Assembly (NCBI GenBank): GCA_947501605.1
Contig: CANMWZ010000019.1
Span: 1-64,000, forward strand
Direction: 5' to 3'
Source: Planctomycetota bacterium
GTDB lineage: Bacteria; Planctomycetota; UBA1135; UBA2386
Length of the DNA: 64,000 nucleotides
A program made the translations under genes and the position numbers. The notes under the pieces were generated by a model, which worked only from the letters and a program-made list of their open reading frames with translations, searched no databases and was not told where the DNA came from. Positions 1 through 64,000 of this stretch are shown in pieces; the first letter of the stretch is position 1; each line of letters begins with the position of its first letter.

Positions 1-171
1 GGCGAACTCGGCGGCGAGGTACTCCTGCGAGCCATCGGTAGAACCGTTGTCGATCACCATCGCCCGCACGCCGCCCTCGACGTTCTGCGCCTTGACCGAA
101 CGGATGCAGTCGCCGAGGAACTCACGCCCGTTCCAATTGACGATCACGACCAGCACGCGCGACCGGATCAT
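1..171 (-). CDS. Glycosyltransferase family 2, N-terminal part (runs off the window edge)
   Basis: Manual translation MIRSRVLVVIVNWNGREFLGDCIRSV...VIDNGSTDGS, the classic GT2 N-terminus. ATG at 171 overlaps the TGA of the upstream gene (ATGA). Confidence 0.9.
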   Translation of the reverse strand, partial: MIRSRVLVVIVNWNGREFLGDCIRSVKAQNVEGGVRAMVIDNGSTDGSQEYLAAEFA

Positions 172-1526
172 GTGCGCGCCAACGACTTGGCCGTGACCAT
201 GCCGGCATAGAGCTTCTGCAGCCAAGCGACGTCGTTGAACACCGTTCCGATGTTGGTGTTGCGCGACAGCTTGCGCAGCAGGGAAGGCCCACGCGCCAGC
301 TTCTCCAACGCGGCAGTCAGGGCGGCTACGTTCCCGGCCTCGAACAGGATCCCGTTCTTGCCATCGCGCACGACTTCGGTGATGCCGCCTAGTTGGCTGG
401 CGACGACCGGCAGTCCGTACTGCAGCGCTTCGAGCACCGTGAACGGCGTGTTCTCGTACCACAGCGACGGCACCGTCACACAATCGAGTGTGCTGAGGAC
501 CTCGCCGAGCTGCGTAGCTTCAAAACGCCCGTGGAAGACAATGCGCGCATCGTCCGCGGCCATTGCTCGAAGTTCCTCGGTGTACTCGGGGTGCGACGCG
601 ACATCGCCATGAACATGGAGCACGATGTCTTTGCGCTTGCTGCGGCGCACGGCCTCGACCGCCAGATGCACGCCCTTGTGGCGGGTGATCGAACCGATGT
701 AGCCAACGTGCAGCGTCTTGTCAGCACGGGCGCGAGCTACCTCGGGGCGTAGCGCACCGCGGGTCGGATCGAGTCCGTACGGCAGGTGCTGAACGAGGCC
801 CGTTGGCAGGCCGCGGGCTTCGAAGATGCGCTGCAAGAACCGCGAGGGCGCGATCACCACCTCGACCTGCTCGAGTTCCGCGAACATCACGGGCTTGCGC
901 GCAATCAAGGCGTGCGCGCGGCGTGCGACTGTCGGCTGCAGGTCGCCGCCAGGCGCTGGCAGTTCGGCGATCGGTTCGAGCATCGGCCGCAACCGCGCGG
1001 ATTCGACCGCCTTCGCCAGCGCCGGATCGATGCACGAGAGGCAGCCAAACCCACGATCCGGCGGCCCTTCGCACAAACTGCCGTCGCGATGCAACAGCAG
1101 GAAGTTGGGGCACAAGAACCAGAAGTCCATCAGATGCACCGCGGTCGGGAGGCCGAGGCGACGCGTTTCGCGCAGGACCGAGAGGCCGAGGTTGCGTAGA
1201 TGGAAAACGTGGACGACGTCGAACTGCTTGGTCGCGAGCCAGCGCGCGAACATCGCCAAGACCAGTGGGTTCTCGTAGTCGCCGAGCTCGCGATTGGCGG
1301 AGTGGCGCGGGTGCACGCTGCAGCGGTGCACCGGGATGCCCTCAACCGACTCGTCGCGCTCGAACCAGTCTTGTAGCGGAGCTTCGAACTGGATCAGTGG
1401 CTCGTAGGCAAAGATCTCGACATCGTGACCCTGCGCCTGCAGTCCGTGCGCCAACGAGCGCGCGTACTGTTCCGTACCCGTCACGTGGCGCGGCAAGTAC
1501 TGGTGCAGCACGAAGAGGATCTTCAT
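168..1526 (-). CDS. Glycosyltransferase family 4 (GT-B)
   Basis: MKILFVLHQYLP...GTE N-terminus, DFWFLCP, GSITRHKG, PSLWYENTPFTVLEA (E-x7-E), GGITEVV. Confidence 0.92.
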   Translation of the reverse strand: MKILFVLHQYLPRHVTGTEQYARSLAHGLQAQGHDVEIFAYEPLIQFEAPLQDWFERDESVEGIPVHRCSVHPRHSANRELGDYENPLVLAMFARWLATKQFDVVHVFHLRNLGLSVLRETRRLGLPTAVHLMDFWFLCPNFLLLHRDGSLCEGPPDRGFGCLSCIDPALAKAVESARLRPMLEPIAELPAPGGDLQPTVARRAHALIARKPVMFAELEQVEVVIAPSRFLQRIFEARGLPTGLVQHLPYGLDPTRGALRPEVARARADKTLHVGYIGSITRHKGVHLAVEAVRRSKRKDIVLHVHGDVASHPEYTEELRAMAADDARIVFHGRFEATQLGEVLSTLDCVTVPSLWYENTPFTVLEALQYGLPVVASQLGGITEVVRDGKNGILFEAGNVAALTAALEKLARGPSLLRKLSRNTNIGTVFNDVAWLQKLYAGMVTAKSLART

Positions 1527-4120
1527 GGCCTGGCCGCGGTGCGCAGACGTTCGAGGAACTCGACTTCGTGCGGCAGCAGCGCCCGCCCGTGCAGGCGACG
1601 CTTGGTGACCTCTTCGAGCAGCTTGCCGATCCAGTCCTCGCGACTCGTCAGCGTGGCGCTGAGGTCCTCGACGCGGACAACCTGCCGGATGCGTTCCGCG
1701 CGCAAGGCCTGGAGAGCTTGCTGCGCTTCGGCAAGCTGGAGCCGCACGCTGTCGCGCTCGCGCCCAGCCTGCTGCAGCTCCTGATATCCGGCGGCGCTCT
1801 TGCTCTGGAGATCGCGCACGCTCTGCGTCAGCTCTGCGGCATTGGCCGAGGATTCGGCAAGCTTCGCCGTTCGCGCCGACAACTCGAGTTCGAGCTGCGC
1901 CCTCACTTGCGTGCGCGCCTCGAGCTCTCGATCGCGGGCGCCGAGGTTGTTTTCGAGTTCACGGACCATGCCTTCGAGCGCGCCGATGCGCTTCTCATCG
2001 GCGCTGTGGGTCGCTTCGAGCAACCTGCGCTCCTCCTGAAGACGCGTGATCGCCTGAATCGTGGCGACGGACTCACTCTCGGCACACAGACGTCCGTTCA
2101 ACGCGACTTGGAGCTGGTCGTCCAATTCACGACGGCTCTGCTCGCTGGCTGCGAGCCGCTTCTGGAGCGTCTGCGCTCGCTCGGCCTGGACCGCGACCTC
2201 CCGTTCGACGGCAATCCGACCCTCGCGCTCTGCCGTCAACTGCTGATCGCGCCGCTGCGCTTCCGCCCGCAGGAGCTCGGCGTGCCGCCCTTGCTCCGTC
2301 TCCAGGAGCTCGGCGTGCCGCTCTTGCTCCGTCTCCATGAGCTCGGCGTGCCTCGCTTGCTGCGCCTCCATGAGCTCGACGTGCCTCGCTTGCTGCGCCT
2401 CCATCTGTGCCCTCAGCGTACGTTCGAGCTCGATCGTGCTCGATCGCTTCGCCTCGAGTTGCTCCAGCAAGCGGCTGCGCTCGCCTTGCATCCTCGCCAA
2501 GTCACTCTCGACGCTGCGCAGGCGTTCGACCTCGCCTTGCGAGACCGCTTTCAGCTCCTGCAGACGAAGGACCTCTTGTTGTTGCTGCGACAGGTGGTCG
2601 ACGAAGCGCTGGACTTCGCCCTGGCGGTGTCCGAGATCCTGTCGCAGCGCGGCGATCGCACGTTCGCGCTCGAGCAGCTCGTTGCGGAGCGCGTCGATCG
2701 TGTTCGACCGCGCGATCATCTCATCCTTGAGCGTGCTCTCGAGGCGCCGCGATTCGCCAACAGTTGTCTCGAGTTCGGCTTCCACCGCACGCAGCTTCCC
2801 TTGCACGATCTCGCCATTTGCGACGCGCTGCTGCAACGATGCAACCGCACCCTGAGCTCGTTCGACCAAGGGCAAAAGTGACGCGTCGCTACGCGCGCCA
2901 TCGGTCGGGATCTGCAGCTCGCGGCACAATCCGGCGATGCGTTCGCGCACCGATGGTGCGAGGCGCTTCCAACTGGCAACGGTCTGCGCCTGCTGGACCA
3001 GGAGATCCACGGCCGCCGGCATCTCGTTGGCACGGGGAAGGCGCAGCAAGACCGCGCGAATTGCGTTCGCGAGCAGATCCGGCTCCAGCTGCCACAGAAC
3101 GTCGCCGGCCAGCGCCGCGGTCATGAGCTGTTGCGGGCGGTGGCGCGCAAAGAACACGATGCGATCGGCCTCTTCGAGGCCTCCGGCAGCAGGCCCGCGC
3201 AGACTCGGGCACTTGGCGATCGCGTCGGCGACGCCGATGCAGCGAAGCGAGTGCCCCGCCGCGCGAGCCGTCCAGTCAGCAAGTGCCAAGTCCCAACCAA
3301 AGTCCTGATCGAAGGGTCCGACTCGCTCGAACGTCGTCCGCAGCAACGCGAACGCCTCGGGACTCGCGAACGGCACATCCGTCGAGGTCGGCACCACCGC
3401 GCAGGGCCTGGGCCTCACATCCAACAGGTCGCGCTCCTGGCGACCAAGCCAGTCCTGGTTGCCGTCCTGCAAGCGCGGGCAGCAGAGCGCCACCCCCTCG
3501 GCCCGCGCCGCGGCAGCAAGCCGGGCGATCGCCTCGCCGGTCAGCTCGACGCCCCGCGCGACGAACACAACCACATCGGTCTGCGTCGTCGCCATGGCCT
3601 CGTTCCAGAAGTGCGCCGGTCGGCGGCACGACGTTCCATGTACAGACCACGTCGCCGCCACTCCCTGGCAGTCCTCGGCACGTTGATCTGGTCCCATCAG
3701 CACGGTGATGCGCTGCTGCAGCAGTGCAGAGTACCGTTGCAGTTCCAGCTGCGGTTGCGGTGGCAGATCCCACAGCACGACGTCGACGTCGCCGACGACG
3801 GGCGCGGCGGGCGCTCCGGCGACGAGGATTGCTCGCGAGCTGGTGCGTACGCGGGCGCGTGTGTCGGCGAGCAGCTCCTGCAGGCTGGCGATACGCGCCA
3901 GCGCCTCGGGCCGGTCTGGTGGGTTCTGGCGAGCGCTTGCCAACTCGTCCAGCACACGCAACGACTGCTCCGTCAGATTAGCGAGCTGCCGGTCGCGCTC
4001 TGCGAGCTGGGCTCGCAGGTCGGCAACAGGGTCCCGGCTCGCAGGCTTGCCGGTCGGCGTCGTTGGTTCTGGGCGGTCGGTCACTGCGGGACGATTCGTG
4101 TGAGGTGCGGAACGAGCCAT
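1523..4120 (-). CDS. Degenerate GT2-like domain fused to N-terminal and very long C-terminal coiled coils
   Basis: GT2-like segments (FWNEAMATTQTDVVVFV; FALLRTTFERVGPFDQDF...DWTAR), then about 450 aa of E/Q/R/L/A-rich coiled coil. Translationally coupled to the GT4 gene. Confidence 0.75.
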   Translation of the reverse strand: MARSAPHTNRPAVTDRPEPTTPTGKPASRDPVADLRAQLAERDRQLANLTEQSLRVLDELASARQNPPDRPEALARIASLQELLADTRARVRTSSRAILVAGAPAAPVVGDVDVVLWDLPPQPQLELQRYSALLQQRITVLMGPDQRAEDCQGVAATWSVHGTSCRRPAHFWNEAMATTQTDVVVFVARGVELTGEAIARLAAAARAEGVALCCPRLQDGNQDWLGRQERDLLDVRPRPCAVVPTSTDVPFASPEAFALLRTTFERVGPFDQDFGWDLALADWTARAAGHSLRCIGVADAIAKCPSLRGPAAGGLEEADRIVFFARHRPQQLMTAALAGDVLWQLEPDLLANAIRAVLLRLPRANEMPAAVDLLVQQAQTVASWKRLAPSVRERIAGLCRELQIPTDGARSDASLLPLVERAQGAVASLQQRVANGEIVQGKLRAVEAELETTVGESRRLESTLKDEMIARSNTIDALRNELLERERAIAALRQDLGHRQGEVQRFVDHLSQQQQEVLRLQELKAVSQGEVERLRSVESDLARMQGERSRLLEQLEAKRSSTIELERTLRAQMEAQQARHVELMEAQQARHAELMETEQERHAELLETEQGRHAELLRAEAQRRDQQLTAEREGRIAVEREVAVQAERAQTLQKRLAASEQSRRELDDQLQVALNGRLCAESESVATIQAITRLQEERRLLEATHSADEKRIGALEGMVRELENNLGARDRELEARTQVRAQLELELSARTAKLAESSANAAELTQSVRDLQSKSAAGYQELQQAGRERDSVRLQLAEAQQALQALRAERIRQVVRVEDLSATLTSREDWIGKLLEEVTKRRLHGRALLPHEVEFLERLRTAARP
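2270..2404 (-). repeat. Four tandem 33-bp repeats encoding an 11-residue unit
   Basis: Units start at 2270, 2303, 2336 and 2369 (cakgagctcgrcgtgcc...ttgct...cg.ctc). Protein reads QQARHVELMEA QQARHAELMET EQERHAELLET EQGRHAELLRA. Confidence 0.95.
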
Positions 4121-4137
4121 GGAGGATGGGTCTCAGG

Positions 4138-5589
4138 TCACGACTTGCCGCCCCACCGAGTGAGGCCTTCGCAGATCTTCTGCCAGCGACGTCGCAGCGA
4201 GTACTTGGGTCGATCGATCGGGGAGCAGTCCGACGGCGGCGGCCCAAACGTCGAAGCTGGCCACGGCGGCGCCGGTTGGGCCTCGGCGACGCGGGGTCGC
4301 GGTTGGGCAAGCTCGATTCTCTGACGCAGCTCGTTCAAGGTGTTCTCGACCGAGAGGCAGCGCTCGATCCACGCAGCGAGTTCGCGATCGGCGCTGAACG
4401 GCGACCGCGCTTGCAGTTCCAGGATCTCGTGCAGGTCGTTGGCGAGCACGGGACGGCCGCGCTGCTGCGGGCGCTTCTTCGAAGCGGCAATCGCACGGCC
4501 GTAGCAGGCAATCGTCTGTTCGGCGCAACGAGCCCATGAATAGCCCTGCTCAACGGCGCGACCGCGCGCGACGAGCTCGGCAGTGGCGGCCGGATCGGTG
4601 AGCACCTTGCGCATGAGCTTGCCGAGCGCCGCACTGTCGCCGGCCGGGAACAGCCACGCTCCGTCCTTGCACACTTCCGGAATGGACATCGCTGCGGCGG
4701 CCAGCACCGGAGTCCCGAGTGCCATGGCCTCGATTGGCGGCAGACCGAAGCCTTCTTCCGTCGACGGGTAGACGAGCGCGAGCGCACCTTGGATCAGCGC
4801 CTTGACGTCGTCGTCGTCGAGATTCTCGAACCAGTGCACGGAGTCGGACATGCCGAGTTCCTGCAACTGCTTCTGCGTGCTCTCCGGACCGTTCCACACT
4901 TGGCTACCGGCGCACACGACAGGGATGCGCTCCTCCAGTCGCGCCAGAGCGCGGAACATCGTGTTGTGCCCCTTGTGCGGGTAGTCCTTGCCGACGGCCA
5001 GGAAGTAGCGCGCCGGCGCACCAAGGCGCTGCCGGCGTGCGGCGGCCTCTTCGCTCGACAACGGCGTGCGCAGCGTCGGCTCCACGGCCAGCGGCGCCAG
5101 ATCACAGCGGTTGCGATCACCGCCGAGGTCTCGCCCCACTTCCTCGATCACAGACTTGCTGTGACACAAGAGCCGGTCCGCGTTGCGCACCAATCGCGAG
5201 ATGAAGGAGTGGTACCACTTCCAGCAATCGTGATTGGGGTGGTACTCGGGGTGGCGGTTCAGGATGGCATCGTGCACCTCGACGACCGAGGCTTTGGCCA
5301 CGAGCGGCAGCCACAGATCGCGAGGGTTGCGATCTGGGAACCACGACAGGTGATAGACATCGGGCGCGTCCTTGCCCTGCAGTTCGCGCAGGATGTCCTC
5401 GGTGCCGTGCACGAACACAGGCTCCGCGCGTTGCGGAAATGACTCGGGCAGACGCGTGCCATGCATCACGACGACGCGCAGTCTGGTGATGGCCGGCGAG
5501 GCCGCCAGTTCGCGCAATAGATTGCGCTGGACTCGCTCCAACCCAGAGAGCGGTCGATGGAGGAGACGCGCGTCGAACAGGATGTGCAT
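4138..5589 (-). CDS. Glycosyltransferase family 4 (mannosyltransferase-like) with C-terminal coiled-coil/basic tail
   Basis: LFDAR...SGLER, VHDAI, PHKGH, YPSTEEGFGLPPIEAMALGTPV, YSW; tail ...NTLNELRQRIE...SLRRRWQKI. Confidence 0.92.
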   Translation of the reverse strand: MHILFDARLLHRPLSGLERVQRNLLRELAASPAITRLRVVVMHGTRLPESFPQRAEPVFVHGTEDILRELQGKDAPDVYHLSWFPDRNPRDLWLPLVAKASVVEVHDAILNRHPEYHPNHDCWKWYHSFISRLVRNADRLLCHSKSVIEEVGRDLGGDRNRCDLAPLAVEPTLRTPLSSEEAAARRQRLGAPARYFLAVGKDYPHKGHNTMFRALARLEERIPVVCAGSQVWNGPESTQKQLQELGMSDSVHWFENLDDDDVKALIQGALALVYPSTEEGFGLPPIEAMALGTPVLAAAAMSIPEVCKDGAWLFPAGDSAALGKLMRKVLTDPAATAELVARGRAVEQGYSWARCAEQTIACYGRAIAASKKRPQQRGRPVLANDLHEILELQARSPFSADRELAAWIERCLSVENTLNELRQRIELAQPRPRVAEAQPAPPWPASTFGPPPSDCSPIDRPKYSLRRRWQKICEGLTRWGGKS

Positions 5590-5656
5590 GTTTGCTTGAA
5601 CTCGATGAGCAGTGGCGTTCTGGAGCTTCGTGTCGTGCTATCGGCCAGCCACCCCA

Positions 5657-5677
5657 CGTGGCCGAACCTCGGCCACG
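5657..5677. repeat. Perfect 9-bp inverted repeat in a divergent intergenic region
   Basis: cgtggccga-acc-tcggccacg. Function not established. Confidence 0.55.
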
Positions 5678-5761
5678 GTGAATTCGCCCAGCTCTGCGGC
5701 ATCGACTCAACCGACCTGCGGGTCGTAGTCGATGAACGGCTACTCCGTCGCTGACGACCCC

Positions 5762-6286
5762 ATGGCCCGCTCCAACCACAACCGCCGCAAGCAGCTGATC
5801 GTCAACCCTAGGATGCAGGGTCGAATGGTCATGGGTATGGCTGCGTTGCCCGCAGTCGCGATGGCCGGCATCGCCGTGTTCACCGGCGTCTACTGCTCCC
5901 ATGTGATGGAGGAGGCGCTCCAACTCGACTCCGAGTTGCCCGACCTGATGCCGCTGATCTGGCTGGTCATCAGCTTCGAGGTCTTCTCCGCCGGCATCCT
6001 CTTGGTCAGTTCGCTGAAGATCTCGCACACGATCGCCGGCCCCGCCTATCGCATTCAGAAGAGCCTCGAACGCATCCGTAGCGGCGACATTTCGTTCCGC
6101 GTCAAGCTGCGAAAGGGCGACCACCTGACCGAAGTTCGCGACGAACTGAACCGGCTGCTGGACTGGCTGCAGGAACATCCGCCGACGGGGATCGAGCCAA
6201 GCGCAAAGGCGGCGGCGACGACGACCAGCGTAGAACCGGCGGCGACCGACGCCCTCGATCCGGTCCCGACCAGCCCGGCGCACTGA
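5762..6286 (+). CDS. Small two-TM membrane protein with a C-terminal HAMP domain and no output domain
   Basis: Two hydrophobic helices, then SHTIAGPAYRIQKSLERIRSGDISFRVKLRKGDHLTEVRDELNRLL. Alternative start at 5732. Confidence 0.8.
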   Translation: MARSNHNRRKQLIVNPRMQGRMVMGMAALPAVAMAGIAVFTGVYCSHVMEEALQLDSELPDLMPLIWLVISFEVFSAGILLVSSLKISHTIAGPAYRIQKSLERIRSGDISFRVKLRKGDHLTEVRDELNRLLDWLQEHPPTGIEPSAKAAATTTSVEPAATDALDPVPTSPAH

Positions 6287-6347
6287 ACCCGCAGCGACTC
6301 GCGACCGGCTGTCTTGGCGCGAGACCGACAGCCGCTACGCTGCGCGC

Positions 6348-8345
6348 ATGGTTCTTCGCAAGATCGGCGGCTTCCTGCGCGGCAAGGCAACCCGCGGCCA
6401 GGTCCTCACCGCCTCTGTCCTCGCCGGTCTCCTCGGCTTCGTTCCTGGCTTCTTCCTGCCGACGGACCTCGGCGGCGGGTTCCTTCAAGCCCCTGGCCTG
6501 ATACTCGCGCTGCTGTTCGTAGTGCTCGTGTGCAACGCCAATCTAGGCGTGTTCACGCTGGTGACGATCGTCGCCAAGCTCGCGAGCCTCGCGTTACTGC
6601 CGTTGTCCTTCGCGATCGGCCAGTGGCTCATCGAGGGGCCGTTGCAGTCGACCTTCAAGTCGCTGGCAAATGCTCCGATCACGGCGTGGTTCGGCCTCGA
6701 GTACTACGCCACCACTGGCGGTCTTGTGGTCGGCCTCGTCTTCGGCACCGGGGCCGGCATTGCTCTGGTCAAAGCGCTGTCGACCTATCGGCATCGCATG
6801 GCGCAGATCGAAGCCGGCTCGACGGCGTACCAGAGCTACTCCAACAAGTGGTACGTGCGCTTGCTGTCATGGCTCCTGCTCGGCAAGGGCAAGGGCAAGA
6901 AGGTCACTTGGCAGGAACTGGCCGAAGGCAATCGCCGCGCACTGCCGGTTCGCCTTGGCGGCGTGGTCCTCGTGATCGCCATCGCGGCTTCGCTGTACCT
7001 GTTCCAGTCGAGTTACAGCACCGGCGCACTGACGAAGGGCCTCCAAGGCAGCCTCATCGCCGCCAACGGCGCGACCGTCGACCTGCAGTCAGCCCAGATC
7101 GACCTCGCCAGCGGCGCACTGCGCATCCAGAACCTCGCCATCGCCGACGCGACCAAGCTCGATTCGAATCTATTCGCCGCCAGCGAACTGCAAGCGCAGA
7201 TCGACACCGGCGCCCTGCTGCGGAAACGCATCGTGATCGAGATGCTGCGAGCCACGGACGCCAAGAGCGGGACCAAGCGGGATCAACCGGGCGTCCTGGT
7301 GAACCCACCGGTGCCGCCGCCCGCACCGACACCGGGCCAGCGTTCGATCGAGGACTACATCAAGGATGCCGAGGTCTGGCGCGGGCGCCTGGGCCAAGCG
7401 ACCGAGTGGTGGAAGAAGCTCACCGGCGCCGACAAGGAGCCACCGACGCCAACCACGCCCGAAGGACAGCGCCAGAAGATCGAACAGGACGTCGCCGACT
7501 ACGGCTTGGCCAAGGTCTTTGCCGCACACCTGCGCGACGACCAACCGCTGGTGTGGATCAAGAACATCGACCTCGCGGGCATCGGTTGTGCAGCCGCTCC
7601 GGGCGGCGCGATCGACCTGAACATCACCAACTGGTCCAGCAATGCCTGGCTGCTGCCGGAGTCGCCACACGTCGGTTTCAAGTCAGCGGATGGCTCGCTC
7701 GCCATCGCCTTGGTCGGCCCCAACAAGGACCGCAAGGGTGCCGGAGTCGACCTGGCGATGAAGGGCGTCTCGCTCGACGCACTGATGGCAAAGGTAAAGA
7801 CCGGAGCCAACGCGCCGGTCCGCGGCGGCACCGTCGATTTCGCGGTCAAGGGTTCGCTGACGACCAGCACCGGCATGCCGACGCAACTCGACCTCCCGCT
7901 GCAATTGACGTTGCGTGACACGACCTTTGCGCTCGCCGGCAGCCAGGAAACCAAGATCGATCAGTTGCTGCTGCCCATCGGGATCCGCGGCCCGGCCAAC
8001 CAACCGTCGATCCAGTTTGACGACAAGGTGCTCGCCGATGCCCTCGTCGCCTCGGGCAAGAAGGAACTCGCCAACTTCGTCAACGCGCAGGCCGGCAAGC
8101 TGCTCGGCAGCGTGCCAGCGCTCAACGGCATCATCGACGCCAACAAGACGCCCGAACAGATGCTCGAAGCAGCCAAGCAAAAGGCCGAGGAGGAGAAGAA
8201 GAAGCTCGAGGACGCGGCCAAGAAGGCCGCCGAGGACGCCGCCAAGAAGGCGCTCGAAGACGCCGCCAAGAAGGGCGCCGGCGAGGCCTTGAAGGGCGGG
8301 CTCAAGGGCCTGCTGCCGGGTGGCAAGAAAGACGGCGGCAAGTAG
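6348..8345 (+). CDS. Membrane protein: DUF2062/TIGR03546-like N-terminus fused to an AsmA/TIGR03545-like domain
   Basis: Multi-TM N-terminus (GQVLTASVLAGLLGFVP...NANLG...YYATTGGLVVG), then AsmA-like ANGATVDL...LRIQNLAIAD...LLRKRIVIE, and a K/A/E-rich tail. Confidence 0.65.
   Translation: MVLRKIGGFLRGKATRGQVLTASVLAGLLGFVPGFFLPTDLGGGFLQAPGLILALLFVVLVCNANLGVFTLVTIVAKLASLALLPLSFAIGQWLIEGPLQSTFKSLANAPITAWFGLEYYATTGGLVVGLVFGTGAGIALVKALSTYRHRMAQIEAGSTAYQSYSNKWYVRLLSWLLLGKGKGKKVTWQELAEGNRRALPVRLGGVVLVIAIAASLYLFQSSYSTGALTKGLQGSLIAANGATVDLQSAQIDLASGALRIQNLAIADATKLDSNLFAASELQAQIDTGALLRKRIVIEMLRATDAKSGTKRDQPGVLVNPPVPPPAPTPGQRSIEDYIKDAEVWRGRLGQATEWWKKLTGADKEPPTPTTPEGQRQKIEQDVADYGLAKVFAAHLRDDQPLVWIKNIDLAGIGCAAAPGGAIDLNITNWSSNAWLLPESPHVGFKSADGSLAIALVGPNKDRKGAGVDLAMKGVSLDALMAKVKTGANAPVRGGTVDFAVKGSLTTSTGMPTQLDLPLQLTLRDTTFALAGSQETKIDQLLLPIGIRGPANQPSIQFDDKVLADALVASGKKELANFVNAQAGKLLGSVPALNGIIDANKTPEQMLEAAKQKAEEEKKKLEDAAKKAAEDAAKKALEDAAKKGAGEALKGGLKGLLPGGKKDGGK
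8205..8276 (+). repeat. Three tandem 24-bp repeats encoding xEDAAKKx
   Basis: Units at 8205, 8229 and 8253: LEDAAKKA AEDAAKKA LEDAAKKG. Confidence 0.85.
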
Positions 8346-8372
8346 CGGAACGGCGCCGGCCGACAGCCCGCG

Positions 8373-9707
8373 TCACTTCTTCTTGCGCATGACGGCGGCA
8401 AAGAAGCCGTCCGTGCCGTGCCGGTCCGGGCGCAGCGACAGAAACGTGCCGGTCGCGTCGGCGATCGGCGTCGCCGTTTCCTTGCCGAGGATCTCGGCGA
8501 TGCGCACCAGTTCGAGCTGTGGATGGCGCGCCAGCGCCGCCTCGACCTGGGTCTCGTTCTCGCGGCGCAGCAACGTGCACGTTGCATAGATGAGACGGGC
8601 ACCTGGCTTCAATGCGAGCACCGCGCGATCGATCAGCTCGCGCTGGGTTTGTTCGAGCTTGTCGAGATCATGCGGCGCGAGTGTCCAGCGCGCCTCAGGC
8701 CGGCGCCGCCAACTACCGAGCCCGCTACACGGCACGTCGAGCAGGATGCGGTCGGCGGACGCGGCAAACGTCGCGATCGCCTCGGGCCAATGGTCCTCGG
8801 GTACCACCTCGGCAGTGACGTTGAAGGCGCCGGCACGACCGGCGCGCTGTTTGACGTCGTCGATGCGCCCCTTGTGGACGTCGATCGCCAGCACGCGCCC
8901 GGCGTTGTTCAGCAGTGCCGCCAACGCCAGCGACTTGCCACCGGCGCCAGCGCACGCGTCGAGCACTCGGCCGCGCGGCGGCGGTGCCGCTACCAGGGCA
9001 ACCAACTGACTCCCTTCATCCTGTTGCTCGAAGGCGCCATCGCGATATGCCGCGGTGTCGAACAGCGACGCATCGCCGCTGACAAGCAGTGAATCGGGTG
9101 CGTGGCGGCCACGCACCGTGCTGATTCCGGCCTCGGCCAACCTCAGCGCCAGAGCGCTGCGATCGGCGATGCGCAGTCGATTGGCACGAATCGCGCGCGG
9201 CGGAGTCTCGGCCCACGAGCGCGCGATCAGCTCGGAGTCCTCGCCAAACTCGTCGAGCAGCAACTGCGCGACCCAGTCCGGCAGCGAATGACTCAACGCA
9301 AACTGCTGCACTTCGTCTTCGATCTCGAGGATCGCCTCCTCGACGTCCAGCAAGGAGTTCCACTGCAACTCGACTTGCGACCAGCGCACGAACAAGTGCC
9401 GCGCGTCATCCAGCTCGAGCGCTCCCTGCATGAAGGCCTCGGCCAGAACGATCGCAGCTGCGCGCCCGTTTCGGTCGAGGTCTTGAATGGTCTCACCCAG
9501 CGCCCAACTGAGCCGACGCTCCTCTCGGATCGCCCCGTAGGCGATCTTCATCAGCAGGGCGCGATCCTCGGATGGCAGCCGACGGTTTGCTGGCGAGGCG
9601 ATGGACTCGCGCGGCGACGCATTGCGACCCATCCACTGGTCGAGAACGAAGATGGCGGGCAGAAGCCAGACAGGCGCGTCGTCGGGCGGATCGAAGTCAA
9701 AAGTCAT
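8373..9707 (-). CDS. RsmB/NOP family RNA cytosine-C5 methyltransferase
   Basis: QDEGSQL, DACAGAGGKS, LLDVPCSGLGSWRRRPE, YATCT...ENE. ATG at 9707 overlaps the gpmA stop. Confidence 0.92.
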   Translation of the reverse strand: MTFDFDPPDDAPVWLLPAIFVLDQWMGRNASPRESIASPANRRLPSEDRALLMKIAYGAIREERRLSWALGETIQDLDRNGRAAAIVLAEAFMQGALELDDARHLFVRWSQVELQWNSLLDVEEAILEIEDEVQQFALSHSLPDWVAQLLLDEFGEDSELIARSWAETPPRAIRANRLRIADRSALALRLAEAGISTVRGRHAPDSLLVSGDASLFDTAAYRDGAFEQQDEGSQLVALVAAPPPRGRVLDACAGAGGKSLALAALLNNAGRVLAIDVHKGRIDDVKQRAGRAGAFNVTAEVVPEDHWPEAIATFAASADRILLDVPCSGLGSWRRRPEARWTLAPHDLDKLEQTQRELIDRAVLALKPGARLIYATCTLLRRENETQVEAALARHPQLELVRIAEILGKETATPIADATGTFLSLRPDRHGTDGFFAAVMRKKK

Positions 9708-10444
9708 TCGTCGGGGATCTCGCTGCCGGTGTCGATCGAAGTGAACGAAGCTACGCGGAGACTCGAATCGAGCCGGTACCAGCGCGGCGCCGCGCTCGCG
9801 AGCTTCCATGGCGGCAATTCAGGAAGCTCGAAGAGCTCGACCGGTCGCGCCAACGCGCGCAGCGCCATGCCGTGACCGACCACGAGCACGCGAGCACCAT
9901 TCGTCAACAGCGGCCGGAGGTGTTGTTGCCACGCTACCAGCACGCGCGCCGAGAGGTCACCCATCGATTCGCTCAGTGGCAGCGGATCTGGAACTTCTTG
10001 ATACCGAGGATCCGCCCGCGGGTCGTCGAGGCTGCCGACGGTGGCCGGCGGCGGCGCCACGGTCCACGAGCGGCGGTAGGTGCGCGCCAGCTCCTCGCCC
10101 CATCGTGCCTGGCATTGCTGCTTGTCGAGGCCGTGCATCGCGCCGCAATGACGCTCATTGAGCCGCCATAGGCGAACCCGCGGCAGGGCCTCTTGGCCGC
10201 AAGCCGCCAGCAGTAGATCGCAGGTGTCGATCGCGCGACGGAGTGCCGACGTGAACACGTGGCTGAACCGAAGCCCGCGCGCGCGCAGGTTCCGCCCTGC
10301 GGCCGTAGCCTGAGCGCGACCGCGCTCGGTCAGCGCAAGGTCGCGCCACCCCGAAAACACGCCGCGTTCGTTGCCGGTGCTCTCGCCATGGCGCACGAGC
10401 ACGAGCTCAGCATGCGCGGGAGGCGTCGGATCGAGCGGATTCAC
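9704..10444 (-). CDS. gpmA: 2,3-bisphosphoglycerate-dependent phosphoglycerate mutase (divergent)
   Basis: LVLVRHGES..N..FSGW.D..LT, TSAL.RAI.T, WRLNERH, RRSW, VGHG..LRAL. GTG start at 10444 with GGAG upstream. Confidence 0.85.
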   Translation of the reverse strand: MNPLDPTPPAHAELVLVRHGESTGNERGVFSGWRDLALTERGRAQATAAGRNLRARGLRFSHVFTSALRRAIDTCDLLLAACGQEALPRVRLWRLNERHCGAMHGLDKQQCQARWGEELARTYRRSWTVAPPPATVGSLDDPRADPRYQEVPDPLPLSESMGDLSARVLVAWQQHLRPLLTNGARVLVVGHGMALRALARPVELFELPELPPWKLASAAPRWYRLDSSLRVASFTSIDTGSEIPDE

Positions 10445-10622
10445 ACCACCCTGTTTCTCCCCGTTCGCACGTACCGTCAACCGTGCAGGGATCTTCTCGT
10501 GCGCTGGCTTCGTCAGATCCGCGAGCATCCCGCGCTCCATGCATGAGGGTGGCAGCAGGGAACGGCTCGCCGTCTGGCCCGCACATCTCTCGAGACTCGA
10601 AACCAAAGCGCCAGGCGGCGGA

Positions 10623-10638
10623 CCCTCTCACAGCACCA
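10623..10638 (+). other. Isolated tRNA 3'-end-like fragment (possible att-site remnant)
   Basis: CCCTC-TCACAGC-A-CCA fits T-stem 3' strand (5) + acceptor 3' strand (7) + discriminator + CCA. No matching 5' half upstream. Confidence 0.5.
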
Positions 10639-10641
10639 TCC

Positions 10642-10687
10642 CCGCGTCGCAACCGCGCCCCCCGTGCGGTTGCGGCTGCGGTTTTTT
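10642..10687 (+). terminator. Rho-independent terminator
   Basis: About 17-bp GC-rich stem ccgcgtcgcaaccgcgc/gtgcggttgcggc(t)gcgg with a C5 loop, followed by TTTTTT. Confidence 0.85.
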
Positions 10688-10735
10688 CGTTCGTTGGCCC
10701 GCGCCCGCGCGATCGAGTAACAACGCCGCCAGCGC

Positions 10736-11647
10736 ATGACCCCTGATCCTCGCGATGGCACGTTTCGCACCGGCGCCACAGGCGGTGCAAAGAGGCTGGA
10801 CCGCGCCCTGAAAGACGCGCGGCCGACTTGCAGCTGGCGCGAGGTCCGCGACCTGATCGAACGCGGCAAGGTCGAGGTCGATGGCCAGCGCACGACCGAT
10901 GCAGGTCGCGTCCTTTCCCCCGGCACCGAAATCACCATTGCTGTGGCCACCGCACGCTTGGCGAAGGAGCCGGCCGTGCCGCCCTTCGATCGGGCGCGGG
11001 TACTGCACCTCGATGCGCACATCGTCGTCGTGGACAAGCCGCCGGGCTTGTCCACCGTGCCGTGGCAAGACGAAGTCGACGCTCTGGACCGTCGCGTCCA
11101 GGCGATGCTGGCCCAACCGATTCACGTCGTGCAGCGCCTCGATCGCGACACCAGCGGCGCGATGGTGTTCGCGCGCTCGTCGAGTGCCTTCACCCACCTC
11201 GAGCACCAACTCCGTCGCCACACGGTGCATCGCCGCTATCTCGCAATTGCGCACGGCAACGTCCGCGCCGCCACCATGCGCACGTTTCTGGCCGACGACC
11301 GCGGCGACGGGCTGCGCGGCTCGGTGCCGAACTCGCGCATCGGCAAGGAGTCGATCACCCACATCGAACCGGTCGAAGTGCTGGCCGCCGCGACGCTGGT
11401 GCGCTGCCGGCTCGAAACTGGGCGCACTCACCAGATCCGCATTCACCTGGCGGAGGCGGGCCACATGCTGCTTGGCGAACGCGGCTACGTCCGCGACCAC
11501 CGCGGTCCCGTTCTGCTCGCGCCGCGAATCATGCTCCACGCTACCGAACTCGGCTTCGAACACCCCGCCACCGGCGCCCCGGTCCGGTTCGAAGTGCCAA
11601 TGCCCGAGGACATGACTGCCGTGCTCGAGCGCTTGCGCAAGCCATAG
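10736..11647 (+). CDS. RluA/RluD family pseudouridine synthase with S4 domain
   Basis: S4-like RLDRAL...LIERGKVEVDG, VVDKPPGL, QRLDRDTSG (catalytic Asp), LETGRTHQIRIHL, MLHA. Confidence 0.93.
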   Translation: MTPDPRDGTFRTGATGGAKRLDRALKDARPTCSWREVRDLIERGKVEVDGQRTTDAGRVLSPGTEITIAVATARLAKEPAVPPFDRARVLHLDAHIVVVDKPPGLSTVPWQDEVDALDRRVQAMLAQPIHVVQRLDRDTSGAMVFARSSSAFTHLEHQLRRHTVHRRYLAIAHGNVRAATMRTFLADDRGDGLRGSVPNSRIGKESITHIEPVEVLAAATLVRCRLETGRTHQIRIHLAEAGHMLLGERGYVRDHRGPVLLAPRIMLHATELGFEHPATGAPVRFEVPMPEDMTAVLERLRKP

Positions 11648-11710
11648 ACCTTCGGCGCTCGTTGGCCGCACTTGCATCCGATCGCGCTACCGGGTCGAAC
11701 TGCGGGCGCC

Positions 11711-12358
11711 ATGATCGGAACGCCCCGCACCCTCACGCTCGCAGCCCTGTCGTCGCTTGCCCTGTTCGCGCTTGCTGCATGCGACAGTCCCCCAAAGCCG
11801 AATCCTGCTGCGCCATCCGCGCCGAGTGGAGCGGCAGCGGGAGCCTCTGCTGCCGTCGCCCCTACCCCCACCGCCGAGACCGCCATGAACGTCTATTCGC
11901 TGAAGCTCCCATCGCTCGACAGCCAGCCCGCCGACCTGTCGCAGTACCAAGGCAAGGTAACGCTGGTCGTCAACGTCGCCAGCCAGTGCGGCTACACGCC
12001 GCAATACAAGGGACTGCAACAGCTGCACGCCGAACTGAAGGCCCAGGGTTTCGCCGTGCTCGGCTTCCCGTGCAACGATTTCGGCGCGCAGGAGCCCGGC
12101 TCGGCCGCCGAGATCCGCGACTTCTGCACGACCAAATACGCGGTGGACTTCCCGCTCTTTGCCAAGCTGCAGACCAAGGCTGGCAACGGCCAGAGCGAGC
12201 TCTACACCATGCTGCAGCAGGCCACTGGCAAGCTGCCGAACTGGAACTTCTGCAAGTACCTGGTCGGCAAGGATGGCAAGGTGCTCCAGTTCTTCGGCGC
12301 CGGCGTCGCCCCGGACAGCAACGAACTGCGTGGCGCGATCGCCGCAGCGATGAAGTGA
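11711..12358 (+). CDS. Glutathione peroxidase family protein (Cys-type), predicted lipoprotein
   Basis: NVASQCGYTPQY, LGFPCNDFGAQEPG, WNFCKYLV. Lipobox LAAC and a Pro/Ala linker. Confidence 0.93.
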   Translation: MIGTPRTLTLAALSSLALFALAACDSPPKPNPAAPSAPSGAAAGASAAVAPTPTAETAMNVYSLKLPSLDSQPADLSQYQGKVTLVVNVASQCGYTPQYKGLQQLHAELKAQGFAVLGFPCNDFGAQEPGSAAEIRDFCTTKYAVDFPLFAKLQTKAGNGQSELYTMLQQATGKLPNWNFCKYLVGKDGKVLQFFGAGVAPDSNELRGAIAAAMK

Positions 12359-12374
12359 CGCTGCGTCGCGCTGC

Positions 12375-12752
12375 TCATTTCGGTTGCTGATAGAGCGCGC
12401 AGACTGCGCCCGATGGATCGGAGATCACCACGAAGCCGCTGCTGCGCCGATCGGCAAGCTCGCGGCCGCCGCGAGCACAGCATTCGCGCACGCTGCCTTC
12501 GAGATCGCTAACCACGAAGTAGGGCACCCACCCGCTCGGCTGCGACACATTGGGCCCGCGCTGGTGGCATACACCGGCGCGCGCCGCTCCGGTTGCCGGA
12601 GACTGCATGACGTAGTCGTCGTAGCCCGCCATCGACACGGCCGCGACCTTCCAGCCGACAACGGCCGCGTAGAAGTCGCGCAACTCCGGCGCACGATCGC
12701 TGGTCAGGTCGAGCCAACCAATCGCGCCAACTGAGTAGTCCGGTTCCGACAT
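12375..12752 (-). CDS. VOC/glyoxalase family protein
   Basis: IGWLDL...DFYAAVVGW, WVPYFVVSDL, DPSGAVCAL. Confidence 0.88.
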   Translation of the reverse strand: MSEPDYSVGAIGWLDLTSDRAPELRDFYAAVVGWKVAAVSMAGYDDYVMQSPATGAARAGVCHQRGPNVSQPSGWVPYFVVSDLEGSVRECCARGGRELADRRSSGFVVISDPSGAVCALYQQPK

Positions 12753-12777
12753 CGCAAGCATCGTCCTCGGCGCGACC

Positions 12778-13533
12778 TCATGGGCACGCCATGTAGTAGT
12801 AGTCGAGCCCCTGGTCGAAGTGCTGAGCGAAGGTCTCGCGATCAAGGGCCGCGGCATCGCCGCGTTGGAGCCAATCCGCCATCACGAACACGCGCAAGCC
12901 ACATTCGCTGCTCAAGAGGTCGTACACCTGTTCGGGCCGCGCGCCGTAGAAGTCGGCGGCGCCCGGACCGTGTTCGAACACGATCGTCGGGCGCGTGCGT
13001 CGCAACGTCATCACTGCGCCGCGCAACACCAACAGCTCCGCGCCCTCGACATCGATTTTGACGAAGTCGATGGCCTGGTCGCGCGGGACCACGTCGTCGA
13101 GTCGCTCCGTGCGCACGACGATCTCCGCCAGGGTCTCGTCAGGACGGTCGTAGCGCCGTTGCCGCAGGCCGCTGTACCCCGGGTTGGTAACCACATGCTG
13201 GAACGTTGCGCTGCCCGTCACGTCGGAGAGTGCCACTTCATGCAGGCGGACGTTGGTCTTGGTCCCGAACGAGGCTCGCAGTCCTTGGGCGAATTCTGGC
13301 AGCGGCTCGAACGCGTAGTGAATGCCGCGCGGAGACCGCCGGAGCATCTCCCGCAGCACACTGCCCTCGTGGCAACCGACGTCGATCGTGTTGGACTGAC
13401 GACGCAGCACGCGCTGCATGACCAGCAAGGTCTGCTCGTCGTAGCGACGATTGCGATCGTCGATGGTGTCCACGCGCAAAAGGCCGAGGGCCTTGCGCAC
13501 GCGACGCACGAGCGACGAGATCGATTTCCACAT
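12778..13533 (-). CDS. FkbM family methyltransferase
   Basis: IDVGCHEG, AFEP, VALSD, LDD, FVKIDVEGAELLVLRGA, IVFE. Confidence 0.92.
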   Translation of the reverse strand: MWKSISSLVRRVRKALGLLRVDTIDDRNRRYDEQTLLVMQRVLRRQSNTIDVGCHEGSVLREMLRRSPRGIHYAFEPLPEFAQGLRASFGTKTNVRLHEVALSDVTGSATFQHVVTNPGYSGLRQRRYDRPDETLAEIVVRTERLDDVVPRDQAIDFVKIDVEGAELLVLRGAVMTLRRTRPTIVFEHGPGAADFYGARPEQVYDLLSSECGLRVFVMADWLQRGDAAALDRETFAQHFDQGLDYYYMACP

Positions 13534-13657
13534 GGGCACACAGTCTCGAAAGGCCTGGCGAAGCGCGAGGGTTTTCGTCGTGCGCGTGCCGTCAGCAGCC
13601 TGCGCCGTTGGTCAACGAGCCACCGTCACTTCCTGGATTCGCACGCCGCAATGTCCT

Positions 13658-14002
13658 TCATCGGGAGAGCGCCGCCAACAACCAGCCGCCAACCAGATAC
13701 GACCCGGCATTGGCGACGATCGCGGTCAGGAGCACGCGCGGCGGCGGGCAACGAGCGCGCAGGATCAACGCCAGCAGCAGCCCTTCGGCGAGCGCGATTG
13801 CGACTTCGGCAATCCTCACTTCGTCGTCATGGGGCGCACGCGAGAGCACCCACCAGGAGAACAGCGGGTGCGTCGCGACATTGACTGCGAGGGTCCAAGC
13901 CAGCGGTTCCCACCAGCAGCGCGCGGCGCGGCCTACACCTGCTGCGTAGACCGGGTACTCGAGTATCAACGTCCAGACGAACGCCACGAGCCACGACATC
14001 AT
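13658..14002 (-). CDS. Small four-TM membrane protein of unknown function
   Basis: Four hydrophobic segments with polar residues inside (TLILEYP, VNVATHP, AEVAIALAE, ANAGSY). Start overlaps the upstream stop (ATGA). Confidence 0.75.
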   Translation of the reverse strand: MMSWLVAFVWTLILEYPVYAAGVGRAARCWWEPLAWTLAVNVATHPLFSWWVLSRAPHDDEVRIAEVAIALAEGLLLALILRARCPPPRVLLTAIVANAGSYLVGGWLLAALSR

Positions 14003-14886
14003 GAGACGCCGCCTCGTCGCCGCGCGAACACGAACGCCAGCGCCGCCAATTCGAACCAACCGTGACAAACCACCAACGACAAGTAGCCGGCGCGAGTCGC
14101 AACCGGGTCGAGCAGCGCGATGGCCGGCAAGAAAGCGCAGAGCAACAGGCAACCGACCAAGCCGCGGTCACCGATCTCGCGACGGAGCGTGGTTCCGCGA
14201 GCCCGTGGTAGCGCCCACGTCCACAGTCCGTAGTGCACCGCCTGCGCAAACGCGAACGATCGCACCAGTCGATCCGCCCAGGCCCCATCCAGGCCCGGCG
14301 CCAGGTCGTCGGTCATCGTCGACCAGCCAAACGCGCCCACCGCATCGCCCGCAGTGCCGTTTCCGGGCACGGCCAACACGACGCCCCAGGCCACCGCGTA
14401 GCACACGATCGTCGCCACGACACCGCGATGTCGGCGCGCGATGCCGGCGAACATCGCGAACGCGACCAAGTTGTGGGCATGCGCGAGCAGCAAGGTCGTG
14501 GCCCGCGGGAACGCGATCGTGACCGCGGCGACGACCATGGCCGGGACGACCAACCGGCGGCGTCCGGCGAGTGAGTTGGTCCCCAGCGCAGCCGCAACCG
14601 TGACCGCGAGCACGCCGCATGCGACCTCGAGCGCAGCGGGCGTGCGCGCTCCCGCGAGCGACAGCGCCCGCAGCAGCGTCATCCCTGCGAGCGGGGCCGC
14701 AACCACTGCCACCTGCCGGGCAGAAATCGCAAACGGGCGCTGCAGCCAGAGCACCCGAACGTCGCCGAGGACGTGAGGGACACCGAGCACGAGCGGTAGC
14801 ACCAGCAAGAGCCAGAGCGGCGACAACATGGCGCCAGCGAGCGCCACGACCACGAGCGCCGGGACGAAGCTGCCGCTCGCATTCAC
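13999..14886 (-). CDS. Polytopic membrane protein with four His motifs
   Basis: Roughly 9-10 TM helices; LGVPHVLGD, AHAHNL, AQAVHY, HGWFE. GTG start is uncertain. Confidence 0.75.
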   Translation of the reverse strand: MNASGSFVPALVVVALAGAMLSPLWLLLVLPLVLGVPHVLGDVRVLWLQRPFAISARQVAVVAAPLAGMTLLRALSLAGARTPAALEVACGVLAVTVAAALGTNSLAGRRRLVVPAMVVAAVTIAFPRATTLLLAHAHNLVAFAMFAGIARRHRGVVATIVCYAVAWGVVLAVPGNGTAGDAVGAFGWSTMTDDLAPGLDGAWADRLVRSFAFAQAVHYGLWTWALPRARGTTLRREIGDRGLVGCLLLCAFLPAIALLDPVATRAGYLSLVVCHGWFELAALAFVFARRRGGVS

Positions 14887-14908
14887 CACGGCTTTGCCGG
14901 CCGCGAAC

Positions 14909-15109
14909 TCAGTTGCCGCGGGCGCCGCCACTGCCAGTGCCAGTGCGACCGCGACGCCACCAGACCAAGGCGACGAGCAAGACGCCGACGACCAGTCCGA
15001 TCGTCAGCATCATCGAGTCGTCGGCAATAGGCGCGAGATCCGCCCCTCGGGGAGGGACGTCCGTGACCGCAGAAGAACCGAAAAGGAATGGCGCGACGCA
15101 GTGGATCAT
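14909..15109 (-). CDS. Small (66 aa) protein with a C-terminal TM helix and basic cluster
   Basis: MIHCVAPFLFGSSAVTDVPP...MMLTIGLVVGVLLVALVWWRRGR. Fills the gap 22 bp upstream of the membrane gene. Confidence 0.6.
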   Translation of the reverse strand: MIHCVAPFLFGSSAVTDVPPRGADLAPIADDSMMLTIGLVVGVLLVALVWWRRGRTGTGSGGARGN

Positions 15110-15200
15110 GGAGGCCTGGAGGAAACGGGACAGGTGGGATGGACCGCCATCCGATCCGCAGGCTGGCGAGCCGTACGGACAGACATCATGATGCCATGCG

Positions 15201-15986
15201 ATGACGCCCGATCCGCGCACCGAGTACCACTTCTCCGATTACGCTCGCGCACTGCGCACTCATTACAAGGAGTTCGCGACCGACTCGGAGAGCATCCGCT
15301 ACATCGAGAACGTCGCGGCATCGTGCGAAGCCCTGCAACCACGCGCCGACCGTTTTCAGCAACTCCAGCAGCGGAACTTCGGCAGCGCCATCAACGCTTG
15401 GCACGCCTGTCGGGGCACCGTGCCGACCGGCGTGGCGTCGGGCTACAAGGGCCTACTGCGCATCAAGACGCCGTTCGACCTCGTGCTCTACCAGAACCTG
15501 ATCTGGGAACTGCGGCCAAAGACCATCCTCGAGTTCGGCAGTCTCCAAGGCGGCAGCGGCCTGTGGCTTGCCGACCTGATGGACACCTATGCGATCGACG
15601 GCGGCGAGGTGCACTCGTTCGATCTGTTCGGCAAGTGCATCAATCCGCGCGCGAAGCACGAACGGCTCCGATTCCACAGCTGCAATCTCTACGAGTTGAA
15701 CACGCTCGATGAGGCTCTGCTCGCGCGCCTGCCGCACCCGTGGCTCGTGATCGACGATGCGCACGTCAACGTGTTGGAACTGACCCTGCACGTCGATCGC
15801 TACGTCGAAGTCGGCGACTACTACATCCTCGAAGACATCGGCCTCTCGCCGACCATCGAGTTCGTGAATGGCCTGCAGAAGATCTGCGCGCGCGGCTACG
15901 CCATCGACTCCGACTACGCCGACGCGTTCGGCTACAACGTCACGACGGCGCCAAATGGTTGGCTGCGCAAGATGACCACGGCCTGA
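15201..15986 (+). CDS. CmcI (cephalosporin hydroxylase-like) family methyltransferase
   Basis: YKG...KTPFDL.LYQ.LIWELRPKTILEFGS..GGS.LW.AD, LVIDDAH, GDYYILED, PNGWL. Confidence 0.88.
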   Translation: MTPDPRTEYHFSDYARALRTHYKEFATDSESIRYIENVAASCEALQPRADRFQQLQQRNFGSAINAWHACRGTVPTGVASGYKGLLRIKTPFDLVLYQNLIWELRPKTILEFGSLQGGSGLWLADLMDTYAIDGGEVHSFDLFGKCINPRAKHERLRFHSCNLYELNTLDEALLARLPHPWLVIDDAHVNVLELTLHVDRYVEVGDYYILEDIGLSPTIEFVNGLQKICARGYAIDSDYADAFGYNVTTAPNGWLRKMTTA

Positions 15987-16069
15987 GGATCGAAACCCCG
16001 CGCGCGCAACGGGCCCGAAGTCTGGCCCAGCTGACAGACGCCGATCTCGGCTGGCACACGACGCTGTGA

Positions 16070-16510
16070 CGACACGTGCGCGTCACCGGTGAGAACACTT
16101 GCATGACCGCGATCGCTCCGCGGATGCCGATCTGGCCGCCGGCAATGAGCACGTCGCCGTTCTGCAGGGCCACTCCGAAGAGTCCTTGTTCTGCGACCCG
16201 GTCGAGCGCCCGCCGACTACCAGCACCGCGCCCGTTTGCAGCAGCGCCGCACCGTGATCGCTGCGGGCGTTGACGCTCGCCGTCAACTCGGTCACCCGTT
16301 CGCGGTAGGTGAATGGGAGGTCGAGAACGTCCGTCAGCGTACTCGCGCCATTGGTCACCGTCAGGCTGCAATACCGGCGGCGTCGCCCGCAGATCGATCA
16401 GCGCGACCGACGAGCTGAGTGCGGCATCGCGACCGCATGCCGCGAGCAGAGTGGAACACAGCAGGGCAAAGCGAACGGTGCGCGACAGGAAGGGCGCCTT
16501 GGTTACTGCA
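16070..16510 (-). pseudogene. Frameshifted remnant of a kelch-repeat lipoprotein
   Basis: Lipobox-like LLAAC and kelch blades ARSDHGAALLQTGAVLVVGG and VALQNGDVLIAGG lie in alternating frames. Boundaries approximate. Confidence 0.6.
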
Positions 16511-16839
16511 CCTCGGCGACAGCACAAGCGCGTGGCGGGGCAGCCGTCGGGCTTGCTGTTGCACCGCAACCTCGCGGCGACCGCGCCTGGTCCGTTCTGC
16601 GCCTTTGATGCTTTTGGCCGACGCGCACCAGCGCATCGCCGACGCGCCGGACCGCCATTCGGCGCACGACCGGTGGCATGGAGAGTTGGGGACCCGTGCC
16701 CACGCGCAGCGCAGAAGGTGCAGGCCGTCTCGTGCTCGGGAACGGCCAGCGCCGCTGACGGCAACGATCTCTGGCCTGCCGGGCCTCGCGAATCGGCATA
16801 AGCTCTAACAGCACAGGCGACACCGCCTCCTCTCCTCCC

Positions 16840-16891
16840 GGCTCGGTTCACGGCTCGGTTCCTGGCACGGTTCCGGGCACGGTCGCGGCAC
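16840..16891 (+). repeat. About four degenerate 12-bp tandem repeats directly upstream of a start codon
   Basis: ggctcggttcac ggctcggttcct ggcacggttccg ggcacggtcgc ggcac. Confidence 0.8.
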
Positions 16892-16894
16892 TTC

Positions 16895-17485
16895 ATGAAG
16901 CACTCGCTCTCGTATCTGCGCACTGGGCGCACCATCACCAGCGTTGCACTCGTGCTCGCGATCGCGATCGGATCCATGGCCCTTTTGTCCTCCGACCCGA
17001 GCGCGGTCGACACCCCTGCACTCACGCCAGCGAGGGAGTCCGGGGCACCGATTGCGAACGAGCCTCACGAGTCACCGGCACCCAAGGAGCAGGAGACGCA
17101 ACCTCGCCAACGGAGCATCGGTCCGTCGCTGCGCGTCGGCGACTCGGCGTTCGACTTCGGCGTCGTCCCAGTCGGGTGCGAACTCAAGCGGACCTTCGTG
17201 CTGCACAACGACGGCGATCTACCACTGGAGATCCAGAAGGCCAAGCCAAGCTGCGGTTGCGCCGCCCTCAACTTCGATCGCGTGATCCCCGCGGGTGGTC
17301 AGGGCCTGTTCGAAGTGAAGATCAGCGCCAAGTCCGTTCGCCCCGGCAAGCTCCAGCAACACATCGAGGTGGAGAGCAGCCAGCCGAGCTTCTGGCTCAT
17401 CACGATCAGTGCGACTGTGGACCCCAACATGCAGCCCCCGTCGCCGACTGTGCACGTGGACGACGTCGGTCTGCTGGGACGCTGA
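16895..17485 (+). CDS. DUF1573 domain (Ig-like) exported protein
   Basis: N-terminal TM, FDFGVV...F.LHNDGDLPLEI...PSCGC...IPAGG. Confidence 0.85.
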   Translation: MKHSLSYLRTGRTITSVALVLAIAIGSMALLSSDPSAVDTPALTPARESGAPIANEPHESPAPKEQETQPRQRSIGPSLRVGDSAFDFGVVPVGCELKRTFVLHNDGDLPLEIQKAKPSCGCAALNFDRVIPAGGQGLFEVKISAKSVRPGKLQQHIEVESSQPSFWLITISATVDPNMQPPSPTVHVDDVGLLGR

Positions 17486-17498
17486 TCGAGCGCCGCGA

Positions 17499-18695
17499 TC
17501 AGCCGTTCAGCAGCCAGCCTGCAAGGCCACCGAAGGCAACGATCGCCGGCACCGCAAAGCGCGATTGCCAACCCCAATTGAGCAGCAGCGCCACGACGAA
17601 GACGCCAATTGCGAATGGGGACACGAGCTGCACCGAGCACATGCGCAGAGCCACCGCGGCGATGATGCCGGCGACTGCCGCCGCGACGCCGTCGAAGGCC
17701 GCGTGCAACCGCCGGACCGCCATCAAGCGCTCGATCAGCTCGTGGCCCACGAGCGTGAACGAAAACGCCGGCGCGAAGATGCCGATCGTCATCGCCAACG
17801 CACCTGGAAGTCCCGCAGCGACATAGCCAGTGAACGTACCAAAGATCACGAGCGGCGCCGGGATCACGCCGCCGATGGCGAGGCCATCGAGAAACTGCGC
17901 CTCGGTGAGCCAACCATTCTGGATCACCGCGTCGTTGCGCACGAACGGGATCGCGGTGTAGGCCCCACCAAAGGTCAGCAACCCAGCACCGAGCCCCGAC
18001 ACCAACAACGACACGAAGTCCGCGGCAACCGCCGTCTTGGCAACTGCGATTTCGACGGCGACCGTCGATCCCGGCCACCACCACCACGTCGCGGCGGAGG
18101 CCGCCGCGAGCACCACTCCGCGCAGGCCAAGTCCGCGCCCGGCCGCCGCCAGCCACAGCGCCCCGAACAACAGCGGCAGCGCAAACGGCAGCTGGACCCA
18201 TTCGCCAATCGCCCCGGCGGCGGCCGCCAGCAGGGCCCCTCGTGCCCTCAGCGCGCGAGCGCCGATGCGCGGCACGGCGCGCACCACCAGCGCCAACACC
18301 GCCGGCTGCATGCCCGAGAATGCGGCTGCGACCATGACAGCACGCATGCCGAACTCGACATACAGCCACGAACAGAACAGCATCAGCACGAAACCTGGCA
18401 GCACAAAGCCAAGCCCCGCGGCCAGTGCGCCAAGACGCCCGCGCGCAAGGTGCCCGAACCAGCAGCACAGCTCTGTGGCCTCAGGCCCTGGCAACACTTG
18501 ATAGACCGCCAGCGCCCGCAAGAACCGTTCGGGCGTCGTCCACCGCTCGCGATCGACCAGTTCGTGCCGGAGCATGCCGATTTGCACTGCCGGCCCACCA
18601 AACGCAAGACAGCCGTGGCGGACGAACCGTAGGAAGAGCGAGGCCAAGGCTGGCCGCGGATACGCGAACACTGCGGTCTCGTCGGCGGCCGTCAC
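17499..18695 (-). CDS. chrA: Chromate efflux transporter (long-chain CHR)
   Basis: AFGGPAVQI, YQVLPGPEATE, GFVLPG, LLTFGGAY, IPAP. GTG start overlaps the upstream stop. Confidence 0.92.
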   Translation of the reverse strand: MTAADETAVFAYPRPALASLFLRFVRHGCLAFGGPAVQIGMLRHELVDRERWTTPERFLRALAVYQVLPGPEATELCCWFGHLARGRLGALAAGLGFVLPGFVLMLFCSWLYVEFGMRAVMVAAAFSGMQPAVLALVVRAVPRIGARALRARGALLAAAAGAIGEWVQLPFALPLLFGALWLAAAGRGLGLRGVVLAAASAATWWWWPGSTVAVEIAVAKTAVAADFVSLLVSGLGAGLLTFGGAYTAIPFVRNDAVIQNGWLTEAQFLDGLAIGGVIPAPLVIFGTFTGYVAAGLPGALAMTIGIFAPAFSFTLVGHELIERLMAVRRLHAAFDGVAAAVAGIIAAVALRMCSVQLVSPFAIGVFVVALLLNWGWQSRFAVPAIVAFGGLAGWLLNG

Positions 18696-19273
18696 TTCGT
18701 GCGCGTGTAGTCGATGTGAAGGAAGTGCATCTCCTTCCCATCCGGTCCGGCACCGTACATGTCGAAGGCGGTGTGATCCTCGTCGACGAAGTGGGTCACG
18801 ATGCGGCACGCTTCGAGCTTGCCGCTCATGCCTTGGCACTCGCCAGTCAACACCAGCTCCTTGGTCTTCTCGTTGTAGGTGCCGGTCGCATAGAGCGGCG
18901 TCGGGCTCAGCGAGTCGGACCAGTGAGTGAAGTACTTCTTCTGGAGCGGGCAATAGCCGTGCACGCCATGGCCGATGAACTTCTGGCCCATGAGATCGGC
19001 CGTGAACTCGTCGACGACGAAGTAGTCACTGTGCTTCTTGGTGACCATCGAGCCACTCGACTTCATCGCTTCACCGCTCGGGCCGGGCATGGTCAAGACC
19101 GCATCCCACGTGCCGGCGAGCTTCTGCAGCATCTTGTGCTCGGCGGTGGCCGGCGCCGGTTCCTGGACCGGGGTGCCATAGCGGGTGGACGTGGGTGCGA
19201 GGGCTTGCTCGAGGCCGAAACCTGAACCGAGGGCGAGCACAACAAGGGCCAACAACTTCATGAGACTCGCCAT
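18692..19273 (-). CDS. DUF1579 family exported protein
   Basis: Signal peptide, P..EHKML.KLAGTW, F.GHG..GY...KKY..HW.DS. Alternative start at 19261. Confidence 0.85.
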   Translation of the reverse strand: MASLMKLLALVVLALGSGFGLEQALAPTSTRYGTPVQEPAPATAEHKMLQKLAGTWDAVLTMPGPSGEAMKSSGSMVTKKHSDYFVVDEFTADLMGQKFIGHGVHGYCPLQKKYFTHWSDSLSPTPLYATGTYNEKTKELVLTGECQGMSGKLEACRIVTHFVDEDHTAFDMYGAGPDGKEMHFLHIDYTRTK

Positions 19274-19413
19274 CTGAACACGCAACCTCGCCGCCGTCAC
19301 TACCGCTGCCGCTTCGGGGGGCAAGCAGGGTCGCAGACTGGCGAATTCCCGCCTGAACCCAACACCAGCCTTCACTACACTCCCGCGCTCTTCCGACTGC
19401 GGATCCAATCGAC

Positions 19414-21021
19414 GTGCTGATCGCCTTCGTACTGCTCTACCTCGCCATCACCGTAGCCATCGGGCTCCTGGCCGCGCGCCGGGTGAAGAGTTCGAGGGAC
19501 TACCTCGTCGCCGGCCGTTCGCTGCCGCTCTACATGAACATGGCGACGGTGTTCGCCACGTGGTTTGGCGCCGAGACCGTGCTGTCCGTCTCGGCCAAGT
19601 TTGCGGCCGAGGGCCTGCACGGCGTGCCCGGCGACCCGTTCGGCGCCTCGGTGTGCCTCGTGCTCGCGGCGCTGCTGTTCGCGCGGCTCTTCTACCGGAT
19701 GAACCTGCTGACGATCGGGGACTTCTATCGCCAACGCTACGGCAAGGCGGCCGAGGTGCTCACCAGCGCCGCAATCACGCTGTCCTATCTGGGCTGGACA
19801 TCCGCACAGATGACGGCACTCGGGCTCGTGGTCCATGTGCTGTCGGGCGGTGCGCTCGAACTCGACCACGCAATCATGCTCGGCGCTGCCGTCGTCATGG
19901 TCTACACGATCTTCGGCGGCATGTGGTCGGTGGCGTTCACCGACCTGTTGCAGACCGTCGTCATCATCATCGGCCTCACACTGGTCGCGGTGCTGGTCGG
20001 CGACCGGGCCGGCGGCTTTTCTGCGGTGATCGAGAACGCGTCGCGTGCTGGCAAGCTGAAGTTCTTCCCCGAGGACTCCGCCGGTTGGTGGGCAATGGCA
20101 GGGGCATTCTTCGCCTTCGCCTTCGGCTCGATTCCGCAGCAAGACGTCTTCCAGCGCATGACCAGCGCCAAGGACGAGTCGACCGCCGTGCGCGGCACGA
20201 TCCTCGGTGGGCTGGTCTACTTCGGCTTCGCGTTCGTGCCGATCTTCATCGCCTATGCCGCCCTGGTCGCCTACCCGGAGTTGCAGACGTTGTTTGCCGA
20301 CGAGGACCAGCGCGTCATCCAACGCATCCTGCCGGATCTCGTCATGGGCAAGATGCCAGTGTGGGCTCAGGTGATGTTCTTCGGCGCGCTGTTGTCGGCC
20401 ATCTTGTCGACGGCAAGCGGTGCGCTGCTCGCGCCGACGGCGCTGTTCACCGAGAACGTGCTGCGTCCCTTTGCTCCCAAACTCGGCGACAAGCAGTTCC
20501 TGCTGCTGCTGCGGGTCGTACTGGTGACCTTCACTGCCAGCGCGCTGATGTTTGCGTTGAACAGCACGAGCACAATCTGCGAGATGGTGCAGAACGCGTA
20601 CAGCGTGACGCTGGTCGGAGCCTTCGTGCCACTGCTCGCCGGCGCCTATTGGAAGCGAGCCAACACGCAGGGCGCCATCCTCTCGATCCTGTGCGGCATC
20701 GGCACCTGGATCACGGCTGAGACGATCGCCGCGGACGCGCTCGTGCCACCAAACCTGAACGGCCTGTTCGCCTCGGCGATCGGCATGCTGCTCGGAACCT
20801 TCGCGCCCTCGATCCTGTCGCCCCGCGGCCAGTCGATCGAAGCCTCGATCCGCGAAGCACAAAAGCCGCAGCAAGGTCACGCGCATGCGTTTGCCGCGGT
20901 TCGCGACCGACCGCCTGAACACCCGCATCACTTCACTCACCCGAGCAGTCACGGGCATACGAGCAAGAAGCCCCGTGGCACGGACAACGGCCCGAAGATC
21001 TCCGGCGACCACGGCGAGTAG
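19414..21021 (+). CDS. Sodium:solute symporter family protein with His-rich tail
   Basis: DYLVAGRSLP, ATWFGAE, YTIFGGMWSVAFTDLLQ, QDVFQR, LSAILST. Confidence 0.93.
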   Translation: MLIAFVLLYLAITVAIGLLAARRVKSSRDYLVAGRSLPLYMNMATVFATWFGAETVLSVSAKFAAEGLHGVPGDPFGASVCLVLAALLFARLFYRMNLLTIGDFYRQRYGKAAEVLTSAAITLSYLGWTSAQMTALGLVVHVLSGGALELDHAIMLGAAVVMVYTIFGGMWSVAFTDLLQTVVIIIGLTLVAVLVGDRAGGFSAVIENASRAGKLKFFPEDSAGWWAMAGAFFAFAFGSIPQQDVFQRMTSAKDESTAVRGTILGGLVYFGFAFVPIFIAYAALVAYPELQTLFADEDQRVIQRILPDLVMGKMPVWAQVMFFGALLSAILSTASGALLAPTALFTENVLRPFAPKLGDKQFLLLLRVVLVTFTASALMFALNSTSTICEMVQNAYSVTLVGAFVPLLAGAYWKRANTQGAILSILCGIGTWITAETIAADALVPPNLNGLFASAIGMLLGTFAPSILSPRGQSIEASIREAQKPQQGHAHAFAAVRDRPPEHPHHFTHPSSHGHTSKKPRGTDNGPKISGDHGE

Positions 21022-21033
21022 CGGACTCGTCGA

Positions 21034-21426
21034 TCAACTGGCGCCGCCGCGCTTCCTCGCCGTCACCTCGATCTCGATCCGCATGCGCGGATCGGCAAGC
21101 CCGGCCTCGAACATGGTCGCCGCCGGCCGAATCGAGCCAAAGCGCGCCCGCAGCACCGGCCAGCACGCTGGAAAGTCGGCAGCCTTCGGCAAGATGTAGT
21201 GCACGCGCACGACGTCTTGCAGCGACGACCCCGCCGTGGCGAGTGCCTGCTCGATGTTGCGCATGGTCTGTTCGCACTGATCCGCGACATCGTCGCTGAT
21301 CGTCATCGTCGCGTAGTCAAAGCCTGTGGTGCCGGAGACGAACACCCAGTCGCCATCGACGACGGCACGCGAGTAGCCGATCTCGGCTTCAAAGGTAGAA
21401 CCGCTGGAGATCAAGTGACGAGTCAT
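21034..21426 (-). CDS. RidA family protein
   Basis: ISSGS.FE..IGYSRAV, VSGTTG, RPAATM, IEIEVTA. Confidence 0.93.
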   Translation of the reverse strand: MTRHLISSGSTFEAEIGYSRAVVDGDWVFVSGTTGFDYATMTISDDVADQCEQTMRNIEQALATAGSSLQDVVRVHYILPKAADFPACWPVLRARFGSIRPAATMFEAGLADPRMRIEIEVTARKRGGAS

Positions 21427-21531
21427 TGGCGAAGAAGCTAGGCGTAGTTTCCCGCAGCGCCAGCGCCAGCGGCTGGCACTCATGGCTGCCGGCTCACGCC
21501 ATTGCCGACGCCTCCTGGTAGGCTCTGCTTT

Positions 21532-22302
21532 ATGACCGCCGACGATGCCAAGCCGAAGCCTCACTTCGCCACCGCATGGGACCGCTACGTCGACGTTGCC
21601 AAACAAGCCGGACAGGCTTGGCCGGGCGATGACTGGGGCGATGCGACCCTGTGGGACGCGTGGTGTCGCCGCCTCCTCTTGGACCATGGCGCCGCCACCT
21701 GGCGACGTGCCGTCGAGATCGGCCAGGGCACGGGCAAGTACACCAGCCGCCTGCTGGCAGCGAGTTCGTGCACCGTGCTCGCCTGCGATGTCTCGGAGCG
21801 CTTCCTGTCGCTCTGCCGCGACCGCCTCGCCGAACACGTCGCGTCCGGTCGCTTGCGCACCCGCCTCATCGACGAACGTGATCCCGACGGCGTTGCCGCA
21901 GCCGTGGGCAACGAGCACTGGACCGGAGCGGTTGATGCAGTGTTCTCGATCGACACGCTCGTGCACCTGACGTTCACCCAGCTCACGGCGATCATGCTGG
22001 CAGCGACCTCAGCCCTGAAGGACCGAGGCCTGCTGGCCTTCACCTTTGCCTGCGGCACCTCGGAACCTGGACGCAAGAAGCTGCTCGCAGATCTCGACCG
22101 CGTGCTCAAGGAGGGTTCGAACCCGACCACGGGCTGTTTCCATTGGGTGTCCCCAGAACTCGTGCGCACGACGGCGGAAGCACTGGGCTTTCAGGTCCTG
22201 GTGTGTGACGTCGACCCGATGCACGGTCGCGACGGACACTTCGTCGGCCGGTTCGTCGACGGCGCTCGCGCCATGAACGCACAGGCACTCCGGCGCCGTT
22301 GA
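21532..22302 (+). CDS. Class I SAM-dependent methyltransferase
   Basis: WPGDDWG, VEIGQGTGKYT, CDVS, DAVFSIDTLVH. Confidence 0.85.
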   Translation: MTADDAKPKPHFATAWDRYVDVAKQAGQAWPGDDWGDATLWDAWCRRLLLDHGAATWRRAVEIGQGTGKYTSRLLAASSCTVLACDVSERFLSLCRDRLAEHVASGRLRTRLIDERDPDGVAAAVGNEHWTGAVDAVFSIDTLVHLTFTQLTAIMLAATSALKDRGLLAFTFACGTSEPGRKKLLADLDRVLKEGSNPTTGCFHWVSPELVRTTAEALGFQVLVCDVDPMHGRDGHFVGRFVDGARAMNAQALRRR

Positions 22303-22334
22303 AACAAACCTCGCCACTCTCAGGACAACCACCC

Positions 22335-22880
22335 ATGGACCTGCTCCCGTCGATTCGCAACGAGTACCAGCGCTACCGCCGCACCGCCGAACTTGCGCTC
22401 GAACAAGTCGACGACGCGGGCCTCGTGCACACGACCGCCCCCGAGGCCAACTCGATGGCGATCCTGTTCGGTCACCTCAGCGGCAACTTGCGTTCGCGCT
22501 TCACCGACTTTCTCATGTCCGATGGCGAGAAGCCTTGGCGCCGACGCGACGAGGAGTTCGAGCCGCCCGCGGGCGGACGAGCCGAACTCCTCGCCTCCTG
22601 GAACGAGGCCTGGGCCACGGTGGAACGCGCCCTGCAGGACGTAGCTGCCGCAGGACCCGACGCGTTGGCCGCAACCGTGTACATCCGGCAGCAGCCTCTC
22701 ACCGTGCTCGATGCACTGCTGCGATCGGTTGCACACGTCGCCTACCACACGGGCCAGATCGTCTTGCTGGCCCGCGAACGCGCTGGCGCCCGGTGGCGCA
22801 CGCTGTCGATCCCGCGCGGCGGCTCAGCGGCCTACGCGGCCAATCCGACCAAAGAGAAGTCCCCCGACGGGCGACACTGA
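22335..22880 (+). CDS. DUF1572 (DinB superfamily) protein
   Basis: NSMA....HLSGNLRSRFTDFL.SDGEKPWR.RD.EF, H.AYH.GQI, WRTLSIPRG.S. Confidence 0.9.
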   Translation: MDLLPSIRNEYQRYRRTAELALEQVDDAGLVHTTAPEANSMAILFGHLSGNLRSRFTDFLMSDGEKPWRRRDEEFEPPAGGRAELLASWNEAWATVERALQDVAAAGPDALAATVYIRQQPLTVLDALLRSVAHVAYHTGQIVLLARERAGARWRTLSIPRGGSAAYAANPTKEKSPDGRH

Positions 22881-22912
22881 ACGGGCCCCCGACGGACGCC
22901 GCGACTGCGGCC

Positions 22913-24652
22913 TCAAACCGGCGGGCCTGCGACCACTCCGGTCAGGATCTCGATGCTGCGCATCGGCGCGTGCGCATGACGCCACGCCGTCGCAAAGCCC
23001 TGCGCACCCGCGCGGTAATGCTCGTGGTGGCGAACAAGGTCGGCGATGCAACGAGGCACGCTGTCGCGATCGGACACCGCGAGACCGACGAGGCCTTTTG
23101 GCCGCGCTCGCCCCGCCAGTCCCGCGATCAGCTGAACCGCCTCGAGCTGCTGCAGCACAAGCACTCCCATGGGGAACGCTGTCCCGACGTCGACGCGCAC
23201 CCGCACCGAACCATCGGGAATGGCAAACATGGCCGCCGGCAACGCCCCCTCTCGTTCGGGCCAGGCTGCGACGGTGGACTCCACCGTCGTGAGCGCGCGG
23301 CCGGAAGCATCCGACGTCCGGACGACGATGCGGGCGTAGGTACCTGGAAGCTGCGAGCGGTCGAAGCGGAGACGAACCAGGAGGTCGGGCGCGTTGGTCG
23401 CGAGTTCCATTTCGAGCTCCGGTGCGGCCCGTTGCGCCCGACGCGCCGCGGTGGCGCTCGCCAGCACGCTCGCGAGCCACGCGTCGTTGGGCTTCTGGAT
23501 CTCGTCGCTCAGCCAGCTGCCTGCCGGGACCACGACGGGCACCCCAGCAGCCAAGAACTCGACGAGGATGCCGCTCGCGCGCGCAAAGTAGTCCTCGGCC
23601 CCATAGATCATCACGCCGACGTCGGCCGTCTGGATCAGGCGCTCGTAGGCCTCGTCGCCGAGTGGATGCGGCAGCGCCACGATGGCCGCGTCCGGCAGCG
23701 GCGACTTGCCGAGAACGGCAGCCTCGGTCGTCGCCACCAGTGGCAGTGAGCCGAGGTCCTGTTCACGACGGCGTTCGCTGCACTGCACCAAGTACTGAAT
23801 GCGCCGACCGCCGAGATCGCTGCTGCGCACGGCTTCGAACATCGGCTTGAACTGCTTGCTGCCCTTCTCGCGGCGCAGTGCACCTGGCAGCACGAGTCGC
23901 AGAGGCAGAGCGGCCTTGCGGCGCGGGTCCGCGTGCTTTGGTTCGCCGACGGGCCACTGCAGCGTGCGCGCCGTGGTTTCGCCGATCCGGTGGTACTGCC
24001 GTGTCAGTGCCTCGGTCGTCGTGTGGCACGTGATCGCGAAGCCAGGCAGCTGCGCCCGCACCGCGGCAAATCGGGCACGGAGGCCTTCGACGCGCTTGTC
24101 CTGCAGCACGAACTCCGGGTCGCGGCCGGTGTAGACCGGCAGGTGGAACTGCAGGTGCCAATCGGCGCACTTCGCCGCGGGCTCACCGGCGAGAAACTGG
24201 CCGAGCGCCACGAGATCGAGATCGCCGATCGTCGAGAAGTAGACGAGGTCGCCGTCGCGCAGTGGGACCTTTGCGAACAGCTCGCCGCAGGCTTCGCGGA
24301 ACTCTCGGATGCTGCGTTCTCGATGGGCTCGAACACGCATTCGCTTGAAGAACGCCCACGCGGTGTCGACCGCGTGCGCAAACGTGCGCGCCCACGCCGC
24401 CGAGAGTCCGCCGCTGCCCCCGAGGACGGCGCGATGCAGCCGCTGCGCGCGATTGCGGAACAGTGGCAGCACGAGCCAGTGCGGCGGGAAGCGGTCGAGG
24501 CTGCGAAACTCGCGATGGACCGCGAGGACCGGTTCGTAGCCTGCCTGCTCCGCTGCCGTCAGGATCTGGAGCGCGTAGAGGAAGTAGTGCCCGCCGAGTT
24601 TGCGCAGGCTGTGCTCGACCAGCACGAACTTCCTGCGGCCCGGAACGGTCAT
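22913..24652 (-). CDS. Divergent GT-B glycosyltransferase, last gene of the GDP-deoxysugar operon
   Basis: GGHYF N-terminus, PGALRREKG, Y...DYFARASGILVEFLAAGVPVVVP. ATGA-coupled to colD. Confidence 0.72.
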   Translation of the reverse strand: MTVPGRRKFVLVEHSLRKLGGHYFLYALQILTAAEQAGYEPVLAVHREFRSLDRFPPHWLVLPLFRNRAQRLHRAVLGGSGGLSAAWARTFAHAVDTAWAFFKRMRVRAHRERSIREFREACGELFAKVPLRDGDLVYFSTIGDLDLVALGQFLAGEPAAKCADWHLQFHLPVYTGRDPEFVLQDKRVEGLRARFAAVRAQLPGFAITCHTTTEALTRQYHRIGETTARTLQWPVGEPKHADPRRKAALPLRLVLPGALRREKGSKQFKPMFEAVRSSDLGGRRIQYLVQCSERRREQDLGSLPLVATTEAAVLGKSPLPDAAIVALPHPLGDEAYERLIQTADVGVMIYGAEDYFARASGILVEFLAAGVPVVVPAGSWLSDEIQKPNDAWLASVLASATAARRAQRAAPELEMELATNAPDLLVRLRFDRSQLPGTYARIVVRTSDASGRALTTVESTVAAWPEREGALPAAMFAIPDGSVRVRVDVGTAFPMGVLVLQQLEAVQLIAGLAGRARPKGLVGLAVSDRDSVPRCIADLVRHHEHYRAGAQGFATAWRHAHAPMRSIEILTGVVAGPPV

Positions 24653-25821
24653 GCGAGACCTTGCAGCGCCTCGTGCAGCAGGTCGATCTGGTCGCGGATG
24701 TCGACCTGGTTGTTGCCCACGAAGAGCCCGTGATCATGGACATGGTCGGCATTCGGCATCGGCAGTGGGATCACGTGGTCGAAGTGCGCGATCGCGGGAT
24801 GCCGCACGAAGTTGCCGGCCACCACCGGTCGGCACTCGATGCTGTTCTGGCGGAGACGCTGCACGACTTCGCTGCGCTGAAACGTGCACCCATCGCGTCG
24901 CAGCAGGGCGAAGCCGAACCACGACGAATGCCCGACCTCGCGCTGGATCGTGAACCGCGAATCGTCGGCAAAGCGCGCGACGAAATGGGCGGCGTTCTCC
25001 CGGCGGATGCGGACGAAGTCCGGCAGCTTCCGCAACTGCTCCTGCCCGATCGCACCGCTCATCTCGAGCGGGCGCAAGTTGTAGCCCGGCAGAATGAAAC
25101 GGAACGACTCGAGGAACGGGTCATCGGCCTTCCTGCAGAGCAGGTTCTGCTCCGGCAGGTTGCGGGTCCAACCGTGCGCCCGAACCGACAGCGCGAGTTG
25201 CCAACACTCCTCGTCGTCGGTGACCAGAACGCCGCCCTCCATCGTCGAGATGTGATGGCTGAAGAACGAACTGAAGGTGCCCATCAGTCCGAAGGTGCCG
25301 GCTTGCTTGCCGGCGAAGGTGGCCCCCAACGACTCGCAGTTGTCCTCCAGCAGCACGATGTCGCGCTTGCCGATGATCGCTTGGATCCGGTCGAAATCGT
25401 TCGGATTGCCCAGCAGGTTCACGGCCATGATCGCGCGCGTGCGCGCCGTGATCGCGCGCTCGAGTGCGTCGAGGTCGAAATTGAGCGTGTGTCGGTCGAC
25501 ATCGACGAACACGAGCTTCTGTCCGTACTGCTGAAACGGCCCATAGGTCGTCGACCACGACACCGCCGGCACGATCACTTCGTCGCCACGCTGCAACGGC
25601 CGCTGTTGGCGCAGGGTCATCACGGCGACGGCAAGCAGGTTGGCGGACGAACCCGAGTTCACCATCACCGCATGCTTGCTGCCGACGAGCTTGCTGAACT
25701 GCGCTTCGAAGGCAGCGACCTCCTTGCCCATCGAGAACATGCCTGAGTCGATCACGCGCTGGATCGCGCGATACTCTTCGGGCCCCCATGAGGGCGTGGC
25801 GAGTGGGTACCGGGGAGTCAT
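24649..25821 (-). CDS. colD: GDP-4-keto-6-deoxy-D-mannose 3-dehydratase (DegT/DnrJ family, His-type)
   Basis: VNSGSSANL, AVSWSTT, LEDNCESLG, and FSSFFSHHISTMEGG with His at the usual Schiff-base Lys position. Follows gmd and fcl. Confidence 0.85.
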   Translation of the reverse strand: MTPRYPLATPSWGPEEYRAIQRVIDSGMFSMGKEVAAFEAQFSKLVGSKHAVMVNSGSSANLLAVAVMTLRQQRPLQRGDEVIVPAVSWSTTYGPFQQYGQKLVFVDVDRHTLNFDLDALERAITARTRAIMAVNLLGNPNDFDRIQAIIGKRDIVLLEDNCESLGATFAGKQAGTFGLMGTFSSFFSHHISTMEGGVLVTDDEECWQLALSVRAHGWTRNLPEQNLLCRKADDPFLESFRFILPGYNLRPLEMSGAIGQEQLRKLPDFVRIRRENAAHFVARFADDSRFTIQREVGHSSWFGFALLRRDGCTFQRSEVVQRLRQNSIECRPVVAGNFVRHPAIAHFDHVIPLPMPNADHVHDHGLFVGNNQVDIRDQIDLLHEALQGLA

Positions 25822-26750
25822 CGAGGTTGCTCTCGCTCGAGAAAGTACTGGTAGGTGTGGCGCAAGCCGGTCGCGAGGTCGGTATCGGCGCGAAAGCCCC
25901 ACGCCAGCTGACGGTCGATGGCGACCAGCTTGCGCTTCATGCCGCTCGGCTTCGACGGGTCGTGCCGATAACCGCCGCGATAGCCGACGACGGTTGCCGC
26001 GGCGCGGTAGTAGTCGTCGACGGTGTGGTCGTGGCCGAGGCCGACGTTCATCAACTCCGGCAACGCGTCGAAATGCGCTGGCACGAGGCACCGCTGAATG
26101 CATGCAGCAAGGTCGCCGGCATACAAGAACTCGCGACGCGCAGTGCCATCGCCCCAGACCTCGACCGCAGTGGCGCCACGTTGCGTGGCTTCGTGCAACT
26201 TGCGGATCACCGCCGGCGCCATGTGGGAATTGACCGGATCGAACGAATCCCAGCGCCCGTACAGGTTGCACGGGATCAGGGTCTTGTAGCGCAGCTCGGG
26301 ATCTTGCCGCGCCATGTAGCTGCACAAGCGCGCGACCGCACACTTCGCGATCGCGTAGCCCTCGTTGGTTGGCTCCAGCGGACCGCCGAGCACCAGCTCT
26401 TCCCGCAGCGGCTCGTCATGGTCCTTTGGATACATGCACGAACTGCCCAGGTTCAGCAGCCGCGGGACGCGCCCGCTAGCAGCGGCCAGCACGACGTTGG
26501 TGCCCATGTCGAGGTTCTCGACCAGGAAGGCCACCGGCGAGGCAATGTTGGCCTGGATGCCCCCCACCTTGCCGGCCGCATGAACGACGACATCGGGGCG
26601 CGCCTTGACCATGTAGGCCAACACCGCCGCGCGATCGCAAAGGTCGAGCTCACGACGGGTGGGACAGAGCCACTCGTGCTGCGCCGCCGCCGGGTGCTCG
26701 AGCACATTGCGACCGACCATGCCAGTCGAGCCAGTCAACAGAACCCGCAT
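25818..26750 (-). CDS. fcl: GDP-L-fucose/colitose synthase (epimerase-reductase, ColC-like)
   Basis: TGSTGMVG, AGKVGGI.AN, LGSSCMYP, LEPTNEGYAIAK, PCNLYG, WGDGTARREF. Confidence 0.93.
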   Translation of the reverse strand: MRVLLTGSTGMVGRNVLEHPAAAQHEWLCPTRRELDLCDRAAVLAYMVKARPDVVVHAAGKVGGIQANIASPVAFLVENLDMGTNVVLAAASGRVPRLLNLGSSCMYPKDHDEPLREELVLGGPLEPTNEGYAIAKCAVARLCSYMARQDPELRYKTLIPCNLYGRWDSFDPVNSHMAPAVIRKLHEATQRGATAVEVWGDGTARREFLYAGDLAACIQRCLVPAHFDALPELMNVGLGHDHTVDDYYRAAATVVGYRGGYRHDPSKPSGMKRKLVAIDRQLAWGFRADTDLATGLRHTYQYFLEREQPR

Positions 26751-26753
26751 GGT

Positions 26754-27854
26754 TCAGCGAAGACCCTTGCGCTCGCGCCGCGCCTCGTCGAGGTCCGCAG
26801 CCATCATCTCGGCGATGAGACCGCGCAAATCCGTGACGGGATTCCAGCCAAGCACCGTCCTGGCCTTGGTCGCATCGCCGATCAACAAGTCCACCTCGGT
26901 GGGCCTGAAGTAGTGCGGGTCGATGACGACGACGACCTGGCCCTCGTGCACCGCGAAGTCTGGCTGCGTGCACGACTCGACAAGGCCGCGTTCGTCCGCG
27001 CCGACGCCTTCGAAGCGCACGCGGATGCCGATCTCCGCGAACGCGCGCTTGACGAAGTCGCGCACCGAAGTGGTCACGCCGGTTGCGAGCACATAGTCAG
27101 AAGGCGTCTCGTGCTGCACGATGCGCCACATGCCTTCCACGTAGTCGCGCGCGTGACCCCAGTCGCGCTGCGCGTCCAGGTTGCCGAGGTACATCGTCGT
27201 CGTCATGCCGAGCGCAATGCGCGCCGCGCTGCGCGTGATCTTGCGCGTGACGAAGGTCTCGCCGCGGATCGGGCTCTCGTGGTTGAACAGGATCCCGTTC
27301 GACGCGTGCATCCCGTACGCCTCGCGGTAGTTGACCATGATCCAGTAGGCGTAGAGCTTGGCGACCGCGTACGGGCTGCGCGGATAGAACGGCGTGCGCT
27401 CGGTTTGCGGCGTCTCCTGCACGAGGCCGTAGAGCTCCGAGGTCGACGCTTGGTAGATGCGCACGGACTGCTCCATCTTCAGGATCCGAAGCGCTTCGAG
27501 CAGGCGAAGGGCACCGATCGCATCGGCGCTGGCAGTGTATTCCGGCGTCTCGAAACTCACGTGCACGTGGCTCTGCGCGGCGAGGTTGTAGATCTCGTCC
27601 GGCTGCACTTCTTGAACGATGCGGATCAAGTTGGTCGAGTCCGTCATGTCCCCGTAGTGGAGCACCAGCTTCACGTCCGGTTCGTGCGGGTCGCGAAACA
27701 GGTGGTCGATGCGCGCCGTGTTGAACGACGACGACCGCCGCTTGATGCCGTGGACCTCGTAACCCTTGTGCAGCAGCAGCTCCGCCAAGTAGGCGCCGTC
27801 TTGGCCGGTCACCCCGGTGATCAGCGCTCGCTTGGGTCTCTGTGCTGCGGTCAT
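26754..27854 (-). CDS. gmd: GDP-mannose 4,6-dehydratase
   Basis: [59 protein letters not shown]. Confidence 0.97.
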
Positions 27855-27925
27855 CGCAACGGCAGACAATGCGAGCTATGGCCCAGGTTTCAAGCGCAAG
27901 GCCCGCAGGCGTTATGTTCCGCGCC

Positions 27926-28696
27926 ATGCGCAGCCTCGCCGCCCTCTCGTTCCTTGCCTGGTTGTCCGCGTGCACAGCTACGGGTCCAGGCGCTGCACTC
28001 CAGGTCGCAGAACCACGAGCTTTCGTCGACGGCAGAGGCCCTGGCTTTCGCCGCCTTTCGCTGCAGGACTTCGACAACGTCAATGGCGACAGCACCACGT
28101 GGACCGAGGTGGACGGCATGATCCGCTGCACCGGGAAGCCGCTTGGTGGCGCCCGCAGCAAGAAGGTCTACCGGAACTTCGAACTGGTCGCGGAGTGGAA
28201 ACACCACACGCATGGTGGCAACTCCGGCATCTTCGTCTGGTGCCCCGCCTCGGCGTTCACGGACTTGCCACAGGGCACGCTGCCGCGCAGTGGCATCGAA
28301 GTGCAGGTGCTCGATCTCGGCTACGAACAGCAATGGCTGGCAGCGAAGGGCGCGCACTCAGACTGGTTCACGAGCCACGGCGATGTCTTCCCGGTTGGCG
28401 ACTCGACGATGGTCGCGTTCACGCCGACGATCCGCTACACGGCGGCGGACGGCACCACCTACGACGTCGGCAGCGCGACCAGTTCGCGCAGTTTTCCGGT
28501 GCAGCGTCGCGTGCAGCCTGCCGGCGAGTGGAACCACTACTACGTGCGCGCCATCGATGGCGAGATCCGACTGTGGGTCAACGGCGAAGAAGTGTGCGGC
28601 GGCTCGAAGTGCACGCCGAGCGAGGGCTACCTGGCGCTCGAGTCCGAAGGCGCGCTGGTCGAGTACCGCAACCTGCGGCTGCGCCAACTGCCCTGA
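27926..28696 (+). CDS. DUF1080 (3-keto-disaccharide hydrolase family) lipoprotein
   Basis: Lipobox LSAC, YRNFEL..EW, GNSGIF, IEVQVLD, GEWN, GYLALESEG..VEYRNL. Confidence 0.9.
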   Translation: MRSLAALSFLAWLSACTATGPGAALQVAEPRAFVDGRGPGFRRLSLQDFDNVNGDSTTWTEVDGMIRCTGKPLGGARSKKVYRNFELVAEWKHHTHGGNSGIFVWCPASAFTDLPQGTLPRSGIEVQVLDLGYEQQWLAAKGAHSDWFTSHGDVFPVGDSTMVAFTPTIRYTAADGTTYDVGSATSSRSFPVQRRVQPAGEWNHYYVRAIDGEIRLWVNGEEVCGGSKCTPSEGYLALESEGALVEYRNLRLRQLP

Positions 28697-28717
28697 GCGA
28701 CTCGCACGCGGCAGCCC

Positions 28718-28743
28718 CTGTCGTTCCGACCTCGGAACGACGG
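28718..28743. repeat. Inverted repeat/hairpin downstream of the DUF1080 gene
   Basis: ctgtcgttccg-acct-cggaacgacgg, with no U tract. Confidence 0.55.
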
Positions 28744-28858
28744 ACGGCGCGGCAAAGGCGCACGCGGCGCCAGCAGCGAACCGGCACGACCGTTGCGAAG
28801 CAGCTGCCGCGCCCCCAGCACCGCGCAACCCCGCGCCGCTCGCCCAACGAGGTTCCCC

Positions 28859-29025
28859 ATGCCCCGCAAGCCACTCTCGCCGTTTCTACGCTGCCTAGCC
28901 GTCGCCGTCGTGCTGACCGCGGCAACAAGAGCTCAATCCGCGCCACCAAGGCCGCTGCAAGACACACCGGGGCGTGTGGGTCGCGAACAGGAACGCACAC
29001 CCCTCTTGCGGCAGGATCTCCTGCC
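28859..29025 (+). pseudogene. Possible 5' remnant of a secreted-protein gene (signal peptide only)
   Basis: MPRKPLSPFLRCLAVAVVLTAATRAQSAPP..., then runs into the 3' end of the convergent kinase gene. Confidence 0.35.
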
Positions 29026-32322
<3,297 letters not shown>

Positions 32323-32528
32323 CGCTCGATCGACCCGTCCACGCCGGCCTCTTGAGCAGCATCCGGGTAGGGGCCCTCGCGGGCGCCTTCGATGGCTACC
32401 TGCGAACCTCCAGGTCGACCCGCCAGACGCTGACCGCCGGCTCAGAACCGCCGTTGGTGCGGGCGTCCCGCCGCGGAGGTAGCGTTCTGGGCCGCGCTCG
32501 TCCCGCGCGCCACCGCCCAAGGAAACTG

Positions 32529-33416
32529 ATGCACCTTTCGACCCACAACTGGATGCGCGCCGAGCCACTCGAGCTGACGCTGCGCCGAATCAAGCGTCTC
32601 GGCTTTCAGAGCATCGAGATCAGCGGCGAGCCAAAGCAGTACGACACCAAGGAGTCGCGCCAGCTGCTGAAGCAGTACGGCATCCGCTGCTGGGGCTCGG
32701 TGACTTTGACCCTCGGGCAGCGCAACCTCGCTGCCAGCGATGAAGCGCAGCGAGCTGCGTCGCTCGAGTACTTCATGTCGGTCGTCACGATGGTCAAGGA
32801 ACTCGAGGGCACCGAGATCACGATCGTGCCGGCGACCGTGGGCAAGATCACCCCGGACGGCACCCCCGAGGAGGAGTGGAAGTGGGTCGTCGATGGCCTG
32901 CGCGAGGTCTATGGCTACGCCCAGCGCTGCGGCGTCAAGATGGCGCTCGAACCACTCAATCGCTTCGAGACCTACTTCTTGAACCGAGCCGACCAGGCCC
33001 TGCGGCTGGCGCAGGAGGTTGGCCCCGAGTGCGGCGTATGCCTCGACGTGTTCCACATGAACATCGAGGAGGTCGACATGTTTGCGGCCATCGAGAAGGT
33101 CGGCAACCGCCTCGTCGACGTGCATGTCGCCGAAAACAACCGGCTCGCGCCGGGGATGGGCAACATCGATTGGCCGAAGCTGGTCGCCACGCTGCGCAAG
33201 GTCGGCTACCAAGGCGCCCTGACGATGGAGGCGGTCGCACCGGTCGATCGGACGCCCGTGTCGCCGTGGCCCGACCAAGTCGAGAAGAACCCCGTCGATA
33301 TCTCTGCCGAGCAGCTCAAGTTCATCATCGACCACGGCAGCAACCTGCTGAGCGAGAGCTTCTACACGATGCTCTACGAAACGGCCTCGAAGACCCTCTT
33401 GCCGCTGATCCGCTGA
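32529..33416 (+). CDS. Sugar phosphate isomerase/epimerase (xylose-isomerase-like TIM barrel, ketose 3-epimerase-like)
   Basis: LEPLNRFETY, LDVFHMNIEE, HVAENNRLAPG.G, TME metal ligands. Confidence 0.9.
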   Translation: MHLSTHNWMRAEPLELTLRRIKRLGFQSIEISGEPKQYDTKESRQLLKQYGIRCWGSVTLTLGQRNLAASDEAQRAASLEYFMSVVTMVKELEGTEITIVPATVGKITPDGTPEEEWKWVVDGLREVYGYAQRCGVKMALEPLNRFETYFLNRADQALRLAQEVGPECGVCLDVFHMNIEEVDMFAAIEKVGNRLVDVHVAENNRLAPGMGNIDWPKLVATLRKVGYQGALTMEAVAPVDRTPVSPWPDQVEKNPVDISAEQLKFIIDHGSNLLSESFYTMLYETASKTLLPLIR

Positions 33417-33423
33417 GCCACCC

Positions 33424-34590
33424 GTGAAGATCCGCTCTGTCGACGCCGTGTGGCTGCACTGCCCGCTCGAGGCCCAGAAGCAGCACGTCTCGGATTTTGG
33501 TCGCATCACCGCGTTTGACGCCGTGCTCGTCACGATCACGACGGAGGATGGGCTCGCTGGCTATGGCGAGGCCAAGCCCGCCGTCGGCAGCGCCGGCAAT
33601 GGCGCAGCCCTCGTCGCCATCGTGCGCCAAGAGCTGGGCCCAATGCTGATCGGGGCCGACGCCCGCGACGTTTCGCGACTGTGGTCGCGCATGTACAACG
33701 GCACGCGCGCGCCGCTCGCCGAACGCTTTGGCCGAGCGATGCCGGTGCTCGGTCGGAGAGGGGTGCACACGGCGGCGATGAGCGGCGTCGACCTCGCCCT
33801 CTGGGATCTCGCCGGGAAGGCCAAGGGGTGCACCGTGCTCGAACTCCTTGGTGGCCCATGCCGCGACCGCGTCAAGGCCTACGCCAGCGGCGGCTGGGCC
33901 AATGCCGCGCAGATCGGCAACGAGCTCGCGCGCTATCAGCAACAGGGCTTCCAGGCGATCAAGATGCGCATCGGCGCGATGGACGGCAGCGTCGACAAGA
34001 GCCTCGCGCGCGTCCGCGCCGCGCGCACCGCCACCGGCACGGACATCGACCTGATGTGCGATGCTCACGGGACGCTCAACGTCGCCGAGGCCAAGCGCTT
34101 CTGCACCGCCGCCGCCGAGCTTGGGCTGCGCTTCGTCGAGGAACCGGTGGCGTCCGATGATCGCCAGGGTCTCGCCGAGGTGCGCGCCGCGAGCCCGTTG
34201 CCGATCGCCGCGGGCGAAAGCGAGTTCACCGCGTTCGACTTCCAGGAACTGCTGGCGCACCGTGCGATCGACGTGCTCCAGCCCGACCTCGCGATTGCCG
34301 GTGGCATCAGCGAAGGGCTGCGGATCGCCGCGCTCGCCTACGCCAACCGGCTGGAGCTTGCGCCGCACTGCTGGGGCTCGGCGATCTCGTTCCAAGCCGC
34401 GCGCACGCTTGCCTTCGCGAGCCCCGCGGGCGTGTTCGTCGAAGTCCCGATGGGCGGCGCACCGTTGCTGCGCGAACTGGCCACCATCGACCTCACGCTG
34501 CACGATGGCATGCTGCTGCCGCCGCAGGGTCCGGGTTTTGGAGTCATGCCCGACCCCGAGTTCGTCCGCCGCTACACCCGCGATTGCTGA
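33424..34590 (+). CDS. Mandelate racemase/enolase superfamily enzyme (likely acid-sugar dehydratase)
   Basis: GYGE, SGVDLALWDL.GK, YASGG, KMRIG, DAH / EEP / GE ligands, QPD...GG, APH. Confidence 0.9.
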   Translation: MKIRSVDAVWLHCPLEAQKQHVSDFGRITAFDAVLVTITTEDGLAGYGEAKPAVGSAGNGAALVAIVRQELGPMLIGADARDVSRLWSRMYNGTRAPLAERFGRAMPVLGRRGVHTAAMSGVDLALWDLAGKAKGCTVLELLGGPCRDRVKAYASGGWANAAQIGNELARYQQQGFQAIKMRIGAMDGSVDKSLARVRAARTATGTDIDLMCDAHGTLNVAEAKRFCTAAAELGLRFVEEPVASDDRQGLAEVRAASPLPIAAGESEFTAFDFQELLAHRAIDVLQPDLAIAGGISEGLRIAALAYANRLELAPHCWGSAISFQAARTLAFASPAGVFVEVPMGGAPLLRELATIDLTLHDGMLLPPQGPGFGVMPDPEFVRRYTRDC

Positions 34591-34597
34591 GACCGCC

Positions 34598-35068
34598 GTG
34601 AACGAACCACTGCTGCAACACGTCAATGTCAACGTCGACGACCTCGACGCCGCCGTCCCGTTCTACCGCGACGTGCTGCTGCTGCCGCTCGACCCGACGC
34701 CGGACCAGGGCTTTCGCTCGCAGTTCTTCCGCATCGGCAGCACGCAGCAGATCCACATGAATGAGATCGCGGACGTCCACCAATTCCGCGGCCACTTCTG
34801 CCTCGTCGTACCCGACTTCGAAGCTGTCTTCGCACTGGCCAAAGCTCACCACGTGATCGACCTGCGCCCGTGGGGACGCGTGCGCCGACTGCCATCGGGA
34901 TCGATGCAGATGTTCGTGCGCGACCCGTCAGGCAACCTGATCGAGATCGCGAGCCGAAAGGACGCGATCATCGACGACCGCGTGCTGCGCGATGAACTCG
35001 TCGAGCCCAAGCCTGGCATGTACCGAATGGCCAAGGGTGCGAGCACGGGCCAGCACGAGACCCCATGA
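34598..35068 (+). CDS. VOC family protein
   Basis: LQHVNVNVDDL...FYRDVL, QIH, GHFCL, MFVRDPSGNLIEI. Confidence 0.88.
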   Translation: MNEPLLQHVNVNVDDLDAAVPFYRDVLLLPLDPTPDQGFRSQFFRIGSTQQIHMNEIADVHQFRGHFCLVVPDFEAVFALAKAHHVIDLRPWGRVRRLPSGSMQMFVRDPSGNLIEIASRKDAIIDDRVLRDELVEPKPGMYRMAKGASTGQHETP

Positions 35069-35997
35069 GCATCCTGCTCCTGGAGTCGTTGCATCCGGAC
35101 GCGGAGGCACTGCTGACGGCGCAGGATGAAGTGGTCCGGGCCCAAGACCCAAATGCGCCCCGCTGCGACTTCGCCTCGGTGCGCGCGATCATGACCCGCG
35201 GTCGCGGTCGGATCGGCGAAGACCTTCTGCGTCGCTGCCCCAAGCTCGTGGCCATCGCCCGCGCTGGCGTCGGCCTCGACAATCTGGACACTGCGGCGGC
35301 GGCGCGGCTGCGCATCCCCGTGGTGTTCGCTCCCGGCGGCAACACGCTGACGGTGGCAGAACACACGATCGCGCTGATCCTCGACCTCGTGCGGGGCATT
35401 TCGCGCGGCGCTGCCAGCGTTGCCGCCGGTCGCTGGGAGGACCGCGCGCGCTACCAAGGCAATGAGATCCGCGGCCTCGTGCTCGGCGTCCTGGGCTTTG
35501 GCAACATCGGCCGACGCGTCGCGCAACTGGCATCGGCCTTCGACATGCAGATCCTGATCGCCGCCCGCGCCGGACGCCCACCGCCGTCGCAGTTTCCGTC
35601 CGCGCCGCTCCACGACGTGCTCGCGCGTGCCGACGTTGTCACGCTGCATCTGCCGCTCGACGCCACGACCAAGGGACTGATCGGCGCGCGCGAACTCGCG
35701 GCGATGAAGCGCACGGCGTTCTTGGTCAACACTGCCCGCGGCGCCCTGATCGACGGCACAGCCTTGCGCGCAGCGCTGCTCACCGGCCAGCTCGGAGGCT
35801 TTGCGGCCGACGTGCTCGAGCAAGAACCGCCGAGCGCGGATGACCTGCTGCTGCGTTCGGACCGGGTGCTGTTGACGCCGCACAGCGCATCGCTGACCAA
35901 CCTGACGTATCGAACGATGTGCGTCGACACCGCCACCAACGTCGTGGCGCTGTTGCGGGGCGAGGAACCGGCGGCCCTCTGCCTCTACCGCGGTTGA
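35065..35997 (+). CDS. D-isomer-specific 2-hydroxyacid dehydrogenase
   Basis: RAGVGLDN, VAEH, LGFGNIG, LHLP, NTARG, DVLEQEP, TPH. Confidence 0.93.
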   Translation: MSILLLESLHPDAEALLTAQDEVVRAQDPNAPRCDFASVRAIMTRGRGRIGEDLLRRCPKLVAIARAGVGLDNLDTAAAARLRIPVVFAPGGNTLTVAEHTIALILDLVRGISRGAASVAAGRWEDRARYQGNEIRGLVLGVLGFGNIGRRVAQLASAFDMQILIAARAGRPPPSQFPSAPLHDVLARADVVTLHLPLDATTKGLIGARELAAMKRTAFLVNTARGALIDGTALRAALLTGQLGGFAADVLEQEPPSADDLLLRSDRVLLTPHSASLTNLTYRTMCVDTATNVVALLRGEEPAALCLYRG

Positions 35998-36009
35998 GCT
36001 GCGCCCGCG

Positions 36010-36765
36010 ATGTTGCCCGCCGACACTCATATCGTTCTCGTCCGCCCGCGCCGCGCGCTGAACCTCGGCGGGGTCGCGCGCGCGATGAAGAACTTCGGCC
36101 TCTGCCGACTCACGCTGGTTGCGTCGCAGATCGGCTCGTGGGCGGACGCTTGGCGCATGGCGGTCAAGGCCGACGACGTGTTGCGCGCAACGACGCAGAC
36201 CGACGACCTCGACCAGGCCCTTGCCGATGCGACGTGGATCGTCGGCACGACCAATCGTGCGCGCCCTGGACAGCGATTGCTGTCGCCGCGCGAAGTCGCT
36301 GTCGCTGCGCTTGTGCGCGGCGCCCCGACCATCCTGTTCGGCGATGAAAACAGTGGGCTGTCCAACCCAGAACTGCTCCGCTGCCACGACGTCGCGACGA
36401 TCGCCACCGCACCCGAACAGTCGTCGCTGAATCTCGCGCAAGCTGTGCTGGTGTTCGCCCACGAACTGTTCGTCGCGGCAACCCCAGCCAGTGCCCTGGT
36501 CCATGCCGCGTCGATGGCAGCACCGGCCGTCGACCTTTGCACCGACGAACTGCTGCAACGCTTGGCCGAAAAGCTGAGCCACGCACTCAGCAACTCGGCC
36601 TGGACTGACGCCAGCCGCGAACGCGATGCGATTCTGGAGCTGATGCAGCCGTTTCGACGCGCGCAGTTGACGCAGCAGGAGCTGCTGGCGTGGTTGACGG
36701 CGCTGGGCAAGATCGTCCAACCGCGCGGCCGTGGTCGCGGTGGGCCTTCGGGCATCGCCACGTAA
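36010..36765 (+). CDS. TrmJ/LasT family SPOUT RNA methyltransferase
   Basis: IVLVRP...NLGGVARAMKNFG, LFGDENSGLSN.EL, SLNLAQAV. Confidence 0.9.
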   Translation: MLPADTHIVLVRPRRALNLGGVARAMKNFGLCRLTLVASQIGSWADAWRMAVKADDVLRATTQTDDLDQALADATWIVGTTNRARPGQRLLSPREVAVAALVRGAPTILFGDENSGLSNPELLRCHDVATIATAPEQSSLNLAQAVLVFAHELFVAATPASALVHAASMAAPAVDLCTDELLQRLAEKLSHALSNSAWTDASRERDAILELMQPFRRAQLTQQELLAWLTALGKIVQPRGRGRGGPSGIAT

Positions 36766-36807
36766 CAGCCGCCACCGCCACGTTCGGGCGAAGGCCCGCC
36801 TCTACAA

Positions 36808-39099
36808 ATGCGCCACCTGACAGTTCTGCTGCTGACCCTCGCCGCGCCCTCGCTCCGCGCCCAGGCTAGTTCCTTCCCGAGCCTCATCTACGCGACCGTC
36901 CAGGTCGCCGGCACACCGCGAAACCTGCTGCTCGATCTGCAGGTGCCCGCCGGGGCCGGCCCATTTCCGGTCGTGGCGTGGATCCACGGAGGTGGCTGGC
37001 AGAGTGGCTCGCGATTGCCTGTTCCCGCCACCGCGACCCGACTCTTGGCCCGCGGCTATGCGGTAGCCAGCATCGACTACCGCCTCAGTGGCGCAGCAAT
37101 CTGGCCGGCGCAGATCCACGATTGCAAAGCGGCGATCCGCTACGTGCGCGCCAACGCAGCGACCTTTGGCCTCGACCCGAATCGCATCGCGGTCATGGGC
37201 AGCTCCGCTGGCGGTCATCTCGTCGCGGCGCTTTCGACCATGGGGGATGTTGGCACCGTGCGCAGTGGGACCTTCGTCGTGGACCTCGAAGGCACAGTCG
37301 GTCCGCATCTTGGCACGTCGAGCCGCGTGCAGGCCTGCGTCGCTCAATTCGGCCCGACCAACATGCTGCACGCGCACGAGTTGCCGACCTTCGACCATGA
37401 CAGTGCGAGCTCCCCAGAGTCTCTGCTGGTCGGCGGCGCGATCCAGACGGTCCCGGAGCGATGGGCGACGGTCGATCCGATCTCTTTCTTGTCGCCCGAC
37501 GACGCCCCGATGCTCCTGATGCACGGGACCGATGACACGGTGGTGCCATTCCATCAAAGCCAGATGCTGCTCGACGCGGCCACCGCCATCGGCCACGACG
37601 CGACGCTGTTCGCAGTCCAAAACAACGGCCATGGTGGCCCAGGCTTCTTGGCACCCGACGCAACCGCTGCGATCGATGCCTTTCTCGACAGCCGACTGCG
37701 CGATCTGCCGACCACCGTCGTCAGTGTCACGGCGAGCGACGCGAGTGCAGCCGAGAACGGCGACACCGCAACCTTCGTGGTCGCACGCACTGGCAGTACG
37801 GCGGCCCCGCTGATGGTCACGTTGGTTCTCGGCGGCGACTGCGAACCGTTCGCCGACTGCGAGCCCATGCCCGCGTTGCTGACCATCCCCGCCGGGCAGG
37901 CGAGTGCAACCATGACCTTCTCGCCTCGCGACGACGCGCTCGTCGAAGGGACCGAGACTGCCGCGCTGCACATCGGTGCGTCTCTCGCGTACCGAATCGA
38001 CGCCAGCCAGAGCCGCGCGTTCGCAACCCTCAGCGACGACGACAGCGCGGCGGCGCTGCCCGTCGTCACCTTCTTGGCACTCGACGAAGCGGCGAGCGAA
38101 GCCGCTGGCAATCCCGGGGCAGTGGACTGCGTGCGCACCGGGCCGACGACTGCAGCCCTGACCGTTGGCTACGAAATCCGGGGGTCGGCGACCCAAGGCA
38201 GCGACTACGCGGCCCTGGCCGGCACGGCGACGATCCCGGCCGGCAGCAGTTCGGTGGCTATCGTCGTGCAACCACTGCAGGACTTTGCGCCCGAAGCTTC
38301 TGAGACGGTCGTGCTGCAGCTACTCGCGGGATCGACCTACGTCCGCGGAACGGACTCGACTGCGCACGTCGTCATCGCCGACGACGATCGCGGCAGCGCG
38401 CTGCCGATCGTCAGCGTCCTCGCGACCGAACCCACCATCGCCGAGCCCCTCGACTCGGGCACGTTCTCAATCACACGCACGGGCGCGACCAACGTCCCTC
38501 TGACGGTGCGCCTGGGGTCCACCGGCACGGCGACGCCGAGCCTCGATTTTGCACCGTTGCCGACCGCGGTCGTGATCCCGGCCGGATCCGCGTGGGTTCG
38601 CCTGCCGGTGATCGCGCTCGACGACAACACGATCGAACCGATGGAAGACGTGGTCCTCACGGTCGTCCCCGACGCGGCCTACTCCATCGGTCGCGCTGGT
38701 GCCAAAGCGCTCTGGCTCGGCGATGACGACGCGCCCGCACCGGCGGCGAGTGCGATCGCGCTGGCGATCGGCCCGCTCGAACCCGGCCGCACGGCCACCG
38801 CGACGATCGTCGGCGGCGCCCCTTTTGGCCTGCACGGCCTCTGGCTCAGCCTGTTGCCGGCCCATGTCGCACTGCCGCCGTTCGGCACTGTGCAGATCGA
38901 CCTGGTCTTCGGCAGCGAGTTCGCGACCGGGACCTTGGACAACAGCGGCGCCGCGATCGTGCCGCTCGCCGTGCCGCTGTCGTCTGCCTTCACGGGCATC
39001 GACACCTACTGGCAGTCAGTGGCGACCACGACGATCGCGCCGTTTGTCGAACTGAGTCCCGCGCGGCGGCGCCGCGTGCTCGCCCCACCGCCGTTCTGA
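36808..39099 (+). CDS. Secreted alpha/beta hydrolase (esterase) with three Calx-beta-like domains and a C-terminal beta domain
   Basis: Signal peptide, HGGGW, GSSAGG, HGTDD.V, GHG. Three repeats of A.E..G...RTG....L.V...G.A....D...IPAG....DD. Confidence 0.9.
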   Translation: MRHLTVLLLTLAAPSLRAQASSFPSLIYATVQVAGTPRNLLLDLQVPAGAGPFPVVAWIHGGGWQSGSRLPVPATATRLLARGYAVASIDYRLSGAAIWPAQIHDCKAAIRYVRANAATFGLDPNRIAVMGSSAGGHLVAALSTMGDVGTVRSGTFVVDLEGTVGPHLGTSSRVQACVAQFGPTNMLHAHELPTFDHDSASSPESLLVGGAIQTVPERWATVDPISFLSPDDAPMLLMHGTDDTVVPFHQSQMLLDAATAIGHDATLFAVQNNGHGGPGFLAPDATAAIDAFLDSRLRDLPTTVVSVTASDASAAENGDTATFVVARTGSTAAPLMVTLVLGGDCEPFADCEPMPALLTIPAGQASATMTFSPRDDALVEGTETAALHIGASLAYRIDASQSRAFATLSDDDSAAALPVVTFLALDEAASEAAGNPGAVDCVRTGPTTAALTVGYEIRGSATQGSDYAALAGTATIPAGSSSVAIVVQPLQDFAPEASETVVLQLLAGSTYVRGTDSTAHVVIADDDRGSALPIVSVLATEPTIAEPLDSGTFSITRTGATNVPLTVRLGSTGTATPSLDFAPLPTAVVIPAGSAWVRLPVIALDDNTIEPMEDVVLTVVPDAAYSIGRAGAKALWLGDDDAPAPAASAIALAIGPLEPGRTATATIVGGAPFGLHGLWLSLLPAHVALPPFGTVQIDLVFGSEFATGTLDNSGAAIVPLAVPLSSAFTGIDTYWQSVATTTIAPFVELSPARRRRVLAPPPF

Positions 39100-39385
39100 A
39101 GGAACGGTCAGCAGACGCGAGTCCTCGCCGTAACCGGCGTTGTCGCGGTTCTGCTGGTAACGCAAGAAGGTGCGGATCTCCGCCAACGCGGTCTTTACCC
39201 ACGCTTCACCAGTCGCGAGAAAGTACTCGGCCAACACGATCGCGGCCGTCGTGTAGTACCAGTTGACTAGGCCGAACGGCTCGCCCGTCGCGTCGGTGCG
39301 CTGACTGTGGAAGCGCGCATTCCTTGCCACTGCCGCGAGGTCCTTGTCGAGGCCGCGCGAGAGCAGCGCGATCGGCGCGAGGTTC
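39100..39385 (-). pseudogene. Internally deleted remnant, tentatively of a DUF6288-like protein
   Basis: LAPIALL...AVARNARFH...GLVNWYYTTAAIVLAEYFLATGEAWV...RDNAGYGEDSRL. In-frame stop shortly upstream and no credible start. Family call is from memory. Confidence 0.5.
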
Positions 39386-39520
39386 CGCCCACAAGCGGCG
39401 GTGGCGCGACACCTCTCGTTTGCGCTGCGGTGCCGAACGAGTGGCGTTGGCCACGTCGCGCACTACCATCGCCGCCTCGCGCGCCCGAGACCGGAAGCTC
39501 GTTCGCCGCGTACCGTATCC

Positions 39521-41335
39521 ATGCTCCATCTAGTCGCTTCGCTGTGCTTGTTCCTGCTCGCGCCGCAAGAGCCACTCCGCCTGGGCGCCATCGCCGTCGA
39601 GGCGGAGGGCAGCGGCGATTTGGCCTTTGCTCGCGGTGCCCGAATCGCAATCAACGCGCACAATCAGAAGGTCGGCGCCAACGGCCAGAAGCTCGAACTA
39701 GTGCTCGCCGCGGCCAATTCCCCCGCCGAGGTAGCAGCGGCGATGGCAGTGTTGCAGCAAGCAGGCGTCACCGCCGTGCTCGCGCCGCTCGATCCGTGGC
39801 TCGCCGAGCCGGTGAAAAAGGCCTGCGCCGGCAAGCTTCCCTGTGTGGGCTTTGCCGTGCCGACGACCGCACAACTCGCGTGGCTGGATCGCCTGGCGCT
39901 GCAGCAGTTCTGCATGACTCGCATCGGTTTCGTGCACGACCCAAAGAGCCAGAGAGACCTCGGCAAGCTGCTCAGCAAGCCGGGGCTCACCGCGCCCGCT
40001 CATGTGGTTTGCGAACTCGACGCCGCGACGACCACGAAGGCCATGACCAAGGTGTTCGAGAAGGACCGCCCCGAGTTGCTGCTGATCGATGCCGAGCCCG
40101 CTGCGGCTGCGCAATTCCTGCAAGCGCTCGGTACCGATCCGATCCCGGTCGTACTGACCAGCCGTTCGCTCGGCGAGCCAGTGCGTCGACTGGGGCGTCG
40201 CGTGTTCGTCGTGCAAGGTCTCTCCCCCGCCTGTGCTGCAAAGACGAGTCAGTTCCGCAGCGACTACGAACGCGATCACGGGGCACCCCCGCTCGGCGCT
40301 GTCGAAGGCTACGAGGGCGTTCTCGCACTGGTGAGTGCCTTCGACATTGCCGCCTCGCACGAGCCCACGGCGGTGCGCACCGCACTCACGCGCGTCGTCC
40401 TCGAAGGCACAAGGGGCCGCTACCAGTGGGACAAGGCGCTCGATGCGTTTGCCGTGCCGCACGGTGTCTGGCTCGTCGAAGGAGCGGCCTCAAGACCGTA
40501 CGCGCCGGCAACTGTGGTGCTCGGCGCAGTCGGGAGCTCGACGGGCACCGGCGAGCAGCAACAACGGGCCCCGCAAGCGCAGGTCGGCGAACCGTTCGGC
40601 ACGTGGCGCACGCGCCAGTTCGTGCCCGAGGAGAACGCCCAGTGGGTCGTGTGCGAATGGGCCACTGACGAGGGCTACAGGACCAGCAGCGACGACTTGG
40701 CTCAGTTGGGCCTGTCGACCGGCGGCACGGACCCGATCGTCGATCACCTCGTGCGCGAGGAGATCATGGCGCGCGTGCTCGCGATCGCCTCGACCAAGTT
40801 CTTGCGCAAGGAGGATGGCACCGGCATTGCTGGCACAAGCCTGCGCATTGCCTTTGCGATACACGTGTCTGCCGAGGCGCGCGCGAAGAAGAAGCAGCGA
40901 GTTTGGCTGGCGATGTTCGGCGGCGACCACGAGGGCGCAGGCGGCGAAGCGTTCGGTAGCTACTGCCGCGTCTACACCACTTTCATCCGCCGCACGATCT
41001 TCCAGGTGCACGCCCTGACGCCGGCCGTGACGGCTCTCGATCTGCCGTTCCTCGATGGCAGCTACGTGTTCGGCACCGACCTCAAGCTCGACAAGCGCAG
41101 CGAGTTGATCCGCGCCTTGATCAACGGCTATGCCGGTTCGATGGCGCTCACGCTCGCGCATGAAGTCGGCCATCTGACGGGACTCGGCCACAACGAGGAC
41201 GATCCAGTCGAGATCATGAACGTCAACGAAGGCGGCGGCATCGACTACCGCGACGCGCACTTCGGCGCGCCGTCGATCGCGCACATCAAGGAGCACTACG
41301 GCGTCACGGGTGACAAGCCGGGCAAGAAGGACTGA
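39521..41335 (+). CDS. Secreted fusion of a type I periplasmic binding protein domain and a metzincin-type zinc peptidase domain
   Basis: Signal peptide; LivJ-like GARIAI...N...G.NG.KLEL and F...Y......P....EGYEG...L..A...G..G; C-terminal HEVGHLTGLGH plus EIMN Met-turn. Confidence 0.8.
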   Translation: MLHLVASLCLFLLAPQEPLRLGAIAVEAEGSGDLAFARGARIAINAHNQKVGANGQKLELVLAAANSPAEVAAAMAVLQQAGVTAVLAPLDPWLAEPVKKACAGKLPCVGFAVPTTAQLAWLDRLALQQFCMTRIGFVHDPKSQRDLGKLLSKPGLTAPAHVVCELDAATTTKAMTKVFEKDRPELLLIDAEPAAAAQFLQALGTDPIPVVLTSRSLGEPVRRLGRRVFVVQGLSPACAAKTSQFRSDYERDHGAPPLGAVEGYEGVLALVSAFDIAASHEPTAVRTALTRVVLEGTRGRYQWDKALDAFAVPHGVWLVEGAASRPYAPATVVLGAVGSSTGTGEQQQRAPQAQVGEPFGTWRTRQFVPEENAQWVVCEWATDEGYRTSSDDLAQLGLSTGGTDPIVDHLVREEIMARVLAIASTKFLRKEDGTGIAGTSLRIAFAIHVSAEARAKKKQRVWLAMFGGDHEGAGGEAFGSYCRVYTTFIRRTIFQVHALTPAVTALDLPFLDGSYVFGTDLKLDKRSELIRALINGYAGSMALTLAHEVGHLTGLGHNEDDPVEIMNVNEGGGIDYRDAHFGAPSIAHIKEHYGVTGDKPGKKD

Positions 41336-41374
41336 GGCAGCTGCCGCGCCGCGCAGGCCTGCCCGCAGCTGCGT

Positions 41375-41767
41375 TCAGCGCACCGAGCAACGACCCGAAT
41401 CGCAACGGCGTCCGCACAGACGTCCGAGCGGCACGCGATAGCGCGCAAACACAAGGTAGCCGAGGTCGCAGAGCCATCGCAGCACCGGCCACCCGGTCGG
41501 GGCCATGACCCAGCCGACGCCGGCAACGCGCCAGGCAGCACGGATTGCGGCCATGCCCTCGATCACCGCACCCGATGCGTCGACGCCGTGCAGCCGAGCG
41601 TGCACCCGGTCGCGCGTCAGTCCAAACACCGCGGGATCAAACCCCGGCGCCGCGATGTCGATCGCACGCAATCGACCGTGGCGATCGCGCCGCTGCAACC
41701 ACTCGACCTCGAGCTTGCAGAACGGGCACTCGCTGTCGAACAGCAGTGTGAACGTCTCTTGCGGCAT
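41375..41767 (-). CDS. DUF393 / DCC1-like thiol-disulfide oxidoreductase
   Basis: LLFDSECPFC..EV..L...D, GY..FARYR. Confidence 0.9.
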   Translation of the reverse strand: MPQETFTLLFDSECPFCKLEVEWLQRRDRHGRLRAIDIAAPGFDPAVFGLTRDRVHARLHGVDASGAVIEGMAAIRAAWRVAGVGWVMAPTGWPVLRWLCDLGYLVFARYRVPLGRLCGRRCDSGRCSVR

Positions 41768-41812
41768 GGCTGTGCCTTCGTTCCCCGTGCAGGCCGGATG
41801 CAGCGACCTTGC

Positions 41813-44719
41813 CTACGTCCCACGCAGCACCACTGCTGCCCCGCGCCGAAGCTGCACGGTGAACACGCCGTCACCCGCAGCCGTCGTCGGCACGTCCTTG
41901 CCATCGACCGTCGCGGCGGTCTTGGTCTTGCAGCGCACCCGCACCGGGCCGTCCTCGCCGGCGGTGCGGAGGAGCACTGCCTCCACCAGTCGGCCTTCGA
42001 CCCAGCGTAGATCGACCTCCAACCCGCCGCGGGCGCGTAGCGCCGTCACACTGCCGACCTTCCACTTCGTCGGCAACGCCGGCAGCAAGTGCACGGTGAA
42101 GTCTTCGCCCGGCCGCTCGCAGTGGCTCTGCAACAGCAGTTCGGCAATCGCCGCCGTGCCGCCAAAGTTGCCGTCGATCTGAAACGGCGGATGGGCGCAG
42201 AACAGGTTGGGATAGGTCCCACCGTGATGCATGTCGAAGCCCATCTCGCCAATAGGTCGCAGCAGGTTGGTGAGGAGTCGCAGCGCGCGATCGCCGTCGT
42301 GCAATCGCGCCCATAGCAGCGCCTTGTATGCCAGCGCCCAGCCGGTGCCGTCATCGCCCCGACGTTCGAGCGTCGTGCGCGCTGCCGCCGCGAGCGCGGG
42401 CGTGCCCACCGGCGTGATCTGGTTGCCGGGATAGAGCCCGTAGAGGTGCGACACATGCCGATGGTGCGGCTCCACTTCGTCGAAGTCCAAGAGCCACTCC
42501 TGCAACTGACCATGTTTGCCGATCTGCATGGGCGCTAGTTGCTCACGCGCCAGCGCCAACGCCGCCGCGAACGGCGCATCGACGCCGAGCACCACTGCGG
42601 CCTCGATCACGTTGCCGAACAGCTCGCGCACGATCTGCTGGTCGACGGTTGGGCCCATGCAGACATGCGCGGCACCACCGTCCTTGGTGCGGAATGCGTT
42701 CTCGGGCGAGTTCGACACCGAGGTCACCAGCCATTCCGTACCTGGGGCGCGCGTCAACGTCGCCAGGTAGAAGCGGGCGGCGTCACGCAACGTGGGGTAG
42801 ACGCGCTCGAGAACCGCGCGGTCTTGGGTGAACGCGTAGTGGTCGTGCAAGTGACGACAGAGCCAGCCACCGCCCGAGTTGGTCGCACCCCAACTCGCGT
42901 GCTCACCTGGAGACGTGAAGCCCCACACGTTGGTGATGACATGGGCGCACCAGCCATTGGCGTCGTAGTACGCCTTCGCCGTGCGCCGCCCGGGCTCGAC
43001 CAGCGACTCGACGAGCGCGATCAGCGGCTCGTGGCAGGGCACAAGGTTGGTCGTGAGCGCAGGCCAGTAGTTCATCTGGACGTTGATGTCCAAGTGGTAG
43101 TCCCCGTTCCACGGCGTCTGCAGTTCGGGCGCCCAGAGGCCCTGGAGATTGGCCGGCAGTGACCCCGGGCGCGAACTCGAGGCCAGCAGATAGCGCCCAT
43201 AGGCGAAGTAGCTCGCGAACAGGTCGGGGTCGTCACGGCCGCTCGCGAGATCGCGAAGTCGCTGTGTAGTAGTCACCGAGCGGCGACCGTGGCCACCGAG
43301 GTCGAGTCTCACGCGGTCCATCGTGTCGGCGAGGGCAGGTGGCGCCGCACCGTCCTGTTGCTGCTGGCTGCGCTGGGCTTCGGCGATCCGATCGGTGAGT
43401 CCGCTGCTCAGGTCGGTACCGGCCGCGATCGACAACGTGAACGAGGTCGCACCGCGAACATGCAGGCCCGAGGCATCGGCGGTCACGCGACCCTTGGTCA
43501 CCTCGGCCTTCACTTGCGCCTGGAAATTGACGCCGTCGCCACCGCGGCCATCGGCCAGTGACCCCGTCATCCGCAACGTCTTGTCGTCGACCACGTGGAG
43601 ACGCGCGCGCTCAGAGCGGCGGAGTGCGACATCGACATCGAGGATCGGTTCGTCCGCGGACCAGGCCACGACGATCTGTCCCGCGGTCATGCGCACACTG
43701 CGGCGGTGTTGGCGTCCACGATCGTCCACGAACTGCACCGTCCCGACGCCGCTGCGCCACACGGATGCAGGCAACTCGAGGTCGCGCACATAGCCGTCGA
43801 CCGCGCCATGCCACGGCGCCCCGTCGGCACCGAGCCACAGGAGATCGAGGTCGGCCAGAGTCTGGTAGCAGCCAAACGGCACGTCCTTGCCGTTGCCGTG
43901 ACCGCTGCCGGCGCCAGCGCACGTGAACGTCTCGCCCACGAGCTTCTCCGCCTCTTGGTAGGCGCCCTTGCTGAGCAGCTCGCGGATACGCGGGAGGTTG
44001 GCGGCGGCACCTTGGCGATCGGCGGACGCGTCGACGCTGCCGCTCCACATCGAGATCTCGTTGAGCACGACTCGATCGCGCGCAACCCCACCAAACCACG
44101 TAGCGCCCAATCGCCCGTCGCCGATCGGATAGGCCGCCACGAACTCGGTCGCCGGTCGATCGCTCCACAACGCACGATGTTCGGGAGGTAGGGCCGTGCC
44201 GGTGAACTCGATCGCGTTCGGGAGCCTGCCTTCGGGCATCACCTCGCGTGACACGAAGGTCGGCCACAGCAGGTTGGCATGATCCGCACCATTGCCGTCG
44301 CCGCCATCGGTGACGACGAGCTTCAACTCGCTCCTGCCGGTGAGCTCGCAGGCGAACCAAACCGGGGCTGCCTTGCCCTTCTGCAGCGCCGTCGCGTGGA
44401 TCTTGGCGCCATCGACAAACACCTCGAGCGCGATCGAGCCGTTTGCACCGCTTTCCGCGGCGACGCCAAACCACCCGGTCAACCAGTGCATGTTGGCCGG
44501 AATCGAGAACACCAGCTCCGCCGGCGCATGCGTACCGATGCCGCGCTCGGCCAGAGTCTCGCCGACCATCAGTGCGTGGCCGTCGACGCTGCGGTCGTCA
44601 TGCGCCGTGCCCCATCCGCATGAGGCCGACTTGGCGTCGCGCAGGCGAAGCGTCACATCGGGCACTTGAGCCAGCACGAACGTAGCGAACGCGAGCGACG
44701 CAGCCAGGAAACGCAGCAT
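41813..44719 (-). CDS. Glycoside hydrolase family 95 (alpha-L-fucosidase-like) with N-terminal NPCBM/NEW2 domain
   Basis: GIGTHA and [13 protein letters not shown] (NPCBM); [58 protein letters not shown]. Confidence 0.93.
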
Positions 44720-44879
44720 TGCCACAGTCTGCCGCGGGCGTGGCCCCCTGCCCATCCGCGTGGCGCCAAGATCGAAGGCATCGCCCTGGCGAGTTTCGCG
44801 CGCGCGGCCGGGGCTCAGCAAGCGCAGTTCGACCAGGGGTTGCAACCGCCAGAGCCCGAGGGCGGCACGTTGCGTCTGG

Positions 44880-46307
44880 TCAGGCCAGGATCTGACGCAC
44901 GACCGAGCCCGCGACATCCGTCAAGCGGTAGTGACGACCCTGGAACGGGAAGGTCAGCCGTTCATGGTCGAGACCGAGAAGGTGCAGCATCGTGGCGTGC
45001 AGGTCGTGAACATGAACGCCGCCACTCTCGATGTTGTAGCCAAAGTCATCCGTGGCCCCGTGGACGTGGCCGGCGCGCACGCCGCCGCCAGCGAGCCACA
45101 TCGAGAAGCAACGTGGGTGGTGGTCGCGACCGTAGTCGGTCGTCGTCATGCGACCCTGGCAGTAGGCCGTGCGCCCGAACTCGCCGCCCCACACGACCAG
45201 CGTGTCGTCGAGCAGACCGCGCTGGGCCAAGTCTTTGACCAACGCCGCGCTGGCCTGGTCGGTCTGCGCACACTGGTGCGAGATCCCAGCCGGAAGGCCG
45301 CCATGCTGGTCCCAACCCTGGTGGAACAACTGCACGAAGCGGACGCCGCGTTCGACCAGTCTTCGCGCCAGCAAGCAGTTGGCGGCGAAGGTTCCGGGCG
45401 CTCGCGAGCTCGGTCCGTAGAGCGCCAGGGTCGCTTCGCTCTCGCCGCGCACGTCGGTCGCCTCCGGCACGCTTGTCTGCATGCGATACGCGAGTTCCGC
45501 TTGCTGCTGCCGTGCGGCGATCTCGAGATCGTGCTCCCGCTCTGAGGCGTCACGCGTCATCGCCGCAAGCGCGTCGAGCATCGCGCGACGATCGCTGCGC
45601 GCGACGCCATCCGGGTTGGACAAGAACAGCACCGCGTCCTTGCCAGAACGGAACTGCACGCCCTGGTGCTCGCTGGGCAAGAAGCCCGCGCCCCAGAGGC
45701 GCGCGTAGAGAGGTTGGTCGCGCGAGCTGTCCTTCGACACCAGGACGACGAAGGCGGGCAAGTCCGAGTTGCCGGATCCAAGCCCGTAACTGAGCCAACT
45801 CCCCATCGACGGCCGGCCGGCGATCTGGTTGCCGCTGCAAAAAAACGTGATCGCCGGATCGTGGTTGATCGCTTCGGTGTGCACGGCGCGCAACAGGCAG
45901 ATGCGGTCGACGATCGTCGCCGTGTGCGGCAGCAGCTCGCTGATTGCCATGCCGCAGTCGCCGTGCTGCGCGAACTTCGCAAACGAACCGGCAATGGGCA
46001 GCACTGCCTGGTTGCCGCTCATCCCGGTGAGACGCTGCTCGCCGCGCACGCTGTCGGGCAATGGCATGCCGTGCAGCTCGCGCATCTTGGGCTTGTCGTC
46101 AAAGGTCTCGAACTGCGACGGCCCACCCGCCTGAAACAGGTAGATCACGCGCTTGCACTTCGGCGCGAAGTGCGGGATCTGGCGAGCACCCTGCCGCGGA
46201 TCCTGGGTCCGCCCCAGGTCCGTCATCGCCAGCGAGCCAAGTGCGAGGCCGGAGTGGCGCAGCCAGTCGCGACGGCTCGGTGCCTCGCCGCTACGGAGTT
46301 CGTTCAT
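44880..46307 (-). CDS. DUF1501 domain protein (Tat-exported)
   Basis: SRRDWL twin-Arg, [46 protein letters not shown]. Confidence 0.95.
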
Positions 46308-49300
46308 CGCATCACCATCGCGGCATCGGTTCCTAGGATCGCCGAGCACGCGAGCGTCAGCGCCGCCAGCTCCGGGGACTCGCTACCGCAGACCGCCGCA
46401 GCGTCCTTGGGCGCCGCCGCATAACGCGCGACCGCGGTGTCGTACAGCGTCGTCAGCGCAGCAAGCTCGTTGCCGGTCGGGTTGCGGGTGCACACGCAGC
46501 GAAAGGCGGTGATCAGTCGAGTCGCGACGTCGCTGTCGTCACGTGTTGCACGCGCGGCCAACCCGAGAGCGCATTCGAAGAACACCGGATCGTTGGCGAT
46601 GACGAGCGCTTGCAGCGGGGTGTTGGTCGAAGACCGCCGCGACTGGCAGGTTTCGCGCGAGCCCGCGTCGAACGCGGCCAGGTCGGGCACTGTCACGGTG
46701 CGCTTGCGGTAGGTGTAGAGACTGCGCCGATGCGCGTCCGTGCCCTGGCTCGCAACGTAGTTACCGCTCTGCCCCGCATCGCCCCACAAGCCGTCCGGCT
46801 GCCACGGTTTGACGCTTGGACCGCCGAGCGCTTCGTGCAGCAGACCTGACGCGAACAGCGCCTGATCGCGCAACATCTCGGCCGACAGACGGATCGAGGG
46901 CCCGCGCGCGAGCCAGGCGTTCTGCGGATCCTGTTCGCGCGCCGCCGCCGACGCTCTCGACGATTGCGCAAACGTCGCACTGGTGACGAAGCGGCGCAAC
47001 ATCGCGCGCACGTTCCATGCCGTGCCGGCGGTGCCATCGCCATCGCAAAAGTCACGCGAGAGGGTATCGAGCAAGGCCGGATGACTCGGCACACTGCCTT
47101 GCACGCCGAAGTTCTCCCGCGTCTCGACGAGGCCGCGACCAAACACCTGCGCCCACAGGCGATCGACGGCGACGCGAGCGGTCAACGGATGCCGTGGATC
47201 ACACAGCCAGCGTGCGAGGCCGAGGCGATTCCGCGGCAGCGATGCATCGAACGGCAGGACCGCATCGACGGCGCCTGGCGCACACGGCTGCGAACGATCG
47301 GGCTGGTCGTAGGCCCCGCGCGCGAGCACCACCGTCGCCGGCGCCAACGTGGAGTCCTGCATGCACGAGAGTGCTGGGATCGCGTCCAGATGCGCTGCGA
47401 GTTCACGCTGCGCTGCGCGCAGCGCGCGGCACGCGGCAACGACGGCGGGATCCTGCTGCACGAAGTGGTCGACCGCCGTCGCTGCACCGCGACGCTGGGC
47501 TTCCGCGTCCACGCTCATCGCAATCCCCCGCCGTGCCGCGGCGATCGACTCGACCTTCGACATCTGCGCGCGCGTGAGCGCTTTCCGCCACACCCGCAAC
47601 TCGTCGATGGCGCCAGCCCGGAAGCCGCTGCCGCGCGAACGCGAGCCGACCTCGAGCGTATGCACCGCCAGCGGTCCGTCGAGCGCATCGCGCACGACCT
47701 CGGTCGGCACCAAGAGTCCGTTCACGCCAATCGTCAGCCCGCTGCTGCGCGACGAACCGTCGTAGGCGACCACGAGGTGCGTCCAGACGCCGATGGGCAG
47801 GGCTTCGACCGTCCGCACGCTCGCTACCGAGCAAGGCCAGAGGTGGATCGCGCTGAAGCGAACGCGACCCTCGTCGAGTTCGAGTTCGATCCCCGACGCA
47901 TCGGCATCCTGAGTGTAGAAGCCCGCGGCGTGCACGATCGCCGCGCGAGCGTTGCGTTCGCCAGCGCGGAGCCACATCGACATCGTGATCTCGTCGTGAC
48001 GCCCGAAGCCTGCGAGCCCGCGCAACGACAAACCACCGTCGCCGTCGAAGTGCATCGCCGCACCCTCGCGGCCGTCGCCGATCGCGACGGCACCGAGCTG
48101 TTCGGGCCGATGCCGATCAGTCGTCGCCGCCTCGGCGCCCGGGATGCGGTTTGGCGTTGCGCCATCCACGAGTTGGTCGAACGGGTAGTGCGCGTCGGGC
48201 GGCGGCACGGTCACGACAACGCTCTCCGCCGTGCTCGCTGCGGCGACCGCGGCATCGTCCATAGCCAACTGCAGTGCGCGCTCACAGACGGCGACATTTG
48301 CCCGCAACTCGGCCTCGCGCGCAGCCTGCGCGCTGGTCGCGAGGCGCACGAACGGCGGCGGCGCTGGCACCGCCAACGCGTAGGGCTTGAGCCCGTTCTC
48401 GTCGATCGCGCCGAACATCGCCGCCAGCGAATAGAAGTCGCGCGCCTTGATCGGGTCGAACTTGTGGTCGTGACAGCGCGCACACTCGAGCGTCAGTCCG
48501 ACGAACGTCGTGCCAAAGGTGGCGACGCGGTCGGCGATGCCCTCCTGCCGAAACTCCTCCGCGATCGAGCCACCCTCTTCGGTCAGGCGATGCATGCGCC
48601 AGAAGGCGGTGGCCACGCGCTCGTCGACGCTCGCATCCGGCAACAGGTCGCCAGCGAGGATCTGCTGCACGAAGCGATCGAACGGCACGTTGTCGCACAA
48701 GCTCCGCAACAGCCAGTCGCGCCACGGCCACCAAAACGACTCGCCGTCCGATTGGTAGCCATGCGTGTCGGCGTAGCGCGCAAGGTCGAGCCAAGTGGTC
48801 GCCATGTGCTCGGCGGCGCGTTCGGACGCGAGCATGGTGTCGACCATCGCTTCGTAGCGCTCCTGGGTGGGATCGCGCGTGAACGCCGCGGCGTCGGCGA
48901 CGGCGGGCGGCAATCCCGTCAGCACCAGCGAGGCCCGCCGCAGCAGCGTCAACGGTTCGGCGGCAGGCGAGGGCGCGCGACCTGCCTGTTCCAACTCCGC
49001 GAGCACGAACTGGTCGAGCGGGTCGCGAACCCACGCCGCATCGCGCACGGCCGGCCGCGGCGAGCGCACCGGCGCGACGAAGGCCCAGTGCGGTGCATAG
49101 TCACCACCCTGCGCGACCCAGGCGACCAAGGTCGCGCGCTGCGCGGCGGTCAGCGGCCGCTTGAAGTGCGCCGGCGGCATGGCCTCGTCGTCCGATGCCA
49201 GCACGCGACGCACGAGTTCACTGTTGGCGATGTCGCCCGGCACGATGGCCCGCGCACCGGAGTCGAGCGCAGCCCTCGACACATCCTGCTGATCGAGTCG

Positions 49301-49519
49301 CAGTCCAGCCTGGCGCTGGTGCTCATCGGGACCATGGCAGGCAAAGCAGCGGTCGGCGAGGATCGGCCGGACGTCGCGCCCGAAGTCTGTGCGAGCCGTT
49401 CTGGCGCGCGTGGGCCCGGCAGCCGTTGGCGCAGCAGGATCCGTGTCCGGCACGCGCAACGCCGACGCGCAGGCGACGGCAAGCACGGCGCTGCAGAGCA
49501 CGAGGTAACGAGAGTTCAC
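46304..49519 (-). CDS. Planctomycete cytochrome c / PSD1 protein (DUF1549 + LamG-like + DUF1553)
   Basis: DF.RDVRPIL.DRCFACHGPD, WLDLARYADTHGY, CARCHDHKFDP, RLGLARWL, RLSAEM.RDQAL, TNTPLQAL. Confidence 0.95.
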   Translation of the reverse strand: MNSRYLVLCSAVLAVACASALRVPDTDPAAPTAAGPTRARTARTDFGRDVRPILADRCFACHGPDEHQRQAGLRLDQQDVSRAALDSGARAIVPGDIANSELVRRVLASDDEAMPPAHFKRPLTAAQRATLVAWVAQGGDYAPHWAFVAPVRSPRPAVRDAAWVRDPLDQFVLAELEQAGRAPSPAAEPLTLLRRASLVLTGLPPAVADAAAFTRDPTQERYEAMVDTMLASERAAEHMATTWLDLARYADTHGYQSDGESFWWPWRDWLLRSLCDNVPFDRFVQQILAGDLLPDASVDERVATAFWRMHRLTEEGGSIAEEFRQEGIADRVATFGTTFVGLTLECARCHDHKFDPIKARDFYSLAAMFGAIDENGLKPYALAVPAPPPFVRLATSAQAAREAELRANVAVCERALQLAMDDAAVAAASTAESVVVTVPPPDAHYPFDQLVDGATPNRIPGAEAATTDRHRPEQLGAVAIGDGREGAAMHFDGDGGLSLRGLAGFGRHDEITMSMWLRAGERNARAAIVHAAGFYTQDADASGIELELDEGRVRFSAIHLWPCSVASVRTVEALPIGVWTHLVVAYDGSSRSSGLTIGVNGLLVPTEVVRDALDGPLAVHTLEVGSRSRGSGFRAGAIDELRVWRKALTRAQMSKVESIAAARRGIAMSVDAEAQRRGAATAVDHFVQQDPAVVAACRALRAAQRELAAHLDAIPALSCMQDSTLAPATVVLARGAYDQPDRSQPCAPGAVDAVLPFDASLPRNRLGLARWLCDPRHPLTARVAVDRLWAQVFGRGLVETRENFGVQGSVPSHPALLDTLSRDFCDGDGTAGTAWNVRAMLRRFVTSATFAQSSRASAAAREQDPQNAWLARGPSIRLSAEMLRDQALFASGLLHEALGGPSVKPWQPDGLWGDAGQSGNYVASQGTDAHRRSLYTYRKRTVTVPDLAAFDAGSRETCQSRRSSTNTPLQALVIANDPVFFECALGLAARATRDDSDVATRLITAFRCVCTRNPTGNELAALTTLYDTAVARYAAAPKDAAAVCGSESPELAALTLACSAILGTDAAMVMR

Positions 49520-49549
49520 GCGCGCCTCACCATAGCCGGTGGCGCGCCA

Positions 49550-50113
49550 TCAGAGTTCGTCCCAGACCTGCCGCGGCGAACGCAACGACCCTGGCAGCGC
49601 GTCGCGAGCCGCGAGCCGCAATTGGTAGAAGGCGACATCGCACCAGGCGCCAAACTTGAAGCCCGCCTGTCGCACCAGCCCTGCCGGTTCGAAGCCGAGC
49701 TCGCGGTGCAATCGGTCGCTGGCGTCGTTGGGCATGGTCGCGCCCGCCATCAGGGAGTGGAAGCCCTGGGCGCGGCAGACGGCGATCAGTCGTTCGTAGA
49801 CCGCGAGCCCAAGACGCTGCCCAAGGCAATCGTGGCGCACGTAGACTCCGGTCTCCGGCGTCCAGCTGTAGGCGGCACGCGCACGCCACACCCCGGCCTT
49901 GGCGTAGGCCACGACCTCGCTGCGGCGCTCAGCGACAATCCAGGGGTAGAGGTCTTCGTGCTGTCGCCACAGCTGCTGCAACTCGCCACCGGTCACGTCC
50001 TGCGTGCCGAAGTGGATCGTCGTCGTGCGGATGTAGTGATTCGTCAACGCTGCGATCGCATCGAAGTCGGACGCGACCGCAAGACGCAGGAGAACAGCAG
50101 ACATGGCCGGCAT
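49550..50113 (-). CDS. GNAT N-acetyltransferase (phosphinothricin acetyltransferase-like)
   Basis: YPW.VA, R.AY.WT.E.GVYV, G.RLG..., N.AS..LH..LGF, GFKFG.W.DV. Confidence 0.9.
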   Translation of the reverse strand: MPAMSAVLLRLAVASDFDAIAALTNHYIRTTTIHFGTQDVTGGELQQLWRQHEDLYPWIVAERRSEVVAYAKAGVWRARAAYSWTPETGVYVRHDCLGQRLGLAVYERLIAVCRAQGFHSLMAGATMPNDASDRLHRELGFEPAGLVRQAGFKFGAWCDVAFYQLRLAARDALPGSLRSPRQVWDEL

Positions 50114-50122
50114 GATGCGACC

Positions 50123-51751
50123 ATGCGCCGCTGCCTGCTACTGCTCACCGCCTTCACCATCCGTGTCGTAGCCCAGGATCCGTCGCCAAAGCCACAGCCC
50201 GCGACCCTCGTGCCAACAGCCGGCACGGAGACTCGCGCCGCCGCCGCCGGCTGGGGCACTGGCTCCTGGCGCAACCAGCACGAGCAGTGCGTGCAGCTCG
50301 CCAATCGCGGCGGCATCGACCTCGTACTCCTCGGCGACTCGATCACGCAGAGTTGGGGCGGCCCCACTCGCGACGTGACCAACACGGCGGGCGAGAACCT
50401 GGCCGCGCACTTCTCTGGGCTGCGCACCGCCAACATGGGCATCAGCGGCGACCGCACGCAGCACGTGCTCTGGCGCGTACAGAACGGCACCGTGTCTGGC
50501 CTGCACCCACGCTGGCTGGTGCTTGCGATCGGCACCAACAACCTGAGTGCCGGGGATGCCCCGGCCGACATCGCGCGCGGCACCGTCGCCATCGTCACCG
50601 AACTGCGAACGCGCCTACCGCACACGCACGTGCTCGTACAGACGCCGTTTCCGCGCGGACGCGAGCCGAACGACCCGCTTCGCCAACGGAGTCGCGAACT
50701 CAGCAGCTCGCTGCTCGCCAGCAGTTGGCCCGCAGACGTCAGCTTGCTCGATCCCGCGACGACGTTCTGCCTTGCAGACGGCACGCTCGACGACCGACTC
50801 TTCGCCGCGGACTTCCTGCACCTGCAAGAGCGCGGGTACGACGCCTGGGGCCGTTACCTGCGCGCCGCGATCGATGCGCTCGAACCAACGCGCGTCCGCC
50901 ACGTGGTCTTCGTCGCCGGCGATGAAGAGTACCGCAGCGAGGAGACGCTGCCGCTGCTGGCGCAGATCGCGCAACGCGAACTCAGCATCCGAACCACGGT
51001 GTGCCTGCCACGTGCAACCGACGGGACGATTGATCCCGAGCGACCAGACCACATCGACGACCTCGCCGCTCTCGACTCGGCGGATCTGATGGTGTTGTTC
51101 ACCCGCTTCCGCGCGCTTCCCGACGAAGAACTGCGACCCATCCAGGCCCACCTCGAACTCGGGCGCGCCGCCGTCGGGTTTCGCACCGCAACCCACGCCT
51201 TCCGCTATGCAGCGGACTCACCGCACGTGGCGATGAACGACGAGTGGCCGCGCAAGCACTTTGGCCAGCGCTGGATCTCGCATCATGGGCACTTCGACGA
51301 CGGCAAGGCGCCGCTCACCGACGTCGTGCTCGCCGCGGAGTCGACGGCGCATCCGATCCTGCGCGGCATGCTGCCGTTTGCGGCGTGGTCGTGGCTCTAT
51401 CACGTGCAAGGCGGCGGCGACGAACTCCTGGACGTGCAGGACGTGCTCCTGCGCGGCACCCCGCGCCGGTCTGGCCTCGCGGACGAAGCGCGCTTTCCGC
51501 GTGTGCAACCGGTCGCCTGGACGCGCTCGGTACGACGGCACGACGGCTTGGAACAGCGGGTGTTCTTCACCACGCTGGGGCACCCGTTCGATTTTCGCGA
51601 AGCACTGATGCGCCGCCTGGCCCTGCAGGGCATCGCCTGGACGCTCCACCGCGAAGACGCGATCCCGCCGAGCGGCATCGACGCCAGCCTGCAAACGGTG
51701 TTTCTACCGTCGAACTCGGGCATCGGTGGCCACCTCAAAGGACGTCGCTGA
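50123..51751 (+). CDS. Secreted GDSL/SGNH hydrolase fused to a ThuA-like domain
   Basis: GDSIT, GISGDRT, IGTNN, DFLH; then AGDEEYRSEETLP, GFRTATHAF, RVFFTTLGH. Confidence 0.9.
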   Translation: MRRCLLLLTAFTIRVVAQDPSPKPQPATLVPTAGTETRAAAAGWGTGSWRNQHEQCVQLANRGGIDLVLLGDSITQSWGGPTRDVTNTAGENLAAHFSGLRTANMGISGDRTQHVLWRVQNGTVSGLHPRWLVLAIGTNNLSAGDAPADIARGTVAIVTELRTRLPHTHVLVQTPFPRGREPNDPLRQRSRELSSSLLASSWPADVSLLDPATTFCLADGTLDDRLFAADFLHLQERGYDAWGRYLRAAIDALEPTRVRHVVFVAGDEEYRSEETLPLLAQIAQRELSIRTTVCLPRATDGTIDPERPDHIDDLAALDSADLMVLFTRFRALPDEELRPIQAHLELGRAAVGFRTATHAFRYAADSPHVAMNDEWPRKHFGQRWISHHGHFDDGKAPLTDVVLAAESTAHPILRGMLPFAAWSWLYHVQGGGDELLDVQDVLLRGTPRRSGLADEARFPRVQPVAWTRSVRRHDGLEQRVFFTTLGHPFDFREALMRRLALQGIAWTLHREDAIPPSGIDASLQTVFLPSNSGIGGHLKGRR

Positions 51752-51875
51752 AGCAGAGGCGGCATCGTGCAGTCGAGTGCGGTGCGCGCAGCCAGAATGG
51801 GGTGCGTCGCGACACGAAAGCCGTGCTGCCGGCAAGCGACCCTTGCCGACCGCGGGGCTGGACCCTCGCCGCGGC

Positions 51876-52892
51876 TCAGCCCTTGGTGCGCGCAGCCTCC
51901 GTCGCCGCGGGCGGCGCGTTCGCTTCGTCGCGCGCCGCGACCAGTTCCCCCATCGCCGCGCCGAGCGCCATGCCGATGCGGAGATAGCTCTCACCGCTGC
52001 CAAACCAGTGATGGCCGTGGCTTTGGTTGGGGCACTCCTCGGGCTTCTTCAGGAATGCGCGCGTCGGCACGAAGCGCGCACCCACAGCGACCCTTGCATC
52101 CTCGCACCCCTGCTTCTGCCCCGAACGCAGCGCCTCGCTGCCGTGGTTGCCGGTCTCGCCGCAGACGAAGGGCAGCGTCGAGTCGCCAAACTCCCGCCGC
52201 AGGTCCGCGATCAGGTGCACGAGGTTCTGGCCATACTCCTTGGCCATGGCGTCGTCACAGCCATCGTTCCACCCTTGAAACCACAGCACGCCGTCGAGCT
52301 TGGGTTGGTGCTGCGCGAGGGCGGGGAAGTCCTTGGCGATCGCCGCGATAGCGAGGTGGTACTCATTCTGCATGCGCAGGTAGAACGGCCCCGTGTCGCC
52401 CTCGGCGCTCGGCGGCCGAAAGTCGCGCGCGAGGCTCTTGCCGCCCCAGGCGGTCTTGATCAGCAGCACGGGCTCGCGAAAGCGCTCGCCGAGTTGCTGG
52501 CCGATGCCGAGTTCCGGGCCGAAGTGGTGGGCGTCGTCGTAGACGGCGAAGCCGACCGTCAGCGCGCCCGCCTTCTTTGCGCCGTTCGCCGGTAGATACG
52601 ACACGAACACGTCGTCGCGAACGGCCCACTTGCCCGCCTCGTCGCGCAATCCAGCCCACTGTCCGTCCGCCTTGTTGGCGTCGAGGAAGTGCTTCAGCGT
52701 GCCCTTGCCGCCGTTGTAGTCACGCTCGTCGTCGAGGTCGACGACGCCGTGGCCTTCCATGTTGGACTGCCCAGCCAGCAGAAACACGCGCAGGACGGGC
52801 TTCGGCGTCGGCGCGGGCGCAGCAGCCTGAGCCAGGAGCGAGCACGTTGCGAGCGCGAGCGGAACGACGGCAGCGGCAAGAGTTGGCAGCAT
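51876..52892 (-). CDS. Sialate O-acetylesterase-like (SASA/DUF303) protein
   Basis: FLLAGQSNMEG, FGPELG, LIKTAWGG.SL, WFQGWND, HHW. Confidence 0.9.
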   Translation of the reverse strand: MLPTLAAAVVPLALATCSLLAQAAAPAPTPKPVLRVFLLAGQSNMEGHGVVDLDDERDYNGGKGTLKHFLDANKADGQWAGLRDEAGKWAVRDDVFVSYLPANGAKKAGALTVGFAVYDDAHHFGPELGIGQQLGERFREPVLLIKTAWGGKSLARDFRPPSAEGDTGPFYLRMQNEYHLAIAAIAKDFPALAQHQPKLDGVLWFQGWNDGCDDAMAKEYGQNLVHLIADLRREFGDSTLPFVCGETGNHGSEALRSGQKQGCEDARVAVGARFVPTRAFLKKPEECPNQSHGHHWFGSGESYLRIGMALGAAMGELVAARDEANAPPAATEAARTKG

Positions 52893-53067
52893 CGCCGGAT
52901 CCTAGTCGACGCCACGGCAGGCGCGGCATCGCGGCGCTGCGGTCGCCGGGCACTACGGTCTTGAAGGCACTTCGTCGCGGGTTCTGGCGGACGCCGCAAG
53001 GGAGCGAGCGCCAAGCCGGCCCGACCTCGACAGTGCCGGCGCCGGCGAGCACCGGCTCGACGGACCG

Positions 53068-53463
53068 TCAGAGCTTGCGCTCGCGGGGAGTCTCGGTTGC
53101 TGGAATGAGCGGCGTCGGCAAGTCGAGACTCTTGGCTTCCTTCAGCAAGTCGCGGGCATTCTTGGCCGACTGCGTGCCGCTGGCGAGCGGCAAGCGCTCG
53201 GCCGGCATCGCGCTCACCTTGCGGATGCGGGCCCAGACACCACAGCCGGCGTTGGCATCGAGCGCGCCGATGTCGGTGACCTTTGGGTGGCCCTTCAGCA
53301 GGTCGCGCGCGAGCTTGGCCAGGATGCCGGCACCGCGGCCGTGCACGATCTCGATGCGCAGATTGCCCTGCGCTTGCGCCGTGTCGATGAGGCGCAGGAT
53401 GGCCGCGGTGGCGCGCTGGGAGTCGAGACCGTGGAGATCGATGCGAGCGTTCGGACTAGTCAT
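53068..53463 (-). CDS. Stand-alone Smr domain protein
   Basis: IDLHGL, IVHGRGAGIL, N.G.G. Confidence 0.88.
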   Translation of the reverse strand: MTSPNARIDLHGLDSQRATAAILRLIDTAQAQGNLRIEIVHGRGAGILAKLARDLLKGHPKVTDIGALDANAGCGVWARIRKVSAMPAERLPLASGTQSAKNARDLLKEAKSLDLPTPLIPATETPRERKL

Positions 53464-53524
53464 CACGGAGCCTCGGAAGCGCCGCAGGGTGTCACGAACG
53501 ACCGCCGACGTCAACTCGGCAGCC

Positions 53525-54655
53525 TCAGGCCGGCAACAGCGGCTGCAAGGCGGCGAGCACCTTGTCGGCCTGCCGCATCATGCCGAGGTCGTTGGGATGC
53601 GAGCCGTCGGTTGTGCCTTCGCCATCGGTGCCCAGCAGGTCGGCGCCATCGAGCAGGTGTAGTCCCTTGACGCCATCGCGCACCATCGCCGCGACCGCGG
53701 CGCGCAAGGCGGCGCGGCGCCGTTGATGCTCGCGCGCGCGGGTCTCGTCACACCAGGCATTGGCAAACGTGCGATCTTCGACGAGCAGGATTGGCGTGTC
53801 CTTGCGGGCCAGACGCAGTTGCCGCACCAGCGGCTCGGTGCGTTCGGCGACCTGTTCTGTGCTCATGTTGGGCAGGCAGTCGACGACGAACACCTCGGGA
53901 TCGAGTTCGACGAGGAACTGCACCACTTCGCGCTCCATGCGCCCGTTGCCGGCGAAGCCGAAGTTGAACACTTCGCGATCGAGGGTGCGCCCGACAATCG
54001 CGGGCCACGCCATGCCCGGCCGCGACGCCGAGGCGCCGTGCAGAATCGACGTGCCGTAGCAGACGATCGAACGACCTGCCGTCGAACGCCGCGGCAGCGG
54101 CAACAGGTCAAAGCCCTCGCCGACGCCGAGTTCGAGCTTGTCGACGCCGTTGTAGAGCGGCAGGTAGAGCTGGAACGACCGTGGCTCGGCGCGCGTCGGC
54201 AGACCCTGGACCAGTTGCATCTCCACGACCTGCCCCGCCGGTCGGGACACCTGCATCCACCGCCAACGCGCGCCATCAAGACCGTAGAGATCGACCCCGC
54301 TGACGCCAGTCGCCGGCATGTGGGCCAAGTCGATGCGCGCGCTGGTCAGACGGTAGCGAACGTGGATCTCGGGACTCGCGGTCGCAAAGCGGACGACCAT
54401 GCCAGCGCTGTGGCGCGATAGGTCCCACACCTCGCTGCGCACGACGGCCTCGGCTCCGAGCGGCAAGCGGTCGTAGGGCGCTTTGCGAGCCGCGAAGGCG
54501 CGGCCTTCGATGGGGAAGTCGGCGACATCGATCCACGTTGGCGGCGGCGAGCACGGAGCAACAGGAGTCGGTCCAGCGGCAGCGCTCGAGGGCAACCGCA
54601 GGCTCGCCGTCGCCAAAGCGGTGCCGAGGAAGGAACGACGCGAGAGGAAGGGCAT
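53525..54655 (-). CDS. Tat-exported SGNH/GDSL hydrolase with GxDLY N-terminal domain
   Basis: SRRSFLG, YDRLP, SGVDLY, YGTSI, FGFAGNG, DCLPN, DGSHPND. Confidence 0.92.
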   Translation of the reverse strand: MPFLSRRSFLGTALATASLRLPSSAAAGPTPVAPCSPPPTWIDVADFPIEGRAFAARKAPYDRLPLGAEAVVRSEVWDLSRHSAGMVVRFATASPEIHVRYRLTSARIDLAHMPATGVSGVDLYGLDGARWRWMQVSRPAGQVVEMQLVQGLPTRAEPRSFQLYLPLYNGVDKLELGVGEGFDLLPLPRRSTAGRSIVCYGTSILHGASASRPGMAWPAIVGRTLDREVFNFGFAGNGRMEREVVQFLVELDPEVFVVDCLPNMSTEQVAERTEPLVRQLRLARKDTPILLVEDRTFANAWCDETRAREHQRRRAALRAAVAAMVRDGVKGLHLLDGADLLGTDGEGTTDGSHPNDLGMMRQADKVLAALQPLLPA

Positions 54656-54764
54656 CGGCGCGAAGATACCCCTTCGACTGAGCCTGACAGCAATCACCAG
54701 CACCAACGCTGTCGCGTTCATTCTCGGGCAGTTCGAGGGCAAGCGAACCGCGTCGTCGTCCGCG

Positions 54765-55211
54765 CTACTTGAGCCGCGACAGTCGCGCTGCGACCTCGCG
54801 CCCGTCCTTGCTCACGAGTTCTCCGTCCTCGTAGAGCCACAGCGTCGGCAGCTGGCGGATGCCGTACTGCAGCGCTACCGGCGACTGCCAGTCGCCGACA
54901 TCGACGCGGCGGAGTTTGACCTGCGGATGCTGTTCAGCGAGCGCCGCCAACTGCGGGCCCAGGATCTTGCACGCGGGTCAAAACTCGGCGGTGAACTCCA
55001 CGATCAACAGGCCCGAGGACGTCACGTAGGACTCGACGTTCACGCGCTCGCCGGTCGAGATCGTCGCGACCTCTTCGGCGGCCATGAGCGCGGCCGCACG
55101 GGCGCGCTTGGGCTTGCTGTTCTGGTGATGGACGACGAAAGCGACCGATCCGAGCATCAGCATGACCACCGCCGCGATTGCGACCTTCAACATGGGCAGT
55201 CGATCGGCCAT
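54765..55211 (-). CDS. Membrane-anchored thioredoxin-family protein with UxxC motif (probable selenoprotein; TGA at 54978-54980)
   Basis: ORFs 54978-55211 and 54765-54950 are in one frame, separated only by TGA: LIVEFTAEF*PACKILGPQL...VDV...YGIRQLPTLWLY. Confidence 0.85.
54942..54977 (-). promoter_or_regulatory. Candidate bacterial SECIS hairpin 3' of the in-frame UGA
   Basis: cccgcgtgcaagatcCTGggcccgCAGttggcggcg can be paired by hand into an interrupted stem whose apical loop starts with GG 19 nt after the UGA. Not computed. Confidence 0.4.
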
Positions 55212-55605
55212 TCGGTGGTCGGGCTGGAGCCACAGGTCCTGCGACGGGTGGCGCCGTACCGCCGACCAACCCAGATCGGTCCGTCGGCAGCAGGCGACCG
55301 GCCGCGCCTTCGGTCACTGGCATCGTGCGCGTGGCGCCTTGCAGCTCGGGGCGCGTGGGGGCGCAGCGATCGAGTCGCACCGCCTCGTACTGGTCCTGCG
55401 GCCCCCCCTCCAGCGTCCGCGCCGATGCTCGCAGTAGCGCAACAAGACGGACTGGATCAGCACGTCCGTAGCACGAGCGCAGGAAGGTCGATCGCCACCG
55501 CGCCCAGCGCGGCGGGACTCTTGCCGATGGCCACGAACGGCGCGTCGTCGACGGCTTGCACCTGCAGCTGCCTCTAGGTCGACAACGGCGGACCGCCGTG
55601 GTTGG

Positions 55606-56379
55606 ATGCTGGAGCGAACGCCGCCCATGACGCCTCCAGACCACGACCCCAGGAGCGTCACCCACGGCGAGGCGGCGCTCGGGCCGACAGTGCGCGGTTA
55701 CGACCGCATCCGTACGGTGGCCAGCTTTGACGAGTTGCTCGACACGCCGCTCACGGAGCCGGTCAACGCGGTTTGCTGGCAGCGCCAACTCGATGGCGAC
55801 TTCGCCGAAGTCGTTCGCCTGCTGGCAGCGCGCGATGGTGTCACCACCATCGACGAAGACCTCCTTCGTGCATTGCCGCTGGGCAAGGCTGGCCAACTCG
55901 CGGCCGCGACTTTGATTGCCGACCTTGCGCAGTTGCGAGCGCGTGGCCACGAGCCGGTGCTCGAGTGCATTCGTGGCTACCCGCGCGACGACGACAGCCC
56001 CTTGCCGACCGACGTCTACTCGTTCCACGTCGACAGTGCGACGGTGCCGACCGACACCATCCTCTGCAGCTACACCGCACCGGCGAGCGAAGGGCTGCGC
56101 AACGACGAAGCCCAGCGACAGATCGACGTGCCGGCGGTCCGCGCCCGCTTGCTCGCACACTTCGGCGGCCGCGACGACGCGGAGTTCGTCGCCTACGTGC
56201 GCGCGAACTTCTTCGACCTGCACTACGCAGCGCGTGCCGGCACGCGGCCATTCTCGTTTGGCGTCGGCAACCTATGGCGCCTTGCGGTAGCGCATCCGCT
56301 CGCCGCCGTTGTGCCGTGCATTCATCGCGCTCCGAGCACGGCACCGGCGGCACTGCCGCGCTTGCTCCTCATCAGCTGA
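55606..56379 (+). CDS. DUF1826-like protein (HxD...H putative metal site)
   Basis: NAVCWQR, SFHVD, LCSY..P.SE, HRAP, RLLL. Confidence 0.7.
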   Translation: MLERTPPMTPPDHDPRSVTHGEAALGPTVRGYDRIRTVASFDELLDTPLTEPVNAVCWQRQLDGDFAEVVRLLAARDGVTTIDEDLLRALPLGKAGQLAAATLIADLAQLRARGHEPVLECIRGYPRDDDSPLPTDVYSFHVDSATVPTDTILCSYTAPASEGLRNDEAQRQIDVPAVRARLLAHFGGRDDAEFVAYVRANFFDLHYAARAGTRPFSFGVGNLWRLAVAHPLAAVVPCIHRAPSTAPAALPRLLLIS

Positions 56380-56496
56380 CGGCCGCCGCGGCTCGTCGCC
56401 GCCGTCCGCAGTGCGACGCTCGCGTGGTCGAATCGACCGATTGGATGGCAGCGGAAGGCCGCGTTCATCACAGTCGGCGGAGTCTTGGCAGTCGCT

Positions 56497-57174
56497 CTAC
56501 TGCAGCGGCAGAAGGTCGAGCTTGCGGAACTCGCACGCCGCCCCTTCAGCTTGGATCGCGATCTGACCGTGATCCGCGGTGCAGTCGGCACCGTCATTGA
56601 CCACCGTGCCGTTGACCAAGACACGAATCCCGCGACCGCGGCACTCGATGACCATCGTGTTCCACTCGCCGAGCGGCTTCTCGGCGCCGTCGGTCAGGTT
56701 CTTGATGCGCCGCGCCCGATCGCCGTCGGTGCCCCAGCGGTCTCTCGGTCCGCGACGCGCTTCCATGTCGGGCACCGCGATGTCTTCGCCGATGCACCAG
56801 AAGTCGCCGGCATTGCCTTCGTGCAACTGCACCTCGATCGACTGCGGAAACATGTCGTAGAGCCGGCGCGGCACCGAACTGTGCACGAGCACGCCGCAGT
56901 TGCCGGGCGCGCCTGGCCAACGCCATTCGAGCGTCAGGCGGTAGTCGCGGTACGACGCATCGGTGATCAGATGTCCTTCGGGTTCGCCTTGGCTCACGAG
57001 GATGCCGTCCTTGACGACGAACGATGGCGCCGCGCCGCCGCCGTCATTCGCCGGCACGTCGGCATGCCAGCCGGCGAGATCGATGCCGTTGCACAACGGC
57101 CGCGGGGAGGCCTGGCAGGCAACAGCAATCGCAACGATGGGGAGCAGCACGGCGCGAGCGAGACGACGACGCAT
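56497..57174 (-). CDS. DUF1080 family lipoprotein
   Basis: Lipobox AVAC, NG.DL.GW, Y.DY.L.LEW, GNCGVL, IEVQ, GEWN, IAIQAEG. Confidence 0.9.
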   Translation of the reverse strand: MRRRLARAVLLPIVAIAVACQASPRPLCNGIDLAGWHADVPANDGGGAAPSFVVKDGILVSQGEPEGHLITDASYRDYRLTLEWRWPGAPGNCGVLVHSSVPRRLYDMFPQSIEVQLHEGNAGDFWCIGEDIAVPDMEARRGPRDRWGTDGDRARRIKNLTDGAEKPLGEWNTMVIECRGRGIRVLVNGTVVNDGADCTADHGQIAIQAEGAACEFRKLDLLPLQ

Positions 57175-57309
57175 GGTCGCATCATGGCACGCGAGGATTC
57201 TCGCGCCAGCCGGCGCCGCGATCCCAACGACGCGCACGATCGCCGGGCACGGGCGAGCTACGGGCCAAGGGATCGCCGCCGCCTCGGCGTAGACTGCGCA
57301 GCCGCCACG

Positions 57310-58266
57310 ATGAGCATCCTCGCGCACATCGGCAACACGCCGCTGGTCCTACTCCGCACGCTCTCAATGGGCTTGCCGTTCCCGGTTCTTGCCAAGTGCG
57401 AGCACCTGAACCCCGGCGGCTCGATCAAGGACCGCATCGCGCTCGCGATCGTCGATGACGCCGAAGGCCGCTCGCTGCTGCGCAAAGGCGACACGATCAT
57501 CGAAGCGACGGCGGGCAATACCGGCGTGGGTCTCGCTCTCGTCGCTGCCGTACGCGGCTACCACTTGGTCTGCGTGATGCCCGCCAAGATGTCGCTCGAC
57601 AAGCGCGTGGCGCTGACGGCACTCGGGGCCCGCGTCATCATCACGGACAATGCGCCGCCGACGAGCCCGCTCAACTTCCAAGTCGTCGCCCGGCGCCTCG
57701 CCATCGAGCACGGTTGGTTTCTCGCCGACCAGTTCGCCAATCCCGCCAATGTGCGGGCCCACGAGACGACGACGGCCGAGGAGATCCTGCAGCAGGTCGG
57801 CGGCCCGATCGGCGCCTTCGTCAGCGGCGCCGGCACCGGCGGTACCCTAAGCGGCGTCGGCCGACGGCTCAAGGCCACCGACCCGCGCGTGCGCATCGTC
57901 GTGGCCGACCCGATCGGCTCGAGCCTCGCGCACTGGCTCGAGACCGGAGAGCTCGGCCCCGATGGCAGCTACGAGCTCGAAGGCATCGGCGCCAGCAAGG
58001 TGCCGGAGAACCTGCATCGCGAAGTACTCGACGCCGCCGAGCGAGTGACCGACGCCGAGAGCTTTGCCATGGTGCAACGGCTGGTGCGCGAGGAGGGGAT
58101 GCTCGTCGGCGGCTCGGCGGGCGCCAACGTCGCGGCCGCGCTGCGGGTCGCGGCGCGCGGCGGTCTCTGCGGCCCCGTGGTCACGGTGCTGTGCGACAGC
58201 TGGGATCGATATCGAGGCAAGCCGTGGATGCAGGGCTGGGACGAGCGGCGATCAACGAGTTCTTGA
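57310..58266 (+). CDS. PLP-dependent cysteine synthase / cystathionine beta-synthase family protein
   Basis: IGNTPL, KCEHLNPGGSIKDR, EATAGNTG, QFANP.N, GAGTGGT, EGIG. Confidence 0.93.
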   Translation: MSILAHIGNTPLVLLRTLSMGLPFPVLAKCEHLNPGGSIKDRIALAIVDDAEGRSLLRKGDTIIEATAGNTGVGLALVAAVRGYHLVCVMPAKMSLDKRVALTALGARVIITDNAPPTSPLNFQVVARRLAIEHGWFLADQFANPANVRAHETTTAEEILQQVGGPIGAFVSGAGTGGTLSGVGRRLKATDPRVRIVVADPIGSSLAHWLETGELGPDGSYELEGIGASKVPENLHREVLDAAERVTDAESFAMVQRLVREEGMLVGGSAGANVAAALRVAARGGLCGPVVTVLCDSWDRYRGKPWMQGWDERRSTSS

Positions 58267-58311
58267 GCTTGGTCGCCACGCCGCGCTGTCCGCAGAGTGA
58301 CTCGCGCTGCA

Positions 58312-60867
58312 CTAGAGCGGCTCGGGCCGATCCCTCGATTGGAGCGCGAGGCGCAGCACTTCACGAAATGTGGCCCGCGTGTACGGCTTGTGCAGGAAGC
58401 CCTCGATGTTCGTCGCCGACCCATTCCACCCCAGGGATTGCTCGTGGTAGCCGCTCGTCAGCACCACGCCGACGTCTGAGCCGCGGCGACGCAGTTCGCG
58501 GAGCACTTCCTCGCCGGATAGGCCCGGCATGGTCAGATCGAGCAGCACGAGAGCGATCTCGCCTCGATGCCGCTCATGCACCGCGAGCGCTTCGGCGCCG
58601 TCGCGGGCGACGAGGACACGACAGCCAATCTCGGCGAGCAAGTGTTGGGCGACGGAACGAACCATCGCATCGTCGTCGACGAGCAACACCACGGCATTGC
58701 TGTGCCAAGGGTCGGCGGGCGCCGCCGTCGCCGACCGTTCGCCATCGGCCGCCGACTCTGCGTCCGAGGCCGGGAGGATGACGCGAAACTTCGTACCGAC
58801 GCCGAGGGTGCTCGTGCAGCGCAGGCTGCCACCATGATTGCGCACGATGCCGAGCACGGCCGACAGCCCCAGACCACGGCCGGAGAACTTCGTCGTGAAG
58901 AACGGTTCGAAGATCCGCGCTTGCGTCGCGGCGTCCATACCGCTGCCGTCGTCCTCGACCTCGATGTAGACGTATTGGCCCGGAACGAGCGGGGTAAGGG
59001 GATCGAAGTCGCGCAGCATCTCGGCGTCGTAGTCTTCGCACCCAGTGCGAATCACGACGTGACCGCCGCGCTCGCTGGTGGCTTCGCCGGCGTTGATGAC
59101 GAGGTTCATCAACACTTGCCGCAGTTGCGCAGCGTCGGCGAGCACACGGGGCAAGCGCGTCGAGTACTCGGCGCGCAGGGTGCAGCGCTTCTGCATCGAC
59201 ACCTCGAGCAGGCGACGCATGTCTTCGGCAACGACGCTCAGGTCGAGGGACTCGGCTCCGCGGCGCACCTTGCCGGCATAGGCCAGCATCTGGTTGACCA
59301 GTTCGCCGGCGCGCTGAGCCCCTTCGACGGCACGTTCGATGTGCTCATACGCACCGCTGCCCTTGGCGAGTTCGAGCAGCGCCAGCTCGGCGCGACCCAG
59401 GATGCTGGTCAGCAGGTTGTTGAAATCATGCGCAATGCCGCCGGCCAACAGGCCGAGACTCTCCAGCTTCTGGGCTTGCTGCAACTGCGTCTCGAGTTCG
59501 CGCTGCTGCGCGTTCGACAGTTCTTTCTGGCGCGCGAGGCGGCGCGAGTGCACGAGCCCTGAGCACGTGGCAGTCAGTGGTTCGAGCCATTGGATGAGGG
59601 CCTCGTCGTAGCCGCCGTTCCGATTGGCGATCCCGATCATGCCGATCATCTCGTCGCCGAAGAACAGCGGCAGCCCAAGGAATGCCACGAGCGGAGGATG
59701 CCCATCAGGCGTGCCGCCGCGCCGTGGGTCCAGTAGAGGTGCATTGCTGACGACTACCTTGTGCGTCTTCAGCACGGCACCGAACAGCGACTGGAGGTTG
59801 CCGAACTCCATGCCCTTTGGGGCATTCGCCTCGTAGAAGGCGCGCGTCGCGTCGTCCCAGGCGATGTTGGTGATGGCCCAGGTGCGGAGGTAAGGCTCGC
59901 CATTCGCGCGGCGATGAACCTCGCCGATGAAACCGTACTCGCTTTCTGTCGCATCGAGCAAGAAGGCCAACATCCGGTCGAAGGACGTGCGCGGATCGGG
60001 ATCGACCAGGAACTCGCGCTGCAGCCGAGCGAGTCCGTTGAGCAACTGGGCATTCGCTTGCAGCTGAAGCTCGCGGCGCTTCGCCTCCTGGATGTCGACA
60101 ATCGTGCCCCACGTCCACAGCGGCCGTCCGTCCGCAGTGCGGCTCGCGATGCGTCCACGCGCAAGGAACCAGAGCCAACGACCGTCCTTGGCCTTCAGCC
60201 GCAACTCGCACTGGGGCTCGTCCACGTCGCCACCAGCGAGCTTGGCAGTGAGCGAACGAGCCAACTCGAGATCGTCAGGATGCGCGAGTCGCGTCCAGGT
60301 CGCAGCTCCGACCGGCTCGATCTCCGCGAGCGTGTAGCCGAGCAGCGAGGCCCAGCGCTCGTTGACGACAGTCTCGTTGGTCACGCAGTTCCATTGCCAC
60401 GTGCCGATGCGCTCACCGTCGAGCATGGCCTGCAAGCGCGCGCTCTCGGTCGACAGCGAACCGGGGGGCGCGAAGCCCGGGTCCACGTCGAGCAGAACGC
60501 CCTCCAAGGTTGTCGTCCCGTCGGCGCCGAGCCGAGCGATCGCACAAACTCGAATGCACCGAACGCTTGCGTCCGCCGCGACAACATTGCACTCGAGGTC
60601 CGCAGTGCCGCCATCCCGCGCCGCGGTCCGCAGTCGTCGCTCCAGTTCGTCGCGATGGTCTTGGTGCAGAAGGTGCAGCAGCGCGCCGTGCGGGCGACAC
60701 TGGGTCGCGTCCCAGCCAAGAGCGGCACCGCCGGCGAAGACCACTTCGAGGAAGGCGAGCGTCGCGGCGTCGGCGCGCCACCACACCGTCGGCAGGGGGG
60801 CGGCGCGACGAGCCCCGGTCGCGATCCGCGGCGCAGCAGGCGGAAACGGGGAGATCGGATCGGACAT
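58312..60867 (-). CDS. Cytoplasmic PAS-PAS-GAF hybrid histidine kinase with receiver domain
   Basis: No TM; PAS (W..L.HPDD), GAF, QAQKLESLGLLAGGIAHDFNNLL, NLVINA, FEPFFTTK..GRGLGL, LLDLTMPG. Confidence 0.95.
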   Translation of the reverse strand: MSDPISPFPPAAPRIATGARRAAPLPTVWWRADAATLAFLEVVFAGGAALGWDATQCRPHGALLHLLHQDHRDELERRLRTAARDGGTADLECNVVAADASVRCIRVCAIARLGADGTTTLEGVLLDVDPGFAPPGSLSTESARLQAMLDGERIGTWQWNCVTNETVVNERWASLLGYTLAEIEPVGAATWTRLAHPDDLELARSLTAKLAGGDVDEPQCELRLKAKDGRWLWFLARGRIASRTADGRPLWTWGTIVDIQEAKRRELQLQANAQLLNGLARLQREFLVDPDPRTSFDRMLAFLLDATESEYGFIGEVHRRANGEPYLRTWAITNIAWDDATRAFYEANAPKGMEFGNLQSLFGAVLKTHKVVVSNAPLLDPRRGGTPDGHPPLVAFLGLPLFFGDEMIGMIGIANRNGGYDEALIQWLEPLTATCSGLVHSRRLARQKELSNAQQRELETQLQQAQKLESLGLLAGGIAHDFNNLLTSILGRAELALLELAKGSGAYEHIERAVEGAQRAGELVNQMLAYAGKVRRGAESLDLSVVAEDMRRLLEVSMQKRCTLRAEYSTRLPRVLADAAQLRQVLMNLVINAGEATSERGGHVVIRTGCEDYDAEMLRDFDPLTPLVPGQYVYIEVEDDGSGMDAATQARIFEPFFTTKFSGRGLGLSAVLGIVRNHGGSLRCTSTLGVGTKFRVILPASDAESAADGERSATAAPADPWHSNAVVLLVDDDAMVRSVAQHLLAEIGCRVLVARDGAEALAVHERHRGEIALVLLDLTMPGLSGEEVLRELRRRGSDVGVVLTSGYHEQSLGWNGSATNIEGFLHKPYTRATFREVLRLALQSRDRPEPL

Positions 60868-61099
60868 ACCTCAAGCTCCAAGGCGCGGCGTGCGTCTTTC
60901 TCTTCTCTTTGGGGTGAGCGGCGAGTGGTGAGAACTCGCAACGCCAACTTGACGGGAGAGTCTGCCGCGACCAACCCTGAGGAACAACGCCAGACTGCCG
61001 CCGTGCGAGAGTTTCACAGTGCGCAGCGCACCGGCATGCCCAACTCGCCTTTTGCGAACCGCACCAACAGGCCAGCCTCGCGGCTATGCTCCCCCGCCC

Positions 61100-63082
61100 A
61101 TGCGCGCGCCGAGGATTACGGGATTGGCCATCCTGTCGCTGCTGCTCGTGCTGTTGTGGCCGCGCTCCGACCGGGAGACACTCGAGCCCGCGGCCCAGAA
61201 CTCGCTGGACGAGGCCGCGAACGGAACGCCCCCGCGGGACGCGCCCGGCGGCGACAGCGCGCACGACGCGGCGGAAGCGCACGGCGGCCCCACCGCTGTG
61301 CGCACGACCATCGCGGCCGAGGCTGGCGACGACCAGAGCCCGTGGACGGTCCAATTCACCGGTCTTCACCCCTCGGTACCTTGGACCGCGCCGGTCGGGT
61401 TCGTGTTCTTTGACGTCATCCTGCCGCCCGTCGCGGTCGACGAGCGCGGCGCCGCACGCTTCGTGCCCCCGCCGGTCGCGCGCGGCGCCGGGGTGCAGAC
61501 CTTCGCCATCGTCACCAGCGACCCGAACTACCGCATCGCGGAGGCCACACCGCTGACCCTGCCATTGCAGCGAAGTGCGCACACCGAGGTTCGCGTCTAC
61601 CCCGTCGCGCGCCTGCACGGTCGCGTGCTCGACCCGACGGGCCAGGGCACGGTGGCACGGATCGAGGCCTTTGCGATCGGCAGAGACGGGCCGCACGACC
61701 CGCCGATCGCGCGCACCAACTCCAAGCCGGACGGCAGCTACCTGCTACGCGTACCGCCAGCAATCAAAGTGCTCCTGGTCGCGGAGAGCGTGGTCGAACT
61801 GCCGCGCCTGCCGTGGGGCGAGGATTCGGACCTGCCGCCGGCATTCGAACACGGCGACGCCGCCGCGCGCGACGATCGCCTTGGTCACGATCCGCGCCGC
61901 CCCCGTCTCGATTGGTGGCCGGCAGCGCTGACGGCCGACGGCCTGCACGGAACCGAACGCGTCGTGCCCGAGTTGCGCCTGCGCGCGACCGCGCTGCTGA
62001 CCGGACACGTCACCTGCGCCGATGGTCAACCGCTCTCGCGCGTAGAAATCGTGGCCGCGCCGCAGCGACGGGCGACCGCGACCTTTGGCAGCGGCAGCCA
62101 ATGGTCGCCGACCGAAGGGCTGCACCGCAGTGTGAGGATTCGCACCGACGAACGCGGCCGGTTCACACTGTCGCTCCCACAGGGCGAGGAGTTCGCGGTG
62201 ACGACCAGGAGCGAAGAGCCGCTGCTGGTAGCGGGCGAGCCGACCGCAGTCGCGACGGCGCCCGGCCACGTCGAGCTGCGCGCCGAGGGCGACCTCGTCA
62301 CGCTCTCCGTTATCGACAACGGCGCGCCAGTCGCGGCAGCCGACATCGACATCGGTGGGCGCACCATCCGCACCGACAAGAACGGCCAGCGCCGCGTCAC
62401 ACTCAGCCTCGGCCACGTTCGCCTGCGCGCCCAGCACGAAGCCAGCACGTCGCCATTCGTCGAGCTGCCACCCGGTCCGCGGCCCGCAGCCCTCGCGCTC
62501 GCGCTGGAAGCAAAGCAACTGGCGCCTGTGCGGATCGCGTTGGTCGCAAACCCGCCGCCGGACACCGCGACGTTCACTTGGCAACCAGCGGACGGCGGCG
62601 CGCCGATCGAGTTCTGGCGCCCACGCGACAGCAAGCTCGCGCAATTCTCGATGGCGGTGCCAGCAGGGCGCTATCGCCTGTCGTGCGTCGGCACGGCGAT
62701 GCCATTCATGGACTGCACGATCCCGCTCCAACGCGATATCGAGGTCCCGACGACCGGTTTCGACGCCACCTTCGCGGTTGCCTACGGCGGCACGATCGCC
62801 CTCGATGTGTTCGATCACCGCGGCATGCGACCGCGGGGCCGCTTCACCGTGCGCGACGTCACGGGTCGCGTGTTGCCGATGACGGCCGAGGCCTATCGCG
62901 ACGGCTCGACGATCGTCGGTGGCGAAGGCGAACTGCTGCCGCTTGGCCAGAACCACCTGCGCGGGACGTTGCCCATTGGCCGCTACGACCTCGTCGTCGA
63001 GGCCGAAGGCGGCGAACGCGCGCAGCAGACCGTGGTCTTGCGGTCGCGAGCGCGATCGTCCGTCGTGCTGCGACCCCGCTGA
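61100..63082 (+). CDS. Membrane-anchored protein with carboxypeptidase-regulatory-like beta-sandwich repeats
   Basis: N-terminal TM; repeated LHGRVLDP.G, TN..PDGSY, LTGHV..ADG.PL, TDERGRF, TDKNG, PAGRY, PIGRY. Confidence 0.75.
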   Translation: MRAPRITGLAILSLLLVLLWPRSDRETLEPAAQNSLDEAANGTPPRDAPGGDSAHDAAEAHGGPTAVRTTIAAEAGDDQSPWTVQFTGLHPSVPWTAPVGFVFFDVILPPVAVDERGAARFVPPPVARGAGVQTFAIVTSDPNYRIAEATPLTLPLQRSAHTEVRVYPVARLHGRVLDPTGQGTVARIEAFAIGRDGPHDPPIARTNSKPDGSYLLRVPPAIKVLLVAESVVELPRLPWGEDSDLPPAFEHGDAAARDDRLGHDPRRPRLDWWPAALTADGLHGTERVVPELRLRATALLTGHVTCADGQPLSRVEIVAAPQRRATATFGSGSQWSPTEGLHRSVRIRTDERGRFTLSLPQGEEFAVTTRSEEPLLVAGEPTAVATAPGHVELRAEGDLVTLSVIDNGAPVAAADIDIGGRTIRTDKNGQRRVTLSLGHVRLRAQHEASTSPFVELPPGPRPAALALALEAKQLAPVRIALVANPPPDTATFTWQPADGGAPIEFWRPRDSKLAQFSMAVPAGRYRLSCVGTAMPFMDCTIPLQRDIEVPTTGFDATFAVAYGGTIALDVFDHRGMRPRGRFTVRDVTGRVLPMTAEAYRDGSTIVGGEGELLPLGQNHLRGTLPIGRYDLVVEAEGGERAQQTVVLRSRARSSVVLRPR

Positions 63083-63157
63083 GGGCATCGAGCCGTTCCC
63101 GGAGCGGACGAGAGGCGCGCACCAAGACAAACGGGGCGCGGGGCGCCCACTGCGGCG

Positions 63158-64000
63158 TCAGAATCGCACGGCCAACAGACGCAGCACCGGTCGCAGGCGC
63201 TCGCCGGTGCGCCACGCCTCTGCCAGCAGCACGCGCGGATCGATGGCCAGCTGGCTGTCCAGCACGACGCGCGAGCCGACGACGACGCGCACGTGCTCGC
63301 CGGGAGCAAACCAAGGCTCGCGCAGCATCACCTGCCCCGCGCGAACACCCTGGCTCTTCAAGGTGATGGTCTTCACCCCCTTCACGACTGCGATATCCCA
63401 GGACACCGACACCACGGCCTTCTCCATCGCCCGAATCGTCGCGCGCCGCTGCTCGTCCGCCGACATGCGCGCCGACACCGCCACGCGCTCGGGGACGGCG
63501 CATCGGCGCTCATCGACCTCGAGCACGCGGAACAGCGGGTGCTCGACGTTGGCAGCGTCGGCGAGCAGCACATGGCGCTGCGGCAACGCGTTGGCCGCCG
63601 GCGTTGCCAGCAGTGCCGAACCGGCCTCGCTCTCGCCCGGCAGCGGTTGGTCGTGACCACTGTCAGCGGGCTCCCAGTACTCCATCTGCAAGCCACTGGC
63701 CTTCTTGCCGCGCATCACTTCGCGCAGGTTCCAGACCAGCTCCGGATCGTCCTTGCCGCCGCACACCGACAACACGCGCACGCCACCGAGGTTCGGCAGC
63801 AAGCGAAACGCCGTGCGCCGCGGGCCACCGCCGCGCGCGATGATGCCGCGCACCACGCCAGGGCGATGCAGCGCGTCGTCCCAGCAGGCGTGCCCACCCC
63901 ACGAGTAGCCCGTGAACCACAGCGCGTCCGGGTCGCCGCCAGCGCGGAACGCCACGGTGCGCAGCACCTTCATGTGGGCGTCGCGTCCAGCATCGCGGAA
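63158..64000 (-). CDS. Alpha/beta hydrolase-fold protein, C-terminal part (starts beyond the window)
   Basis: DPDALWFTGYSWGGH nucleophile elbow, GGKDD, GHD. Frame is open to the window edge. Confidence 0.75.
   Translation of the reverse strand, partial: FRDAGRDAHMKVLRTVAFRAGGDPDALWFTGYSWGGHACWDDALHRPGVVRGIIARGGGPRRTAFRLLPNLGGVRVLSVCGGKDDPELVWNLREVMRGKKASGLQMEYWEPADSGHDQPLPGESEAGSALLATPAANALPQRHVLLADAANVEHPLFRVLEVDERRCAVPERVAVSARMSADEQRRATIRAMEKAVVSVSWDIAVVKGVKTITLKSQGVRAGQVMLREPWFAPGEHVRVVVGSRVVLDSQLAIDPRVLLAEAWRTGERLRPVLRLLAVRF

Follow-up and report, generated by a model that had tools for sequence, protein, structure and literature searches.

Described relatives of the locus

Thioredoxins that carry selenocysteine (Sec) are an established group of bacterial selenoproteins. 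Table 1 of PMC13188914 gives the thioredoxin domain PF00085 with a UxxC motif as an experimentally verified family, represented by WP_010956703.1, and the same survey also gives several predicted thioredoxin-fold UxxC families; the terms "Planctomyc" and "signal peptide" are absent from its text. Selenoproteins that bacteria export are the subject of 10.1101/2022.07.06.499078, and the main text of the BSepDB paper mentions neither planctomycetes nor thioredoxin. Split "thiol-disulfide isomerase-like thioredoxin" candidates, two of them in the planctomycete genome P1, appear in Table S9 of PMC4807772 (2016). Judged from listings of the openly accessible literature on Planctomycetota selenoproteins and on periplasmic or signal-peptide UxxC thioredoxins, no description of this anchored or lipoprotein Sec-thioredoxin subfamily was found. 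Membrane-anchored extracytoplasmic thioredoxins are themselves well known, in the form of ResA, CcmG, TlpA, and StoA.

The window analyzed here, a 64,000-nucleotide stretch of a Planctomycetota genome, carries on its minus strand a gene (54765..55193) for a predicted Sec-thioredoxin of 142 residues. Like the verified Sec-thioredoxin, presumably a protein of Treponema denticola, it has a PF00085 domain, Sec at the first CxxC position, an in-frame UGA, and a downstream SECIS element within the coding region; unlike it, as judged from the family descriptions, the window family has an N-terminal anchor or lipoprotein signal. It differs from canonical TrxA in having F-U-P-A-C rather than WCGPC, in being anchored, and in falling into a clade of its own (support 97); the TrxA model TIGR01068 gives it 52.2 bits against a cut-off of 96.8, and no other NCBIfam model is above its cut-off for this protein either. 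With ResA, CcmG, TlpA, and StoA, the window protein shares a single N-terminal anchor, a short linker, a thioredoxin domain, and probable recycling by DsbD/CcdA, but it lacks the redoxin insertion and has Sec. Its NCBIfam match to StoA is weak (21.7 bits versus 210), there is none to ResA, TlpA, or DsbE, and no cytochrome-c maturation genes lie next to it; by analogy, it may still work like these reductases. A thioredoxin fold with a Sec motif is also common to SaoT (NF040730), VPGUxxT (NF041383), HUIPC (NF047660), and TsoX, and none of the named thioredoxin-fold selenoprotein NCBIfams is matched by the window protein (E ≤ 0.001) or by two of its relatives (E ≤ 1e-4). The P1 candidates of PMC4807772, which can be compared by description only, are likewise thioredoxin-like planctomycete proteins encoded by a split gene pair with an in-frame UGA, but Table S9 gives them without a SECIS element, whereas the window gene has one. 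Membership in the known Sec-thioredoxins, within an uncatalogued anchored or lipoprotein subfamily, is well supported.

Gene structure and thioredoxin fold

The initial annotation gave no strand; the gene is on the minus strand, where translation from the ATG at 55211 down to 54765 gives 77 codons, a TGA, 70 codons, and a TAG stop (54767-54765). The lone TGA (54978..54980) falls on the first Cys position of the thioredoxin CxxC motif (F-U-P-A-C; read-through sequence IVEFTAEF*PACKILGPQL), so that a single stop codon divides one frame exactly where the initial annotation had placed it. Read as Sec, this codon would be U72, the attacking residue of U-P-A-C, and the resolving Cys75 (TGC, 54969..54971) is invariant in 18/18 Sec-type domains. 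The protein length of 148 residues given in that annotation needs revision: a second in-frame ATG at 55193, which yields 142 residues, is the more likely start, because orthologues begin there, because the corresponding 71-residue N-terminal half is found more often in databases (24 contigs, versus 4 for a near-identical 77-residue form), and because the first ATG sits upstream of a conserved promoter-like box. The C-terminal half is stored as a separate 61-residue protein on 30 contigs, in keeping with the expectation that gene callers split such genes.

A sequencing error at the TGA had been named as a possible explanation, and the codon is identical in two other assemblies that bridge it without a differing base (X10 record 1 and X11 record 7), one of DNA and one an RNA-library contig; the other two assemblies aligned (X5 and X12) do not bridge it. 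The DNA assembly, which is not flagged as the source, matches 53400-55339 base for base. The two RNA-library assemblies, which are contigs only and come from one study, cover the stretch evenly, genes and spacers alike, and so are no evidence of transcription.

The joined protein has an intact thioredoxin fold. Residues 42-142 (54768..55070, minus strand) form a domain of five strands and four helices according to Pfam, the AlphaFold model, and Foldseek. The PF00085 match reaches 57.1 bits (cut-off 23.5; E 2e-15) and stops at profile position 87 of 103. The AlphaFold model, built from a 17-row alignment (mean pLDDT 87.5), consists of an N-terminal helix (residues 2-18), a low-confidence linker, and the thioredoxin domain, with pLDDT of 95-98 over residues 41-140. 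The top Foldseek matches are thioredoxins (E 1.6e-7), with TM scores of about 0.5 by query length and about 0.6 by target length. The cis-proline loop Leu115-Pro116 (QLPT within GIRQLPTLWLY; 54846..54851) has a Pro invariant in 17/17 sequences and a Leu conserved in at least 90%, and homology suggests the cis geometry. A PF00085 match over its cut-off, UxxC, and the cis-Pro loop, the features by which a Sec-thioredoxin was defined, are all present.

Family distribution and Sec/Cys interchange

Family members occur in 17/60 related genomes, every one with TGA at the Sec column. Sixteen of these genomes have single-domain members with 35-53% identity, and the seventeenth (G023) has a two-domain member. 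With the window's own genome included, 18/18 Sec-type domains have TGA at this column, so its placement is not due to chance. In the tandem protein of G023 (L038:1051-1851), domain 1 has U-G-A-C with a SECIS element and domain 2 has C-H-A-C without one. No member was found in four genomes of the same genus (62-84% complete), so that the family has a patchy distribution. When 300 other genomes of the phylum were searched with a profile, additional loci emerged, of which 29 were fetched and 25 read by the motif parser (L069, L071, L076, and L081 were missed): 19 have TGA, 5 are family Cys loci (6 domains), and 1 is a canonical thioredoxin. The 16 orthologues share 49% identity with the query on the N-terminal side of the TGA and 52-54% on the C-terminal side, versus 7% in the linker. 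The alignment therefore has the properties anticipated for a selenoprotein, TGA or Cys at the column and conservation on both sides, and the close relatives carry TGA instead of all having Cys, as a simple nonsense mutation under relaxed selection would have implied.

Full-length forms in protein databases have Cys or another residue at this position and none has Sec. They include a Cys protein 68% identical to the window protein (P0003), and since this nearest database relative has Cys, Sec is dispensable in some lineages. Exported proteins with W-C-G-P-C make up a broad subfamily further out. Two closely related database proteins found on one contig each (P0004 and P0005) have Glu at the Sec position (E-A-A-C and E-M-A-C) and are possibly a non-canonical monothiol offshoot. 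A quick tree over 107 columns, in which 40 of 76 inner branches are open and from which two database proteins that lack a parsable motif were omitted, sets the family apart from the canonical TrxA rows and intersperses Sec and Cys forms with 12-13 changes, at least 3 of them forced by strong branches; it does not give the direction of change. Cys forms occur both in genomes with a selB match (G224, G161, G193, and G154) and in genomes without one (G122 and G081). Pattern scans found 1 locus in genome contigs and 109 weak, mostly generic thioredoxin matches in metagenome contigs, and carry no information here, since a pattern back-translated with Cys codons is blind to TGA. The Atlas search returned generic thioredoxin clusters only.

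SECIS hairpin and Sec machinery

A bacterial SECIS hairpin lies within the coding sequence at 54938..54961 (minus strand), with a 5-nt loop, AGUUG (54952-54948), 25 nt after the UGA, a stem of 4 bp, a bulge, and 4-5 bp, and a folding energy of -12.9 to -14.5 kcal/mol. The bSECIS model of PMC13188914 specifies a loop of 3-9 nt with G among its first two nucleotides, a stem of 4-16 bp, a distance of 16-37 nt from the UGA, and an MFE of at most -7.5 kcal/mol; applied directly, without bSECISearch, each of these published values accommodates the window hairpin. The initial annotation had called the hairpin weak, and this holds for the single sequence, which folds no more stably than its shuffles (z -0.18 to +1.25), but not across orthologues, where the element is strongly conserved and covarying. 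Over 18 sequences, the four codons at +8 to +11 from the UGA hardly vary in their DNA letters (CCT 15/17, CAG 18/18, TTG 18/18, and GAG 17/17), whereas elsewhere in the same genes TTG serves 18/212 Leu and CCT 4/99 Pro; genome-wide usage is 14.8% for TTG and 7.9% for CCT, and another near-invariant Leu of the family uses five codons. The covariation score of the stem is 0.243 versus 0.079 in shuffled alignments, with all slid controls lower, and 0/500 shuffles reach it, a count that overstates the signal in that the orthologues are kin and not independent. In the stem alignment 85% of cells pair, 4 pairs are changed on both sides, and RNAalifold recovers the same stem. In the window gene itself, a U-A pair has become G-C by compensatory change at the cost of a Glu-to-Ala substitution. 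A descriptive hairpin rule finds the element in 31/37 TGA loci, 0/7 Cys family domains, and 1/10 canonical thioredoxins; it was written after the Sec loci had been seen, so it favors them, and the loci are again kin. Six of the 37 TGA loci thus fail it. Two other TGA genes of the genome, unrelated to this one, also have an AGUU-N loop, as AGUUC and AGUUU.

The complete Sec machinery whose absence would have spoken against recoding is present in the genome (91% complete): selA (470.7 bits), selB (335.2 bits), selD (348 bits), and a tRNA-Sec with anticodon UCA (79 bits) are all over their curated cut-offs. The selD gene directly follows selA (G000:C4:41082-43372; L001 and L010) and itself contains an in-frame TGA, in a U-x-x-K motif that is followed by a hairpin. 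Among the TGA-bearing genomes tested, selB was found in 21/22, the exception being G187 (90% complete). All 17 family-bearing relatives have selA, but selA is over its cut-off in 59/61 genomes and the DsbD transmembrane domain is found in as many, so the co-occurrence of either with the family is non-discriminating. TGA is the main stop codon of this genome, ending 1856/2259 modelled open reading frames; UGA recoding here is thus site-specific, and a changed genetic code is excluded. Taken from sequence evidence, decoding of the TGA in the window gene as Sec is close to certain.

Proposed redox role, probable orientation, and alternative readings

The reading that we consider very likely as a whole is that the locus encodes an intact, 142-residue, membrane-anchored Sec-thioredoxin, an envelope-facing reductase recycled by DsbD. 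SelB with Sec-tRNA would bind the AGUUG-loop hairpin 25 nt downstream so that the UGA is read as Sec; the N-terminal helix would anchor the protein with its thioredoxin domain outward, a location that relatives would reach through lipoprotein or cleavable signals. By analogy with thioredoxins, the Sec72 selenolate would attack a disulfide or an oxidized cysteine on an envelope protein, Cys75 would resolve the mixed bond and leave a Se-S form, and this form would be re-reduced, most likely by the DsbD of the genome fed from cytoplasmic thioredoxin. The Sec72/Cys75 chemistry with re-reduction by DsbD seems on balance plausible. The genome encodes a DsbD with N-terminal, transmembrane, and C-terminal domains, as well as high-scoring canonical thioredoxins, which together could serve as the electron supply. 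The presence of DsbD is no proof of partnership, because it is near-universal here and unlinked to the gene. The DsbD gene (L090:1708-7859, on C9) encodes two similar N-terminal Cys-pair domains and is followed by genes for Cys-type TlpA-like exported proteins.

A reducing-type enzyme is indicated by the Leu that precedes the cis-Pro, since a hydrophobic residue there lowers the redox potential and Thr marks isomerases (PMC2665069). We modestly favor a general role, in which envelope disulfides would be repaired or reduced, over a dedicated pathway, because there is no conserved neighborhood. An envelope selenoprotein acting instead as an oxidase or isomerase, or as a sink that takes up peroxide or metal(loid) ions directly, is unlikely but deserves the most weight among the alternatives: the P-A dipeptide differs from the G-P of thioredoxins, no gene link to DsbD exists, several other exported UxxC proteins in the genome suggest that roles may be divided, and two database relatives have E-x-x-C. 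Against such functions, the residue before the cis-Pro is Leu and not Thr, the model has neither a DsbA-type helical insertion nor a DsbC-type dimer domain, its top structural matches are plain thioredoxins, and many Cys relatives have W-C-G-P-C.

The orientation of the DsbD-fed reductase depends on its N terminus. Residues 4-21 (55131..55184, minus strand) form an 18-residue hydrophobic segment with a Kyte-Doolittle mean of 2.65 over 15 residues, a predicted signal anchor without an adjacent A-x-A or lipobox. The N-terminal membrane or signal segment proposed at the outset proves to be a family trait, with 15-21 hydrophobic residues in 34/37 TGA loci (two unparsed and one weak). A lipobox pattern gave 8 matches, of which 3 (L024, L061, and L067) look like a chance Cys in a transmembrane helix; the convincing lipoboxes are those of L033, L036, L037, L066, and L078, and the signal of L038 looks cleavable. 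These five lipoboxes and one signal indicate that the family works outside the cytoplasm, and placement of the thioredoxin domain of the window protein there is likely as well. Basic residues typically flank the cytoplasmic side of a transmembrane helix (the positive-inside rule). In the window copy, four basic residues (Lys/Arg) and no acidic one occur in the 15 residues after the helix and one Lys precedes it (two basic residues on the 148-residue start), which under this rule could place the domain in the cytoplasm; with no cleavage motif either, the orientation of this copy is less sure than that of the family. A selenoprotein tethered to the inner membrane face, with its domain cytoplasmic and recycled by thioredoxin reductase, is nevertheless improbable, given the acidic mature N termini behind the lipoprotein signals of L033, L036, L037, and L066, the cleavable-looking signal of L038, and the neutral or acidic residues that follow the helix in many anchored members. 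Of the earlier claim that the protein is exported or tethered, export is thus supported by the lipoprotein signals of some relatives and would extend to this copy by kinship.

The two readings that deny Sec fare far worse than these. Bacterial Sec insertion is incomplete, and low selenium would probably yield some truncated peptide; a true stop giving a functional 71-residue membrane peptide, or an altered code in which UGA means Trp, Cys, or Gly, is nonetheless very improbable, since TGA is the main stop codon, the only tRNA with a UCA anticodon found in the genome is tRNA-Sec, and termination there would break off the fold at the active site. Databases do hold separate 71- and 61-residue frames, and the closest database protein has Cys, but a nonsense mutation, a pseudogene, or a sequencing error is refuted beyond any practical doubt by the presence of this TGA in 37 loci spread over many families, by conservation that is equal to either side of it, by the tie of the SECIS hairpin to TGA forms, and by the two other assemblies without a differing base.

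Upstream motif and gene neighborhood

A G-Y-C-G-A-T-like box, resembling a -10 element, lies 8-9 nt before an in-frame start in 13/18 close loci, often with TC(A/C/G)AG 15-16 nt further upstream, and was seen in only one of the more distant loci. At the window locus the pair reads TCCAG-N15-GCCGAT (55203..55228, minus strand) and ends 9 nt before the ATG at 55193. The box resembles Escherichia coli FliA sites (PMC4183435), and two FliA/WhiG sigma genes are over their cut-offs in the genome. The motif is weakly enriched genome-wide, its TCAAG form occurring 3, 4, and 3 times at spacers of 14-16 versus 0-2 elsewhere; a looser form is not enriched genome-wide. A sigma-28-like promoter for the Sec-thioredoxin gene is thus a candidate and a lead only, and, if it is used, the mRNA would begin at 55193 and have no leader. 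The same motif stands 7-10 nt before an ATG on C3, C13, C14, C21, C22, C31, and C35 (L116-L124), where several of the genes are lipoprotein-like and others encode a GntR protein, a UDP-glucose dehydrogenase, and an inositol monophosphatase; the nine genes have no common function.

The neighbors of the window gene are an Smr-domain protein (53068-53514, minus), an SGNH hydrolase (53525-54742, minus), a 257-residue open reading frame without a Pfam or NCBIfam match (55606-56379, plus), a 3-keto-disaccharide hydrolase (56497-57327, minus), and a cysteine-synthase-like PLP enzyme ending at 58266 (plus). Within about 1.5 kb, no neighbor is common to the 18 loci, except between two same-genus genomes. 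The Smr protein, the SGNH hydrolase, the 3-keto-disaccharide hydrolase, and the cysteine-synthase-like gene were considered as partners and rejected, as they are not conserved beside orthologues.

Other candidate selenoproteins and significance

Four more proteins with signal peptides and an in-frame TGA in U-G-P-C motifs are encoded in the genome (L083, L084, L086, and L087; C18:32545, C32:8515, C1:343603, and C15:32957, all minus strand). They are TlpA/ResA-like, Thioredoxin_7, and Redoxin proteins, and none is over an NCBIfam cut-off. A SelW-like C-x-x-U protein (L088; C7:58886, minus strand) is over the cut-off of TIGR02174, a known selenoprotein family. An exported FG-GAP-repeat protein (L085:741-2081, plus strand, on C5, with TGA at 35864) has the motif N-W-U-C-I-G-M-S-P. 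This W-U-C family is found in 36/61 genomes, with exactly one TGA in 59 of the 60 matches listed, and 18/20 loci from relatives (L096-L115) have this motif together with a hairpin, loop AGUUC/U, that hardly varies. The protein has no NCBIfam match and is absent from the 119-family table of PMC13188914, and within the accessible literature on selenoproteins and FG-GAP repeats nothing relevant to a bacterial FG-GAP selenoprotein was found. Table S9 of PMC4807772 contains ASPIC-UnbV/FG-GAP candidates with Gly homologues, which resemble the W-U-C family by description only. This FG-GAP candidate may be more novel than the Sec-thioredoxin.

With UxxC thioredoxins already catalogued among selenoprotein families, the novelty of the window gene is limited, and the gene reveals no new chemistry or recoding mechanism. 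Its recognition mends a systematic annotation error, in which the gene is stored as fragments of 71 and 61 residues and only Cys forms are full length in databases. With frequent Sec/Cys interchange and loss of the SECIS element in Cys forms, the subfamily offers a compact system for studying the rise and decay of a recoding signal within coding sequence. Tentatively, the window Sec-thioredoxin could be a small generalist reductase within a large, mostly unannotated, DsbD-fed envelope selenoproteome, together with the four other UxxC proteins and the FG-GAP W-U-C protein, several of which share a C-AGUUN-G loop, and its gene could possibly be activated by a factor of the sigma-28 type and expressed from a leaderless mRNA. 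The family adds to the evidence for selenium chemistry in the cell envelope of an order in which selA is near-universal (59/61 genomes).
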